In this document: piece by piece, positions 1 to 64,000 of the stretch | How the letters are laid out: every line of letters starts with the position of its first letter | Position numbering within the stretch: the first letter of the stretch is position 1 | Assembly: GCA_036630325.1 (NCBI GenBank) | Contig: CP142736.1 | Span: forward strand, 868,001 to 932,000 | Origin: Vairimorpha necatrix | Lineage: Eukaryota | DNA: 64,000 bases | Reading direction: 5' to 3' | Position numbers and translations under genes: made by a program | The notes under the pieces: model-generated | What the model was told of the DNA's origin: nothing | Seen by the model: the letters and a program-made list of their open reading frames with translations, nothing else | Database searches by the model: none

Positions 1-3000
1 TAAATACATTATTATTATATAACGTTTTTTTAGCAAATTTAATGTAAAAGTGAAGAATAAATGTATACGAACTAAGTTAAACCATATGGTTTTTACAACT
101 TAATCTACAATTAGACGATAAATATTGAATAAATAGAGCACAACGAAATGTGCGTTTTTCAAAATTAAGAACAAAATCCCCATGACTTTAATTTGGCTAG
201 ATCAAATTTTTGTATATAATACAGTATAGAGTTATAAAATCCGGTGATTATGTCATAATGTTCAAACCCCCTTTGTTTTTATCATATAAATTTACGAGTA
301 TTTGTATGCAAAATACTATAATATGTAGCAAAATATTTTTTTTATTTTGATTAAAAATTAGTACAATAATTTTAATTGATCAAATTACTGATATCAAATA
401 GTTTACTCATAACAAATTTGATCTTTGAATAGCGAAGAACTTCACGAAATTGTATCGCGCCCCAACAGAGCAAACAGCGTAATCACCTTCTTGAAGGTAC
501 ATAATATGGCTTTTAACGTTACACTATTAACAGCACTTACAATACTGTGTAATGCGCTTATAAATGTAATGTATTACGGGCATCCCGTATTCATAAATCT
601 ATAGTTCATTTAAACAAGTTCATCGGATAATAATTATGCTCTTGGTTGTTTATGTTTCTATCAATTTCTACAATTGTCGTTTAGTTTCATAAAATATCAA
701 GAAATATGTATTTATATCGATCTTTTGATTTGACTCGTAGACAAAATAAATATCTGTAATCGTATGAATATAAATTACTAAAAGAAGAAACATTTGCCTA
801 AAACTAGTACAAATCCTTCTAATAGATACCTTATATATAAGATTGACAAAATGGTTGTAATGTATAAACATATTTTAAACAACTTAATATAATTTTTTAT
901 AAAATCGACTCGATTTGGCTATTATTTAATCTATACAATAATAACTATGGTATTTTATTAATTAAAAGGATTGAATAAGGAATATATAGTAATAAATTGT
1001 TGTTTTCTATACCTTTGAAGAGAAGGTGTTGAATCTACATCGTATTATTATAAATTTTATTCATAAGGCAATTATATAATTCAGATTTATGAAATAAAGC
1101 TAAAAAGAATATTGTTTTTTGTTTGCTTCAAATTAATAGTAGATATATTTCTGTTCCTCATTGTTGAATATTAAAACATTAATAAATAAAGCCTTTAGAG
1201 GTTAAACGTCTTTTAAAGTTCCATCGTATATCTTATTGTGCTTAATGAACACTAATAACAATATTATTCAATTTTGTTCATCGCGTTTTGTATATGAACT
1301 TTGAAAAATAATTTAATCCAGAAATATTATTACGAGTGAAAAAAATTCTACATGGCTCGAAATTTTTTATTAACTTGGATTTTTTCCTATTAGTTTTTTA
1401 TCTATAAAAATACTACATACATCTTTTTTTTTAAACAATCAATTTAATTGAAAGATAAATAAAAGAAAATAATCTTTTTTACAGAATGTATTGCTTGTAT
1501 AAAAAAAAACTAGTGTATTCGTCTCGAAGCTTCTTTGCTGCAGCTGTCTTATTTATATAAATGTTTTTAACAATAAAAAAACACACAACAAATATTTATT
1601 TAGTTATTTGCGTTTCTGTTATCATTTATTTCTTATATTTTTGTATCTTAAGTATACTTGTAAATTCTTTTTTTTTGTCTTCTAAATTTCACGCATTAAT
1701 AAAATCATACAATTTTTAGTTCAATGTTCTGTATCCCGTTAATTTGTTTGAATCGATAATATGCATGCTGATCGTATTATTTTCGAAGTTAATACACTGT
1801 AAAATAAATTTAGTTTTAACACAAAAGCCAGAACCCAAGGCGATTGTTTTCAAATGGTTTAGTAAAAGTATTATATTTATACGTATTCTCTTATTGATAT
1901 CCAATTTTCTATTTTATTATATAAAATGAGGAATTGGCATGTATTAGTTTGGAGCGTTCAAGAACAATTTGACATTTGAACAGAATTAGACTAACAACAA
2001 CTTTAACATATATAGCAATTAAAAAAAAATTTGAGAAATCATATAATATGGAAATGTTTGAAATTATTACATAAATACATCAATATATGGTTGATTTTTA
2101 TCTAAAAAGCATATCATTTATAAAAATTTAGCAAATGTTTTCATTTAGAAGATTTTTGTTTAAGTATTAAATTGGATATTTTATATAATATCGTTGCTAA
2201 AATAAGATATTTTATTAAGGCATTCTCAAATCAACATTTCATTTATAATATATGCTAATCATGTGCCGCTTTTAGAATTTTATTGGTGTTTTTTTCTTTA
2301 CTTTAAAAAAAAAATTTAAAAATAATAAATTATTACACTAAACATCTCTTATAATTAAAGCGGTCGTCAAACCAAATGTTTGACAGAACACGCCGTTAAG
2401 TAGAATTTTCTTATAGTTTCACGACAATGCAAATTTATTTCATATCCGTTCCGCGGTATCATTTATTTGTTTTAACTCTTAACATAATTGTTGCAATGCA
2501 ATGTTTGGGCTCATAGTCTACAAAATAAAACAATCTCTAATTCTTCTTTATCTCTGTCGTGTGTTTTATTTTATTAGTAAGTAGACTTATAGTTCTTCTA
2601 CTTTCTGCTTACATATATTTCCTATCCTATTCTTATTTTCCATAAAGTTAGAAACACTCGTTATTTTTTTACTATACTTAATACAAGATGTTAGTTTCAA
2701 AAAAAGTAGAAATTAAAGTTTGCGTTATACTTCTCGTGTATTTATCACATTCCATCTAAAGTCAAAATAAATCATTTTTTGCCCGGAAAATGTTTTTGAT
2801 AAATATATTTACAAAAAGATCTTGTTTCGTAATAATTCCTTTTTCGGCTAGAAAACGTCGGTCTTGTTCAAAATTTCAATTTTCTCTTTTGTTATTACTT
2901 GGTATTGTCTAAATCTTATATCTAATCGATTCTTCGTTGAACGTGTCTCATTACATACTATATTTATGTACTTATTATTTATTAAAACCAAAATTATATT

Positions 3001-3859
3001 CAAAATATATATATATATATATACGTCAAGAATCGCCAATAAATATATATTTGTGTATAAAAGATAATTCACCAAATAATGATTAAACAAAAATTTAATT
3101 TCTATTTCATTTATTGATAATTTGTTTTAGGTATTTTATAGCTCTTGGTACAACTGTCCTCTATCAAATTCATAGATTCTTTAGAAAAACTAAGACGCTG
3201 AAATTAGTACCCGAATCAATTTACACAAAAAAGTTTAATGTTTTAATTTATATATGAACCAGAAATATTGCAATTGACAAATCAGATAATTCTCATATTT
3301 TGGAAAATAATTAGTTAAAAAGCCTCTTTATAATCGTCTTAAAATAGAATTGTACTTTAAAAATAGACAATTTAGTAATTTACTGATGACGCAATTTGAA
3401 CAATAACATGGACAATAAATTTTATATGAAAATTTAAAAAATAAAATCTTAGATTTTGTCAAACTTCTCAAGCCTAGCTTCATAACAATACTTAAAATGA
3501 CCTCATAAATTGGCCACAAGAAATTAGAGATTTTAAACTCACTTTGCACATTTAAAACACAAATAAATATAGAATTGGTTACAATAATTCATTGTCTCAT
3601 GTATTTTCAGCATAAAGTTAAATAATAACTTTTGGAAATATTGCTTACGAAAGGTTCATGAAAACGAAAAAAATTTCATAAATTTACATACGTTTATTGT
3701 TCAAATCTTGTTGTCTTAATTTTTTTATTTTTGCCAAGCATTTATGTAATATGTTTTTATTTATTTGTCGATAGTTTTAAGATTTTTTCATTTAAATTTT
3801 TATAAAATTTTTTTAAATTTTCTTTTAAATAAAAGCTTATATTAAATAAAAAACAATAT

Positions 3860-6240
3860 CAAAAGGCCTAGAATCCGAACTATTAGGATTTGTAATAAGC
3901 ACGCAAAGTAAAATTTTACCAAAATTATCTTTTATCTATAATTTAAATATATAAACCGATTGTAAAATTGGACTTCTTCTGCAAAATAGAAGTAAATATT
4001 TATTACATAAAATTAGGAGAATTTATGTGTATTCATTATCCATCTGATATCATGGATTTTTACCCATTAAAACATCTTCTGTGTTACTTATTAACCAACA
4101 ACTTCCTTATAATTGGATTTTGGTGTAGGGGAATATTTTTCATCTATACCTCAAATCGAATCCAAAGGTACCTCATAGCAAATATACTCGACTTACAGAA
4201 AGCAAATCTAAAAGAAACTCGGGGTCAAGCTAGCTAAATATCAAACATCATTTACATCTTAAACTGCAAATAAACCCCCGAATCACCAAATACGCATTAA
4301 AGTGGAACGCGTGGCAATAGGCCTTCAACTTATTTCGATCAGTTGAATTAAAATTTTTAGTATACGATGCACGAAACCTTCTATTGTTCTATCTTGTCTA
4401 GTATCTTGATTATTTTAATAAAACCTCAAATATAACCTCTTTGGGCTTATTGGGCCGTACTCAGACTTATATTTTGAACTAGAAGTTTTTTAAAAAAAAA
4501 TTACTATTTTTGTAATTAAAGGGCTCTATACTTTTGATGCTGGGCCAAACATGGCTGTATGCGACAGTTTTAATAATATTCTACATATTTTTGTGGTCTT
4601 TTAATCATCAGAATTGTTCAACTGCATCGTACATAAATAAACTTTTAAGTGTCCAGAGATATAAATTATTAATGTCCATTGGACGATCTTTAGTCTCTGA
4701 CACTATGCTTCCGGCTTATATATTGACCTCTTCTACCTTCTTTTTCTTTAAATTTATTTTTGAGGTATATAATATTTAAACGGCAGGAACTAGAATATGC
4801 AATAAATACTATTTAGCTTGAAAATAACATTCAAAGTATTTTCGTATATTTGAGATCGAATGTTTAAATTCATTGCAATTAGTGATATTGTATATTTTTT
4901 GTGCGCTGGTTATTTGGCTATAATAATTCTTAAACTAAAATAAAATTTTCGAAAAAATCTAGAAATTAAAATAATTTGCTAACATTATGATATTTTATCA
5001 ATAATAAGATTTATTTTAAAACGGCCTTTTTGAAAATTTCATTAATATTAAAGCAGCTTAGCGATATAGCGTCTAGATTTTTAAACAAATTTTTCAAATA
5101 TCTAAAAATTTCATCAAGTGAATTATTTAATAAAATTTTATCATTTTGACTAAAATCCATAAGATATTGATGTTTGAAAAAAATTATGAATATCTCAAAT
5201 CTTTCAACTATTTGAAATGCTTTCTCGAAAATATATAACCTTGCAGGGAGAGTGGTATAAAAATCGATTATTTTTAAACCATCATATTTATAAAGAAAAT
5301 GTGTAGATGTGGTGTATCTTTTTATAGCGTAAAAAATACATTCAAAAAAATCGAACTGGTACTTAATATCATTTGAGTAATCATCGTAAGAAATAGTATT
5401 CACTGCTTTCTTAATAATATTTGTATGATCTCCAAGAGATGCATAAAACAGAAATAACCTATTTCTTATTTTTCGTTTTTCAGTAGTATACTTTTTTAAG
5501 TCATTTTCTTCCATATCGTTAATACTGTAATTTTTTAGATTTTTCTTTTCATCTTCGATTTTCCAAGTACTAAGTTGGCTAAATAATTTTAATTTTAAGT
5601 ATTTGTAGTTCGATTCATTTTGAAAGTTATCACTTTCTAAAGTGGTCGTTATATTGTTCTTATCAAAGATTTGTGCTTGTAAATTATCATTGGAAGCTGA
5701 GGTAATAGATAAAGAACCAAAGTTTTTAGTTTTTTTTCTGGGAGAACTTTTATCACAAGTAGCACTTTCATCATTATTATTAAATTTTCTTTTTAATTTT
5801 AAGCCATCATTTTGCTTTTGAATATGTGTAAATGAACGTGTTTTGTTATTCGAAGATGTTGCTATAAGACATATTTTGAAAAAAATATATTGTAACATGT
5901 AAGGGCTCTTTTTCATTTTTGTTTGGTCTATAAAAAGTAGTAGCAGAATATATAATTTTAAAGCATATTGAAAGGTTCTTACGCGTTAACATGAAAGAAT
6001 AATAGTGAAAATAATTCTAACATGAAACGTATAAACTATAGCAGATAGAGGCATCCATTAATTTTGATCTATTATTCAAAAAAATACTATTGAATTCACT
6101 TAACCTGTATGGAAGGTCGAGATAGAAGCAGAATTTAGCAGAAGTTTTGTGAATTGATTCTAGTCTGCGGTACGATACAACCTCAGAAGAAGATTTAACA
6201 AAAGTATCCCACGAAATTTATTTCTAAATTTATTAGATAT
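3860..6240. repeat. Segmental duplication unit A (gene copy 1 plus flanks), paralogous to ~8930-11280
   Basis: Collinear similarity across the CDS, ~300 bp upstream and ~1.1 kb downstream. Includes a 41-bp identical block (4161-4201 = 9230-9270). Boundaries approximate. Confidence 0.8.
5011..5898 (-). CDS. MLQY-family putative secreted protein, copy 1 (~295 aa)
   Basis: ORF 5011..5916. Start reassigned to the ATG at 5898 because it follows a CCC motif (agCCCttacATG) and aligns with the paralog starts. Hydrophobic N-terminus MLQYIFFKICLIATS, basic patch SPRKKTK, family motifs DDYSNDIKYQFDFF and IVERFEIF. Confidence 0.85.
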   Translation of the reverse strand: MLQYIFFKICLIATSSNNKTRSFTHIQKQNDGLKLKRKFNNNDESATCDKSSPRKKTKNFGSLSITSASNDNLQAQIFDKNNITTTLESDNFQNESNYKYLKLKLFSQLSTWKIEDEKKNLKNYSINDMEENDLKKYTTEKRKIRNRLFLFYASLGDHTNIIKKAVNTISYDDYSNDIKYQFDFFECIFYAIKRYTTSTHFLYKYDGLKIIDFYTTLPARLYIFEKAFQIVERFEIFIIFFKHQYLMDFSQNDKILLNNSLDEIFRYLKNLFKNLDAISLSCFNINEIFKKAVLK

Positions 6241-7699
6241 TTATTTGATAAATTACATAGTTATAAGTTTTTTGTTCAAATTGCAATTTTTATTCCAACT
6301 TTTGCATTTTTGATTGTCCAATTTTTCGAAAAAAATCAAACCCTTTTTAATGCCAATAAAAGCGAGAGCAACAGTCACGCCAGGTTGCAAATTTTTTCAT
6401 TTAAAAGATAAGTTTTGGGCATTTCATATGTTTTTTGCTTTATATTCACCATAGCTTAATAATATTGAAGAATTTTTTCTATTTAAATCGAGGTTTCGTG
6501 CTATACGATACAATAAAAAAGTAGAAAAGGATTTAGAACAAGTTTAAAAGACGAATTGGCTTCCGTGAATTGATTGTATACTTCCATCGTATAATGCTAG
6601 AAATGGTAAGGTGGAACATTTATTTATCTAATTGACTGGAATTGTATATTATTTTAAAAATATCACTATTGATGGTTCGTCATATGTCATTTTCTGGTTT
6701 TTTATAATTTTTTTTCAAAAATGGACTATAAAAATGCAACCTCTTGTAAATTACTTTAATTTTATTTAAATTTTTTTTCTTGCAAGTAAAAGGCAGGAAG
6801 AAACCTTAAATAGGGACCAGAGAGATTTGGGTGTGACCTCATCAACTGGTACTGTGAGATTCATACTCATTAAAAAACCTACACACAACGTGCCGGTGCA
6901 GCAAGCTCCGTCGTATCCATTGGACTTTGACTCCAGAAGAACACTTTCCATTTATATCTCATATCGCGTCCAGAGTGACCTCACGGCGATATACTTAACG
7001 GGCATGGTTATCTATAATCCGAGGAGAGACATCATTGTACTGACTCAAAGGTCCCTACAATCATCTGTATTGCACACACGGCTCCTTACACGACCACATC
7101 ACCAGCCCGGCGTTTTTATTGGGCTGCGTTGACCACCAGTCTCACACTAGTTTCGGCCACCGTGTTACAGAATCTTTGGATTTTTCTACGAGACCTTCTA
7201 TTGCCCTACTTCGTCTAGTCTCTTATTTAGCTCTATAATTCTACTCTAAAGTGCACCAGCCATGTGCTCCAACTAGGCCGTACCTATTAGATACTTTTGT
7301 ATCATTAAGTCACCACAAGGGTGATACTGTTTTTTTGCACTCGAGATGCGTTTCTACACTAGATACCGAACCCTTGTGCCTGACACACACATGTTTCATT
7401 ATATCAACTTAATGATTATCGTAAACATTTTCATCATCTGAGTTGTTCCGACGGCATCATAGAAAGTAGAATCAATTAGGGAGCCCCCGCGAATTGAACT
7501 TATCTATTGCTCAATGGAAGTATTGCCTTCTACTACTGGGCTAAGTGCACTTAACGTGGGTTTAATTATTATAAAATATTTAAAGATGGCCATGTCTCAA
7601 GATAGACACCGCCATTTGACATCTATAACACTTCCTACATCAGTAAAAAAGAATGCTTGGCAGTTTATGGGGAAATAAAAATTATATTTATTTCTTATA

Positions 7700-8875
7700 C
7701 GCTTATGTATTTAGGGCAAAAACGGACCATAAAGCTTTGGAAACTTAGCCAAGGAGAAATGGGCACTCGAAGAATACAATTATTGCCGGAAAGACTTAGT
7801 CGATGTAATTTCACTGTAAAATAAAAAAAGTTTGTCGAGATAGCACATGACGATTACGTGTCTCGCCTATATCAAAATGATGCTTAAGTTGTTAATATTA
7901 TTAAAGATACAAATTGTGAGATAAAAAAAGAATTTATTTTAGATTAACATGATTTAATTAGTAAGTTGTAAAGCATAAACAGCAGTTCAAGAATTTAAAA
8001 AAAATTATACGGGCCATATTATGGAGAAAATTAGCAAGGAAGAGCTGAAAAGTGAATAAGATGTAAAATGTACAATCCAAAAAGGAAGAAAGCGTTTTTG
8101 TTCGTCAAAGAATTTCATGCGAGAAAAAGGTAGCTATATACATTAGAGGAAAAATACTTCATTATTCACTAACAGGAGTTGAATACTTTGGTAAAAAGGG
8201 GTTGGGAAAAAGATAACCACGACAGATAGTCAAAAATTGTAGATTTTATAAAGGAAATAGACAAACAAATAACAATAAAGTAATTGATAATGTATTTTAT
8301 AAAAGAAAATCAAAGTAGTAAAGTAAGATCTGGGCCATAGAAAGTAAAATAAAAGTACATTATAACATACGCTTTCACTATTAGTCGAATGATCAAGTAG
8401 AAAGATTTAATTGAACTTAAGAAAATATTAACAGTCAGAAGGAAATCTAAATAATAAATCAAACTAATCGAAAATGTAGAGGCTTACAGTAATATTATTT
8501 ACTCAAAACTAGGAATGTCTCCAAATAAAGCTTATGAAAAATAAAACGAGACAAAAATAAAAGAGAAACAGTACACAGAAATCCTTATATTATATAAGAC
8601 AAACGAACAAAAAGAAGTTGAAGACGTATCTAGAAAACAATTAAGTATAATAAAGAATGAATTTACGGAGGCCAAAGAACAGCTCAAGTACAAAGACAGA
8701 GTACAAGTCATAGAACTGTTAGAAAAAAATACTTATATTGTGCTTTCAAAAGAAAAAAAAACTTAAGAGACACGCATCTAAACTCAAAAAAACTTGTTCA
8801 TTGCCAAAAAAAAAGGTTGTTGAATATTTAAACTTTTATTTCTATAACCTCTGAGATATCTTAATAAATAATTTA
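7700..8875 (+). pseudogene. Degenerate Ty3/gypsy RNaseH-integrase relic with probable short 3' LTR (8818-8875)
   Basis: Broken reading frames resemble the integrase at 37345-38154 (RCKMYNPKR at ~8058, SNDQVERFN at ~8385, KRHASKLK at ~8765). These are followed by TGTTGA...ATAACCTC...AATAAATAATTTA, which resembles the 52-bp LTR. 5' boundary uncertain. Confidence 0.6.
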
Positions 8876-8929
8876 TCTAAGAATTTTTTTTCTTCGTTTT
8901 AAAGTACAAATCAATTAATAAACGAAGCT

Positions 8930-11280
8930 AAAAGGCTATATACACATGCCATATAAGTTTTTTACAAAAAAACAAAGCGAAATTTTGACCAAAAACATAT
9001 TATTTCTATAATTTGCAATAATGAAAACGATTGTAATTTTTGACTTCTTCCGAAAATCGAAAAAAGAAGATTCCTTACATAAACCAGAAAAAAAGGAAAT
9101 TCATATTCCGCTGGTATTATGAGATATTTTTTCATTAAACTCCTTTGTATAACTTATCAGTGCAGCAAGCTCCCTTGTATATTATTTGGGCCTTAGGAGA
9201 ATAATTTTCCATCTATACCTCAAAACGATTCCAAAGGTACCTCATAGCAAATATACTCGACTTACAGAAAACATATCTAAAGGAAACTCAGCGTCGAGCT
9301 AGCTAAAGTTTAAACATCATTTACATCATACACGGCAAAACCCCCCAAGATCGCCTAACACGCATTTAGTGAACGCGTGACCATAGGGCTACCACAAATT
9401 TTGATCAAGTTTATTTAAAAATTTAGAGTATACAATACACGAAACCTTCTATTCTTCTATCTTGCCTAGTACTTTGATTATTTTAAGATTACCTCAAATA
9501 CACCCTTTTTGGGCTTGTTGGGCTGTACCCAGACGTATAATTTAAACTAGAAGTTTTCAAAAGGAGAATGCTCTTTTTGAATAAAAAAAAGCGTTCCTAC
9601 TCTTGGTGCCGGGCCTATAATGGCTGTACGCGACAGTTTTTTTTTAATTACCACATAATTTTGTGGACTTTTCAGCATTAGAATTGTTTCAACCGCATCG
9701 TATGGGGTATAAACTTTTTGGTACCAAAGATTTAAATTCTTAATTAACAAGCTTTTTTCGATAAATATACTACTGCTTCTGTTTTGACTTCTTCTGGCTT
9801 CTTTTTAACTACAATTCATAAAAGGTTTATAATATTTAAACGGCAGGAACAAGTATGTACAATAAAAACATTTTAGCATTAAAATAAACATCCAAAGATT
9901 CCCGTCGAATTCGAATGTTATATCATGCATTTTTTATTTTTTATTGTTTTGTGCACTGGTATTTTGGCTATGATAATTCTTAAACTAAAACAAAACATTA
10001 AATAAATAAAGAAATCAAAATGAATTGCTACATTATGATAATTTATCACTATTAAAATTTATTTTGAAACGGCTTTTTTGAAAATGTCATTAATATTAAA
10101 GCAGCTTTGCGATATAGCGTCTAGATTTTTAAACAAATTCTTTAAATGTTTAAAAGTTTCATCTAATGAATTATGTATTGCAAATTTATCTTTTTCCTCA
10201 AAATCATTTAGATATTGATGTTTAAAAAAAATCAAAAATATCTCAAACCTTTCAACTATTTGAAATGCTTTCTCAAAAATATATAACCTTGCAGAAAGAG
10301 ATGTATAAAAATCGATTATTTTTGAACTATCATATTTAAAAAGAAAATGTTTAGAAGTGCTTTGTCTTTTTATAGCGTAAAAAATACATTCGAAAAATTC
10401 GAACTGATCCTTAATATCGTTTGAGTAATCATCGCGAGGAATATTATTCACTGCTTTCTTAATAATATTGATATTATTAGTAAGAGATGCAAAAAACGGA
10501 TATAATTTATTACTTATCTTTAGTTTTTCAGAAGTATACTTTTTAATTTCATTTTCTTTCATATCTTTAACAAGATTATTTACAAAATGTTTCTTTTTAT
10601 CTTCGAATTCCCAAGTACTGATTTGATCGTATAATTTAAATTTTAAGTATTTGTAGTTCGATTCACTTTGAAAGTTATCACTTTCTAAAGTGGCTGTTAT
10701 ATTGTTCTTATCAATGTTTTGTGAATGTAAATTATCATTGGAAACTAAGGTAATAGATAAAGAACCAATGTTTTTAGTTTTTTTCATAGGATAACTTTGA
10801 TCAAAAAAAGCACTTTCGTCATTATTATTTAATTTTTTTTTCAAATTTAAGGCATCATTTTGCTTTTGAATATGTGTAAATGAATGTGTTTTGTTATTCG
10901 AAGATGTTGCTATAGAACATATTGCAAAAAATATATATTGTAACATTTAAGGGCTCTTTTTCATTTTTGTTGGGTCTACAAAAGTAGTATCAGAATATAT
11001 AATTTTAGAAGTATATTGAAAAGTTACTTACGTAATAATACGTTTTAAAATGAAAAAATTTCAACATTAAACGAATTCAACCAAAACAGGCAGAATCATC
11101 TTTGATTTTGATCTATTACATAAAATAACTACTAAATTTACTCGACAAATTCTAGAGAGAAGAGATAGGAGCAGATTTTAGCAGAAATTTGGGAATTTAA
11201 TTTACTCTTCGATTATCCAACCTCAGAATAAGTTATAACTAAGGTCCTACATCAATTTCTTTCTAATTTAATAGACATTT
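8930..11280. repeat. Segmental duplication unit B (gene copy 2 plus flanks)
   Basis: Collinear with 3860-6240. Boundaries approximate. Confidence 0.8.
10059..10946 (-). CDS. MLQY-family putative secreted protein, copy 2 (295 aa)
   Basis: Intact ORF with agCCCttaaATG start context; closely similar to copy 1 along its whole length. Confidence 0.87.
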   Translation of the reverse strand: MLQYIFFAICSIATSSNNKTHSFTHIQKQNDALNLKKKLNNNDESAFFDQSYPMKKTKNIGSLSITLVSNDNLHSQNIDKNNITATLESDNFQSESNYKYLKFKLYDQISTWEFEDKKKHFVNNLVKDMKENEIKKYTSEKLKISNKLYPFFASLTNNINIIKKAVNNIPRDDYSNDIKDQFEFFECIFYAIKRQSTSKHFLFKYDSSKIIDFYTSLSARLYIFEKAFQIVERFEIFLIFFKHQYLNDFEEKDKFAIHNSLDETFKHLKNLFKNLDAISQSCFNINDIFKKAVSK

Positions 11281-12699
11281 ACGTATTGCAAATTAAATTG
11301 ATTTTAATTTAAACTTAAATACATGAACTAGATGACAGCATGTCAAAATTTGGTCAATTGTCTGCAAAAGGTATTTTTATAATTTTTTAATAATATTTTG
11401 AATATCATATGTTTTGTTTTCAAAACATTTATTTTATTATTTCAAAAGCTCGCTGCACGAGAGACTTAATAAAGAAAATAAAATGACTTGTGGAAACCCC
11501 TTATCTCTTATTATAAGTCTATTTGTTGGATAAAGTCTTATTGGCTTTATTTGTAAATATCTGCAAAGTTTACTATGACTTGCGAACACTACTTTTTAAT
11601 GTAACAAAAATAACTAATGTGTCTAAAGTAAAAGGTAGACGTATTACACTTTGACATTTAATTTACACCAAAATATGAATGTCAACAAATATTATTATTT
11701 TCTAAATAAGGCAATCTAGGCCTGAAGATGCATATAATGTATGCTTCTGGGCCATATTTTGCATCCCTTAAAAGAAGTCTCAAAAGTAGGAGCAGACAGA
11801 AAACAAAAATTTTAAAGACTTTAAAAATGAAAAACACAAATCAGTATAATTTATTTAGATATTTGTAGCAAAATTTATCCTGGCAATGCTCATGGAATTC
11901 AGCTTTTCACAGACTAGTGGTTTTGTAAATTTATTTATGTTTTTGAACTTTACGCTACTAGGTTCATTATCCTTTAAACATCACTTCACAGATAGTCGCC
12001 TAAATGGCAATAAAATCCACATCTTTAGTCACTTTGCCCTCTAATCATTTTTTGATCATATACTCGTCGTCTTTTTAAGCATATGGGCTCTAGCGTCCTC
12101 TTTGGCATGATAGACTAGATGTATGTTTCAAGGTAAGACTGAATTTACAGTTCAATGATATTTGTTCACCTCCTTTCGTCTCATGACAATACATAAGGAA
12201 CTAGTTTCACTGAGCGTTTTGAACCTGCATTGATAATTTAAAGGACCTCCTTTATAAAAAATGTCAAGATTGGTAAAACAGAAGAACCTTTTAGTGGTAA
12301 AATGCTTTATAAAAAAAAAATAAAATTCACAAAAAATTGTTTGAAAATGCAGAATATGCGTGGGCCTTATTCGTATCTAAGCTAAATAAAACAAATTTTC
12401 TCTTGATGGAATAAAGGCAACGTATTATCCGGTTCTAAGTAATAACTTATCATTTGAAAAATAAAGATGCTGCATTTGGCTAATTACAGTTTGTTGCACG
12501 AATCGGCATTTCTTATCCCCAAAAAACCTTGGACCTATATACAATCTTTGTCACATGCCTACAAATAAATGGATTTTGGATTCTTTTTAAGATATTTGGC
12601 CGGTCTAGGCGGAAACAAACCATGACAATTTCTATAAAGACATTGTACAGTTCCGTTCAACTTAGTTTATAAAAAACCAAATATTCAATTTATAAATCA

Positions 12700-14300
12700 T
12701 CTTCTTTTATTATTTAACTTGAATCGTTTGTTTTTTTTAAGATTGTTTAATTTTTTCATTCCTGCATTTTTTTTCAATGGCGGTCACAAACGTCATGCAT
12801 CAGTAACTGTTCTTGTAAAGGTTTCATGAATTAGTACCAGTTCATTTGCAAGAGGATCAAATTTTCTTAGTTTTTCATTCTCGATTATAGTAAGCCGGTC
12901 GTGCTGGTTATGCCTATTTCAAATTGAAATTTCGTTTTGTTTCTGTCAAACACAAGAATAAATGATTTATTGTTGGTCCTATAATCTTAGGAAATATCCT
13001 TGTTTCTACTTTTATTTCCGCACAATCATTTCCATAATCCTTCTACCGAGTGTCCTCGTATTTTTTTGTTTCCTAAACCTACATTCATACATAATAAGAG
13101 AAAATGAAAATAACTACCACGTTAAGTCTATTCATAAAATCAAAATCTAACATTTGTTCTTACTTGATGCGAAATAATTCACGTACTTCAAATGAATAAT
13201 ACAATGGTGACTTTGCCCTCTTGTCGACAGAAAATATTTCTTTCCTGTAGAAAGCAGGAAAATGCTTCAGATATAGCCTAATTTTTTCTCTTTACCAGTC
13301 GGGTAAAAGAGTCTCAAATGCTTACTAAATAATTTTATTCAGTTTTTTTTTCTTGAATTGTATGTTGTCAATTTCGTTGTAAAGCGCCCTTCTATTTCTA
13401 TACGCATCCCTTGAGCCATCTCTACCACAAGCTATGCTTAATACTTAGATATTAGTTGATTGTAAACAAGTAAGATTTTTTCTCCGCTTCTATTTTAGGT
13501 ATTGCTGCTTGTCTTGGCAAACCAAAAGACCTTCCTCATATTTAATATATTCAATTTTATTAATAGCTTACTTTTGCTTCTATATAAGATATCTATGGGG
13601 CCTCTTCCCATTTCATATTTAGGTAAGTATAGTCTTTCCTTGCATTTAGGATGTAGACAGGCCTGATACTTAATAATTTTATGTCGGATATCAAAATCGC
13701 AACTTTTGAAATTCATTGGTTCTGATTTTAATGGTCCAACATGAAATTTTTTTTACTATAGTTCATCCTTATTTAGCTCAAATCATACATTTGACATTTT
13801 TTTGTCTTTATAGTTTTCAGATCCTCTGTAAAATCTCCCTCTTTGCTTTTTCAAAAGTCTTTTTTATGACAGCACTTTTGACATTTTCAGTTATTTATAG
13901 GGCTTTGTATCCTTAATGTCCTTCTAGTACTGCTGCATCTTTACTACAGTAATTACAGTTAATTGCAGATCACTTCTAATCATTTCTAGTCCTACATTTT
14001 AAAACTTTTTCGTTCACTCGTTCATTAGTAAAAAAACAACGTCGGTCACTGCAAAGAACTAAGATCTTTAATAAACAAAAGAGAATTAATTGCAAAAAAA
14101 CTTTAGTGCCTTCTGGCTTTTATTATAAATTGAGTTCAATTGCCTATTTAATGGGCATATACATAGTACAAACCAATTCGCCAAGATGGCCTCCTCATAA
14201 TAAACCTCTTACAACCTTATTATTCATATCGTCTCCAATCCTAGTTTAGTCTCAATGTGCCATCTTTACCCGTGGCTTCAATGAATTAACTTAAAATTTA
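12700..14300 (-). pseudogene. Degenerate non-LTR retrotransposon with restriction-like endonuclease (R4/Dong-like) relic
   Basis: Fragment HPKCKERLYLPKYEMGRG (ORF 13495..13716) matches the RT thumb motif RLYLPRxxGGRGL. Downstream remnants QHDR (HNRPD-like, ~12900) and KFDPLANEL (~12850) fit the endonuclease. Many stops and frameshifts; boundaries approximate. Confidence 0.65.
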
Positions 14301-25248: not shown

Positions 25249-26965
25249 TTAAATTGATTTTTTAAAGATTTCATTTATACTTAAACAGTTAATGGATATA
25301 GCGTCAAGGTTATTACACAAAATTAATAAATTTTTAAGGATCTCATGTAACGCTTGTATTTCTTCTTTATCATTATTAATAGCATTTAGATAATGATGTA
25401 TGAAAAAATTTACAAATATCTCAAATCTTTCAACTATTTGATATTTATTAGTCAAAATTTTACATCTAGTGGGTAAAGTGTCATAAAAATGGATTATTTT
25501 TATGCTATCAAATTTAATAAGGTACTGTCTAGCAGCGGTGTATTCTTTTATGCTATCAATAAACTGTTCAAAAAAATCGAATTGTTCTCTGATATCATTC
25601 GAATATTCATCATGATGAACAGCATTTACCGCTGTCCTAATAATATTTAAGTAGTTTTTTAGAGACGTATAGTATGGAAATAACTTCATTCGTATATTAG
25701 CTTTTTCATTAAAATACTTTTTAACTTCATTTTTAGGCATGTTTTTGATAAAATGTATTTTAAAATATTTTTTATCATCTTCATAATTCCAATAACTAAT
25801 TTCAATATTCAATGCGTATTTTAAGTATTTATAATCTGATATATTTTGAAAAGAATTGATTTCGGAAGTAGTGATATTATTTTTCATGTCAACGTGCTGT
25901 ACGTATAAATTATCACCGAAAATTGTAGTCTTAGATAAAAGATCATGATTTTTATTAAATTTAGAGGAGGTGATAAGATCAAAAAAACAATCATTATTGA
26001 TATTTGATTTTCTCATTGTTTTTGAGATTTCAGTTGCAGTGTCAATTAGAGGAAATGCACGTGTTTCATTATTTTTAGTGGAGGTGGGGTACTTTAGACC
26101 CCCCCCTTTGAAGCGCTTCAATTTTTTTTTCGAACCCCAAAGCTGAAGTGCACAAAAAAAGAGGAGCAAGAAAGGGACAAAAATTTCTTATCACTTTAAA
26201 CATTAAAAATACAAAATAAATATATATTTATGTACACAATTATATTTTAATACAAGTTTTTACAATAATATAAACCAATAAGCTAATTTTGCCCTTCTGA
26301 TTTTTTAGAATTGGGGACAAAAACGCTCCCCTCTGAGAGTGTTCACTTTATAATTTTGAACCCCAAAAACGAAGTGCAAAATAAAGGAGAAGCAATCATT
26401 AGTACTCAAATTACTTGCATCTTCAAACAGTAAAAATACCTAATAAATATATATTTGTATACGAAATTTAATTTAAAAAAAGATTATAACCATAAAACTA
26501 TATAATTCTTTATAACTTAACATATTTAAATTAAATTTTTTGATTTAACAATATGTGTAGATCGTTGAACATTTATTTAAATTTTCTTTTATAAATAATA
26601 TTTATAATTTCAATTGTTGGTTTATTATGAAAGTAGATTTTTGAAGAAAATCTACTTTCATAATAAACCAACAATTAAAAAAAATTGAAAAAATAAGAAG
26701 GGCGAAAAAAGACACAATACTTCAAATGATTATTATAACTAAATCTAAAATTAATTTTTGTATAAAAGCATATATTTATTTGTTATTTTTAATGTTTAAA
26801 GTGATAAGAAATTTTTGTCCCTTTCTTGCTCCTCTTTTTTTTGCACTTCAATTTTGGGGTTCGAAAAAAAAATTGAAGCGATTCAAAGGGGGGGGGTCTA
26901 AAGTATCCTTCACCCATTTTTAGTTATTATCTCAGAACAGTTGCAAATAAAACATATTGTAACAT
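25249..26965 (-). pseudogene. MLQY-family copy 4, interrupted by a Merlin-type MITE
   Basis: The original start aCCCatacATG (MLQYVLFA) is at 26965. The MITE is inserted ~50 nt into the CDS, and the 5' fragment also has a 1-nt deletion relative to paralogs. The downstream ~277 codons (26079 to 25249) remain open, with DEYSNDIREQFDFF and IVERFEIF. Confidence 0.88.
26080..26915. mobile_element. Merlin-type MITE (836 bp)
   Basis: GG...CC termini; 9-bp TSD ATTTTTAGT (26071-26079, 26916-26924); long TIRs (actttagacccccccctttgaa...) sharing the ttttcgaaccccaaa...gaggagcaa core with the Merlin element at 30219. Confidence 0.92.
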
Positions 26966-28848
26966 GTATGGGTTGTTTTCTTTGTAATAATGTTGGGTTG
27001 CCAAAAAATATTGATATTTTAATTTAAAGCTTTATTTAAAAGTTCTATATTGCATTACATGTTTCAAAATTTTCATGAAATGTAACTGAACATAAAAATA
27101 TATGTAGTTATAGACAGAGGCGCAATTTACGCGAACTAATTATACTAATGCTTTTGAAGTCATTTTGATGTAGTACTATTGAGAAAAAATAGAGGAAAAA
27201 AAATCATGAGAAAAGTAATTATAACAAGGATGCTATAAAATTTAATACCAACGATTCATATAAAGTAACACACACGTAAAATTTTATTTGCTAATAGAGA
27301 TTTGTTTCACTAAATGTATAAAGCACACATTTATTGCATATTTAAATATTTGAATTGTTTTACAGTCCTCAAAAAATTCTACATAATATACAACACTTTT
27401 TTTTTTATTTTTTGCTTCATATTCCATATATTAAGGTATTTTTTACCTGCAGAGAAAGCTTGATGCGAAAGTCTTCTTTTAAATTATAAAATGAACATAA
27501 GAATAATTCTTACAAGGCCTAGAAAGTATTATATAACGAGTGTAAAAGCTTACTCATGTGTTTAAGAAAATACCCAGAGAAGAACTATAGCTTACAGAAT
27601 TTCTTTTCTTTGAGTAACTTTTAGAGACTCCACGTATTATAAATGTTCCGTAATGTTATTCATTTACCATAGATGTAGAATTGTTAAAAAAATAAAAATA
27701 AAATCATCTGTAAAAACTTATTTGGACTAAAAGACAACTTGAGGTACGCACTTGGAGCCGTATTTTTGCCTATATGAAAAAATTTCAAAAAATACGTAGC
27801 ACTTTTAATTTAAAAAAGATAAAACAATATATATAATTTATTTGGGTATAATATTCGGCTTATTAATTACTTTTCACAAGATACGCTTACAGTCTCATCT
27901 GGCAGTTGAATGACTTCCTTCTGAGGTTCACTCATTGGGCTCTTGAAGACCCCTTCCTGATCTGTATCAAGCCCATGTCTGGCTGACATAGTTAGGCTTT
28001 CTAAAGTCATTTTAAGGACTCTTGACTGTATATATGCTTCCGTTCTGGGTTAAAAAGATAAAACACATATTTATTAGATATAAAATATCTTTTTCGTCAC
28101 ATAAAGCTGTAAGACCATATCTTTATATTTATATATACTTATTTTATTTAATTCTCATTTTACATATATATAAAAAATTTTATACAGTAATATAAGTATC
28201 AAAAGATCAATACAGAATTGTTTTCTTTTTAAAATTGATTCTGCTTCGGGAGATAATTTTTTAAGTACTTCTTTATAAAATAAACATAGTTATAAAAAAA
28301 AAACAAAATTAAGCGAGAAAATTCTTATTGCTGGAAATGAAAGTAATAAACATAACTCTACTTTTTGTATTGAATAGTTTTGTTATTTATGATTTAGATC
28401 GCCGGAATTAAATTTGAATTTATTTAAACCAAAAACGACAATGAGTGTTTTTTTGTTCTTTTAAGTTCAAAAACATATCTTTGAATATTAACGCCCCTTC
28501 TTTTTAGCAGATACCAACATCTGTAGTTATTTGTCTCTTTAAAATCTTCCTAGTGTATCCTCGTCTTCAAACTAGATAGGTAGATATTTAAGTCTTTTTT
28601 TAGAACAAAAATACATGATTTACCGTCGATAATATGATAAATTATATGATATCCATTATATACTTCTATACAAAAAAAAATATTTACTAGATTTAAACCT
28701 TATAGCAATATTTAGATAATAATGATTAATGAAAACGGTGTTCATTTTTTTGTCATAATCTAATAATTATAAATAATAAATCTTTTTAATATTATTATAA
28801 AGGTTGTTGATTTATAAAATATTGTAATTGAAGTTTTTTTAATTGAGA

Positions 28849-29733
28849 TTAACTTTTTGTGTTAGTTTCCCATAAAAGCTCTACGACTTTATTAGAATTT
28901 AAGGTTATCTTTCGTAGATTCGAAAACAACCTTTTAACTTTACAGTGTATCGTTTCAAAAGCGCATTGTATTGCATTTTTTTCGATTTCATTATAAATAA
29001 TAATATATTTATATTCGAAAAATGCCTTAAATATCTCAAATCTATCGACTATATTGAATTCTTCCTTAAAAGTATTCATTCTGATAGGCAAATTGCCATA
29101 AAATTCCATTATTTTGGAACTATTATATTTATAACTTAAATTTTTGGCAGTAGTAAAGATTTTCAAATAACCGAAAATCTCTTCAAAAAAATCTAATTGG
29201 TCTTTTAAATCATCTGAATACTCATCATAAGTGATCTTATTTAATGCTATTTTAATTATAGTAAGCAATTGATTAAAATTTTTATAAAACACTGCAAACT
29301 CACGTTTAACGTATTTTTTTGATTTTTCAAACATTCTTATTTCATTTTCATCCATACGATTATTTTTGTGCCATTTAAGATTGTCATCATGATCTTCAAT
29401 ATTCCATATATTTATTTGATCACACAATTTCTGTTTCAATGATTTATAATCAATAATATTTAGTAGACCGTTGACGCCCAAAGTGATTATTCTTTTTTTT
29501 CTGTTAACATATTGTAGGTATGAACTATTATATTCTGAAGTACTAGACGAAGGATCTGCTTTTTTATTTTTTATTGAAGGGGTTATCAGTACATAAAAAT
29601 CTGCACAATCAGTATCTAATTTTTTGTTATTTTTTGAATTATCTGGATAATAGAGAACCTTAGGGAAAAAATCAGGTTCTTTATTGTAGTTTTTCACCTC
29701 AGAACAAACTACTAAAAAAAGATATTGTAACAT
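28849..29733 (-). CDS. MLQY-family putative secreted protein, copy 5 (294 aa)
   Basis: Intact ORF; aCCCCCatatATG start; MLQYLFLVVCSE; motifs DEYSDDLKDQLDFF and IVDRFEIF. Confidence 0.87.
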   Translation of the reverse strand: MLQYLFLVVCSEVKNYNKEPDFFPKVLYYPDNSKNNKKLDTDCADFYVLITPSIKNKKADPSSSTSEYNSSYLQYVNRKKRIITLGVNGLLNIIDYKSLKQKLCDQINIWNIEDHDDNLKWHKNNRMDENEIRMFEKSKKYVKREFAVFYKNFNQLLTIIKIALNKITYDEYSDDLKDQLDFFEEIFGYLKIFTTAKNLSYKYNSSKIMEFYGNLPIRMNTFKEEFNIVDRFEIFKAFFEYKYIIIYNEIEKNAIQCAFETIHCKVKRLFSNLRKITLNSNKVVELLWETNTKS

Positions 29734-30415
29734 ATATGGGGGTTTTTAATATTTAATTTAAATAAAATATAAAAACATGCACCAATTTAATAATCATAAG
29801 ACCACAATAAAAACAGTGAATTTATATATACAATCCAAAAATTTACAAATAAAAAGTACATCAAAACTTTTTAAAAAAATTGTTGTTTTCATCTGTCAAA
29901 ATAAGATTGCGTATTTAGCTAATAATTATAATCAAAAATAGAATGTCTGGATTATCTAAATAAAACCTCAATAGATGTTTTAAAACATAATAATAATTGT
30001 ACTTATAAACTAATATTAACGATTTTACATAATGAATATTTGATGTACATTACTACATCACATAGACAGATGTCACCCCCATCATCTGTCACTTATGTCC
30101 GAAGACATGTCAACCATTTCAAGTGGCCTTTCAAGATGAAACACACAAACAAACAAACTTAAGTGGGATGGTCGTTACTACATTCGTAAGTACGCCAAAG
30201 TTTGTGTTTAGTGTTGACGGCCAAAGAGAACTTACAGCCCCCGCATTTGAGGCGCTACGATTTTTTTTTCAAACCCCAAAAATAAAGTGTAAAAAAGGAG
30301 GAGCAAAGAAGAAACGAAAATTACTAGGCACTTATGATATTAAAAATACTAAATAAAAACATAAAATAATTTTAAATTATATTTTAAACACATATATTTA
30401 ATTAAAAATTTTATT

Positions 30416-31140
30416 TATTAAGATTTCTGCTGGGTCATTAGTGTTATTTCTTCTAAATGCAAACATATTAAAGAGTGTTTTATATCTTTAACTGTTCGAT
30501 TTCGAACTGGTACTACTCTTTTTTACTGCAGACCAAGTTCCTTCGATTGTATTGATATGTACTCCATTCGTTGGATTTACGAAACCGATTGAATGGTTTA
30601 CTGTATAGTGTTCGTAGATTCCTATTTTTTTTAAATTTACGTATCCTTTCCAACAATCTGTATATATTATGGAACCAGGTAGTACATACTCTTTGATTAG
30701 ATCTTCCAAGGTTTCAGCCTTACTATTTTTTACTTGAATTAAAACATCCCCCTTTCAATTGTCCTTTCGACCATTCCAAGTACCCAGACTCCGTCAACTT
30801 TGTGCCCTTTATTGTATTTTCTTTTTGCGAATTTTGATTCATCGATTTCTACAATAACAATTGGGCCTCCAATCTTCTTATTTCCGTTAACATTTTTACT
30901 AACTTTACTAATAATCGTATTAATTGTTTTTTTACTCATAGATAAAATGGTTTTCATAGTTTTAGAAGGAGTAATATCAAGAAATAAAAAAACACCTGGC
31001 TTATTTTCAACCATGGCAGTCTTGCTTTGAAAAAAAGGTTTTTTTTTGTTAGAATTGTTTCTCTTCTACACGCTCTCGTCGAACATTTGAGTTCATTTGA
31101 GGCTTTTTTATTTAACTTTAAATTTCCTTGGGGGTTTTCT
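30416..31140 (-). pseudogene. Frameshifted ISXO2-like (Merlin) DDE transposase
   Basis: ORFs 30739..31014 ([31 protein letters not shown]) and 30488..30709 (IYTDCWKGY, HYTVNHS, HINTIEGTW) carry the ISXO2/Merlin motifs in different frames. Outer limits approximate. Confidence 0.9.
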
Positions 31141-31248
31141 ATATTGAAATTTATAAAATTTATTAAAATTTATTAAAATTTAAATTATTAATTACAACAT
31201 ATAATTAGACAATGTTGGTTTAAAATATAATTTAAAATCATTTTATCA

Positions 31249-31764
31249 TCATATATATAAAAGAATTTTATTTAATTTTTTACCCCTCTTTTTTGTGGTT
31301 TCAAAAATTCTAAACTTCTTATTATTGCTTATTGTGTTATTATAATAGCAAAAATGAATTTAAAGCACTAATTTGAATATTATAAGTATGTACAATTAAT
31401 GTTATTACTTTTTTGATTTAATTATTATTTTTGTAAAATTCAGTTCCAAAATATCGTCAGAATCGTTTTTTAGAATTTATTTGACCCTTCCACAAAAATT
31501 GTAAAAACATTTGACAAATAAAGATTTTAAATGTAAGTGTCAAAAATTGAGCTTAGAAGTTCATAAAATTATCTCATTGAGATTATTAAATGTTTTAAAA
31601 CAATATTACTTCTTATATGTTGCTAAAAAGTATTTTTAAAAATCATGTTTTCTCCTTTTTAAATTCATTATCCTTAATGGAAACTTAACGGAAATTACCA
31701 ATTAGGGACATATTAAAAACCAAACATTTAGATCCCGTTTTCAAAACGGGAAATCATACGCTAG
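31249..31764 (+). mobile_element. Non-autonomous Helitron, tandem copy 1
   Basis: Starts TC after an A; ends with hairpin CCCGTTTTCAAAACGGG, a 10-nt spacer and CTAG; no TSD. Confidence 0.88.
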
Positions 31765-32285
31765 TCATATATATAAAAGAATTTTATTTAATTTTTTACC
31801 CCTCTTTTTTGCCAATTTGAAATTTCTAAACGATATGTTCTGCACTTATTATGTTATTATAATATCAAATTTGAACTCAATGCTTAAATTTGATAATTGT
31901 AAGTGCGTATACTATATGTTAATACTTTTTTATTCTATTTATTATTTTTAGAAAACTCAGTTCCAAAATATCATCAGAATCGTTTTTTAGAATTTATTTA
32001 ACCCTTCTATGAAAAATTGTAAAAATATTTAACCAATAATTATTTTGAATGTAAGTGTCAAAATTTAAACTTAGAACTTCCCAAAATTATCAAATTGAGA
32101 TTATAAAATGTTTTAAATCAATACTTCTTCTTATATGTTGCTAAAAAGTATTTTTAAAAATCATGTCTTCACCCTGTCAAATTCAATCATCCCAAAATGG
32201 AAACTTAACAAAATTTACTGAGACGGGACAAATTATAAAACTAAACATTTAGATCCCGTTTTCAAAACGGGAAAGCATACACTAG
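31765..32285 (+). mobile_element. Non-autonomous Helitron, tandem copy 2
   Basis: Starts TC immediately after the CTAG of copy 1; same hairpin and CTAG end, followed by T. Removing 31249-32285 restores the Merlin TIR at an A|T site. Confidence 0.88.
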
Positions 32286-32599
32286 TATTTTTATATAGTA
32301 TTTTATTATCATAAGTGCCTAGTAATTTTCGTCTCTACTTTGCTCCTCCTTTTTTTACACTTCATTTTTGGGGTTCGAAAAAAAAATCGTAGCGCCTCAA
32401 ATGCGGGGGCTGTAAGTATCCCAGCTCCAGTGTTGACAAAGAATAATTAATTAAAAAAAAAATATAAAAGAAAATCTGTCTTTGAAGGGGATGGAGTATA
32501 AGAGAAATAGAGAAACCATCAATAAAACATTATTAAATTATAACTTCTAGAAAGCTATTACAAAAATAGCAAAGTTCCTTTTATACAGGACAGAATATA

Positions 32600-33510
32600 T
32601 AGAAAATACACTGTACTGAATATTAAAAAGTAGTTTTTACGCTCATAACAAAAAATTTCTAAGTTTTCTAGCATATGGGACATTAGTATTAAATATTTTA
32701 TGCAAATAATTGATGTAATTCCTATGCGCATAAAGTTAAAAAGAATATTTATAATTTTTAAAATGGAATCATTTTATCAAATTAAATGATATAAATAAAT
32801 CTTTTACGAAAGCAAATTTTTTCGCAAATAATTCAGAAACTAGTGTGTGATGAAAATGTAATTTTTTCAATTTTTCATTTATTTTCTGAAATATTTGTTT
32901 TTTATTTTTTATAATATTGTCTATATTTTTTAATATGCTATTAGATATTCTTAGTACACAGATCCATAATATTTATTTTCATTATTCTTTACATTGATCT
33001 TTCATATAAAACTTTTATAATCTTGGAAATATTTCTCTTAAATATTTATAGTGATCATAATATCGCTTCAGTCATGTTAAACATGAAAATAACCAATTTT
33101 TTGTTATATTCCCTATAATATTTAAAATAAAAAAACGAGAACAAGAAAGATATAAAATTCAAATAAAATTATAATTCTATCTGTATTTCCTTCAACCATA
33201 TAATATAATTAACAAAAAAATTACATTTTTTGAAATAAGTCTTTAAACTCTCCGATGCTAAATCTTATACATTTAAATTATATTCGTATTAATTTAGTTA
33301 TTATGTGTTATTGAACAGCATAGTATTAAATGTGGATATCTCTCATAAATCACATATTTCATATTATTTTAGACAGTAAATTATAGGAAAATCTACTATC
33401 TAATATATTATTCTTTTTTTAATAATTTTTTTGGTCTATAAAGAACTTAGGAGATACTAATTAAACACTCCATACGTTTAGATCTTTTTGACATATAATT
33501 TATCAATATT
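32600..33510 (-). pseudogene. Possible highly decayed MLQY-family copy
   Basis: ttggtctataaagaacttagg (~33431) resembles ctggataatagagaaccttagg (PKVLYYP) of copy 5; the position and orientation fit the array. Weak evidence. Confidence 0.3.
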
Positions 33511-35899
33511 AACGCTAACGATATAGAATGATGCGAATTGGTTTTTGTTTAATAGTAAATTATAAAAGGATATATCCTTTATTTTATAATTATTTAACGT
33601 TTCAAAAAAAATTTATACTATACTGATTTATCAATCCTTTCGTAACATATTTCTAAATGTAAATAAAGCAATTTTGAATGAATAAATGAAAGTAAAAATA
33701 CATGGAAATTTATATAATAATATAAAAGGTTAATTTGATAAAAAGTGTTATTTTAGTAAAACTTTTCCATGTTTTTTTCCTTGTCGTTTTTAGCTTTAAC
33801 TTTCAAAAAACTAGATTAAAATATAAATTACTTTTTGATTTTTATTGGTTTACAACTAAAATTATGATATAATCAATCGGCCTATCTACGTACTTACGTT
33901 AGTTGAATTTTTCAAATACAAGAAATGCAATTTAAATGATTACTTTGTCGTATTTTATGGCGACAGAAAATTTTTTAAGGGAGATGTTTGTATGTTAGCA
34001 TAAATTGTTTTTGTTAAGAATTATAATTTCATTCCTATATAATTTAAGACTCAAGAAATTTTTTTTTTCGTATTTGTTTCGTCCGTTAAAAAAACTATAA
34101 CTCTTATTTAGGTGTTAATATCACGGAAAGATTAAATAAGAAACGATTTTAAAACAATTTACAATTTAATAACGACCAACATGTATAAAACACGATTTCC
34201 TAATAATTTGTTAATTTTATTTTACACTTAAAAACTCTCGAGAACATATATGGATTTAGAGGAAGGGAGACTTTTAATTTTTATACAAAGACAGTTTATA
34301 AAAAACAGATTTATCCTTGTAGAAGTTTAATGGCCTGACCAATATGATATACAAATTACTAAACATAATATGGTACTTTAAATTCTTTACATGTTTGTAA
34401 ACTTAACACATTGTTTTCCGAGTTAAATTGCAATATATAGATCGAGCAGCATCCAATTTTTATAATTTTGTTATATATGATAAAATACATTATAGATTCG
34501 GAATTTTAAAGTGACATTTATTTACTTTCTAAAATTAAACAAACAAAAGCACAAAGACGAGACGTACAAGTAAAGAGACATAGGGCTAATCAAAGAATTA
34601 AAACCCACTTTGGAACCAAATTGCGCAAATAATTTTTTTTAAAATAATAAGAAAAGACAAGATTTGAATTAGAAATAAAAAACATAGGACATTTACATTT
34701 TAGCAGATTTTTTAGATGGTTCCAAATTATACAACGCTAATGTATCAAAGTATTAAATTTTGAATAATTAAATTTACGAATGATATCTGGCTGAATATAG
34801 TTGAACACGAAAGGGTGTAATAAAACTAACATTGATAATTCCAAATAAAACATTAAAAAAAGTAATTTTATCATAATTGTTACATATACGCCAATAAAAA
34901 GTATTTGGATGGTGGTTATGAATTTTTCATCAAGGAAATTAATTTTGACGCTTTTCGTATGATTCCACCACCTTTATTTGTACATATACGATAATGATCA
35001 GTATTTCATCATAATTTTGTGTTAAAAATATAACATAACTAAAAATTATTTGTTTTCAAAAATTCTATTGTATTTTTTTAAATTTAAATTGCTTAATTTT
35101 TTTTAATATGAATTGCTTTATTTTTTCTGTCAAGGATTTATTTTTTTATATTTTTTCGTCTCTTTTTTTTTCTTTAAAAGTAAGAATATAAGAAAATACA
35201 ACACAGAAGACATATTTAATTAAGGGATACTTATTTGCTCGGTTGTTATGAATTTAAATCTTTGTAAAATAAATATAAGATACGGGCGATAAGCTCTAAA
35301 AACCAGATTGGCTCTGCCTTCTACGGAATTAATTGCCTTTTCTATTTATATTAGTGAAAATTATTTGTACGAGATATGATAGAATAGGAGAAAAAATTGC
35401 AGCGGATAAATTCTTTGTAATAATGATATGAATCGTTAACTATTATAAACTATTAATATGCCTCTTCACAACTCCTGATCTTTAGCGCTAATTTATTACC
35501 ATCTAAACATCTTTTACGTAAAATTTTCCACGGGCAAGACTCTGAATCGAAAAGTTAAAAATTCGAATCCTCTGACTTATAAAGTTCAATCTTCGAAATC
35601 TGCCTTTATAATCCATCGAAAGGCACTAAATAATAAGCTCAAAAGTTACATTATTTGCAAATATTGAAACATCAAATCAGTATACTTATTTTTGGCCTTA
35701 CTATAAAATTAAAATATGACGTAAACACGTTTTCACTAAACTTCTCAAAATAAGGAATAAGTAACGGGATCGAAAAAATCCGTTAGACGCATGCTCTATC
35801 ATATCTTAGAAAAGGAATGAATGTATAAATCGAGATCTGTAACTTAAATATATGGCGAAATATTATTTAGCTTATTAAGCTTTAATAGGCACTTGTAGT

Positions 35900-36810
35900 T
35901 ATGAAGCAAAAAATCTTTAATGTGGATTTTTGAAACTTATAGCTAATAGAAATTGGCATATGTTACTTAGTAGGTTTTTTAGCTAAAATTGGTTTGTTAT
36001 TTATTATGACTGGCTGCCATGGCTTACATATAGCTAAGCAATATTTTTAAATCTTATTATAGTTATAAAATGAATTTTTAATAATGATAAATTTATTCAA
36101 AGGATTTTAGTATTTTTATTCATAAGATCTTCATTTCAAACAAAAATCGACTAATATGTTATATGTGTCAAACTTTTACAAGAATTTAGATTCAATTTAA
36201 TGGTATGAAGATCATAATAGCAAAGCACATAATAATAAATTATTCCGTCAATTTTCGAGGGAAATTGTTTTGACAATTCAAATCTAATCATAAACAATTG
36301 ATCTTTAAATCATCCAAATTCATCATGTTCATATGAATTTTTGGTTTTTTGAAAAAATAATGTGATCGTCTACAGATCTGTATAGTTGTGAAAATCTACA
36401 TTATATAGCAGATTTTGAATTCTAAAACCTATATGGCATTTTTTTTAAAATAAAAATTTCTTTATATTAATATTTTGGTTGTCATTTTCTATTTCCTAGA
36501 TATTTTTGCACTCTCATTTTTTTTCGATTATTAATAATCTATAGATTTTGTAGCTAATTTCATTTTATATAATTAGTTTGAGGTAGAATAAATGAAGCTT
36601 ATAAGAAAATGTCATTTGAACAAGATGTACAACTATATTATCCTTTTCAATTTTTTTAAGGAGCCAAAAGGTGTTCATGACAATCCCAATGAATGATATA
36701 TATTTGTCCTTTTTTATTTCTCTCTAGTATAGATATTTGAGGATTTTTTTTTAATTTGTTGAGTTTGATCTCAGAACAGATTATCATAAATAAAAATGCA
36801 ATATATATGA
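35900..36810 (-). pseudogene. Decayed MLQY-family copy
   Basis: Minus strand reads FLFMIICSEIK (cf. YLFLVVCSEVK) at ~36790 and HDEFG*FKDQL (cf. YDEYSDDLKDQL) at ~36310, at about the expected spacing; multiple stops. Confidence 0.55.
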
Positions 36811-37286
36811 TCAAAAATTTGTAATTTTTTTTGATGAAGATGAATGGATTAAAAAACATGTGCAAATAAATATCAGAAGATATATATTAACACAACTTAA
36901 AATTTTAAGATGGGAAGTATATGATTCTATGCGTATGGCTGATGGTAAAACAAAAAAATAAAGGGGAAGAAGTTACAGAAAAAAAAATATATACAGATGT
37001 ATAGAAACATTTGAAAGGTTATAATGTCATACACTGAATTGATCTTAGTCTCATTACAAAAAAAACGAAAATGCACAAATAGATAACAATATAATATTAA
37101 TATTTTCTATGGTAAAAAATCTAAATAAGAAATAAATGACACTCATAAAAAGCGACAGTTTTAATGATTTAATATATGAAATTAAATATTATTTGACATT
37201 ATAAAAACAACCTTTTCAGATTAAGATAAAATTTTTTGTCACATATTTAAGTTATATTTTTGTTTTTGCATGATTTTTTTCCCACT

Positions 37287-40200
37287 TAAACATTTATTCT
37301 AGAATAGGGGTTATAAATAATTATTATTTCACTCAACATCCCCCTCATTCAAAATAATCCTCTACTATTAGCTTAAGTTGCGAGCCATGTCGCTTTATAG
37401 TTTTATTATGGACCTTAACGTTATAAGAATTATTTCCTAAAATATTAATAATTATACCTTGCGATTCAAATCTAGGTTTTCCCTTTGTTAAATCGGTTTC
37501 TCTTCTAATTATAACACTATCTCCCTCTTTAAAAATAAATTCAGCTCCTCTTTTCTTCTGTCGTTGGTTGAATTTTATGATTTCTTCGAATTGTCTTAGT
37601 TTAATCTCCTGAGCTCTCTTAGGATTACATGCTTCATCTGGCGACATGCCAAGAACGGAGTGTCTAACATTATTGTATACATCTAGTACACGCTTAGTTT
37701 TTGTCTTCAAATTTCCAAAACTATTATCTTTATATATACCTTCCTGTATTGTCCTATTAAATCTTTCTATTCTTCCGTTTGATTGGTGATGAAAAGGGGA
37801 AATATAATGAATTTGAACATTATTTCTCGTTGCCCATTGTTTTACCTCAATACTCAAATTTTCTTTTGACTGATCAAGAATTAGTATTTTAATCTTTATG
37901 TCATTATAAACTTCATCAAAAAATTTCACTAGCTTATTACTCTCTCTAGTAGTAATGACTTTAGCCCACGCTTTCCTTGTAAAATAGTCGATCGCCGTAA
38001 TTTTATAGCTTCCATTGATTGGTCCTATAATATCGGCAGCTACCTTTTCGCCAGGTTCGTATGCTGTCACAAATATGAATTTTTTTCCTCTTTGTGGATT
38101 GTACATCTTACATCTTAGACATTTATTAATTTCCGTTTTTACCATATGCGACATATCTTTCCAATGATATTTTTCCTTAATTCATTTTCAATAACTTTTG
38201 ATCCTCTGTGAACTAACTCTATATGTTTATTCCTTATGATAGACCTTTTTTCTTCTTCGCTAAATTCAATCATATTTATTTCATCCGTATTTAACTCATT
38301 AAGATAAGATCTTGACAAACAATCGACGTGAGGAATATCTGTCCCCTTTTTGTACTCGATCGTGTAATTATACTCACTCAATTTATCAAGCCACCTTTGT
38401 ATACGTAACGATTTTATTTCGCCTTTATTTAGGACCTCTAGAGCTTTGGGATCAGTTATTACTTTAGACTCATTTCCATATAAAAAATATCTAAAATTTT
38501 CCATTCCCCATAGGACACCCAAGCATTCTTTCTCGCTGATACTGTAATTTCTTTCCGCTGGAACCAATCTTCTAGAAGCGTACGCGATTGGGTACACATG
38601 CCCTTCATTTTCTTGTGACAAGATCGCTCCCAGACCAGAGTCACATGCATCCGTTTCTAATATGTAAGGTTTACTAAAATCTGGCTGTTTAAGCACACTG
38701 CTCGACAATACAATTTTCTTTAACGTGTTAAAAGCAGCATCCTGTTCCTTCCCCCAATTAAATTGAATATCATTTTTTGTAAGATCATATAAACATCCTC
38801 CGATTTTTGAACAATTAGGAATAAATTTTTTATAATAATTAATAAGTCCCAGAAATTCTTGCAGTGATTTTTTATTGATTGGTCTTTTCATATTGTTAAT
38901 TGCTTGGTCCCGTGTAATTTTTGGCTTAATTTAGTTATATGCTATTAAATGTCCCAAAAGGTAAGTTCTTTAACCTTATATATTGTTTTATCCTCATTAA
39001 TACCTAAGTTATAGCTTTTAAGCTTTGTTATGATCTTCTCATAATTAAAATCACGTTATTCCTCGTTTTCTCCAAAAACCAGTATGTCATCGCCATACAC
39101 GAAGCAACTTTTCCCCATTTTTTCTTGTAAAACATCATCTATAAATCTTTGAAAAATTGCCGGAGCATTTTTAAACCCCATTGGCATAACGTTCCATTCT
39201 ATAATAGGTGCTTAAATCTGAAAGCGGTCTTATATCTATCTTTTCCCGCTAATTCTATACAAAAAAATGCATCTTTTAAATCCAATTTACTAAAATATTT
39301 TTTCCCACGAAGCCCGTATAAAAGCTTATCAATGTGTGGTAAGGAGTAATTATCTAGCTCTACCAATTTGTTTAACGAAACTAAATTTGTAGTAACTCTT
39401 ATAGAACCATCTGGTTTAATTACTGGTCTTAAATTATTCAACCACGTTGATTTTGATTTTCTTATGTAATTTTTACTTAGTAGTTCTTTGATAGATTTTT
39501 CCACTCCTTCTTCTAACTTTTTTGGTAGTGTATAGACCTTTTCAACAATTTTTTCTCCTTTTATCGTATTTATTTCACAAATTCTATTGCTAGACACCCT
39601 TTTCAATATTTCTTGTAATGTCTTTTTTCCTACAAGTATTTTAAATTTTTCCACCTTAGGGAATATAAAAAATTTAGAACGATAACTTTTACCACCATAA
39701 GAGAAATCTAATATCACATATTCTGTAATCCCGAATCTTTCTTCTAAACATGTTAAAAAATATATTTCCTCTGTACTTCTATAAATTTTTAAAGTTAGTT
39801 CAGAAGCAGCCTTTTTACTCATAAAATTATAGTAAGAACCCGAGTCAAAAGTTACATTAATTTTTTCATTATAAACATATATTAAATCTTCTTTATTGTT
39901 AATAAAGTTTGCATCCAACATTTCGCCTTCTTGGTGGATCTCATTTATCCTTTTATACTGTAGTTGTTTACCATCAGTTCTTTTCTTCTTCGCAAAACAG
40001 TCTTTAGCAATATGCCCATCCTTGTGGCAAAAATAACATGAATATCTTTTGTTGATGTTATTGGAGGCAGGTTGTCTTATTTTTGTTATATCGTTATTTT
40101 CCTTTTCCATTTCATCAATTATTTCAAGGAATTCTTTATTAATTTCATATTGCCCTGTTAATACCATTTTTATAGCCTTATATCTTGGTAGAATTCCATT

Positions 40201-40616
40201 TCTTATTATCTTCCTTTTACCCGTATTTCTGATATTTTCCTTTAGACATTTCTTTTCTACATCTTTGATAAATTCCACAATACTTTGGTTTTCTTTTTGT
40301 TTTAAAGTATATAATTCGTACAATCCAGTACCGCAGTCAAATTCCGTTTCTGCCAACTCTTTCCACATTTCAAATGTTAATGAACATTTCCGTTTCTCCT
40401 TCATTAACATACTATGCCAATCTAGTATCTCAATGTTGGCTTTATGAATAAAATAATCAATTTTTTCCTCATTTGATAATTTATTAAAACTGGAAAGTAA
40501 AGAAGCTCTTTGTAGCTCCTGCAAGATATTTCACTACTAATCTCTGTTTTCATATTCTCCACCATAAACATTTATTCTAGAATAGGGGCTATAAATAATT
40601 ATTATTTCACTCAACA
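37287..40616 (-). mobile_element. Ty3/gypsy LTR retrotransposon with 52-bp LTRs, frameshifted (3330 bp)
   Basis: Direct repeats 37287-37338 and 40565-40616 (51/52 identical); 5-bp TSD CCACT (37282-37286, 40617-40621); PBS TGGTGGAGAAT abuts the 5' LTR; PPT GAGGGGGA abuts the 3' LTR. Confidence 0.93.
37345..40571 (-). pseudogene. Gag-PR-RT-RNaseH-IN polyprotein broken into several frames
   Basis: ORF 39199..40524 has CYFCHKDGHIAKDC, FDSGS protease and SKLDLKDAF. YGDD lies at ~39085-39100, RNase H LETDACDSGLGA in 38139..38891, and integrase ADIIGP / HHQSNGRIERFN in 37345..38154. Confidence 0.9.
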
Positions 40617-42115
40617 CCACTAAATTTAATAACAATATTGGTATCATAATTTGAATTATTTTTGTGAGTTTCAAACAAATCTTTGCTTTTCTGGTCACAT
40701 GAGGTTGAGTATTGAACTAAAAACGGTTTTCTTTTTTAAAAAATTATAAATATTTTATAGATTAGAATTGATTATCTGGCCTAAAATAATTTATATTTTA
40801 GTACTGATTACGTGGAACCATTTTATTTCGAGCAATAACATTGTTTATTTAAAATCTATAATAGACTGTATTATCTACATGTCATTTTTGCCTTTTTTTA
40901 GAAAATATTTGTTTTATTTTTAGCTGAAACTAATTTCAAAGAAAGAATGGAACAAAAAAAACACAATTAAAAAACAAGACCAAAAAGAAAACAAAGGACT
41001 TATAGATAACATCATTTGAATTAGTAATAAATAAAGATTAGAGAGGTTTTTACTACCAAGAAGCTTACTCTGGTTCCACAAAACACTAATTCAAATTAAT
41101 ATTAAGTTTTCATATTTAATACTTGTGTTTTTTCTCTTCTTTAAATTAAAATTTCAGATATAAATGATAAAAATTTTTTAAATTCAAAATACAGGAATAA
41201 CAAAATAAAAAATGTCAACGAACATGTGTTGTAAACATTCTACAAATAATGCCAAACGTATTTTTAGATTTATAATTTAAGTAAAGTATTATTGTGCTTT
41301 GATTTCTTACATCTATGTAATTTGAAATACCCACAGTTAATGTTTGTTCAAAAAGCCATTTAAAGAGTACATGTTATTCATAATTTTTCAGTTATGATTG
41401 TAGTGTTATGATTACATGTATCAAACACCACTTAAAGCTTCTCTATTAATTGTACAAACGGCTTCAGAAAAAGAGCCGAATAAAAAATATAAATTTTGGA
41501 AAGTATGAAATGTTATTATATACGACTTAGAATGCTGTATTTTCGATAAAAATTCCATCACGTGTTTTCTGTAAGATGTTTGGTTATTAAGCCTGTATTT
41601 TTCTTTAAAAAAGCTTATTTTTTACAAAAAAATAAAAGATAAAAATATATTGAGATTTCTCAAGTTTATTAGCACATAGATTATCTTGTTGCAAGGAATT
41701 TTGCTCCTCAAATTATGGATATTGCAATATTGATTATGTTTTCAAGCTTCGTCATACTTTCATTCTCTTAAAATGCGTTATTTTTTAACTGTTACACTCT
41801 TAACTAGTTAGTTACAATTTTATACAATTCTTTATCAACAGCATCTTCCTGATATATTCTATCTTTGATCTAAGCTATAAAAAAACGGATTAGATACATA
41901 AAACTGAAACAAATATTAGCTGTTATATGAAAAAAAAACCTTTATATAAATAGACATTAAGGTATTATACGAATTTACCAGTGTTAAACATTATTTATGA
42001 CATAAATTTAAAATTTTCAATTTTATTGACATACATTTTATAACAGCTTTTGAAAGGTCTATTTAAAATTAGAGCCAACTTTAAATATTTATATATTAAA
42101 AAAAATCTCCTCCCC

Positions 42116-43264
42116 ATGAAAATAAATATTCAAAATATCATAAATTTGTATTTCAAAATGTTCAATTTAACACTATCTCGAGATCAGGACAAAACGGAGA
42201 ATCAGGCTTTATCTCCATATTCCTTCCTTCAAGTACTAGGTCTCCTCGCCAATGGCACAGATGACGAAACAAGCAATAAATTTATTGGTAAATTGGGCTT
42301 TGAACCAAATATCAACGATTTTAATATAAATTCTAATAAAATTAACGAGATCTTGACTAAAAAAAGAAATAGAGATGATCTGTTTGTGACGTGTGATTAT
42401 ATCGTGACGAATTATTTATTTCATAGTGATAAATTTATAATTAACGAAGATTTTAAGACACTTATCTCAAATTTTTACAATATAAAAATCTCATCATATA
42501 ATCCTAAGAAAGTGATTGATGATTATAAAAATTTTTATCATTATATCACCAATGGCACTAATATAATTTTTCAACATTTTATAACTTCTTTTGGCCCAGA
42601 CATGTGTTTATTAAAAGAAAACAATTTCTATTTAAAACAAGAATGGAGCACAAATTTTGACTTTTTCCGTGTTGAAGATTTTACAACTTATGCTGGAAAA
42701 GTTAAACAAGATATGATGTATAATTATATAGCAAAAAAGTACAATTTTTATGAAGACGAAAAAATAATTGCTGTAAAAATGCTTTATAAAAATTCTGATT
42801 CATTCTTCCTGGCCGTCATGCCTAAAAAGATTGAGGATTGGGACGAAGTAACTAAAAAGATTTGTTCTGAAAACGAACTAAATTGCTTAATATCGCGAAT
42901 GGAATACGGAAATGTAAATTTAACCTTTCCTAAATTTAGATTCGAGTATGAGGTCGATTTTATCACATATTCAAAAGATCTGGGGATTGATAGTATGTTG
43001 AATTCATTAAAACTAGACAAACTGAAGACGGACTTCAAATACGAAAATTTAGAAATTAAACAAAACGTACTTATTGATGTATATGAATTTGGATTTGTAA
43101 CTCATTTAGTGTCTAATAAATCAGTAAAAGAAAAAACTGAAGCAAACAATTTCCGTGTTTTGGAATTTAATAAACCCTTTTTATGGTTCGTAATAAGACA
43201 AGACGATAATTTCACTTGTAGTCTACCGATTTTCATGGGAAAATTTATTGGACCCAAAAAATAA
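42116..43264 (+). CDS. Serpin-family protein (~382 aa)
   Basis: Motifs ALSPYSFLQVLGLLANG, LTFPKFRFEYE, QNVLIDVYEFG, EFNKPFLWFV and PIFMGKFIGP. Start reassigned to the ATG at 42116 (ctCCCCATG). Confidence 0.9.
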   Translation: MKINIQNIINLYFKMFNLTLSRDQDKTENQALSPYSFLQVLGLLANGTDDETSNKFIGKLGFEPNINDFNINSNKINEILTKKRNRDDLFVTCDYIVTNYLFHSDKFIINEDFKTLISNFYNIKISSYNPKKVIDDYKNFYHYITNGTNIIFQHFITSFGPDMCLLKENNFYLKQEWSTNFDFFRVEDFTTYAGKVKQDMMYNYIAKKYNFYEDEKIIAVKMLYKNSDSFFLAVMPKKIEDWDEVTKKICSENELNCLISRMEYGNVNLTFPKFRFEYEVDFITYSKDLGIDSMLNSLKLDKLKTDFKYENLEIKQNVLIDVYEFGFVTHLVSNKSVKEKTEANNFRVLEFNKPFLWFVIRQDDNFTCSLPIFMGKFIGPKK

Positions 43265-44782
43265 AATCTATTTGGTAATTATATGTGTTAATTTGTTTTT
43301 TAATAAAAATGTGGATATTTATAGGGCTATATATAGCATCCGTATAAAAATTTTATAGACTAAATTTTTTTTTTTGAAATCTATCTAAACAAAGATATAA
43401 AAAAAAAGACAAGTAACAAAAAAAATAACTATTAATACTATTTTGAGTATTAAAAATACATAAAGTGTAATATGATACAACAATAATTTTTTATGGGAAC
43501 TTTTAAGAATTAAAACGCACAAATATATCGTATTTTTCTGATTTAAAAAAGATCAAAAGTCCAAAGAAAGAATCTATCATTTTATATTGTTAAAATATTG
43601 ATATTTTTACCACAGTTGTTTAAAAATTCAAATGCAAGATATCTAAGGTGAACAAAAAATTTAAGCCAACATTTTACATTGTAAAAACAAATAACATTGG
43701 CAGGTTTTTTATATAATAAGACATATATATAAATATAGAAAATATTCTAAAAAGATATAAGCAAACAATATCACAAAAATCTATACTATAAGAATATATT
43801 GTTCTGAGTAATTTAATGTTAAAGTATGATGGAAATAAAAATAGAAAAATTATATATTTGCGTAAAAATCAAAAATTCTTTTTGTGTATTTTTTTCAATA
43901 GTCAAGTCTTAAAGTTTGTTTTTTATTTATAATATTAGAGCTATATACCTTAAAATAATAACATGGATCACAGAACTTAAAAAATTTTAGCTTCGTATTG
44001 AGGTAAATTAGATCTTTTTGCACAAATCATGCACTATTGAATTTAATAATGAATGTTCTAAATCCATACCCAGTTTGCATATAACATATTTCCCGTAGAA
44101 TTTTTTAACATTAATTTGATGCCAAGTAAAATGTTCGAATTGCGTTAAAACTATAATAAAATTATGTTTTTTGATTTGTTCTATTTAATCAAAATTTTGC
44201 ACAATTTATAATCAGAATTAGATTTAGATTTTTTCAAAGGTAATTATTTCAATCTTTTTTTTTGAGCAAGGTTTTTACATTGTATTTTTATATTTTGTAT
44301 GCTAAATAAAAAGCTAAATTGATACATTATCTGTTTTAGCAGAAGTCTAAATCTGCCATTTCTTAAAATTAAGTTTTATAATTTTAGAATAAAAAATTAA
44401 TCGTCAAGACACTTTTAGTGAGAATTCAGTTATATTTACTTTGGTGTAACATACTGATAAGATATATATATATTCTAGTACTTTTATTATCAGCGATCTA
44501 ATTTATCATTAAACTATACAAGAAAACAAACTTATTTGTTTTACCCTTTCTCGAAATCTCTAAAATAAAGTTTGTATAAAGCGAACTAAAGTTTATAAAT
44601 CCATAAAAATATACTATATAATCGATTTCAGTTATTTTTCACTATTTGTTTATTTAGAGTTTTTTCTCAAAAAATTATTTTTTTCATTTATCTTTTATTT
44701 CTAATAAATGCTTTAAAAAAAAAGCATTTCAAACACGTTTTAAGAATGGTATAACTTCGCCATTAAATCAATAATATATAAA

Positions 44783-45760
44783 ATGAATTGATTTAATTTT
44801 TTACTTATCTTTTTATCAATTACAAATGCGAAACTACTTTTTTTAATTTGATTTTCTTTCATTACTAAAAATTTATATTTATTTAAATAATTTGGTGAAT
44901 ACAGCTTCGTAAAATATGTTACAAATCCGTATTTTCCTCATAATTCCCCGCAAAATATACTTATAATCGATTGTGGGAATTTTTTAACTTTCTTAAAATT
45001 GCAGAAAGATTAGACATCTTTTTATATTTACAAAATGTAATAATTGAACACAAAAAAAACATTATAATATAATACAAAGAAATTTTTTTTAGAGAACTAT
45101 TAAAAATATGCGTGACTAAGAAGAGTTTTCTAGATAAAAATAGTTTTTGATTTTAACACAAAAAAAGGAAATTAAATATTATGAAAACATATAGAATAAC
45201 CCTATAAAACAGGGAAAGATTTAGCTAGGTTTTTACAAAAATTTAGAAAATTGAAAATATGTTTGATAAATAAGATTTCAATTTGTAATGAAAGAATAAT
45301 TACATCCTCGTCACAGCAGGATGCTATATACATAATTTAGTGAAGATTTTACGCTATGAAAAAGGAAGTAAATAACATTTTTGAAAATATTATACGTGTG
45401 ACAACATGCCTTAAAAAAATTTTAATTTGAACGTTCAGTTGAATACACTATAAAAGAACTAATTGCTTCGCGTCATATAATTCTGTAGCTTATGAACTCT
45501 TGTTGACTAATGAATTACAAATCATAGTGTCAGCTTTAATAATTATGGACGTTAGATCTACATAAAAAAGAAGATTTCAAATATCACTACAATACAAATT
45601 GATTACAGAAATGTCGTAAGTAGCTTTAAATTATGAGTACAATTATAATGTAAATTATATGAAAACATTGATACTGTTGCAAAGATTTTGTATCGTAAAA
45701 AATAATTCAAATATAAATTTACCAACTTAGGTTTTTTGCATTCGGTTAACCTTATATTCG
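44783..45760 (+). pseudogene. Possible decayed secreted-protein gene
   Basis: A signal-peptide-like stretch LIFLLIFLSITNAKLL near 44790 is followed by ~1 kb of A-rich coding-like sequence with many stops. No homolog recognised. Confidence 0.25.
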
Positions 45761-48046
45761 AAGAGCGAAGCTTATAAATTTTTAATAAAATTTTTAAATC
45801 TAATAAATGAGGGTTATTCTGTGGTCATTTAGTGTTAAAGTAGATCCCGGTTTTAGAAACTACAACATATCTATAAATTTTCAGTCACATATATCTTGTT
45901 AATTTAAGATGATGCTATGTATGTATAGTCTGAATAAGTTTGTATAATTTTTGAAATAGCCATCTCATGTTTTTTTTTTGATTTATAGATAGGACACCAT
46001 TTTCTTAAATATAACAAAAAAGTATCTATAAGCGAAGTAATTCATTATATACCGTATGACGATGCTTCGCAAAATCCTCGTAACTTTTAAAGGTATCTAT
46101 AAAGATAAATCTGAGATGTACAATCTTTCTAAATATAAAATATGATTAATAGTTCAAAAAAACTCAGAAATAAAATTTCTTAAAAAAAGCACCGAAGAAG
46201 TTTGATAAATTGTAGGGTTAATTAGGAGTATGGCCTGTTATTTAATGGATCTTAGAAGAGTCTGTTAATTGTGACTTAAACATGCATCAAACATACAATA
46301 TTTATTAAAAAACAAATTATGCATATTAGATTTCACACAAATTTAAAAAATATCTGAAAAAGTTACTGAAATTTAGTAACAAATCTAAGCAATTTAAAAG
46401 TATTACATTTTGAAAATTGCATTATAATTGAAAATTATTAAAACTTTACTGGGGTAGTATATTGAGTAATACAAGGAACATAAAATTTGCTGTACGCTGA
46501 CAAGAAAAATGCCTAATTCTGAATAAAAAACACTTATAACTTTTATTTAAAAGGAAATGGAAAGTATACCTCGCAATTTTTTTGTTCCAATACAGAATTG
46601 GTCCACAAATTAATTAGAAGATTTAGAAATATTTCAAAAAAAAACAGTCTCCACATAGACCAAATGATATTTAAAACATAATGTGAGCGAGGTCTTGGCA
46701 GTAAAACAAAAAGACTTAATAGATGCTATAAATTATAACAGTTCAACCATTGGAAAGACCAACAAGTATAGAAGGTTTAGGATCTGGCAAGTCTAAAAAA
46801 CGAAAATAGCATTTAAACAACTAAAAAGTAATAGCTCGATACTCATGAAACAATCAAGCAATAATTTATAGTCGAATATCAATCATATAATTTTAGAATG
46901 TTTGTACAAAAATAGACCAATGTTGGGCATAGCTAAAAATTAAATCAAATAAAAATTCAATAATTTTTTTTAGTAAATAAAACAAACTCATAAACACATT
47001 AAAATGTTAGAAGATGAATAATTTAATTAAAAATTGAATATATGTATTCTTTTCGAAACTATTGGATTAAGTTGAATACTTAAACTACATCTCAGACACT
47101 TCTATATTCATTTATGGTTAAATCAAATGTAATTTATACTTAATTTTTATATGTTCATACATTATTTTATTCTTTATTGGATAATTCTTCAAAATCTATT
47201 TCTTAAACTTAACAATTGAACTCAAAAATTATCTAGTGTAGAAAAGTGTATTCTTGTTCAACTTTTAAATAGCCCAAAAGTGTGTTTTTGTGTTCTCCGT
47301 TTTCTCGTACTACATATTTTTCGTGCTTATTTATACATTTTATTATTATTTTCGTCAATAAAATTTTAATGAAATTTCTAATTGATATTTTAAAACAAAG
47401 AAAAGATCTTGTAGACATAAATCTGCTATAAGTTTTAATTTATTTGTACCAACATAAGAATATTTCAAGCACAAAAAAATTTTATAAAAACTTTGTATAA
47501 TAGCTAATATTACGTTTCCACAAATTTTTGAAATTTTTTCATTCAATTTAAAAAAATTATCTTTTAGATTTTTTTTTACTGTTTAAATACATCATATGAA
47601 TACTTTCATCCTAATCCTATAAACAAGATGTGTTTAAATATTTGCAATGTTACTTAATAACAACAATGTAGATCTTTTTAGATTAAAAAGCATCACTTAC
47701 TTTGCGTTATCTTCTTCAGTAAACACATAATACTTCAATAATCATAATAGTTTCAAAAGCCTTTGCCTAACTAATCAAAGAAATCCATAGCTGTTGATTG
47801 GCAATTACACATGACTTTACTAAATCATTGAACACTTTTTTAATGATATGCAATGTAGAATAATTATAATCTATATTTTTTTTTCAATAAAAATTTTCAA
47901 ATAATATACTAAGTACTTTTAAGTTATTTTGAATAATATTACCAAATACTTTTATGAATATATTAACAAGTATTCTAATAGCATATCATTAAATAATTTT
48001 TGAATAACCTACTAAAGTACTTTTTATAATATTAAAATTATTTTTT

Positions 48047-48790
48047 TTATTTAAAAAGTTCTCCTACCATTTCTTTTTCTATAGTATCCATTTTCCCTGG
48101 TATTACAAGACTATGAAGTGGTTTCCCGAAGTCTTCTTTTATTAAGTTTTTTATTTTATCGTATTTTATGACTTGATTTGGCGATCCAAATCTACACACT
48201 GCAAATATTTTATAGTTCTCATTTACTATCTCATTTTCCAGAGATAATATTTGACTCAGTGCTTCGTTTACAGTCATAAATCTTTCTTCTTCTACTTTTA
48301 TGTCTAAGAGACACAGAGTGTGCAAGCCTGCTTCTATGTTTTTTAAGATGTTGTCGAAAAATGATCTTGGTTTCCATTCTTGAGTGAAGTAAGGAATAGA
48401 CACAGTCTTGCCGTGATGGTATGAGTAGAGGCCTAGACACCCGTACACGTTTAGTATTGATGCATTGTGGATTATTTCGACTGGTATGTTCATTTCCTTG
48501 CCTTTTATAAGTAGGCCTATGTGAGTAGTTGCGAACATAGGCGACCCTGCTACTAAGATGACTATTAAGGAGTTAGAGGCTTCTAAAAAGAAGAAGTCTT
48601 CTGATTCTATTTCGTCTCTATTACATATGATGATGGGTTTATTTAAGTATTCTTGTAGTAGACTAATTGGTACTTGTTGTATAGAAGTGTAATTTTCGAA
48701 ATATATTTTGTTAGCTTTCTTTAATATTTCTATACTTCGTAGTGATAAGTCCTTATAGGAATGTAGTCCTGTACCAATAATATAAATCAT
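48047..48790 (-). CDS. DPH5: Diphthine methyl ester synthase (247 aa)
   Basis: MIYIIGTGL...ENYTS, LVAGSPMFATTH, IIHNASIL, GLHTLCLLDIK, DFGKPLHSLVIPG. Start reassigned to 48790 (atCCCCtatATG). Confidence 0.95.
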   Translation of the reverse strand: MIYIIGTGLHSYKDLSLRSIEILKKANKIYFENYTSIQQVPISLLQEYLNKPIIICNRDEIESEDFFFLEASNSLIVILVAGSPMFATTHIGLLIKGKEMNIPVEIIHNASILNVYGCLGLYSYHHGKTVSIPYFTQEWKPRSFFDNILKNIEAGLHTLCLLDIKVEEERFMTVNEALSQILSLENEIVNENYKIFAVCRFGSPNQVIKYDKIKNLIKEDFGKPLHSLVIPGKMDTIEKEMVGELFK

Positions 48791-48931
48791 ATAGGGGATA
48801 ATAAAACAAGATAATGTAATATAGAGAATATATTTAATACAATAAAGAATAGATTTATGTATCTTCAAATGTATGTATAGAATTATTTAATAAATAGTAA
48901 ATATTTGATGTCTTTTCGTTTACCCCTTTTT
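48791..48931. promoter_or_regulatory. Bidirectional promoter region between DPH5 and the TBCA-like gene
   Basis: 141-bp AT-rich spacer with a CCCC motif on each strand a few nt before each divergent ATG. Confidence 0.65.
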
Positions 48932-49153
48932 ATGCAGGGGAACTTGAGAGACAGTAAAATCTTGAGATTGAAGAAAGAGGAAAACATGTACGTAGAGGAG
49001 ATTAAGAATTTTGAGAACAATCTCAATACACAAGATAAAAACGAGTATATTTATGAAAATAATCTTCTTATGAATCAACTAGAAGAGACTAAGAAAGCTT
49101 TAGAGCAAGTACAGAAAAGATTAAAGGAGTTTGAAGGAGAAGCAGATTTATAA
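48932..49153 (+). CDS. Small coiled-coil protein, probable tubulin-binding cofactor A (TBCA/Rbl2-like), 73 aa
   Basis: aCCCCtttttATG start. ILRLKKEENMYVEE and LEETKKALEQVQKRL resemble the RLxKExxxYxxE and LxEtxxxlpdxxxRL patterns of cofactor A. Stop followed by AATAAA. Confidence 0.65.
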   Translation: MQGNLRDSKILRLKKEENMYVEEIKNFENNLNTQDKNEYIYENNLLMNQLEETKKALEQVQKRLKEFEGEADL

Positions 49154-49453
49154 CAAAAAAAATAATAAACTAATATTATTATAGTATATTCTATATTATA
49201 ATTACACATCATTTCAAAATGTGTAACTTCGATCATTCACCCTTTTATTTTTCTCTCCTTTCCCCTATATTTTGTTTATAAACAAACAAATTCTTCCTTC
49301 TTATGAGACAGTGTGAAGGGGTGAAATACAGAATAGTGAGGGTCTTCGTTATATTTTTATTTAGTTTTATTGTACTTTCTTTAAATTAAAATAATAAATA
49401 CTTAAATGTAAAATAAAATTATATTTTTTAAATGCCAATCATAAAACACGATT

Positions 49454-49581
49454 TTATGCATAAAGTTCTTTAGATTTTTTACTAGTGTAATTAATGCATA
49501 AATTTATGCACATGTTAAATTATGCATAAAGTTCTTTAGATTTTTTACTAGTGTAATTAATGCATAAATTTATGCACATGT
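49454..49581. repeat. Two-copy 66-bp tandem repeat containing the palindrome TGCATAAATTTATGCA
   Basis: Units start at 49454 and 49520 and match over ~62 bp; a partial third copy (ttatgcacatgtt) lies at ~49617. Confidence 0.9.
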
Positions 49582-49908
49582 ATTAGATATTTTGCAAATA
49601 TTTATATTTCTTGATTTTATGCACATGTTTAAGATATTTTTAATACGTCAATCAAATAAATTAAAATTATATTAAAATTTGAAGTATTATAAAACGAGAG
49701 TACTTGCTGTATAAAACCAATATACATTGCAGGAATTATATAGAAATTTGAAATATCTTGAAAATAAAGTAAATACTGTATAAATTTAAAAAATAAGTTA
49801 ATTTATTTATAGTCAACTGTAAAAATGTATAAATATCATGGAGAAATTCATAAATGTACTATTTTCAAGTAGTACAATTTATACTTTATTTCCTTTTTTA
49901 ACCCCAAA

Positions 49909-50796
49909 ATGTCCTCGAATTTTGATTTGATTCTTCGCGATTTTCTAAAAATCTCTAATTATCAAAATACAAATAAAATATCTTCTTTTATTTCTTACAA
50001 CACTGCAGGTGGAAAAGGTTACCGGCGAGAACTATTCAAACTTCTCCTAAATAATATTTCAGACGAGTCTGTAAAAATGGGGAATATTTTCGAATTACTT
50101 CAAAGTGCCTTTGTGGTAATCGACGATGTCATGGACGAATCTGACCTAAGAAGAGGTGTCGAATGTTATTATAAAAAAGAAGGAATGGTATCTCTAAGAT
50201 ATTCTCAGTATTTTATAACTGGTCTAGCTAGGATATCTAAAAATATAAAAACTGGATCTAATTTAAGATCTCGGTATTATAAATGTTTATTTTATTCATG
50301 TCTAGGGCAGACACTTGATTGTTATAAAAATACAATGGAGGAATATAAATTAGACTTGTATAATACAATAGCAGAATATAAGACATCTTGGTATACATTT
50401 TATTTCCCTATTTCTGTGGGGTATGCTTACACTGGTCAAGATGAACCAAATAATTTATATGAATATTGTAGATTATTAGGAATAAAATTCCAAATGCAAG
50501 ACGATTATCTTAATTTCTTCCCAGAAATAAGTAAAAAAACAGGGAATGATTTGGATTCCTTAAAATTGACATTTTTTACTTGTAAATTAGCAGAAGGAAA
50601 TTCAAAAATAAGCAAGGAATATTTCGAGACTGGGAAAGTGACGAATGAACTCGAGGAGGAAGTAAAGGCATTTTTCCCAGAATTCAAAAATAAGATGAAT
50701 GAGATTAGTCAGAAGATGAAGGAACTTGAAGTTGGTATAAATGAGAAAGTATTAGAATTTATTGATATATTATTTAAAAAACAAGAAATAAAATAA
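49909..50796 (+). CDS. ERG20: Farnesyl diphosphate synthase family trans-prenyltransferase (295 aa)
   Basis: GGKGYR, first Asp-rich motif DDVMDESDLRRG, GQTLD, YKTSWYTF, second motif FQMQDDYLN, KTGND; aCCCCaaaATG start. Confidence 0.93.
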   Translation: MSSNFDLILRDFLKISNYQNTNKISSFISYNTAGGKGYRRELFKLLLNNISDESVKMGNIFELLQSAFVVIDDVMDESDLRRGVECYYKKEGMVSLRYSQYFITGLARISKNIKTGSNLRSRYYKCLFYSCLGQTLDCYKNTMEEYKLDLYNTIAEYKTSWYTFYFPISVGYAYTGQDEPNNLYEYCRLLGIKFQMQDDYLNFFPEISKKTGNDLDSLKLTFFTCKLAEGNSKISKEYFETGKVTNELEEEVKAFFPEFKNKMNEISQKMKELEVGINEKVLEFIDILFKKQEIK

Positions 50797-50834
50797 ATAA
50801 GTTTCTTTTTATGATATTTTAGTATCTTGTAATA

Positions 50835-51116
50835 TTAAAATTCAAGATTTTCATCTATAAATTTCCTAATCTGGTAATACAACTTCTCTTGTATTTCTTC
50901 TGGTAAATTATTGGTCATAAATTCCATGATCGTATTGTAAATCTCTGTCTCGGGTACTTCTTCTATTTTCCTATGTTTATAAATATTCTTAATATGATAA
51001 TTGATCTTAGATTTGAAATCATACTCATTAAGCATGGTATCAAAACTATTTAGAAATTGGTCCTTGACGCCATATTTATTTAAGATTTCTTCTATATTTT
51101 CGTCATTTTTATCCAT
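50835..51116 (-). CDS. Sus1/ENY2-like transcription and mRNA export factor (93 aa)
   Basis: CCCCCtcttATG start. The size and the C-terminal LPEEIQEKLYYQIRKFIDE resemble the VPDSVKKELLQRIRTFL helix of ENY2/Sus1. Confidence 0.65.
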   Translation of the reverse strand: MDKNDENIEEILNKYGVKDQFLNSFDTMLNEYDFKSKINYHIKNIYKHRKIEEVPETEIYNTIMEFMTNNLPEEIQEKLYYQIRKFIDENLEF

Positions 51117-51129
51117 AAGAGGGGGTAGA

Positions 51130-51900
51130 CAAAATAAATAATTTGTGTAAAAAACAGTCTAGAAGACTAGACCGAATTGAAACCTATAGTAAATCATATT
51201 TTCTTAAGGAATAAATAAAATATATTTGACTACTGGTAACGCTTTGGGGAGAAGATTAACTCCTTCAGATATTTATGACAAACTAAACAGGTACAGACAA
51301 AATATAAATAGTTTAAGTGAAGATAAAAGGAGTTACCAATGTAAAAAACAAACAAGGATTGATGTTAACAAATTTGATATGATAAAAACACTATTAACTT
51401 AAGTCTGACAATTGGAAAAAACATAACTGAGTCTATACAAAAAAATTATAAAAGCTTGAAAGAAGTCTTAGTTGAACATGATAACGCATCATGTATAATA
51501 TTGAGTGTGTTTTTATTGAGTTATTATTTTTAAATCCAGTGACTAAAGATCTAATGCGACACTTTTGGAGTGTGCACAATAAAGCTTAACAAAAAATATA
51601 AGGCAAATGTGTTATAGATAAATTATAGATTATTCCGAAAGAGCAAACACAAATTAGGAGATATAATAATAAAACGTAAAAAAAGAATGTTAAAAGGTGT
51701 AAACGACCATGAGAAGTTTATAATTGACACTGTTTGAGGCATAATAATAAGTTTTATGATAGAGTGGAATATTCATTATATTTGACATCGTTGTAAACGA
51801 GTTAGATGATTTCTGACTACAACAAATATTAGAAACTCGTTTTTATTGTAAAAAAACAGCTGTAAAATGACATCATTGCTGAGGTAAAGCAAATGTCAGA
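51130..51900 (+). pseudogene. Possible decayed LTR-retrotransposon RNase H relic
   Basis: Fragments resembling xTDAS (VEHDNAS, ~51471) and TDH (~51705) occur in the expected order. Very degraded. Confidence 0.3.
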
Positions 51901-53002
51901 GTTATATCTTTACTGGGAGTAGACTAAAAGTATAGAATGAAAAACAGTACAATAATGTAACCAATGATGCAAACCTACAAATAAAATGTATAAATAATGC
52001 ATCCAAAAATATTTCAAGATCAAATCAGTTTTAAAATGAAATTCGAAGTTGATTTCCGATATAAACTTTAGACAAAATTTAGAAATTACCAATTAAACCT
52101 AATATGTAGAATATTTATATTTGTCGTCTAATTATTAAAAATAAATAAACATGAGTAATTTGTTTTATAAATCAAGCAAAGAGTATATTTTTCGAATATG
52201 CCAATTTAGATAGTAATATGGTTGGATATTTGAGGAATTTTCTGCCTGATCATATAATGCGGCGATCTTTATTTGCCACATTAGAGCTTTATTTAACTAC
52301 CTGCATTTTTCGAATATAAAATGTCAAGGAGCAGATCTAAATACTAGTACTAATTACACCGAAAACCAGAGAAAATCATATTTTAGTTTTTTTCTCTCTT
52401 CTAATTCTATTCGTCAGAATCAATCGGAAAATTAAGGCTATTGGGGATAAAAATAAAAATAACGATTATCTTATGAAACTTCTTTTGACAGCTAACAGTT
52501 CGAAGCAATATTATGGCTTTGTAGTCAATAACTAGTCGGTTTATTGGTTAATATTAAAAATTCAATCAAATTATTTTTATTTTAGTAATTTTATAATAGA
52601 CACATACATTAAAATACGAACGGACTATTCATCAAACGCTTACTGACTGATACCTCAGTATACCTCTTAATTATAGCCTTACACATATGTTTAAAAATGA
52701 ATTTTATTCAAATTATGTTTTTATTAGAATATTTTGCTATTTCTAACATTTTTCTAGACATGTGGCAGGAGATTTATTTGATAAAAGATTACACATATTA
52801 AACCTATCAAGCAACACTATGACACTGCTGAGCTAATTAAAAAACCTAAGAGGCTTTATTATTAACTCAAATCTCTGGTGTATCGGTAATTTATTTAAAT
52901 TAATTTATTCATTTGTGTAGGGTATAATATAAGTAAGATTTCATAAAATACTCAAACTGTCAAATTTTAAACGCAGCTGATATTTCTAGAAACAAAATTA
53001 TT

Positions 53003-53656
53003 GGCGCATGACCGTTTTGAACCCGCTTTAGGAAAATGAACCTGCATTGGTAAAATGAACCCACTTTGAAATTTTAAAGGACACTTCTTTCAAAAAATGG
53101 CAAAATTGGCAAAAATAATGTTTGTTAAGGCAGATGAGCTTTTTAGTGATGAAATGTATTTATACATGGAATACAAAGAAAAGCTTATTTTGGAAACATT
53201 TGATGCAGAATCGGCGGGCACCTTGCTTGTTTCTGTAACTAGTAGAAATACTGCTTTTTCTTTGAGGTAATACAATATAATGTATAACCTGTTTCTATTA
53301 TGATCTCTAATCAATGGGTAGTATATGAGGCCCACATTAGACAAGCAAAGAGATGGAGCACAGTACTATGAATCACTACATCAATGCTGTAACTTTTAGC
53401 GATTCCGAGTCACAATACGAAATAACTTAGTTAATTTTGGCTCATTTATATAAGAGATATTCGATCTAGACATAAACAAAGACGAACACTATGGTACCTT
53501 TTACAGTTCCTCTGGGCTTTCCAAACCCCAAAAATCACCGTTTAAAATTGTCTTCTTTCATTATTATAAATAAATCGTTAAGTTCTTTTTGTATAATTTT
53601 TTTTATTTTTAACTTTTTTTTGAATTTTCAAAGCGGGTTCCAAACGGTCATGTACC
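53003..53656 (+). mobile_element. Internally deleted Merlin element of a second family (654 bp)
   Basis: GG...CC termini; ~27-bp TIRs (ggcgcatgaccgttttgaacccgcttt / ggtacatgaccgtttggaacccgcttt); 8-bp TSD AAATTATT (52995-53002, 53657-53664); transposase remnants MISNQWVVY and EHSTMNH (cf. IxSDxWxxY, HxTVNH). Confidence 0.88.
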
Positions 53657-54754
53657 AAATTATTACTTCCGTCTAATACTTTTTTTTTTAAGATGAAATT
53701 TTTAACGATTCTTCAATTGATAATTAATAAGGCCTATATAACATAAAATAAAAATTTCATGAACAAAGCATAATGGTTATTTGTAATCTAACAACATTCT
53801 GAATGTATTTGAGTTTTTTATAAAAAAATATACGGATAAAAAAACAGCTTTTGTTTTGTATAAAAAAGATAAATTTTAGAGTTCATTAAATTTATAGAAT
53901 CAAATTAAAGCATTTTTTTTATGGTTATTTACATTTATAATGTTAATGCTAAATTAATATTATTTAAGACATTTTTTTTATTTGTTTTTATTACAATATT
54001 ATTAACAAAACTCATAAAAAACAACTAGAGTATATTAATTATTTTTATTTTTAACAATACTGAAACATATTAGAACTTTACCATAAACTTGTTACATTTT
54101 AATATGTAAATTTTCTTATGTAAAAAATTAAGACGGATAATATATTGATTTATGACACAAGCAAAAAGATAGTCCAAAATGATCAACGTTTTATGAAAAA
54201 GAAAAATAAAGATAAAATTTAGCAATAACGTACAATAGTTTTGTAATGAGTTTGTTCAGTAGTTAAATGCAATAACATGATATTTGAATTTCTCAGTGTA
54301 AATTCAAAGAGATATAAAAATGTACAAAACATTGTACTTGCCTAATTTTAGGTACTGTTTTTTATTTGATATATTTTTGTAGTATTTTGCAATCTAAATA
54401 ATTCGTAAGATTATATAATTTAATAAAAAATTTGACGTATATTTATAATTATAAATATGAATAAATGTAAATGTTTAAAATATCTTATAAATGCTATTTA
54501 AACAGAACTACGAAAATATAGAAGTTTAATGTTCCATGTGATGCTATATTAATTTTACACTTAAATTATGATGTTTTTGCCACATGTATGAGTTTATTAG
54601 AAGTTTAATTCGAGTTTATATTCAACTTGACGTGTAATTCTCTTTTTATATTATAATATAAATTGTAGAGTTCGTTCTCTTATTTATCTGAAAACAATAT
54701 TTACGGGCAAATGCACAAATTATCATATTATTTATAGAAAAACAAGCCCTTAGA

Positions 54755-55711
54755 ATGTTATTGACATTGGGTTTTATGTTTTGTACACAATTAAACCATA
54801 TTCTTTCAAAAAATGATAATAGTGAACTCAATATAACTTTATCATATGATGAACCTAAAAAAACTGTTTTTGATTTAAAAGGTTCCTCTTTTGGTGATTT
54901 TACTCAGCTTTTAAAGCAGTCAGATTATTTGGGACGAGAATATGGAATATATTTTTATGATGATAATCTATGTGATAATAATTTTAACCAAACTAATCTA
55001 GACCAAATTAGCAACAATATCCACTCAAAATTGCAAAATAATAATTACCAATCAGGTATTGTAAACGAAGAAACTGAATATAGTCAAGAATTTTTTTCAA
55101 TTAAAATTTTCAATAAATTTGAAAAATCTTATAAAATATTGTCAGAATGTAGGAACAATATTGACCAATATATACTACTGATAAAAAATACTATAATAGA
55201 AAAAAAGTATACCAACAATCAAATATTAAAAGACAGTGAAGATTATAGAAAGTTCCAAATTAATAGCATAAAAATTCATCGTTTTTCTCAATTTTTAAAG
55301 AGAATTAAAAACATTCAACTTCCAAGAACTAGTGGAAAACTAAAAACATTAAATTTGCCACTAGAGACCAACAATATAATTTCCGCATTCATAGATCTGT
55401 TTGTGCATTTCACGAAAATTTTTTTTACAAGAGAAAGACATATAACTTCAAAAAGTTATTCGGCCGTGACTAAACAAGCGATGTTTAATTATAATAAAGA
55501 AATATTATCTGCATTTGATCATATACCTATAGTAAAAATTCTAGAAATAATTGACGAAGAATTAAATAAGTTTAAATATGAATCTTATTCGCAAAAGATA
55601 AAAGTACGAAGAATTATTGAGTTGTTAAATAATAAAATAAATGTTACATTTGTAAAAACAAAAAAATGTATCGAGATATATAATCAGGTAAGTCAGATAT
55701 ACAACAAATAA
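54755..55711 (+). CDS. Hypothetical, probably secreted protein (318 aa)
   Basis: Long intact ORF; agCCCttagaATG start; hydrophobic N-terminus MLLTLGFMFC; no recognised domain. Confidence 0.8.
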   Translation: MLLTLGFMFCTQLNHILSKNDNSELNITLSYDEPKKTVFDLKGSSFGDFTQLLKQSDYLGREYGIYFYDDNLCDNNFNQTNLDQISNNIHSKLQNNNYQSGIVNEETEYSQEFFSIKIFNKFEKSYKILSECRNNIDQYILLIKNTIIEKKYTNNQILKDSEDYRKFQINSIKIHRFSQFLKRIKNIQLPRTSGKLKTLNLPLETNNIISAFIDLFVHFTKIFFTRERHITSKSYSAVTKQAMFNYNKEILSAFDHIPIVKILEIIDEELNKFKYESYSQKIKVRRIIELLNNKINVTFVKTKKCIEIYNQVSQIYNK

Positions 55712-56763
55712 AGTAATTATCTGAAGTTATATCTTATAGTTAATTTATTATTTTTTTGCGTAAAAACCATTTAGTTGTTATTACATAACAAAAAAAAAAC
55801 CTTGGTCGCAAAATAATTTTCTATGATATATTTTGATTAGACTAACACTTAAATAGCAAATTTTCCTAAGTGCTTATGTAGAATTCCCATTTTTGAAAAT
55901 TAGTAATTTTTTTTGTAAATTTTATATTTAAATTAAAACATTACATTTTGTCATATTCTATCTTTTTAATTTTATTTCTCAAGGGTCTATATAGGCTAAC
56001 AATTGCTTCGTCATTAATTTTCATCAAGTTTTCAGAATGTAATCAATTGCTTAGTAGTCAATCAGATCTTTTTATTTGCAAGAATATAGTTGGTCTGTAT
56101 TTGATTGACTTTTCATAGACCATATAGAAATAAAAATATAATTGTCAATTTCTCAAATCAAGATTATGTCCATAATTCATATCCTTTGAAGATTTTTTTT
56201 ATATACTATAAATTATTATGTCACTTGTTAAACGTTACAGAAAACATGGCGGAAAGAAATTTGAAATAATACATTGTTGTAGATAGTAAAGAGATTTTCC
56301 AGTGGACAATACCAGATTCGTAGAAATAGAGAGCAAAAAAAACATGATTTTTAACATCGAAATGTAATCGACGTTAGAGATAAATCTAACTTTCCCTACG
56401 AAATAATATATGACGGAGTGTTAGTGCTATTTACTATCTTATGGAATTGCATATATGGAATATTTATTGTTCATATAACGAATTACCTTCTAATAAAAGT
56501 TTTATTTTTCATATATCATTTTCTAACGATAATTTAGTCAGCAAGATGCAACGAAGAACATCAAAGAAACATATCCTTATAGAAAATATAAAGATCAGCC
56601 TCAAAACGATACCACGTGTTTAAATATTAGATTAATATTATATTGAGCTGTCAGGTGTCAATTTATAATAGCATGTAATTTTATAAAAGAGGAATCATAT
56701 AGGCAACATTGCTGACGTTAATTTTACTGGTTCGATGTTAAGATAATAATCTGCATATATTTT

Positions 56764-57606
56764 GGAGGAAGGATCCGAAACACCCCCCCCTCAGAGGGTG
56801 TTCACTTTATTTTTTCGAACCCCAAAATTGAAGTGCAAAATAAAGGAGGAGCAAAGAAGAGACAAAAATTACTAAGTACTTATTACATTAAAAACAAAAA
56901 ATAAACATACGTTTATGTACAGAATTATATTTTAAATGTAGTTCTAATAATCATTTAAAGTGTTGTATCTTTTTTGCCCTTCTTATTTTTCTAAATTTTT
57001 TTTTAATTACTGGTTTATTATAAAAGTAGATTTTCTTCAAAAATCTACTTTTATAATAAACCAGTAATTAAAATTATAAATATTATTTATATAAGAAAAT
57101 TTAAATAAATGTTCAACGATCTATACAGATTGTTAAATCAAAAAAATTAATTTGAAAGATGCCAAGTTATTTAGAATTATGTAGTTTTATGATTATATTC
57201 TTTTTTTAAATTAAATTTTGTATACAAATATATAATTATTTGGTATTTTTACTGTTTAAAGATGCAAGTAATTTGAATGCTAATGATTGCTCCTCCTTTA
57301 TTTTGCACTTCGTTTTTGGGGTTCAAAATAATAAAGTGAACACCCTCAGAGGAAGGCATTTTGGTCCCCAATTCTAATAAATCAGAAGGGTAAAAACTGC
57401 TTATCAATTGTTATAAATATACAAATTTAAATTAAAATATAATTCTGTACATGATAGTATGTTTATTTTTTGTTTTTAATGTAATAAGTGCTTAGTAATT
57501 TTTGTTTCTTCTTTGCTCCTCCTTTATTTTGCACTTCAATTTTGGGGTTCGAAAAAATAAAGTGAACACCCTCTGAGGGGGGGGGGGTGTTTGGGCATCT
57601 TCAGCC
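56764..57606. mobile_element. Merlin-type MITE (843 bp), related to 26080-26915 in opposite orientation
   Basis: GG...CC termini; 8-bp TSD TATATTTT (56756-56763, 57607-57614); long TIRs (aaacacccccccctcagagggtgttcactttat...); the interior is the reverse complement of the 26-kb MITE interior. Confidence 0.92.
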
Positions 57607-59665
57607 TATATTTTAATAAAACATGACAAACAATTAAATAAATATTGTAAAATTTTCAATTTTTATATTGTACTTCCAAAGCAAACTTTTTAACTATTAT
57701 ATTTAGTTCCAAAATTTTTTTTTGGGTGTGTTGTTATTCCTAAAGTCGAAAAAACATTTAGTTGATTTTTACTTTCTATTTTTTTTAATCACAGTCAGTA
57801 TAGTTAAATATATTGAAGTTAAAAATATTAATTGTGTTTGTTTACAAAAATTATTTTTTACTTTATATGAACAAACGGCCATTTGACAAATCCTTCCAAA
57901 GATTTTTAACAGCATTGATAATAATGTATTTATGCTAAAATATTTCCTCAAAGGTTTTCAGCAGATCAAATCTCGAGTTTTGGTTATTTACACATTTTGT
58001 TGTTTCTAAAAAAGTCTTAAAATTTTTATTATTTTAGATAATTCATAATATTCATTTTTAGTTTGAATTATAATTCTTTCTAATTCCATAATCAAGCACA
58101 TTTTTATTATATAGAAAAATTTTACTCGCATCAATTAATATTTTTATAAAGTCCTACCTTCTTTTTTATTTTGATCTTTGTTGCTGCAATTATATGCATA
58201 TGTTTCTCAAAAATATCACAATTCTTAATCAATCCTTTAAAATCAACTTTAAATATTGAGTGAAGGCTTTGATAATTTATTTAATTAATAAATATACAGC
58301 TGATTTTTTGTGATAGTAAATACTCCTAATAATTTTCAATATTTTATCATTTTTTTTCAATTAGCTTGAGATTACAAAAAATTTCGTTTTTGTTGCCTTG
58401 ATTGATTTCCATTAATGTTACAATTCTCATAAGTTCCTTAAATGTTGATTTATTAACAAGTAATTCTAAATTATTTTCTACGATCTTACATTATATTTTT
58501 GGCGATATGAAAAATTCAGGCATAGTTTAAATAATTGCATACTATGAAATCATTTTCATCAATTGTTTGGAAAAAAATGATTCATCCCTTCGGTTTTATT
58601 TTCTGTATTATTATTATTGTGTATTCGTTCTTAATTTTTGATGCACCATATACTTCGTTTACATCAACAAAATTAAATAATTTATGTGTTTCAAATTTTT
58701 TTTCGATATTTATTCCTCGCAGAATATATTTTCACATGCTTCTCAAAAATATTATCTAGGTTAAGTTCGCTAGATCGATATTTTAAAAATTAAAACTTTC
58801 TTCGATTGCATAATAAAAAAATTTAAAAGAGAACCTTTATTTTTAAAAAATTTAAATCTTCATTATTATCATTGAGAAAATACAGTTATACAAAGCACAT
58901 TTTTCCTTCTAAATCATTTTATATATATTTTATTGCTTTTTTCCCTTTATCTTTTTTGTTATCGATAATATTTTTACGGGAAAATGAATGGTCTTGGTTT
59001 TTTTTTCATAAACAAGTATTTTTGAAGGGCTCAATTATTCATTATACAAAAGTATTCATTTAATTTTTAGAGGCTTTCGTAATTTCTACGTTTTCTTATG
59101 TAATTACTTGCTTTTTAATTAAAATAATTTTATTTATTATTATTAAATTTGATATAATCTATGTTGATATTCTTTTTTATTACTATGTACTGCATTGTTC
59201 TAACGGTTCTTTGTTTTTATAAGGGGGATACCTTCTCCTATATTTGTCTTCTTTTTTTTATCAATAAAATTATTAAAAATTACCATATGATTCTAACTAA
59301 TAATACTAAAGCATGACAATATAAGATTTATGTTGTATATATATGTTTGAATATAAATACTTGTTACAAAGTTTTTTCAGAATCCTAGTAGTTCTTTTTC
59401 TCATATATTTACGCAGGAATCAAATTTTTATAATTTTTTAAATAGAGGAGATCGAAAACCAAATAATTATTTTTTTCCAGTTCCCTTAACCTTCTCAGCA
59501 TTTGGAAGTTAGTGCTTGATAATTTATATTGTTTATCGTTACTTTCAATAAAAATGCAGAATAGTGTATTTATATTTTAAAAATGACTTTGAAGTTCTTG
59601 AAAAATTTGAGAAAATTTATATTTTAGGTTAAGTAATTTTTTACATATTTTTATTTTTCAACTTA

Positions 59666-62600
59666 TGTTATAATCAGTAATAATATTAAACCCTAATTAT
59701 GTTAAGCACTTATATGGAGGCGATACCTAAAGAAGAGTTCACAAGAGAGGACTGTGGCCAAGTGGTCAGAAAGATGTTACAGGAGTTAGAGCGTATATTG
59801 TATGAATTGGATTTGAGAGATGTGGATAGAGAGAAATGGAAGAGTGAGCTGTTCAAGTTGGCTTCGATGGATTTAAAAGATTTTATTGTGAGAAATATCA
59901 AAAAGGAAGAAAATATTGAAGGAATAAGGAAGAAGCTATTGTTAAGGATTAAGGAAGTAGAGGAGGAAGAAAAGATATATGAGGAAATGAGAAAAATTAT
60001 TTCTAGGACTATAAATGAAGAAATTAGTAGAGAACAACCAAGACAAAAATCGAGAGTACCGAGATGCTTCTATTGTGATAGACAAGGGCATAGGGTGTTT
60101 GAATGCAGACTGAAGATTAATAGAGATAATTATTATAAAAAGACTAACAAGGATAACAGTTGCAAAATGGAAGTAGGTAGTGAATCAGAGTCAAGTCAGG
60201 AGCGAGATTTTAGAAGATCAAAAAGAGGACTTAGAGTCAAATTTGAGAAAAATCAAAAAGAATATGCCGTTAAAGAGGAGAGTAAGAGAATCAGATTAAA
60301 TTTAGATAAGTATGCTAAGAGTTTTGGAGAGGTTTTTAAGTTAGGAAAAGAGGAGATAAAATATTGTAAACTGGAAAAATGTAAAATTAATACTGAAGCG
60401 GGTATGAAGGTATTTAAAAAGGGACAAATGGTTCCGCAGGCGTTGATAAAAGATACAGAGCTACATCTAGAAGATTTATTAAAAAGGAAAGTGATAAGAG
60501 AGTCAAATTCAAGTTGGAGGAATCCTATAAGGTCAATCAGAAAGCCAAATGGTGAGATAAGACTGGTTAGTAATTTGATGGCATTGAACGATATTGTAGA
60601 AAAGGACGAGTATAGATTGTCTAACATAAGAGATGTTGTAAGAGCTACACAAGGTGCAAAATATATGACGGTTTTCGACTTAAAAGAGGCCTTCTATAGT
60701 ATTGAGATAGAGGAGGAGGATAAACATAAGACGGCGTTTGATTTTAATGGCAAGGTTTATGAATGGAACTCTATGGTTATGGGATATAAGAATAGCCCGC
60801 AGATATTGCAGAGAATTATGGATAGGATTTTTAGAGATATGAAAGGCAAAGGAGTAGAGGTGTATATGGACGATATTGTGTTGTACAGCCGAACGATAGG
60901 AGAACACGAGCAATTAGTGAAAAGGGTATTAAATAGACTGAAGGAAAACAATATGAAGCTGAATGCAAATAAAGTTCAGTTTTGTCAACGGGAAGTTAAA
61001 TTATTGGGAGTCACTTTAAATGGAGAAGATATAATACCGTCAGAGATAAAGAAAAATGAAGCCCTAGAGTTTCCGATACCAACATGCGTGTCAGATGTAA
61101 GAAGATTTTTAGGAATGACGGGTTGGTTCAGAGATTTTATTAAGAATTACGCTGGATTGACAGTTAGGTTGACAGATAGTTTAAAAGGGAAGAATGATAA
61201 TTGGAAGTGGACGGATGATATGAAAAACGAGTTTAATAATTTAAAAGAAGTATTGAAAGGCCTAGGAAAGCTGCAAATAGCAGACTATGATAAAGAATTT
61301 TTGTTGAGGACTGACGCTAGTAATGTAGGCATGGGCGCAGTACTGTTACAGAAAAATAATCAAGGAGAATGGGTGCCAGTACAGTGGGCGTCTAAGAAGT
61401 TTACCGTTACGGAAGTTAATTATGGTATATCAGAAAAAGAAATGTACGCAGTTTTTTGGGGCGTTAAAAAGTTTGAATATGAATTAAGAGGTAGGAAATT
61501 TAGAATAGAAACTGATCATAAAGCGTTGGGCGAAATAAGAAACAAGCCCGACTTCAAGAATGCTAGAATTAATAGATGGGTCGAGAAGATTCAGGAATTT
61601 GATTTCGTGATAGAATATAGAACTCCAGAAAATATGGTCGTAGCCGATGCGCTAAGTAGGGTATATACAAAAGAAAAAGATGCAAAGAATAAGAGAAATG
61701 AAACACGCCGTGATAGACAAAAAGAAGGGAAAAGAAATAAGCATGTAAAAATTGTAGAAGGTAAAGAATACTGGGTATTTGATAGTGGTAGAGAAGGCGA
61801 GATGCCTTTGGAACAAGACAGAGAGAGATTAATAATGGATTGTCATGTAAATTTGAGCCACAGAAGCAGAACAACGGTATATTATGAGTTGAGGAAACAG
61901 TATTATTGGCCAGGAATTAAGGATCAGATCGAAAAGGTCCTTAAGAATTGCGAGACTTGTCAGATTTTTAATAGAAAAACGAGTGGCGGTACTGATTTAG
62001 TGAACACGACAAGATATTTAGAGAAGGTTGGCTTAGATTTAATAGAATTTAGGGATGAGAAAGCGTTTATTGTTTTGGCAGTTGATTACTTTACAAGGAG
62101 ATTATGGGGCAGAGTATTGAAGAGCAAGCACGCATCTGGAATTGCCGAATTTATCAAGGATTTGTGTAAACAGGGTAGAAAACCAGAGGAAATCATTACG
62201 GATAATGGTAAAGAGTTTTGCAACGAAAAAGTTACCGAGCTATGTAGAAATTTGGATATTAGTCATAGAAAGGTCAGCGTTGAGTCGCACAGAAGTAATG
62301 GAAGAGTAGAAAGAGTTATTAGAACTGTAAGAGATAGTATTTTAAAGAGCCAAAAAGAGAAATTCGAGAACAAGGTTTATGAAGCTATTGAGAAATATAA
62401 TTTAAGTTTTCATGCTGGTATTAAGTGCACGCCAGTAGAAGCTTTAACCGATAATACAGGAAATGTTAGTATGGAGAATAGTCCAGAGGGAAAGTATGCG
62501 CAACAGTTTAAAAGTTGGTTTAGAGAAAAGTTCAAAAGGAACCAGATAGTTAGGGTTGCCAAGAATGAGAATTTAAAGGGATGTAGTAAGTATAGTAAGG

Positions 62601-62808
62601 GTCGATTTTTAGACATGGGAAGAGTGATTGAGCTATGTCCAGGGGATTCATATATAGTGAGATTAGAGAATGGAAGGTTGGTGAAAAAAAGGCATTATGA
62701 TCTTAAGGGTGTAGGGGATTTAAAGTATGTTGAAGGAGACTAACCGTCTGGAGGGGGGATGTTATAATCAGTAATAATATTAAACCCTAATTATGTTAAG
62801 CACTTATA
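59666..62808 (+). mobile_element. Intact Ty3/gypsy LTR retrotransposon with 49-bp LTRs (3143 bp)
   Basis: Identical 49-bp direct repeats 59666-59714 and 62760-62808; 5-bp TSD ACTTA (59661-59665, 62809-62813); PBS TGGAGGCG at 59715; PPT GGAGGGGGGA just before 62760. Confidence 0.95.
59699..62743 (+). CDS. Single-ORF Gag-RT-RNaseH-integrase polyprotein (1014 aa), no evident protease
   Basis: CFYCDRQGHRVFEC knuckle; RT VFDLKEAF, MGYKNSP, YMDD; RNase H LRTDAS, ETDHKAL; integrase HVNLSH...CETC, VGLDL, ITDNGKEF, SNGRVERV. Confidence 0.95.
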   Translation: MLSTYMEAIPKEEFTREDCGQVVRKMLQELERILYELDLRDVDREKWKSELFKLASMDLKDFIVRNIKKEENIEGIRKKLLLRIKEVEEEEKIYEEMRKIISRTINEEISREQPRQKSRVPRCFYCDRQGHRVFECRLKINRDNYYKKTNKDNSCKMEVGSESESSQERDFRRSKRGLRVKFEKNQKEYAVKEESKRIRLNLDKYAKSFGEVFKLGKEEIKYCKLEKCKINTEAGMKVFKKGQMVPQALIKDTELHLEDLLKRKVIRESNSSWRNPIRSIRKPNGEIRLVSNLMALNDIVEKDEYRLSNIRDVVRATQGAKYMTVFDLKEAFYSIEIEEEDKHKTAFDFNGKVYEWNSMVMGYKNSPQILQRIMDRIFRDMKGKGVEVYMDDIVLYSRTIGEHEQLVKRVLNRLKENNMKLNANKVQFCQREVKLLGVTLNGEDIIPSEIKKNEALEFPIPTCVSDVRRFLGMTGWFRDFIKNYAGLTVRLTDSLKGKNDNWKWTDDMKNEFNNLKEVLKGLGKLQIADYDKEFLLRTDASNVGMGAVLLQKNNQGEWVPVQWASKKFTVTEVNYGISEKEMYAVFWGVKKFEYELRGRKFRIETDHKALGEIRNKPDFKNARINRWVEKIQEFDFVIEYRTPENMVVADALSRVYTKEKDAKNKRNETRRDRQKEGKRNKHVKIVEGKEYWVFDSGREGEMPLEQDRERLIMDCHVNLSHRSRTTVYYELRKQYYWPGIKDQIEKVLKNCETCQIFNRKTSGGTDLVNTTRYLEKVGLDLIEFRDEKAFIVLAVDYFTRRLWGRVLKSKHASGIAEFIKDLCKQGRKPEEIITDNGKEFCNEKVTELCRNLDISHRKVSVESHRSNGRVERVIRTVRDSILKSQKEKFENKVYEAIEKYNLSFHAGIKCTPVEALTDNTGNVSMENSPEGKYAQQFKSWFREKFKRNQIVRVAKNENLKGCSKYSKGRFLDMGRVIELCPGDSYIVRLENGRLVKKRHYDLKGVGDLKYVEGD

Positions 62809-63199
62809 ACTTATAAAATAATTTATTCTTATTTTTTTATATCTTGTTTTCAAAAAAAAATATAAAAATATAGCACAAATACGATATCAATTTATTGTTT
62901 ATTACAAAGTTAAATTTTTTTCTGAAATTAGATCTTTTTTGTATAGAATATAATAACATTTTTATGATCTATTTTACTTTTATAAATGGCATGAATTAAA
63001 TCTAAGATTTTTTTTTGTACCTAAAAAAACTTAGTAGAGTAAAATATTACTCCTTGGTCTGCCTTGCTCAAAATCAATAAAACAATTTACCTTTAACGTT
63101 TTAGAGTCTTTTCTAAGTATCTTCAATTTTTGAGCAAGTTTTAAAAATTTACATATACAATTTTAACAACATTACCTGTATAAAACTAATTTTACTGCA

Positions 63200-64000
63200 C
63201 TAATTACACCTCTGTAAATTTTTTTTTGTCATTCTAACTTTCAATCCTCCCTATAATTTTTCTATAAAACCTTCTTAAACATTTAAATAACTTTCTCTAG
63301 ACTATTTTAAATCAGGACTTTGCGTGTTGTACTATTCACAGCATCTCTGAAATCATTTTTTGCTATTATAAAAACTTAAATTATAATTATCAATATTACC
63401 CTAATGCTTTGTCCAATTTTTTTTATTAATTAACAGTTATTATTACACTTTCGTTTCTGCTTTACTTTTATCAAATTCTACTTTCCTTTTCTAAGACACA
63501 CACTATATACTGCGTAATTTGTCTTGCGTTCAAGAAAACACTCCTTTTTCTGTACGTAATTATACATTCTTTCATTTCCTAAGGTGGTTTAAATCTTTTA
63601 AGGACACACCCATTTTAAGTACTTGTTAGCATCCAATGTTTTTTACATAAACATAGAATAAAGCATCAATAAGAATTTATTTTAATCATATAAGTTCAAC
63701 TATAGATACAACCCAATTTCTCTATATATCCCGTTTCATTAGTAAATTCTGTACTACCGCTCAACATTCTATTAATTTCTTGAATGCCATACATTTCTTT
63801 TAGTTCGTCATCTGATCTCTAATTTTCAATTAATATAACTGAAATTTTTGATAATAATTTGTAATGCATGTTTATGCTTTAATATATTTAACAGTGCAGT
63901 ATAAAATTCTGTAGAGTTGTGGGCCATACCAAACCTCATACGCCATCATAATTTTAACCTTTTACTAAAGACAACTGTGTATAAATTTTAATATAACAAT
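63200..64000 (-). pseudogene. Possible decayed integrase relic
   Basis: Minus-strand fragments RSDDELKE (cf. SDNGKEF) and NVER occur in integrase order. Very degraded. Confidence 0.25.

Follow-up and report, generated by a model that had tools for sequence, protein, structure and literature searches.

The window analyzed here is a 64,000-nucleotide stretch of the Vairimorpha necatrix genome (contig CP142736.1), and on its minus strand lies element 1, a Ty3/gypsy LTR retrotransposon with extremely short terminal repeats. The same window holds a second Ty3/gypsy element with short LTRs, which we use for comparison (element 2), a truncated third element, and an LTR element that lacks a reverse transcriptase (RT). 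Table 1 gives the coordinates of these elements and of the parts of element 1, including its target site duplication (TSD), primer-binding site (PBS) and polypurine tract (PPT).

Table 1. Features of element 1, in the order of its minus strand, and other LTR elements of the window.
Feature	Position	Strand	Description
Element 1	37287–40616	−	Ty3/gypsy LTR retrotransposon, 52-bp LTRs
TSD, upstream copy	40617–40621	−	AGTGG, by reading the sequence
5′ LTR	40565–40616	−	52 bp, TGTTGAG...ATGTTTA; TATA-like run, CCCC and AATAAATG inside
PBS	40554–40564	−	TGGTGGAGAAT, putative; adjoins the 5′ LTR directly
Open piece 1	39199–40530	−	gag with zinc knuckle CYFCHKDGHIAKDC, putative protease (FDSGS ... ILVGKK), RT N-terminus with VTTNLVSLN
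RT core, second frame	38957–39223	−	YGDD instead of YVDD; in-frame TAA at 39058–39056
Open piece 2	38139–38930	−	RT C-terminus and RNase H
Open piece 3	37345–38181	−	Integrase: end of H2C2 finger, core, C-terminus
PPT	37339–37346	−	GAGGGGGA; adjoins the 3′ LTR, overlaps the pol stop TGA (37345–37347)
3′ LTR	37287–37338	−	52 bp; differs from the 5′ LTR at one position (A for G ahead of CCCC)
TSD, downstream copy	37282–37286	−	AGTGG, by reading the sequence
Element 2	59666–62808	+	Ty3/gypsy, 49-bp LTRs; comparison element
Element 2 LTRs	59666–59714 and 62760–62808	+	49 bp, identical
Third element, 5′-truncated	7576–8875	+	RNase H–integrase remnant (7576–8760), 40% identical to P0110; then TGTTGAA... 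at 8818
LTR element without RT	20841–23651		270-bp LTRs

The original prediction, made by reading the sequence, had proposed for element 1 a 52-bp LTR pair containing CCCC and AATAAA, followed directly by a PBS, with the pol stop codon overlapping the PPT. All of this is borne out. The LTR string occurs exactly twice in the window, at the 5′ LTR without mismatch and at the 3′ LTR with one (51/52 identical), and no further copy is found in the 64 kb even when up to 14 mismatches are allowed. LTRs usually measure 100 bp or more, far longer than these. The PBS and the overlap of stop codon and PPT are where they were predicted to be, and in addition the outer ends carry a TSD, which had gone unmentioned. 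The reading frame, gag-(PR)-RT-RNaseH-IN, opens within the LTR or where LTR and PBS meet, and it terminates within the PPT. Since the TSD, PBS and PPT adjoin the repeats and one ORF fills the interior, there is no space left for a longer LTR.

The putative PBS opens with TGGTGGAGAA, where TGG... are the first bases after the LTR, and it lies within the reading frame (ATG GTG GAG AAT, which translates to M-V-E-N). No tRNA gene was found in the 64-kb window with ARAGORN. The 3′ terminus of the LTR is TA instead of the usual CA, while the 5′ terminus is TG, and element 2 has the same TG/TA pair. In both elements, this departs from the usual dinucleotide but it does not break the architecture.

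Could a repeat this short be a chance match, or an artefact of assembly? The AT richness of the window makes short chance repeats more likely, and we found nothing else in favour of this possibility. On the other hand, none of 100 shuffled sequences matched the LTR string, the repeats sit exactly at the PBS, PPT and TSD, and the same element appears in contigs of independent sequencing runs. We regard the possibility as refuted.

The domain order along the minus strand according to Pfam is RT, RNase H, integrase, and it is collinear with four relatives (tblastn). Open piece 1 matches RVT_1 (E 3.4e-7), open piece 2 matches RT_RNaseH_2 (E 1.4e-34) and RT_RNaseH (E 3.1e-33), and open piece 3 matches rve_3 (E 7e-9), rve (E 1.3e-5) and Integrase_H2C2 (E 9.8e-4). 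Relatives were searched for using the 443-aa open piece as query. Open piece 1 is 98% identical to P0109, a protein annotated as 'endonuclease [Vairimorpha necatrix]', in which the zinc knuckle region gives a zf-CCHC match with E 0.022. As for the protease that had been attributed to element 1, the FDSGS motif is present, but the Pfam matches to this region are below threshold (RVP_2 E 0.012, Peptidase_A2B E 0.042, Asp_protease_2 E 0.099), as is the gag-asp_proteas match in the relative P0111 (E 5.3e-5).

Element 1 is a complete insertion but a mutationally dead copy. Four 1-nt frameshifts disrupt it, with frame changes near 40530, 39200, 38950 and 38180; there is also one in-frame stop or more, and YGDD replaces YVDD. 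The family is not dead. We compared the element with four public runs, all as contigs, and in two of them (X1 and X2) the contigs have the unbroken state at the sites of these defects, with letters other than those of the window at 39092, 39093, 39058 and 39054. A 3226-nt contig of X1 has 1-nt insertions at 40528, 39199, 38955 and 38169, and other letters at the stop and YGDD sites. It runs from the end of pol through one LTR into gag, and its depth figure is 24.5 versus 0.6–2.6 on the flanks, a figure that we do not take as a copy number. In the X2 run, three contigs part from the window sequence at exactly 40565, the LTR/PBS border.

Given the decay of this copy, one could suspect that its 52-bp repeats are what deletions have left of longer LTRs. 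We find this highly improbable. The TSD directly adjoins the repeats, and nothing is missing between the signals because the ORF extends from within the LTR into the PPT. The majority contig of X1 has the same single short LTR between the end of pol and the start of gag, and intact relatives have LTRs of 39–58 bp, as we describe below.

Element 2 has a TSD (ACTTA), a PBS (TGGAGGCGATACC) and a PPT (GGAGGGGGGA), and an intact reading frame with 1017 codons open, in which no protease domain was found. No solo copies of its 49-bp LTR are present in the 64-kb window, allowing up to 13 mismatches. The LTRs of elements 1 and 2 cannot be aligned beyond TGTT and the CCC block. In the third element, the TGTTGAA start at 8818 comes after a purine run, downstream of the P0110-like remnant, and it may be a 3′ micro-LTR with an undefined end. 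The original prediction had seen in 8818–8875 a third LTR of about 58 bp; the location and the TGTTGAA start agree with that, but it has no partner copy, so that it is a candidate LTR of provisional length.

Among named proteins, those nearest to elements 1 and 2 come from V. necatrix, Nosema granulosis, Enteropsectra and Nematocida. In two quick trees, with SH-aLRT as the only support measure and with many rows of odd composition, we observe one microsporidian group (SH-aLRT 96 and 100) formed by an element-1 clade (100), an element-2 clade (99) and two Nematocida proteins; the branching among these three subclades is not settled. Element 1 had been described as an independent family. It does have its own 52-bp LTR sequence, but the families of elements 1 and 2 are sister-level relatives, so their independence is only relative.

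The two RTs also share an unusual finger motif, and here the earlier reading, [ST]NLxxLN in place of CVDYRxLN, is confirmed: the motif is VTTNLVSLN in element 1 and LVSNLMALN in element 2. The pattern of the clade, R-x-x-x-N-[LFY]-x-x-L-N, which replaces CVDYRxLN, is found in element 1. The change of D to N is present in 30/30 pattern-matched proteins among the 39 closest relatives of element 2 (P0001–P0039), and also in P0109–P0111, while in Nematocida and the outgroups the residue is D.

How long are the LTRs in the relatives? In the four members for which both ends can be read, all LTRs are tiny: 52 bp (element 1) and 58 bp (L082) in the element-1 clade, and 49 bp (element 2) and 39 bp (L003) in the element-2 clade. 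In all four, too, the start codon is located within the LTR or where the LTR meets the PBS. The L003 element has the TSD TTATA and the PBS TGGCACCCAGTC. In L082, the two LTR copies are identical and TGGTGGAGAACA stands at the place of the PBS; its first 10 PBS bases, and MVEN as the start of its protein, agree with element 1. It has no TSD, possibly because its contig is a chimaeric assembly. A AATAAATAACCCTTAA block is common to L003 and L082, which come from different clades. Of L081 only the 3′ copy is available, with an LTR of about 38 bp, and twelve Logan contigs of element-2 relatives have only 27–261 nt outside the ORF. Thus, with four of four both-end members, L081 and the Logan contigs all short, the shortness of the LTRs cannot be put down to a single aberrant copy.

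Other loci contributed less. For most of the distant metagenome loci L007–L080, a blastn comparison of upstream and downstream flanks finds no LTR pair; these loci are either fragments or large ORFs of another kind, and the mapping of LTR lengths does not include them. L001 and L002 were rejected as sources of LTR length, as they lack a terminal repeat and look rearranged.

That micro-LTRs are a trait of the clade had been proposed from the window alone, and the four both-end members, at 39–58 bp, agree with it. When LTR lengths are placed on the RT phylogeny, elements 1 and 2 fall in neighbouring clades, but short LTRs appear outside of them too. L005, which has a normal CVDY motif, has a 57-bp LTR next to sisters of 171 bp (L004) and 182 bp (L006), and L091, with AACCC directly before its ATG, has a 75-bp LTR next to a sister of about 176 bp (L095). 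For that reason, the trait may be host-driven and may have more than one origin.

The corresponding alternative is that micro-LTRs are a convergence imposed by the host, in which a promoter and a poly(A) signal need only some 30 nt: the LTRs of whatever Ty3/gypsy lineage inhabits a microsporidian would shrink, and elements 1 and 2 would have arrived at about 50 bp independently. The short LTRs outside the clade may fit this account; the lack of alignable sequence between the LTRs of elements 1 and 2 speaks for it, and so does the layout of host genes, which have the same CCC-to-ATG arrangement. Yet all the readable members of both clades are short, for which one ancestral change is the simplest account, and the block common to L003 and L082 spans the two clades. 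Moreover, the persistence of an element with 270-bp LTRs in this same genome tells us that the host does not force shrinkage. We consider independent convergence rather unlikely, although more probable than the other alternatives. Taking the short LTRs outside the clade together with the 270-bp-LTR element, the host is perhaps as important as descent. That a tiny LTR is a heritable feature of two neighbouring clades is partly to largely supported, from the four both-end elements of these clades.

Taken as a whole, the best explanation, and one that we hold to be probably correct, is that element 1 is a dead copy of a multi-copy Ty3/gypsy family with true 52-bp LTRs, in which a compressed U3-R-U5 is heritable in the clade and is made possible by the promoters of the host. 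In the mechanism we propose, each micro-LTR would be a fully compressed U3-R-U5 that combines the integrase ends, a start-proximal CCC promoter and a poly(A) signal. The parts would follow in the order TGTTRNR as 5′ integrase end, an A/T-rich TATA-like stretch, CCC, ATG, and a 3′ integrase end that would be ..ACA, or ..TA in the genome of the window. The LTRs of L003, L082 and L005 end in CA.

Several observations on microsporidian genes bear on this layout. In Nosema ceranae, a CCC motif is found within 15 bp of the start and there is a TATA peak near −27 (PMC2685015). In Encephalitozoon cuniculi, 5′ UTRs are shorter than 7 nt; the same paper describes AAUAAA as typically located about 20 nt upstream of the site of cleavage (PMC2803860). 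[quoted passage not shown] In our window, counting by eye, 8/11 ORFs examined have CCC no more than 15 nt upstream of their first ATG. In the micro-LTRs, CCC is found 5–18 nt before the first ATG in five of six (elements 1 and 2, L003, L081 and L082, but not L005). An A[AT]TAAA stands just before the CCC in 3/5 micro-LTRs of the two clades (element 2, L003, L082), and in element 1 and L081 an AATAAA comes after the CCCC.

Because the 5′ ends of microsporidian mRNAs lie a few nucleotides ahead of the ATG, the start of transcription would fall in the last 10–20 nt of the 5′ LTR. By this placement, R and U5 together would take up at most about 20 nt, and the transfer of minus-strand strong-stop DNA would use an R of about 10–20 nt. 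The transcript would be cleaved for polyadenylation at the end of the 3′ LTR or just past it. With the start codon inside the LTR, the PBS would be translated, and the minimal promoters of the host would be what makes such a tiny LTR possible. The AATAAA of element 1 is only 6 nt from the LTR end, so cleavage would land in flanking DNA, which fits less well than the arrangement of L003, L082 and element 2.

An R this short raises another possibility: that there is no promoter inside the LTR and no R, and that the element is copied from read-through transcripts or from tandem or one-LTR circles, the repeat being nothing but integrase ends. Transcriptional overrun has been reported in microsporidia (PMC2803860). 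Contigs of two runs could also suggest circles, as they join 40589 back to 37312 (going back 3278) and read as pol end, one LTR, gag. We rejected this joint as proof of a circle or tandem: 27 letters fit both sides, and the collapse of two identical 52-bp LTRs in a k-mer assembly gives an identical contig, so that the joint is no evidence for either. The CCC-to-ATG layout, moreover, is kept in five of six micro-LTRs with a host-like spacing, and the PBS and PPT are exactly where the standard mechanism requires them. We judge copying without an R to be quite improbable, and retain the compressed U3-R-U5.

Some parts of this arrangement have precedents. Yeast Ty1 is an element of the copia superfamily with LTRs of about 330 bp, in which gag starts inside the 5′ LTR and the PBS lies in coding sequence. 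The start codon upstream of a translated PBS is thus like that of element 1; the superfamily and the LTR length are not. In animal Metaviridae and retroviruses, the LTR end consensus is TGTTRNR...YNYAACA, and R can be as short as 10–11 bp, in Sire and MMTV (Benachenhou et al. 2013, PMC3601003). All micro-LTRs have the TGTTRNR 5′ end, L082 and L005 follow YNYAACA at the 3′ end, and AATAAA and a TATA-like stretch are common to both kinds of LTR; the short R, too, has its precedent there. Unlike in those LTRs, the motifs make up nearly the entire micro-LTR, and the two elements of the window end in TA and not CA.

For short LTRs, the closest cases are in rice relatives, where FRetro64 (Ty1/copia) has LTRs of 76 and 90 bp and the non-autonomous SMART element FRetro129 has LTRs of 85 bp; they were found only once the minimum length of the LTR finder was lowered to 50 bp (PMC3281118). 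Very short LTRs, TG..CA-type ends and a 5-bp TSD are shared with the elements described here. FRetro64 and FRetro129 are plant copia elements with LTRs about 1.5 to 2 times longer, and FRetro129 has no coding capacity (PMC3281118), whereas the elements here are autonomous Ty3/gypsy with 39–58-bp LTRs.

Microsporidia-specific Ty3/gypsy groups, with hosts that include Nosema and relatives of Vairimorpha, were described by Parisot et al. 2014 (PMC4202319). Like the elements here, they encode a single gag-pol polyprotein in microsporidian hosts, and a microsporidian regulatory signal was noted in the putative promoter of one of them. The main text of that paper gives no LTR lengths, PBS, PPT or placement of the start codon, and it makes no mention of 39–58-bp LTRs, of an ORF start in the LTR, or of the N-for-D RT motif (PMC4202319). 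More generally, the main texts searched contain no account of such an arrangement and give no LTR lengths for microsporidian elements, and the shortest LTRs in them are those of 76–90 bp.

What would these LTRs mean? Tentatively, and at a little under even chances, we propose that no autonomous LTR retrotransposon has shorter working LTRs than these of 39–58 bp, which would be reduced to a pair of integrase ends, CCC and a poly(A) signal, with an R of about 10–20 nt, almost no U5 and the ORF starting in the LTR, and that this state is ancestral to a clade that is still active, the basis for activity being the identical LTRs and the intact ORF of element 2. If that is true, some 40–50 bp are enough for integrase to recognize the ends, for transcription to start, for polyadenylation and for the two strand transfers, which would set a much lower bound on what a working LTR needs, and the minimal R and U5 would be directly testable. 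There would be practical consequences as well. LTR finders usually require at least 100 bp, so that microsporidian micro-LTR elements would be called LTR-less or unclassified, and LTR divergence would offer hardly any sites for the dating of insertions. For the biology of these parasites, it would be a case of a mobile element adopting the extreme promoter compaction of its host.

Element 1, the Ty3/gypsy element at 37287-40616, is laid out as a textbook LTR retrotransposon and has LTRs only 52 bp long. The terminal repeat TGTTGAGTGAAATAATAATTATTTATAGCCCCTATTCTAGAATAAATGTTTA occurs twice in the whole window, 0 of 100 dinucleotide shuffles matched, and the window has no extra copy with up to 14 mismatches allowed. 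The primer-binding site (PBS), TGGTGGAGAAT, follows the 5′ LTR without a spacer, and GAGGGGGA precedes the 3′ LTR, sharing bases with the TGA that closes the last open frame. [quoted passage not shown] The unbroken frame opens ATG TTT ATG GTG GAG AAT. The first ATG is within the LTR and overlaps AATAAA, and the second spans the LTR/PBS junction, so that the PBS is translated as M-V-E-N. Yeast Ty1 has its gag start within the LTR.

Retroelements of the window (window coordinates) and LTRs of related loci.
Feature	Position	Strand	Description
Element 1, 5′ LTR	40616-40565	minus	52 bp, TGTTGAGTGAAATAATAATTATTTATAGCCCCTATTCTAGAATAAATGTTTA
Element 1, 3′ LTR	37338-37287	minus	TGTTGAGTGAAATAATAATTATTTATAGCCCCTATTCTAGAATAAATGTTTA with 1 mismatch
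Element 1, TSD	40621-40617 and 37286-37282	minus	AGTGG, adjoins outer edge of both LTRs
Element 1, open piece 1	between LTRs	minus	CCHC knuckle, DSG motif, RT N-terminus
Element 1, open piece 2	between LTRs	minus	RNase H domains
Element 1, open piece 3	between LTRs	minus	integrase
Element 2	59666-62808	plus	identical 49-bp LTRs; TSD ACTTA; PBS TGGAGGCGATACC; PPT GGAGGGGGGA
Third element, 5′-truncated	7576-8760		40% identical to related protein P0110
Long-LTR element	20841-23651	plus	LTRs ~270 bp, 1 difference; TSD GATAC
L003 (metagenome)			pol 50% identical to element 2; LTR 39 bp (1 mismatch), TGTTG...GACA; TSD TTATA; PBS TGGCACCCAGTC; ATG within LTR
L082 (contig binned into bacterial MAG)			intact 1095-aa ORF; identical 58-bp LTRs; PBS TGGTGGAGAACA; MVEN start like element 1; no TSD
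L081 (same MAG as L082)			LTR ~38 bp, 3′ copy only, after GGAGGAGGGGA; contig without 5′ end
L005 (outside group)			LTR 57 bp; normal CVDY motif; Pfam-supported protease
L004 (outside group)			LTR 171 bp
L006 (outside group)			LTR 182 bp
L091 (outside group)			LTR 75 bp
L095 (outside group)			LTR ~176 bp
L093 (outside group)			LTR at least 126 bp
L099 (outside group)			LTR at least 139 bp

The coding region of element 1 has four frame changes (near 40530, 39200, 38950, and 38180) and at least one in-frame stop, with three open pieces between the LTRs. Open piece 1 shares 98% identity with the related protein P0109 ('endonuclease [Vairimorpha necatrix]'), which is uninterrupted across the first three of these breaks. 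Contigs of four public sequencing runs were aligned to window 36800-41100. The main contig of run X1 (3226 nt; depth figure 24.5 vs. 0.6-2.6 for the flanks) carries one-base insertions at 40528, 39199, 38955, and 38169, exactly the four frame breaks. It also differs from the window in the TAA stop (39058) and the adjacent codon (39054), and at 39092 and 39093, where the window encodes YGDD and P0109 has YVDD. Contigs of run X2 match the X1 state wherever they cover (38955 and all four substitutions), and three of them leave the window sequence exactly at 40565, the LTR/PBS border. Given contigs that lack the frame breaks and the stop, element 1 is a decayed copy from a multi-copy family in which an open frame is the common state. 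Contigs of X1 and of run X3 also link 40589 with 37312, so that the pol end leads through one LTR into gag. Most likely the two LTRs collapsed in k-mer assembly, but this joint may alternatively stem from one-LTR circles or tandem copies.

Element 2 has an intact frame of 1017 open codons, with one ATG within the LTR and another at the junction, and in pol it shares only 24-40% identity with element 1. It is an intact gag-RT-RH-IN element of 3143 bp, apparently autonomous. Neither element 2 (59714-62743) nor the related proteins P0001-P0039 have a Pfam protease domain or a D[ST]G between zinc knuckle and RT; by contrast, a protease is present in the Nematocida proteins and, as a putative domain, in the element-1 clade. 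Beyond the end of the third element, a TGTTGAA... stretch at 8818, without a partner copy, may be a third micro-LTR (a terminal repeat of roughly 40-60 bp). Normal-length LTRs exist in this genome too, as follows from the long-LTR element, which has TGTCATG...CATGTCA ends and a PPT-like GGGGGGCAGAC. Its 613-aa ORF, beginning ~100 nt into the 5′ LTR, encodes gag, aspartic protease, and the zinc finger of an integrase; immediately beyond it lies similarity to the integrase core. No RT, RNase H, or TGG primer site after the LTR was found in it, and it may be non-autonomous or self-priming. A separate plus-strand ORF (16404-18149, 581 aa) encodes only an integrase core and an H2C2 finger, no RT, has CCC 12 nt upstream of its ATG, and is bounded by near-palindromic 35-nt repeats (16084-16118, 16153-16187, and 18671-18705); 16084-18705 may be either a DNA transposon of the integrase type or an integrase gene acquired by capture.

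Among named retroelement proteins, the closest are those of V. necatrix, Nosema granulosis, Enteropsectra, and Nematocida. Element 2 had 108 matches in a protein search. Twelve Logan-derived ones are full-length (976-1019 aa, 44-70% identical), and their contigs exceed the ORF by only 27-261 nt, too little for ordinary LTRs; these figures bound LTR length from above rather than measure it. Two quick IQ-TREE runs (47 rows, LG+C20 PMSF; 38 rows, LG+G4; SH-aLRT support only) agree on one group, with support 96 and 100, that comprises a Nematocida pair, the element-1 clade, and the element-2 clade, with no supported order among the three. The element-1 clade (support 100) holds element 1, P0109, P0110, P0111, and L082; the element-2 clade (support 99) holds element 2, L003, L081, and Enteropsectra and N. 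granulosis proteins. Loci L081-L113 come from two bacterial MAGs (G001 and G002, labelled Clostridium sp. and Turicibacter sp., with 53 and 17 retrotransposon-pol profile matches), where the matches sit on short AT-rich contigs; they look like eukaryotic repeat contigs misbinned into bacterial genomes, and are probably microsporidian.

The phylogeny thus places both elements in one group, and all four members of their two clades in which both ends could be read have short LTRs, of 39-58 bp. The RT change noticed in the original prediction, N in place of the D of the usual CVDYRxLN, holds as a marker of exactly these two clades: N is found in 30/30 pattern-matched proteins among P0001-P0039 and in P0109-P0111, and Nematocida proteins keep D. 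N287, L291, and N292 are invariant in a 22-row alignment. Elsewhere in the tree, L005 stands beside L004 and L006, and L091 beside L095. The proposal that micro-LTRs are a clade-level trait is therefore supported for the element-1 and element-2 clades, but not as something confined to them, since LTR shortening also happened, or was kept, in other lineages (L005, L091).

The host is V. necatrix or another species very near to it, and G+C in the window is 23-32%. The window encodes a serpin and a farnesyl-diphosphate synthase with V. necatrix paralogues 76% and 73% identical; ~280 nt upstream of the synthase start are three tandem copies (49454-49632) of a ~66-nt repeat rich in ATGCAT palindromes (TTATGCATAAA...). 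A duplicated segment (4135-5281 and 9204-10329; ~5.05-kb spacing, 78-89% identity in blocks) bears paralogous minus-strand ORFs, 5011-5985 and 10059-10946, neither with a Pfam match. Related ORF starts occur at 19264-20268 and 28849-29745, and together these may form an expanded gene family.

Bombyx Mag has an LTR of 77 bp. The shortest LTRs we saw in the searchable literature are those of FRetro129 (85 bp) and FRetro64 (76 and 90 bp) (PMC3281118), and no description of LTRs below 60 bp, in microsporidia or elsewhere, was found in the literature searched, which did not cover Xu et al. 2006 or Repbase. Parisot et al. 2014 described microsporidia-specific Ty3/gypsy groups with a single polyprotein, to which elements 1 and 2 belong; the main text of that paper, as distinct from its supplements, gives no LTR lengths.

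How might so short an LTR work? In five of six micro-LTRs (elements 1 and 2, L003, L081, and L082, but not L005) we observe the same order: a TGTTRNR end, an A/T-rich stretch, purine-CCC(C)-pyrimidine, and the first ATG 5-18 nt on. Of 11 host-gene ORFs inspected in the window, 8 (counted by eye) have CCC within 15 nt upstream of the first ATG. In N. ceranae, a CCC motif sits no more than 15 bp from the start, with a TATA peak near -27 (PMC2685015), and 77% of V. necatrix genes for functionally characterized proteins carry CCC or GGG in the 30 bp ahead of the start (PMC10759460). The micro-LTR layout is the same as that of host gene starts. In E. cuniculi, 5′UTRs are below 7 nt; the same paper describes AAUAAA as usually ~20 nt upstream of the cleavage site (PMC2803860). 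In L003, L082, and element 2, A[AT]TAAA immediately precedes CCC, ~20 nt from the LTR end, so it would lie upstream of the start site, hence be missing from the RNA 5′ end, and would set cleavage where the 3′ LTR ends. In element 1, AATAAA follows CCCC, 6 nt from the LTR end, and would put cleavage in flanking DNA, a few bases past the LTR. With U3/R/U5 borders inferred, R plus U5 would be at most ~20 nt under either placement, which would fit the range published for MMTV and Sire, where R is 10-11 bp (PMC3601003).

Follow-up and report, generated by a model that had tools for sequence, protein, structure and literature searches.

A Ty3/gypsy-type element with 49-bp LTRs and no detected protease in Vairimorpha necatrix

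LTRs are given in textbooks as 100 bp or more. The type member of Ty3/gypsy, Ty3 of budding yeast, measures about 5.4 kb; its LTRs are about 340 bp long, GAG3 and POL3 are separate frames, and it has a protease. Tf1 and Tf2 of fission yeast have a single ORF and are self-priming. An aspartic protease between Gag and reverse transcriptase (RT) is typical of Ty3/gypsy elements, with the classification itself resting on RT and domain order. A 5-bp target duplication is a hallmark of insertion by a DDE integrase. In Ty3/gypsy elements, target duplications of 4-6 bp flank the direct terminal repeats. According to PMC2474625, which cites Xu et al. (2006), the Nbr elements of the microsporidian Nosema bombycis encode Gag, protease, RT, RNase H and integrase. 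In Table S1 of Parisot et al. (2014), the Anncaliia algerae element 'Aalg retro L' is listed with a length of 3127 bp, LTRs of 50 bp and an ORF at 32-3049. The other A. algerae Ty3/gypsy consensuses in this table have LTRs of 45 bp (retro S), 73 bp (CK), 90 bp (BU) and 105-272 bp (the rest). LTR length is not discussed among the matches listed (best 12 of 17) from the portions of the main text covered, and the word 'protease' is absent from the main text. Within the literature searched, no account of short LTRs in microsporidia was found: the matches listed for 'shortest LTR' are without microsporidia, and 'LTR Retrotransposons in Fungi' (PMC3248453) mentions neither Microsporidia nor Nosema.

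The stretch analysed here (the window, 64,000 nt of V. necatrix DNA) contains an element of 3143 bp (59666-62808), bounded by two direct repeats. Its features are as follows.

59661-59665, + strand: target-site duplication, left copy, ACTTA, the same as 62809-62813
59666-59714, + strand: 5' LTR, 49 bp, TG...TA, from the repeat search; contigs of other copies diverge at 59663-59666
59685-59690, + strand: ATTAAA hexamer, a poly(A)-signal variant, at LTR positions 20-25; putative part of U3
59691-59693, + strand: CCC start-proximal motif (motif according to Peyretaillade 2009), at LTR positions 26-28
59699-62743, + strand: single gag-pol ORF of 1014 aa (P0001), from the ORF list and Pfam
59715-59727, + strand: PBS-like sequence TGGAGGCGATACC, beginning with TGG and adjoining the 5' LTR; coding, within the ORF
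59753-60031, + strand: helical N-terminal Gag-like region, aa 19-111, four helices in the AlphaFold model (block pLDDT 64-78)
60065-60106, + strand: CCHC zinc knuckle, aa 123-136; C123, C126, H131 and C136 invariant
60536-61018, + strand: reverse transcriptase, aa 280-440, Pfam RVT_1 (E 3.6e-36); Y389, D391 and D392 invariant
61208-61600, + strand: RNase H, aa 504-634, Pfam RT_RNaseH (E 2.8e-32) and RT_RNaseH_2 (E 2.3e-27)
61814-62269, + strand: integrase, H2C2 zinc domain and DDE core, aa 706-857, Integrase_H2C2 (E 3.7e-14) and rve (E 6.2e-10)
62744-62749, + strand: CCGTCT spacer from stop codon to polypurine tract, kept in distant relatives
62750-62759, + strand: polypurine tract GGAGGGGGGA, G-rich, adjoining the 3' LTR
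62760-62808, + strand: 3' LTR, 49 bp, matching the 5' LTR base for base
62809-62813, + strand: target-site duplication, right copy, ACTTA, the same as 59661-59665

Allowing up to 3 mismatches, the 49-nt repeat occurs twice in the window, and none of 100 shuffles contained any match. At 49 bp, it is much shorter than LTRs usually are. The automated repeat search gave 50 nt (59665-59714) instead of the true 49, because the left duplication and the polypurine tract both end by chance in A. The LTR ends in the dinucleotide TA versus the canonical CA. Termini of the TG...CA form are typical of Ty3/gypsy elements, short of strictly defining them. A G-run followed by ATGTT is present at two sites in the whole window, each at a 3' LTR. 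No solo LTRs were retrieved from the window with blastn-short, the matches being the four LTRs of two elements and A/T-rich stretches of 11-23 nt. The ORF occupies 3045 of the 3143 bases (96.9%). The first-pass annotation had described identical 49-bp repeats with a 5-bp duplication and a polypurine tract, ATTAAA, CCC and the ATG at 59699 inside the repeat, an ORF filling about 97% of the element and a PBS that is itself coding, and each of these was located as claimed, the PBS as a PBS-like sequence.

The polyprotein was analysed with Pfam, with an alignment of 14 family members over which residue invariance was scored, and with an AlphaFold model of the entire 1014 aa (pTM 0.40). The integrase residues H716, H721, C751, C754, D780, D835 and E871 are invariant, and the catalytic residues of RT, RNase H and integrase as well as the zinc residues are all intact in the window copy. 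PDB matches of the knuckle are weak (E 0.13-3.5), and they are without exception nucleocapsid knuckles, Ty3 Gag among them. The Pfam domain order (RT, RNase H, integrase) is that of Ty3/gypsy (Metaviridae), and the relatives carry database names of Ty3-, Tf2- and 17.6-type polyproteins. A protease was searched for between the knuckle and RT. There is no Pfam match to one on aa 124-281, even at E values up to 10. The stretch between C136 and C228 has no invariant residue in the 14 aligned members, and therefore no conserved D-S/T-G. The AlphaFold model shows no beta-rich domain from the knuckle to RT; pLDDT is below 50 over aa 142-197. In a quick IQ-TREE tree of 44 rows, from which family members shorter than 700 aa were left out, the 31 protease-less proteins are united in a single clade (SH-aLRT 100).

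Compared with Ty3, the window element has the same RT-RNase H-integrase order, 5-bp duplication, putative PBS beginning with TGG, and polypurine tract. With Tf1/Tf2 it shares the single-ORF layout, and 'Tf2' occurs in the names of some relatives. The Nbr elements are likewise Ty3/gypsy, from the Nosema clade, and encode one polyprotein, as described in PMC2474625; however, they are described with a protease, while the window element is without one. The greatest likeness is to retro L of A. algerae, with 3127 versus 3143 bp, an LTR of 50 versus 49 bp and an ORF starting at base 32 versus 34. The window element thus fits the retro L type, defined by a total of ~3.1 kb, an LTR of ~50 bp and an ORF beginning ~30 bases into the LTR. 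The retro L consensus reads TGTTAT...AATAAA..CCC ATG...ACA and then TGGCG, giving the same motif order as the window LTR, and its N-terminus is of the M-x6-M-A type found in the window family (patterns and LTR motifs were compared by eye). It differs in belonging to another genus and in the sequence after TGG. The other A. algerae consensuses are, like the window element, microsporidian single-ORF Ty3/gypsy elements, some with LTRs below 100 bp, but most of them are unlike it in measuring 3.6-4.3 kb, with LTRs of 105-272 bp. The novelty implied by the first-pass annotation was therefore too high, since a 3127-bp element with 50-bp LTRs was published in 2014 (Table S1). We read the element type as already published, without comment and barely described, and the window copy as another case of it. 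The existence of such elements has been public since that table; what is added here is a mechanistic reading.

Further relatives have similarly short repeats. A second family in the window has 52-bp LTRs and a perfect 5-bp duplication, AGTGG. Six metagenome loci were fetched; among L001, L002, L003 and L005, only L001 has both ends, with 39-bp LTRs and a perfect 5-bp duplication, TTATA. L002 and L003 extend beyond the ends of their contigs. At L005 a polypurine tract and TGTTAAG..AATAAA..CCCATG mark a 3' end, for which no 5' partner was found at that locus. The LTR termini are TG...CA in L001 and in the A. algerae consensus. The polypurine tract is kept in relatives, and 8 of 39 relatives have C-termini whose translation extends over the G-run into ATGTT. 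The 37 pattern matches in viral contigs include no coding sequence for a relative. Family-wide short LTRs are thus supported, with 39, 52 and about 50 bp in relatives. Domains, duplication, other copies and relatives agree with the first-pass view of an intact Ty3/gypsy-type element whose 49-bp repeats are true LTRs.

Other copies were found in public sequencing runs. In contigs of X1 and X2, the element is joined at 59663-59666 to three flanks that differ from that of the window, and one of these three left flanks is present in both runs. There are thus at least three other left flanks, i.e. other insertion sites with the same 5' boundary. This agrees, for the 5' boundary, with the constant copy ends expected in the first-pass annotation: the boundary holds and the flanks differ. 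Word depth is 522 on a 1143-nt X2 contig of the element versus 10-16 on the flanks, a ratio that is not a copy number. Synonymous changes make up 19 of the 37 substitutions listed among the copies, where 19% would be expected to be synonymous (P about 9e-6). An additional T follows 62748 in most other copies, and dead copies exist as well, one X2 contig having two stop codons and a 1-nt deletion. Recent activity, which had been deduced from identical LTRs and an open ORF, is favoured by the open frame, the intact catalytic residues and the near-identical copies elsewhere. The argument from LTR identity is weak by itself, because 49 identical bases bound divergence only below about 6%. Two candidate joints, one from 59444 to 62854 (X2) and one in a 24.8-kb X4 contig, were rejected as spurious; their sides are 21 nt long and A/T-rich and lie off the duplication. 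Loose ends among those listed are found in X1 behind 59666 and internally at 59894, 60393, 61304 and 61421.

Within the LTR, the first ATG (59699) occupies positions 34-36. The first-pass annotation overlooked a second in-frame ATG at 59714-59716, where the A that closes the LTR runs into the TG of the following TGG; among relatives, no other start position is as well conserved. Two in-frame ATGs, 3-6 codons apart, are present in 16 of the 25 relatives with a complete N-terminus, which fits an upstream ATG that would lie within the mRNA. The layout that recurs among relatives is TGTT, A(A/T)TAAA, CCC, ATG and a terminal A that joins TGG into ATG. CCC lies near the first ATG, on its upstream side, in 4/4 aligned LTR types and in the A. 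algerae consensus; an A(A/T)TAAA hexamer is found 0-6 nt upstream of CCC in 3/4 of these types and in the same consensus. According to PMC2803860, 5' UTRs of Encephalitozoon cuniculi are shorter than 7 nt, CCC-like motifs lie directly upstream of starts, and the poly(A) signals are AAUAAA or AUUAAA. In the window, CCC is located at most 20 nt upstream of the ATG in 8 of 11 other long ORFs, versus 87 of all 2187 ATGs (4.0%; P about 9e-10), so that the claim of a genuine start-proximal signal in this genome is upheld.

The best explanation, to which a probability of roughly 80% is given, is that the element is intact and belongs to a Ty3/gypsy lineage that is confined to microsporidia and lacks a protease, with complete 49-bp LTRs and a canonical replication cycle. 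In this cycle, transcription would start inside the 5' LTR. In the most likely partition, U3 would comprise about LTR positions 1-28/32 and end with ATTAAA and the host-type CCC, and the transcript would begin a few bases past CCC, with the ATG of position 34 inside it. R would measure ~15-20 nt and reach about the end of the LTR, with U5 near zero. The LTR end, 24 nt past the hexamer, is a plausible cleavage site, and the hexamer would be transcribed from the 3' LTR only. Minus-strand transfer would then operate on at most 20 nt of homology. The conserved start codon would straddle the LTR boundary, taking its A from the LTR end and its TG from the PBS, and the PBS would therefore be translated. 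We infer this U3/R/U5 partition, together with the roles of ATTAAA and CCC inside the LTR. In the second window family, AATAAA is found downstream of CCC, 6 nt from the LTR end; therefore, a hexamer within U3 is not a valid scheme for every family. A more far-reaching version is tentative, with a chance somewhat below even: the 49-bp repeat would be a complete, self-sufficient LTR without a single spare base (U3 ~30 nt, R at most 20 nt, U5 ~0), everything from PBS to polypurine tract would be coding, and an uncleaved protease-less polyprotein would run the whole cycle. If true, no smaller design of an autonomous LTR retroelement would be known.

As an alternative, the LTR might be almost entirely R. 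Transcription would then begin at about position 1, with the promoter located either in flanking DNA or internally, downstream of the start, and CCC and ATG would serve translation only. This would be in line with the very little promoter sequence that a U3 of ~30 nt offers and with the transcriptional overruns described for microsporidia in PMC2803860. The position of CCC near the first ATG in all aligned LTR types and the A. algerae consensus, and its recurrence at the other long ORFs of the window, point instead to a start inside the LTR, and a start at position 1 would place ATTAAA in the 5' end of the RNA too. It is considered unlikely. Less probable still is a non-autonomous lineage, moved in trans by protease-bearing elements or now immobile. 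No protease domain was found by Pfam or in the model, and a protease-encoding LTR element is present in the same window (20836-23656), as this explanation would have it. However, the protease-less proteins form a single clade, the RT, RNase H and integrase residues do not vary among the 14 aligned members and variation among copies is biased to synonymous changes; the invariant residues and the synonymous bias imply that the element's own RT and integrase are under selection. An origin of this copy by deletion from an element with ordinary LTRs, a reading that the first-pass annotation had itself raised, would have in its favour the 270-bp LTRs present in the same window. It is contradicted by the constant 5' boundary with other flanks and by relatives with 39-, 50- and 52-bp LTRs, with perfect 5-bp duplications in L001 and the second window family, and, like a 49-nt repeat arisen by chance or recombination (0/100 shuffles matched), it is very improbable.

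On the preferred reading of an intact protease-less lineage, an apparently autonomous LTR retrotransposon is workable with 39-52-bp LTRs and 3.1 kb in total. Such families provide a natural test of minimal R homology, of a minimal promoter and of the function of a Gag-Pol without protease. LTRharvest has a default minlenltr of 100 (PMC2253517, Table 1), as the first-pass annotation had stated for structural finders in general. Default structural LTR finders would miss these families in microsporidian genomes, and therefore the repeat content and transposable element activity of microsporidia may be underestimated.

Finally, TGG follows directly after the LTR in three complete elements and in the published A. 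algerae consensus, and the PBS-like sequence beyond TGG differs between families. ARAGORN identified no tRNA genes in the 64,000-nt window or the six metagenome loci. Self-priming of the Tf1 type was considered and rejected; within the 486 nt that follow, the longest stretch complementary to the LTR is 7 nt, made up of A/T, and in this the window element differs from Tf1/Tf2. At 59718, the window copy has A and most other copies have G. This majority form of the PBS-like sequence, with G, may resemble the tRNA-Pro type PBS of murine leukaemia virus.

The element at 59666-62808 on the plus strand is well supported as an intact, recently active Ty3/gypsy-type retrotransposon with true 49-bp LTRs. 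In a window with a G+C content of about 25%, it is composed as follows.

59661-59665 and 62809-62813: target duplication ACTTA, the five bases directly outside each LTR and the same on both sides
59666-59714, plus strand: 5' LTR, 49 nt, identical to the 3' LTR
LTR positions 20-25: ATTAAA, inside the 49-nt repeat
LTR positions 26-28: CCC, inside the repeat
LTR positions 34-36: ATG, inside the repeat
59699-62743, plus strand: ORF, 1014 open codons, 96.9% of the 3143-bp element
59714-59716, plus strand: second in-frame ATG, formed by the final base of the LTR plus TG from TGG
From 59715, plus strand: primer-binding-site-like sequence (PBS) TGGAGGCGATACC, adjoining the 5' LTR
62750-62759, plus strand: polypurine tract GGAGGGGGGA, adjoining the 3' LTR
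62760-62808, plus strand: 3' LTR, 49 nt, identical to the 5' LTR

The 49-nt repeat has just these two copies in the window at up to 3 mismatches, and 0/100 shuffles matched. A repeat search stretches the pair to 50 nt by one extra A, because the left target duplication and the polypurine tract both end in A. The first-pass annotation had described identical 49-nt repeats holding ATTAAA, CCC and ATG, a 5-bp duplication, the sequence next to the 5' LTR, a polypurine tract and a 1014-aa ORF filling about 97% of the element; every item proved correct, but the second in-frame ATG had been overlooked. Two positions set this copy apart from most others. At 59718, the fourth base of the PBS counted from the 5' LTR, it reads A where they read G, an E-to-G change in the protein that also alters the PBS; at 62748 a T is missing from CCGTCT(T), the spacer ahead of the polypurine tract. 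This CCGTCT(T) lies just 5' of the tract at 62744-62749 in the window and at 3644-3650 and 3207-3213 in L001 and L005, two metagenome loci carrying relatives. It is common to elements only 50-56% identical in protein to the main element's and is also read as T/N-R-L in read-through C-termini of relatives. It may act in cis in the priming of the plus strand.

Pfam matches in the ORF are, from N- to C-terminus, RVT_1 (E 3.6e-36), two RNase H models (E 2.8e-32 and 2.3e-27) and the integrase, with its H2C2 zinc domain (E 3.7e-14) followed by the rve core (E 6.2e-10). A protease had no Pfam match in the 1014 aa, and a permissive Pfam scan of aa 124-281 at E up to 10 matched no protease family. Across 14 aligned family members, the CCHC knuckle (C123, C126, H131, C136), the RT YxDD residues Y389, D391 and D392, the integrase HHCC (H716, H721, C751, C754) and D780, D835 and E871 are invariant, with no invariant residue between C136 and C228. 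An AlphaFold model built on this alignment (mean pLDDT 70.8, pTM 0.40) has four helices in aa 19-111, low confidence in aa 142-197 and no beta-rich domain N-terminal of the RT. Against PDB sequences, the N-terminal 225 aa gave weak matches on the knuckle region (E 0.13-3.5), nearly all of them retroviral or Ty3 nucleocapsid knuckles. Together, the Pfam, alignment, model and PDB results predict that the ORF product begins with a short Gag carrying a nucleocapsid knuckle and continues with RT, RNase H and integrase, without a protease.

The element was found at ≥99% identity on contigs of two public sequencing runs. Three left flanks unlike the window's meet the element at 59663-59666, one of them in both runs. 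The constant boundaries of different copies indicate a faithful cycle. The window's flanks have no coverage at all in run X1. In run X2, a 1143-nt element contig has a word depth of 522, compared to 10-16 on flank contigs, which fits tens of copies, word depth being no copy number. Among the listed substitutions between copies, 19/37 are synonymous versus 19% expected (P about 9e-6), and one X2 contig has two stop codons as well as a 1-nt deletion; therefore, the family holds both selected and dead copies. Origin as a deletion derivative of a longer-LTR element is excluded for practical purposes by the constant 5' boundary with differing flanks and by the short-LTR relatives. Two low-depth contigs of a freshwater metagenome (X3) match pieces of the element with no differences. 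Low-depth contigs of a bat gut metagenome (X4) match pieces as well (4 records, 2 at ≥99%), one of them also matching the window's left flank at 59388-59528.

A second short-LTR element lies in the same window.

37282-40621, minus strand: degenerate element of another Ty3/gypsy family, with LTRs, duplication and polypurine tract

Its 52-bp LTRs (40616-40565 and 37338-37287) differ by one mismatch, the duplication is AGTGG, the polypurine tract is GAGGGGGA and TGG directly follows the LTR. The ORF is split into three frame pieces, again with no protease match, and its protein shares 34-40% identity with the main element's in RT and RNase H, falling to 24% in the integrase. L001, a relative at 50% identity, carries 39-bp LTRs that differ by one mismatch, a TTATA duplication and the polypurine tract GGCGGGGA; TGG follows its LTR. 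Many relatives of about 1000 aa lie on contigs of 3.0-3.2 kb. In 8/39 close protein relatives, the ORF continues across a G-run and into ATGTT, so that family-wide the polypurine tract and the LTR start TGTT lie only a few codons from where the ORF ends. A quick 44-row IQ-TREE tree unites the 31 protease-less relatives (≥700 aa) in one clade (SH-aLRT 100), sister to protease-bearing Nematocida elements, and places the main element's protein with sequences of Nosema granulosis and Vairimorpha necatrix.

Three elements show integration by a DDE integrase with 5-bp duplications. In a canonical cycle, the genomic RNA would have to start inside the 5' LTR, with the stretch R repeated in the 3' LTR. 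The microsporidian CCC start motif, invoked in the first-pass annotation, holds in the window: CCC lies ≤20 nt upstream of the ATG in 8/11 other long ORFs, including a serpin, a TP_methylase-family (tetrapyrrole methylase) protein and a polyprenyl synthetase, versus 87/2187 ATGs overall (P about 9e-10). A run of 3-5 C stands 0-14 nt upstream in 8/11 (e.g. 42116, 48790, 49909, 54755) versus 4% overall. Therefore, the published motif applies to this genome. The very short 5' UTRs also assumed in the first-pass annotation agree with those reported for E. cuniculi, which are <7 nt with a CCC-like motif just upstream of the start; its poly(A) signals are AAUAAA or AUUAAA, about 20 nt before cleavage (PMC2803860). 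The LTR order TGTT, A/T-rich stretch, A(A/T)TAAA, CCC, ATG, terminal A, TGG recurs in four elements: the main element, L001, L005 (3' end only) and retro L, a published Anncaliia algerae consensus. Of 25 relatives with complete N-termini, 16 have M-x(2-6)-M, in 7 the start is the second M, and in 2 just the first M is present; an upstream ATG kept in frame is expected if it lies in the mRNA. From hexamer end to LTR end there are 24 nt in the main element and 22-24 nt in L001 and the A. algerae consensus, which would be the normal distance to a cleavage site.

The CCC, the E. cuniculi UTRs, the LTR order, the paired ATGs and the hexamer spacing together suggest where the transcript would start. 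U3 would span about LTR positions 1-30, ending in the hexamer and CCC, R would be about 15-20 nt and U5 about zero; the poly(A) hexamer would be transcribed solely from the 3' LTR and the PBS would be translated. This partition, inferred from the sequence, is coherent. In the 52-bp family, AATAAA follows CCC and lies 6 nt from the LTR end, which counts against the generality of the hexamer-CCC scheme. Tf1-type self-priming is excluded for the main element.

According to Parisot et al. 2014 (PMC4202319), who reconstructed 97 LTR-retrotransposon consensuses of A. algerae, retro L is complete, with a 50-bp LTR, an ORF at 32-3049 and a total of 3127 bp (Supplementary Table S1). The same table lists 45-bp LTRs for retro S, 73 for CK, 90 for BU and 105-272 bp for the other complete consensuses. 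The start of the retro L consensus (File S1) has the same layout as the main element's LTR, and its row in Table S2 gives 19, 20 and 45 under three strains, read as occurrences. The main text takes up neither LTR length nor the protease: 'bp long' and 'protease' do not occur in it, and the 12 'LTR' mentions covered, of 17, are silent on the point. Our literature search found no paper that speaks of a 'short LTR' in microsporidia and no retrotransposon paper with the phrase 'LTRs as short as'. The architecture was therefore already published as data in 2014, with retro L in the tables, but went unremarked; the existence of such elements is already known, if barely described, and the main element is a further member. 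The 100-bp minimum attributed to structural LTR finders is indeed the LTRharvest default (Table 1, PMC2253517). The striking design is of use in annotation and for the question of the minimum size of an LTR retroelement.

The genome also holds conventional LTRs, as seen in another element of the window.

20836-23656, plus strand: LTR element with 270-bp LTRs (20841-21110 and 23382-23651) and duplication GATAC

Its 609-aa ORF begins inside the 5' LTR and has aspartic-protease and integrase-zinc matches. No RT match was found in this ORF, so the element is probably a non-autonomous derivative. The 574-aa ORF at 16425-18149 matches the integrase H2C2 and rve models and is flanked by palindromic 35-nt repeats (16084-16187 and 18580-18754); the region 16084-18754 is possibly a DNA transposon of the integrase type, bounded by terminal repeats. 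The minus-strand ORFs 5011-5916, 10059-10946 and 28849-29733, each about 295-300 aa and without Pfam matches, look like paralogues. Two of them share their first twelve bases, and the start of 5011-5916 is contained in the region upstream of 10059-10946.

Follow-up and report, generated by a model that had tools for sequence, protein, structure and literature searches.

How can a Gag-Pol polyprotein of the Ty3/gypsy type work if it has no protease to cut it? The protease ranks among the core genes of LTR retrotransposons and retroviruses and is regarded as universal in them; maturation by cleavage is considered necessary for reverse transcription and integration. Such a case was proposed for one element in a 64,000-nucleotide stretch of Vairimorpha necatrix contig CP142736.1 (the window). 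The original prediction was that its Gag-Pol lacks an aspartic protease domain: between the zinc knuckle and the reverse transcriptase (RT) there would be only ~70-90 charged residues, without D[ST]G or ILGxD motifs; the sole DSG would lie out of protease context; Gag would be short (~140 amino acids); and the LTRs would be identical and the reading frame unbroken.

The element and its polyprotein

The element is an intact LTR retrotransposon of 3143 bp at window positions 59666-62808 on the (+) strand. Its features, and the two other LTR elements of the window that bear on the argument, are:

20839-23651: protease-bearing LTR element; its 272-bp LTRs are identical and its Gag-protease frame is open
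37277-40616, (-): protease-bearing LTR element, whose DSG protease the fold comparison confirmed
59661..59665, (+): target-site duplication ACTTA, left copy (by inspection; repeated right after the 3' LTR)
59666..59714, (+): 5' LTR, 49 bp, TG...TA, identical to 62760-62808
59699..62743, (+): single unbroken polyprotein ORF, 1014 amino acids (from the ORF list), with an alternative start at 59714
59714..60061, (+): Gag-like helical part, residues 6-121 (AlphaFold helices)
59715..59727, (+): primer-binding-site-like TGGAGGCGATACC directly 3' of the LTR (putative, from its position and TGG start)
60065..60106, (+): CCHC zinc knuckle, residues 123-136 (C123-C136), motif CFYCDRQGHRVFEC
60107..60298, (+): charged linker, residues 137-200, at the position of the protease in cousins (composition, conservation, pLDDT)
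60299..61282, (+): RT with N-terminal leader and connection, residues 201-528 (RVT_1)
61283..61600, (+): RNase H, residues 529-634 (RT_RNaseH)
61781..61789, (+): sole D-S-G of the protein, residues 695-697, in the integrase N-terminal extension (motif scan; WVFDSGREG)
61814..62740, (+): integrase, residues 706-1014, with HHCC zinc domain, D,D-35-E core and C-terminal domain (Pfam)
62750..62759, (+): putative polypurine tract GGAGGGGGGA, adjoining the 3' LTR (by inspection, with its function judged from position)
62760..62808, (+): 3' LTR, 49 bp (repeat match)
62809..62813, (+): target-site duplication ACTTA, right copy (by inspection)

The 49-bp LTR pair gave 2 matches versus 0 expected in shuffles. 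Because the LTRs are only 49 bp long, their identity dates the insertion only weakly. Between the LTRs there are just 16 non-coding bases, and the ATG at 59714 consists of the last LTR base plus the TG that opens the primer-binding-site-like stretch. The proteins of relatives start at the residue that aligns with this second methionine of the 59699-62743 ORF. The bases of their conserved MGA start coincide with the primer-binding-site-like stretch. We considered N-myristoylation behind the MGA start and rejected it, because the residues that follow depart from the usual pattern. ARAGORN found no tRNA genes in the 64-kb window. A search with the Gag-protease-integrase protein of a neighboring element (P0179, an RT-less form) gave nothing at E<=0.001.

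The Gag-like part, including the knuckle, spans ~136 amino acids. AlphaFold predicts helices at residues 21-39, 44-54, 57-66, and 73-112 (pLDDT 82-89). Pfam contains no capsid family that matches this part, and Foldseek gave 0 matches at E<=0.001. A wide structure search (VIA) with helical residues 21-112 returned generic helical rows only, at Z<=6.0; among these, the C-terminal domains of the Arc and RSV capsids, at Z 5.0-5.4, were not above background. Protein-atlas leads to Gag/CCHC clusters scored 0.81-0.87, under the 0.9 mark. When the PDB was searched by sequence, the Gag-like part matched nucleocapsid knuckles only (E>=0.12), and the knuckle itself weakly matched those of the Ty3 and HIV nucleocapsids (E 0.12-0.5). 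Pfam's zf-CCHC hit is also weak in this protein (residues 122-137, E 0.056) and reaches 1.4e-4 in relatives. Helix 73-112 shows no sign of a coiled coil, as a crude heptad count was reached by 453 of 2000 shuffles. By eye, we saw no slippery site or 2A-like peptide in 60040-60400 that could yield a second, Gag-only product.

The enzymes are clearer. RVT_1 matches residues 280-440 (E 3.6e-36), with FDLK at 326 and YMDD at 389, and RT_RNaseH matches with E 2.8e-32, with TDAS at 538 and TDHK at 605. The integrase contains Integrase_H2C2 (residues 706-759, E 3.7e-14) and rve (residues 779-857, E 6.2e-10); its HHCC motif runs from residue 716 to C754, and its catalytic residues are D780, D835, and E871. 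The YMDD box, the RNase H DEDD boxes, HHCC, and D,D-35-E are all intact in the 1014-residue protein, so this is not a non-autonomous element of the LARD or TRIM type. Structures 7ksf and 7o24, which bear on foamy-virus protease-RT and retroviral RT-integrase fusions, were among the rows of the structure searches with the element and with a protease-bearing cousin.

The linker between the zinc knuckle and RT

The stretch at issue, 60100-60400, encodes residues 135-234. Linker residues 137-200 (64 amino acids) are 47% D/E/K/R and are followed by an RT leader that is conserved in the family (LDKYAKSFGEVF). From the knuckle to the first invariant RT block (C228) there are 91 residues, and to the start of Pfam RVT_1 there are 143.

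Pfam found no aspartic-protease family in the 1014-residue protein, even at E<=10. At the same threshold, no protease family was among the 25 Pfam families listed, out of 29, for the window protein and its first 7 relatives; each of the other 4 families matches one member, with E>0.66. Eight further clade members likewise have no Pfam protease family. At E<=0.01, Pfam also failed to recognize the proteases in P0103, P0111, and P0178, a cousin encoded in the window, so Pfam alone is insufficiently sensitive. The proteases that it overlooked were detected by profile comparison and fold prediction.

With hhalign, the family linker profile (7 rows) aligned to the cousins' protease profile with a probability of 0.03% (E 0.95), versus 98.6% (E 7e-16) for a control that compared protease with protease. 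The AlphaFold model has pLDDT 31-45 across residues 148-200 and contains no beta domain there, just two strands of 3 residues each, and Foldseek found 0 matches to the linker model at E<=0.001. The same procedure applied to a protease-bearing cousin from the same window gave a confident beta domain with 53 matches (E<=0.001), including the HIV-1, EIAV, and Ddi1 proteases. The linker is 47% charged and 24% hydrophobic, versus 21-30% charged and 29-46% hydrophobic for the cousins' proteases.

Motif scans agree. No D[ST]G and no ILG-type retropepsin motif were found between Gag and RT of the window protein, while the D and G of the active site are invariant in 14/14 protease-bearing cousins. Among the 38 closest relatives, 37 lack any D[ST]G upstream of the YxDD box of RT, and the exception lies in an S/D-rich stretch. 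An ILGxD-like motif between knuckle and RT is absent from 34 of the 38; of the four regular-expression hits, two are inside the interval (P0198 at residue 192 and P0208 at residue 229), and both lack D[ST]G. A retropepsin would have D[ST]G in a hydrophobic context, I/L-x-G and a beta-rich fold of ~90-100 amino acids; none of these is seen here, and the free space is 64 amino acids. P0002, P0003, P0004, and P0008 also have a D-S-G at the position aligned with 695. In the window protein, this D-S-G is only ~10 residues from the integrase zinc domain.

The protease is absent from the 59699-62743 polyprotein. A divergent retropepsin fold was the obvious challenge to the original prediction, and neither profile nor structure comparison found one. 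The rest of its description also holds: the length of the charged segment is about right (64 residues to the RT leader or 91 to C228), and the missing motifs, the stray DSG, the short Gag, and the identical LTRs and open frame are confirmed.

Relatives, descent and copies

The absence of the protease is clade-wide and derived. Of the closest database relatives, 0/38 carry a protease family. The architecture is common to 38 database clusters at 43-72% identity, many of them on contigs of 3.0-3.2 kb, which matches the length of one element. Named protease-less members come from Vairimorpha ceranae, V. necatrix, Nosema granulosis, and Enteropsectra breve, with a more distant one from Nematocida sp. 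AWRm77. Nematocida species have both kinds of element (P0027 without and P0123 with a protease).

Among 128,519 hits, the nearest relatives all have the same gypsy-type domains. The window protein falls within protease-bearing polyproteins of the gypsy type when a Ty3_capsid element with a chromodomain (P0156) serves as the outgroup. In a quick tree of RT-RH(-IN), the protease-less proteins formed one nested clade (13/36 rows). In a more careful tree they formed one clade of 16/30 rows with 1 change (82% of bootstrap trees); the 5-95% bootstrap range was 1-2 changes. (Rows with an unmatched anchor pattern, 2/38 in the quick tree and 11/41 in the careful one, were left out.) A protease-less clade nested among protease-bearing elements of the microsporidian type fits one or two losses. 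Judging from the sequences of its RT, RNase H, and integrase, the element belongs to a microsporidian LTR lineage that descends from Ty3/gypsy-type elements and has lost the retropepsin.

Across the family, RNase H is the most conserved part (mean identity 80%), followed by RT (69%), and the linker is the least (27%). Linker length varies from 21 to 167 amino acids across the clade. The linker's only semi-conserved feature is a basic patch, FRRSKRGLRVK (family consensus YRRSK.G.R.K). A second low-complexity basic stretch lies upstream of the integrase.

The element is multicopy, at different sites, and its copies have diverged under constraint. In sequencing run X2, element contigs have depths of 94-6115, and the two flank bins with any cover have 21.4 and 2.4; two distinct upstream flanks join the LTR edge, at 59664 and 59666. 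(We disregarded a joint in the same run, 59444>62854, whose shorter side has 21 letters and does not match the element ends.) Of 40 listed variants among the copies (84 in all), 20 are synonymous versus 10.6 expected (p 0.0012). Some copies are dead, since 2 of the 40 listed variants introduce a stop codon, and some copies have 1-nt deletions. At 59718 the window copy reads A, whereas G stands there in all contigs of run X1 and in most of those of run X2. This position is in the second codon from the 59714 start and in the primer-binding-site-like stretch, so the window copy may be impaired. A one-off deletion, the other way in which the original prediction could have failed, is contradicted: we saw no near-identical copies with a protease, and contigs from two runs span the knuckle-RT region collinearly.

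Possible modes of action and known systems

How might such a polyprotein work? We tentatively prefer an uncleaved, tethered polyprotein to cleavage by a host protease or by a protease in trans, the other two modes that the original prediction had allowed for. The element would not need its own protease because the polyprotein would be used uncut. The small helical Gag-like part and the zinc knuckle would bind and chaperone the element's RNA, and the flexible linker would tether RT-RNase H-integrase to the Gag-like part. The replication complex would then be more like a ribonucleoprotein than a matured capsid. The linker is the least conserved part of the protein, so no conserved cleavage site is visible, and its variable length and predicted disorder are also consistent with a tether. 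Some retroviruses have active RT-integrase fusions or an active uncleaved protease-RT. On the other hand, a single ORF implies Gag and Pol parts in a 1:1 ratio, which suits a capsid poorly; LTR elements with a protease are present in the same window; and a disordered linker would also be the easiest target for a cellular protease. Furthermore, protease mutants of the Ty3/gypsy, Ty1, and Tf1 systems that have been studied fail to transpose. The A at 59718 and the stop codons among the variants also weigh against this reading.

It is somewhat unlikely that maturation is outsourced to a cellular (microsporidian) protease, which would cut the exposed linker and perhaps also the basic spacer between RNase H and integrase. 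Disordered, charged stretches like the linker are generally easy protease substrates, and both the semi-conserved basic patch and the second basic stretch before the integrase could be targets. But a linker with 27% mean identity and such variable length has no conserved cleavage site, and the basic patch could equally serve in nuclear import or RNA binding.

Protease-bearing LTR retrotransposons of the same genome could instead supply the protease in trans, which would make the clade partly non-autonomous. The two such elements in the window are candidate sources, and Nematocida species also have both kinds. Still, we consider it unlikely. Both neighbors are damaged copies (frameshifted, or without RT). 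By BLASTP, the Gag part has only the knuckle in common with that of the protease-bearing neighbor, so co-assembly is not suggested. The element's own RT, RNase H, and integrase are constrained across genera, which would be unusual for a dependent element, and here too a conserved cleavage site is not visible.

It is very improbable that the element is a dead relic, or a one-off in-frame deletion derivative that is not an element in its own right. The deviation at 59718, which lies in both the second codon from the 59714 start and the primer-binding-site-like stretch, and the stops and 1-nt deletions in some copies could be read that way. However, the ORF, catalytic motifs, target duplication, and LTRs are intact, the copies show a synonymous excess, and the architecture, missing D[ST]G, and tree position that the element shares with its relatives already contradict this idea.

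Least credible of all is a cryptic or relocated protease (a divergent fold in residues 137-227, or activity around the conserved DSG at 695): the 91 residues from the knuckle to the invariant RT block approach the minimal size of a retropepsin, Pfam does overlook some proteases, and the DSG does recur, but the methods that catch those overlooked proteases found nothing in the linker, the last ~27 of the 91 residues are the family's RT leader, the linker's composition is unlike that of the cousins' proteases, and the DSG is too close to the zinc domain to leave space for a fold.

If the uncut, tethered polyprotein is the right explanation, then the clade, from Nematocida to Nosema/Vairimorpha, may be autonomous and long-lived without any proteolytic maturation, as an uncut Gag-knuckle-RT-RNase H-integrase fusion with a 3.1-kb genome and 49-bp LTRs. 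We view this broader proposal as possible and doubtful. If the uncut reading is true, it would be the first protease-independent retrovirus-like element, and a natural minimal design. In any case, a conserved multicopy clade that lacks the protease while its RT, RNase H, and integrase are constrained allows a direct test of the requirement for maturation: the enzymes work in their fused state, a cellular protease has been recruited, or the clade depends stably on another element. Microsporidian genome compaction evidently reaches mobile elements, down to a start codon that straddles the LTR end and the putative primer-binding site. Also, annotation pipelines for which a protease is mandatory will rate such elements as incomplete.

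In the literature that we covered (main texts, with the Nbr elements through Williams et al. 2008), no autonomous Ty3/gypsy lineage without a protease turned up. Microsporidian single-ORF Ty3/gypsy groups have been described (Parisot et al. 2014, PMC4202319), and they are like our element in having one polyprotein and in being specific to microsporidia. The word protease occurs 0 times in its main text; its figure 1A and consensus sequences might already depict a member of the clade. The Nbr elements of Nosema bombycis (Xu et al. 2006) are described, via Williams et al. 2008 (PMC2474625), as Gag-protease-RT-RNase H-integrase in "nearly all" members, unlike the window element. The nearest named relatives are in the same host group (Vairimorpha, Nosema, and Enteropsectra).

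Compared to Ty3/gypsy elements (Metaviridae, such as yeast Ty3), the window element has the same direct LTRs with a short (5-bp) target duplication, a TGG primer-binding-site-like stretch directly behind the 5' LTR, a polypurine tract ahead of the 3' LTR, and an upstream CCHC knuckle. It also has the order RT, RNase H, integrase, with a gypsy-type RNase H, the HHCC zinc domain, and the Pfam families RT_RNaseH, RT_RNaseH_2, and Integrase_H2C2. The element's RT matches the Ty3 RT structure weakly, and the cousin's RT matches it more strongly. Unlike Ty3/gypsy elements, it has no retropepsin between Gag and RT, its Gag part is only ~136 amino acids with no capsid family detected, Gag and Pol are in one ORF, and the LTRs and the non-coding remainder are tiny (49 bp and 16 bases).

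Tf1 of Schizosaccharomyces pombe is similar in that a single Gag-Pol ORF without a frameshift gives equal amounts of all parts. Tf1 carries and needs a protease, which the window clade lacks. Foamy-virus protease-RT and retroviral RT-integrase fusions provide a precedent for enzymes that work while fused; those viruses differ in that they encode an active protease and still cut other sites. In contrast to replication of the LINE (non-LTR) type, the window element combines LTRs with a DDE integrase and presumably makes double-stranded cDNA, and nothing in it hints at target-primed reverse transcription. By analogy only, it may resemble LINEs in that an RNA-binding, knuckle-bearing helical module and the enzymes would act on the element's own RNA with no proteolytic step.

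A compact element with constrained enzymes

The window is rich in A+T; 2-kb windows along it have 23-35% G+C. The original prediction was that a Gag-Pol polyprotein in this region has no aspartic protease. The reading frame in question belongs to a complete LTR retrotransposon (the main element), whose features are:

59666-62808 (+): main element, complete LTR retrotransposon, 3143 bp
59666-59714 and 62760-62808 (+): identical 49-bp LTRs (2 matches versus 0 expected)
Both flanks: 5-bp target duplication ACTTA, read from the sequence
59699-62743 (+): single ORF for a 1014-aa polyprotein, which includes the stretch first flagged as protease-free
Directly 3' of the 5' LTR: primer-binding-site-like stretch TGGAGGCGATACC
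Immediately 5' of the 3' LTR: polypurine tract GGAGGGGGGA
aa 122-137: CCHC knuckle (Pfam, weak)
aa 280-440: RVT_1 (Pfam)
aa 529-634: RNase H, gypsy-type (Pfam)
aa 706-759: integrase zinc domain, HHCC (Pfam)
aa 779-857: integrase core (Pfam)

The LTRs are identical and the ORF is unbroken, as originally noted, but because the LTRs are just 49 bp, their identity tells us little about the age of the insertion.

Both ends of the element are extremely compact (59666-59730 and 62741-62808). Only 16 non-coding bases lie between the LTRs, and the stop codon is 6 bases upstream of the polypurine tract. The second in-frame ATG (59714) straddles the LTR boundary: its A closes the LTR and its TG opens the primer-binding-site-like stretch. 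The relatives' proteins begin at this position. Many relatives start with ...HMA, ...YMGA, or MA.., and these first residues suggest that the same overlap of start codon, LTR, and primer site is present in many of them. The LTR also contains a CCC motif (59690-59692), 6 bases upstream of the first in-frame ATG (59699). A GGG motif has been reported upstream of a transposon's start codon (PMC4072689). With its CCC motif, the tiny LTR may use the host's minimal promoter signal.

The remaining enzymes are intact and constrained. The protein retains YMDD, the acidic boxes of RNase H, HHCC, and D,D-35-E. Across the family, mean identity to the window copy is 69% for RT and 80% for RNase H, versus 32% for the helical Gag-like part and 27% for the linker between the knuckle and RT (aa 137-200). 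Among 40 listed copy variants (of 84), 20 are synonymous, versus 10.6 expected (p = 0.0012); the two stops among these 40 are both on one decayed copy.

Contigs from two sequencing runs (X1 and X2) cover the element, and wherever they bridge the knuckle-RT interval they follow the window sequence collinearly. Two different upstream sequences join the element, at 59664 and 59666. In X2, the element's contigs have depths of 94-6115, and the two flank bins with any cover have 21.4 and 2.4; since contig depth is a poor measure of copy number, we read the coverage solely as multicopy, at several sites. At 59718, the window copy has A, while all of the X1 depth and most of the X2 depth has G. This position lies within the second codon of the frame as counted from the 59714 start and within the primer-binding-site-like stretch, and the relatives begin with MGA where the window copy has MEA. 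The window copy may therefore be slightly impaired.

Searches for a hidden protease

The knuckle (C123-C136) is followed by 64 residues before the family-conserved RT leader begins at about aa 201. This linker is 47% charged and 24% hydrophobic, and a motif scan found no D[ST]G or I/L-x-G-x-D in it. Pfam found no aspartic-protease family anywhere in the protein, even at E <= 10. The original description of a charged, protease-free stretch was correct. From the knuckle to the first invariant RT block (C228) is 91 aa, which is near the minimal size of a retropepsin, so a lack of room is not by itself proof of absence.

The polyprotein's sole DSG (aa 695-697; 61781-61789) is in the N-terminal extension of the integrase, about 10 residues before the zinc domain, which agrees with the earlier view that it is out of protease context. 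It recurs at the aligned place in four relatives (P0002, P0003, P0004, and P0008), and the space around it is too small for a protease fold.

At E <= 0.01, 19 of 30 related polyproteins had a protease family in Pfam. The proteases of P0103 and P0111, which both have a canonical DTG, went undetected, as did that of P0178, a cousin from the window itself, which has DSG. Because Pfam alone is too insensitive, we applied two stronger tests with controls. First, we compared an alignment of the linker from the seven closest family members to a profile of 14 cousins' proteases: the probability was 0.03% (E = 0.95), versus 98.6% (E = 7e-16) when the protease set was split in half and the halves were compared. 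Second, aa 1-300 were modelled with AlphaFold from a 16-row alignment. The helices at aa 21-112 were confident (pLDDT 82-89) and the knuckle was fairly confident, while aa 148-200 had pLDDT of 31-45 and no beta domain. Searching PDB with this model (Foldseek) gave no matches at E <= 0.001, and the best rows reached the RT fingers only. As a control, a cousin with a protease (39199-40524, minus strand) was modelled and searched in the same way from a 14-row alignment. This yielded a beta-rich domain at aa 213-310 (pLDDT 73-91) and 53 PDB matches at E <= 0.001, including foamy-virus protease-RT (3e-9), Ddi1 protease domains, and the proteases of HIV-1, FIV, MPMV, and EIAV. Thus, the profile and structure checks that the original prediction proposed uncovered no divergent retropepsin. 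The protease is absent, not just diverged, and a disordered linker of variable length takes up its position.

Loss of the protease across a clade

With the N-terminal 300 aa as the query, we found full-length relatives of 949-1019 aa with identical layout. The whole protein gave 104 proteins at E <= 1e-30. The best 38 of these 104 are 43-72% identical (best local alignment) and contain the RT, RNase H, and integrase families; their precomputed family lists include no protease family. Upstream of the RT YxDD box, 37 of the 38 lack D[ST]G, and the exception lies within an S/D-rich stretch; four of the 38 start at or past the RT N-terminus and are uninformative. Named members are from Vairimorpha ceranae (the cluster of P0001, with 31 members), V. 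necatrix, Nosema granulosis, and Enteropsectra breve. Many of the 38 are on contigs of 3.0-3.2 kb, which is one element long. We rejected a one-off deletion in the main element, as the layout is common to full-length relatives and the best 38 of 104 are protease-less; the comparison of relatives that had been proposed thus revealed a protease-less clade.

The relatives' sequences are public, some under names that mislead, "krab-a domain-containing protein" among them. A 911-aa family member, P0193, is filed in NCBI under a Clostridium sp. metagenome-assembled genome; it is probably a wrongly binned eukaryotic contig.

An all-against-all search identified more distant protease-less relatives: P0009, P0012, P0019, P0034, P0069, and P0027 (from Nematocida sp. 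AWRm77). At E <= 10, no protease family matches any of the six. The spacers between their knuckle and RT are 21-82 aa, except for 167 K/E-rich aa in P0009; those of protease-bearing cousins are 96-191 aa.

In a quick RT-RH-IN tree (36 rows and 769 columns; 2 of 38 rows were left out), all 13 protease-less rows fall into a single clade, nested within a well-supported group in which every other member bears a protease. In a more careful RT-RH tree (30 rows and 433 columns; 11 of 41 rows were left out because they did not match the anchor pattern), all 16 protease-less rows are on one side of a branch with support of 82/23, and 15 of them are grouped with support of 99/97. Their sister is the protease-bearing P0028+P0172 (95/89). 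One change is needed, as in 82% of bootstrap trees (5-95% range, 1-2). Since all outgroups bear proteases, this change represents a loss. What lacks the protease is an entire derived clade rather than a single copy.

Possible modes of action and known systems

We tentatively propose that the polyprotein would be used uncut, with the linker tethering its domains. Some retroviruses have active RT-integrase and protease-RT fusions. The linker has no conserved site, its length varies eightfold, and it looks like a spacer. Cleavage within the linker by a cellular protease seems somewhat unlikely; the linker would be easy to cut and has one semi-conserved basic patch. Supply in trans brings in the first two of these other features of the window:

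20839-23651: second LTR element, 2813 bp, with 272-bp LTRs (100% identical)
37277-40616 (-): third LTR element, decayed, compact, and frameshifted, with short LTRs, polypurine tract GAGGGGGA, and TGGTGGAG after the 5' LTR
16425-18149: 574-aa ORF with HHCC zinc domain and integrase core only
42050-43264: 404-aa ORF with full-length serpin domain (E = 5.6e-34)

The second element has an open Gag-protease frame with a canonical protease (LIDTGAT ... ILGNEF), lacks RT and RNase H, and has its integrase split over three frames. In having a protease but no RT, it mirrors the main element, and its ORF had no database match. The third element's LTRs are about 52-62 bp (a 62-nt repeat with 92% identity; by eye, about 52 bp). 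Its ORFs are split into CCHC, DSG protease, and RT start; RNase H; and integrase. Its protease was missed by Pfam at E <= 0.01 and confirmed by fold prediction. At 40555-40616 (minus), TTTA followed by TGGTGGAG gives the same arrangement of start and LTR end as in the main element.

Two protease-bearing elements in the same window could supply the enzyme, but we consider this doubtful: the Gag parts of the main element and its protease-bearing neighbour have the knuckle alone in common, and the protease-less clade retains its own enzymes across genera. That the main element is a dead relic is very improbable and poorly supported, and a cryptic protease even more so.

Terminal inverted repeats flank the 574-aa ORF (16052-18783); one arm pair is 107 nt and 100% identical (16104-16210/18645-18751). 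These features suggest a cut-and-paste DNA transposon whose integrase is gypsy-like, presumably resembling Ginger-type elements.

In the papers and main texts consulted, we saw no account of an autonomous lineage without a protease, though one may exist in earlier work; the main text of Parisot et al. 2014 (PMC4202319) mentions no protease. For the Nbr elements of Nosema bombycis, the full set of five domains is reported in "nearly all" cases (Williams et al. 2008, PMC2474625, citing Xu et al. 2006). The absence of the protease from the single copy is confirmed and extended to a clade, whose mode of action is open to direct testing.

The main element is of the Ty3/gypsy type, both by descent and in its RT, RNase H, integrase, LTRs, and target duplication. 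In contrast to Ty3/gypsy, it lacks the retropepsin, which is a defining feature of that group, and its Gag is very small, with no capsid family to be recognised in it. The element's place is with the microsporidia-specific, single-polyprotein Ty3/gypsy groups, as the main text of Parisot et al. 2014 (PMC4202319) describes them.
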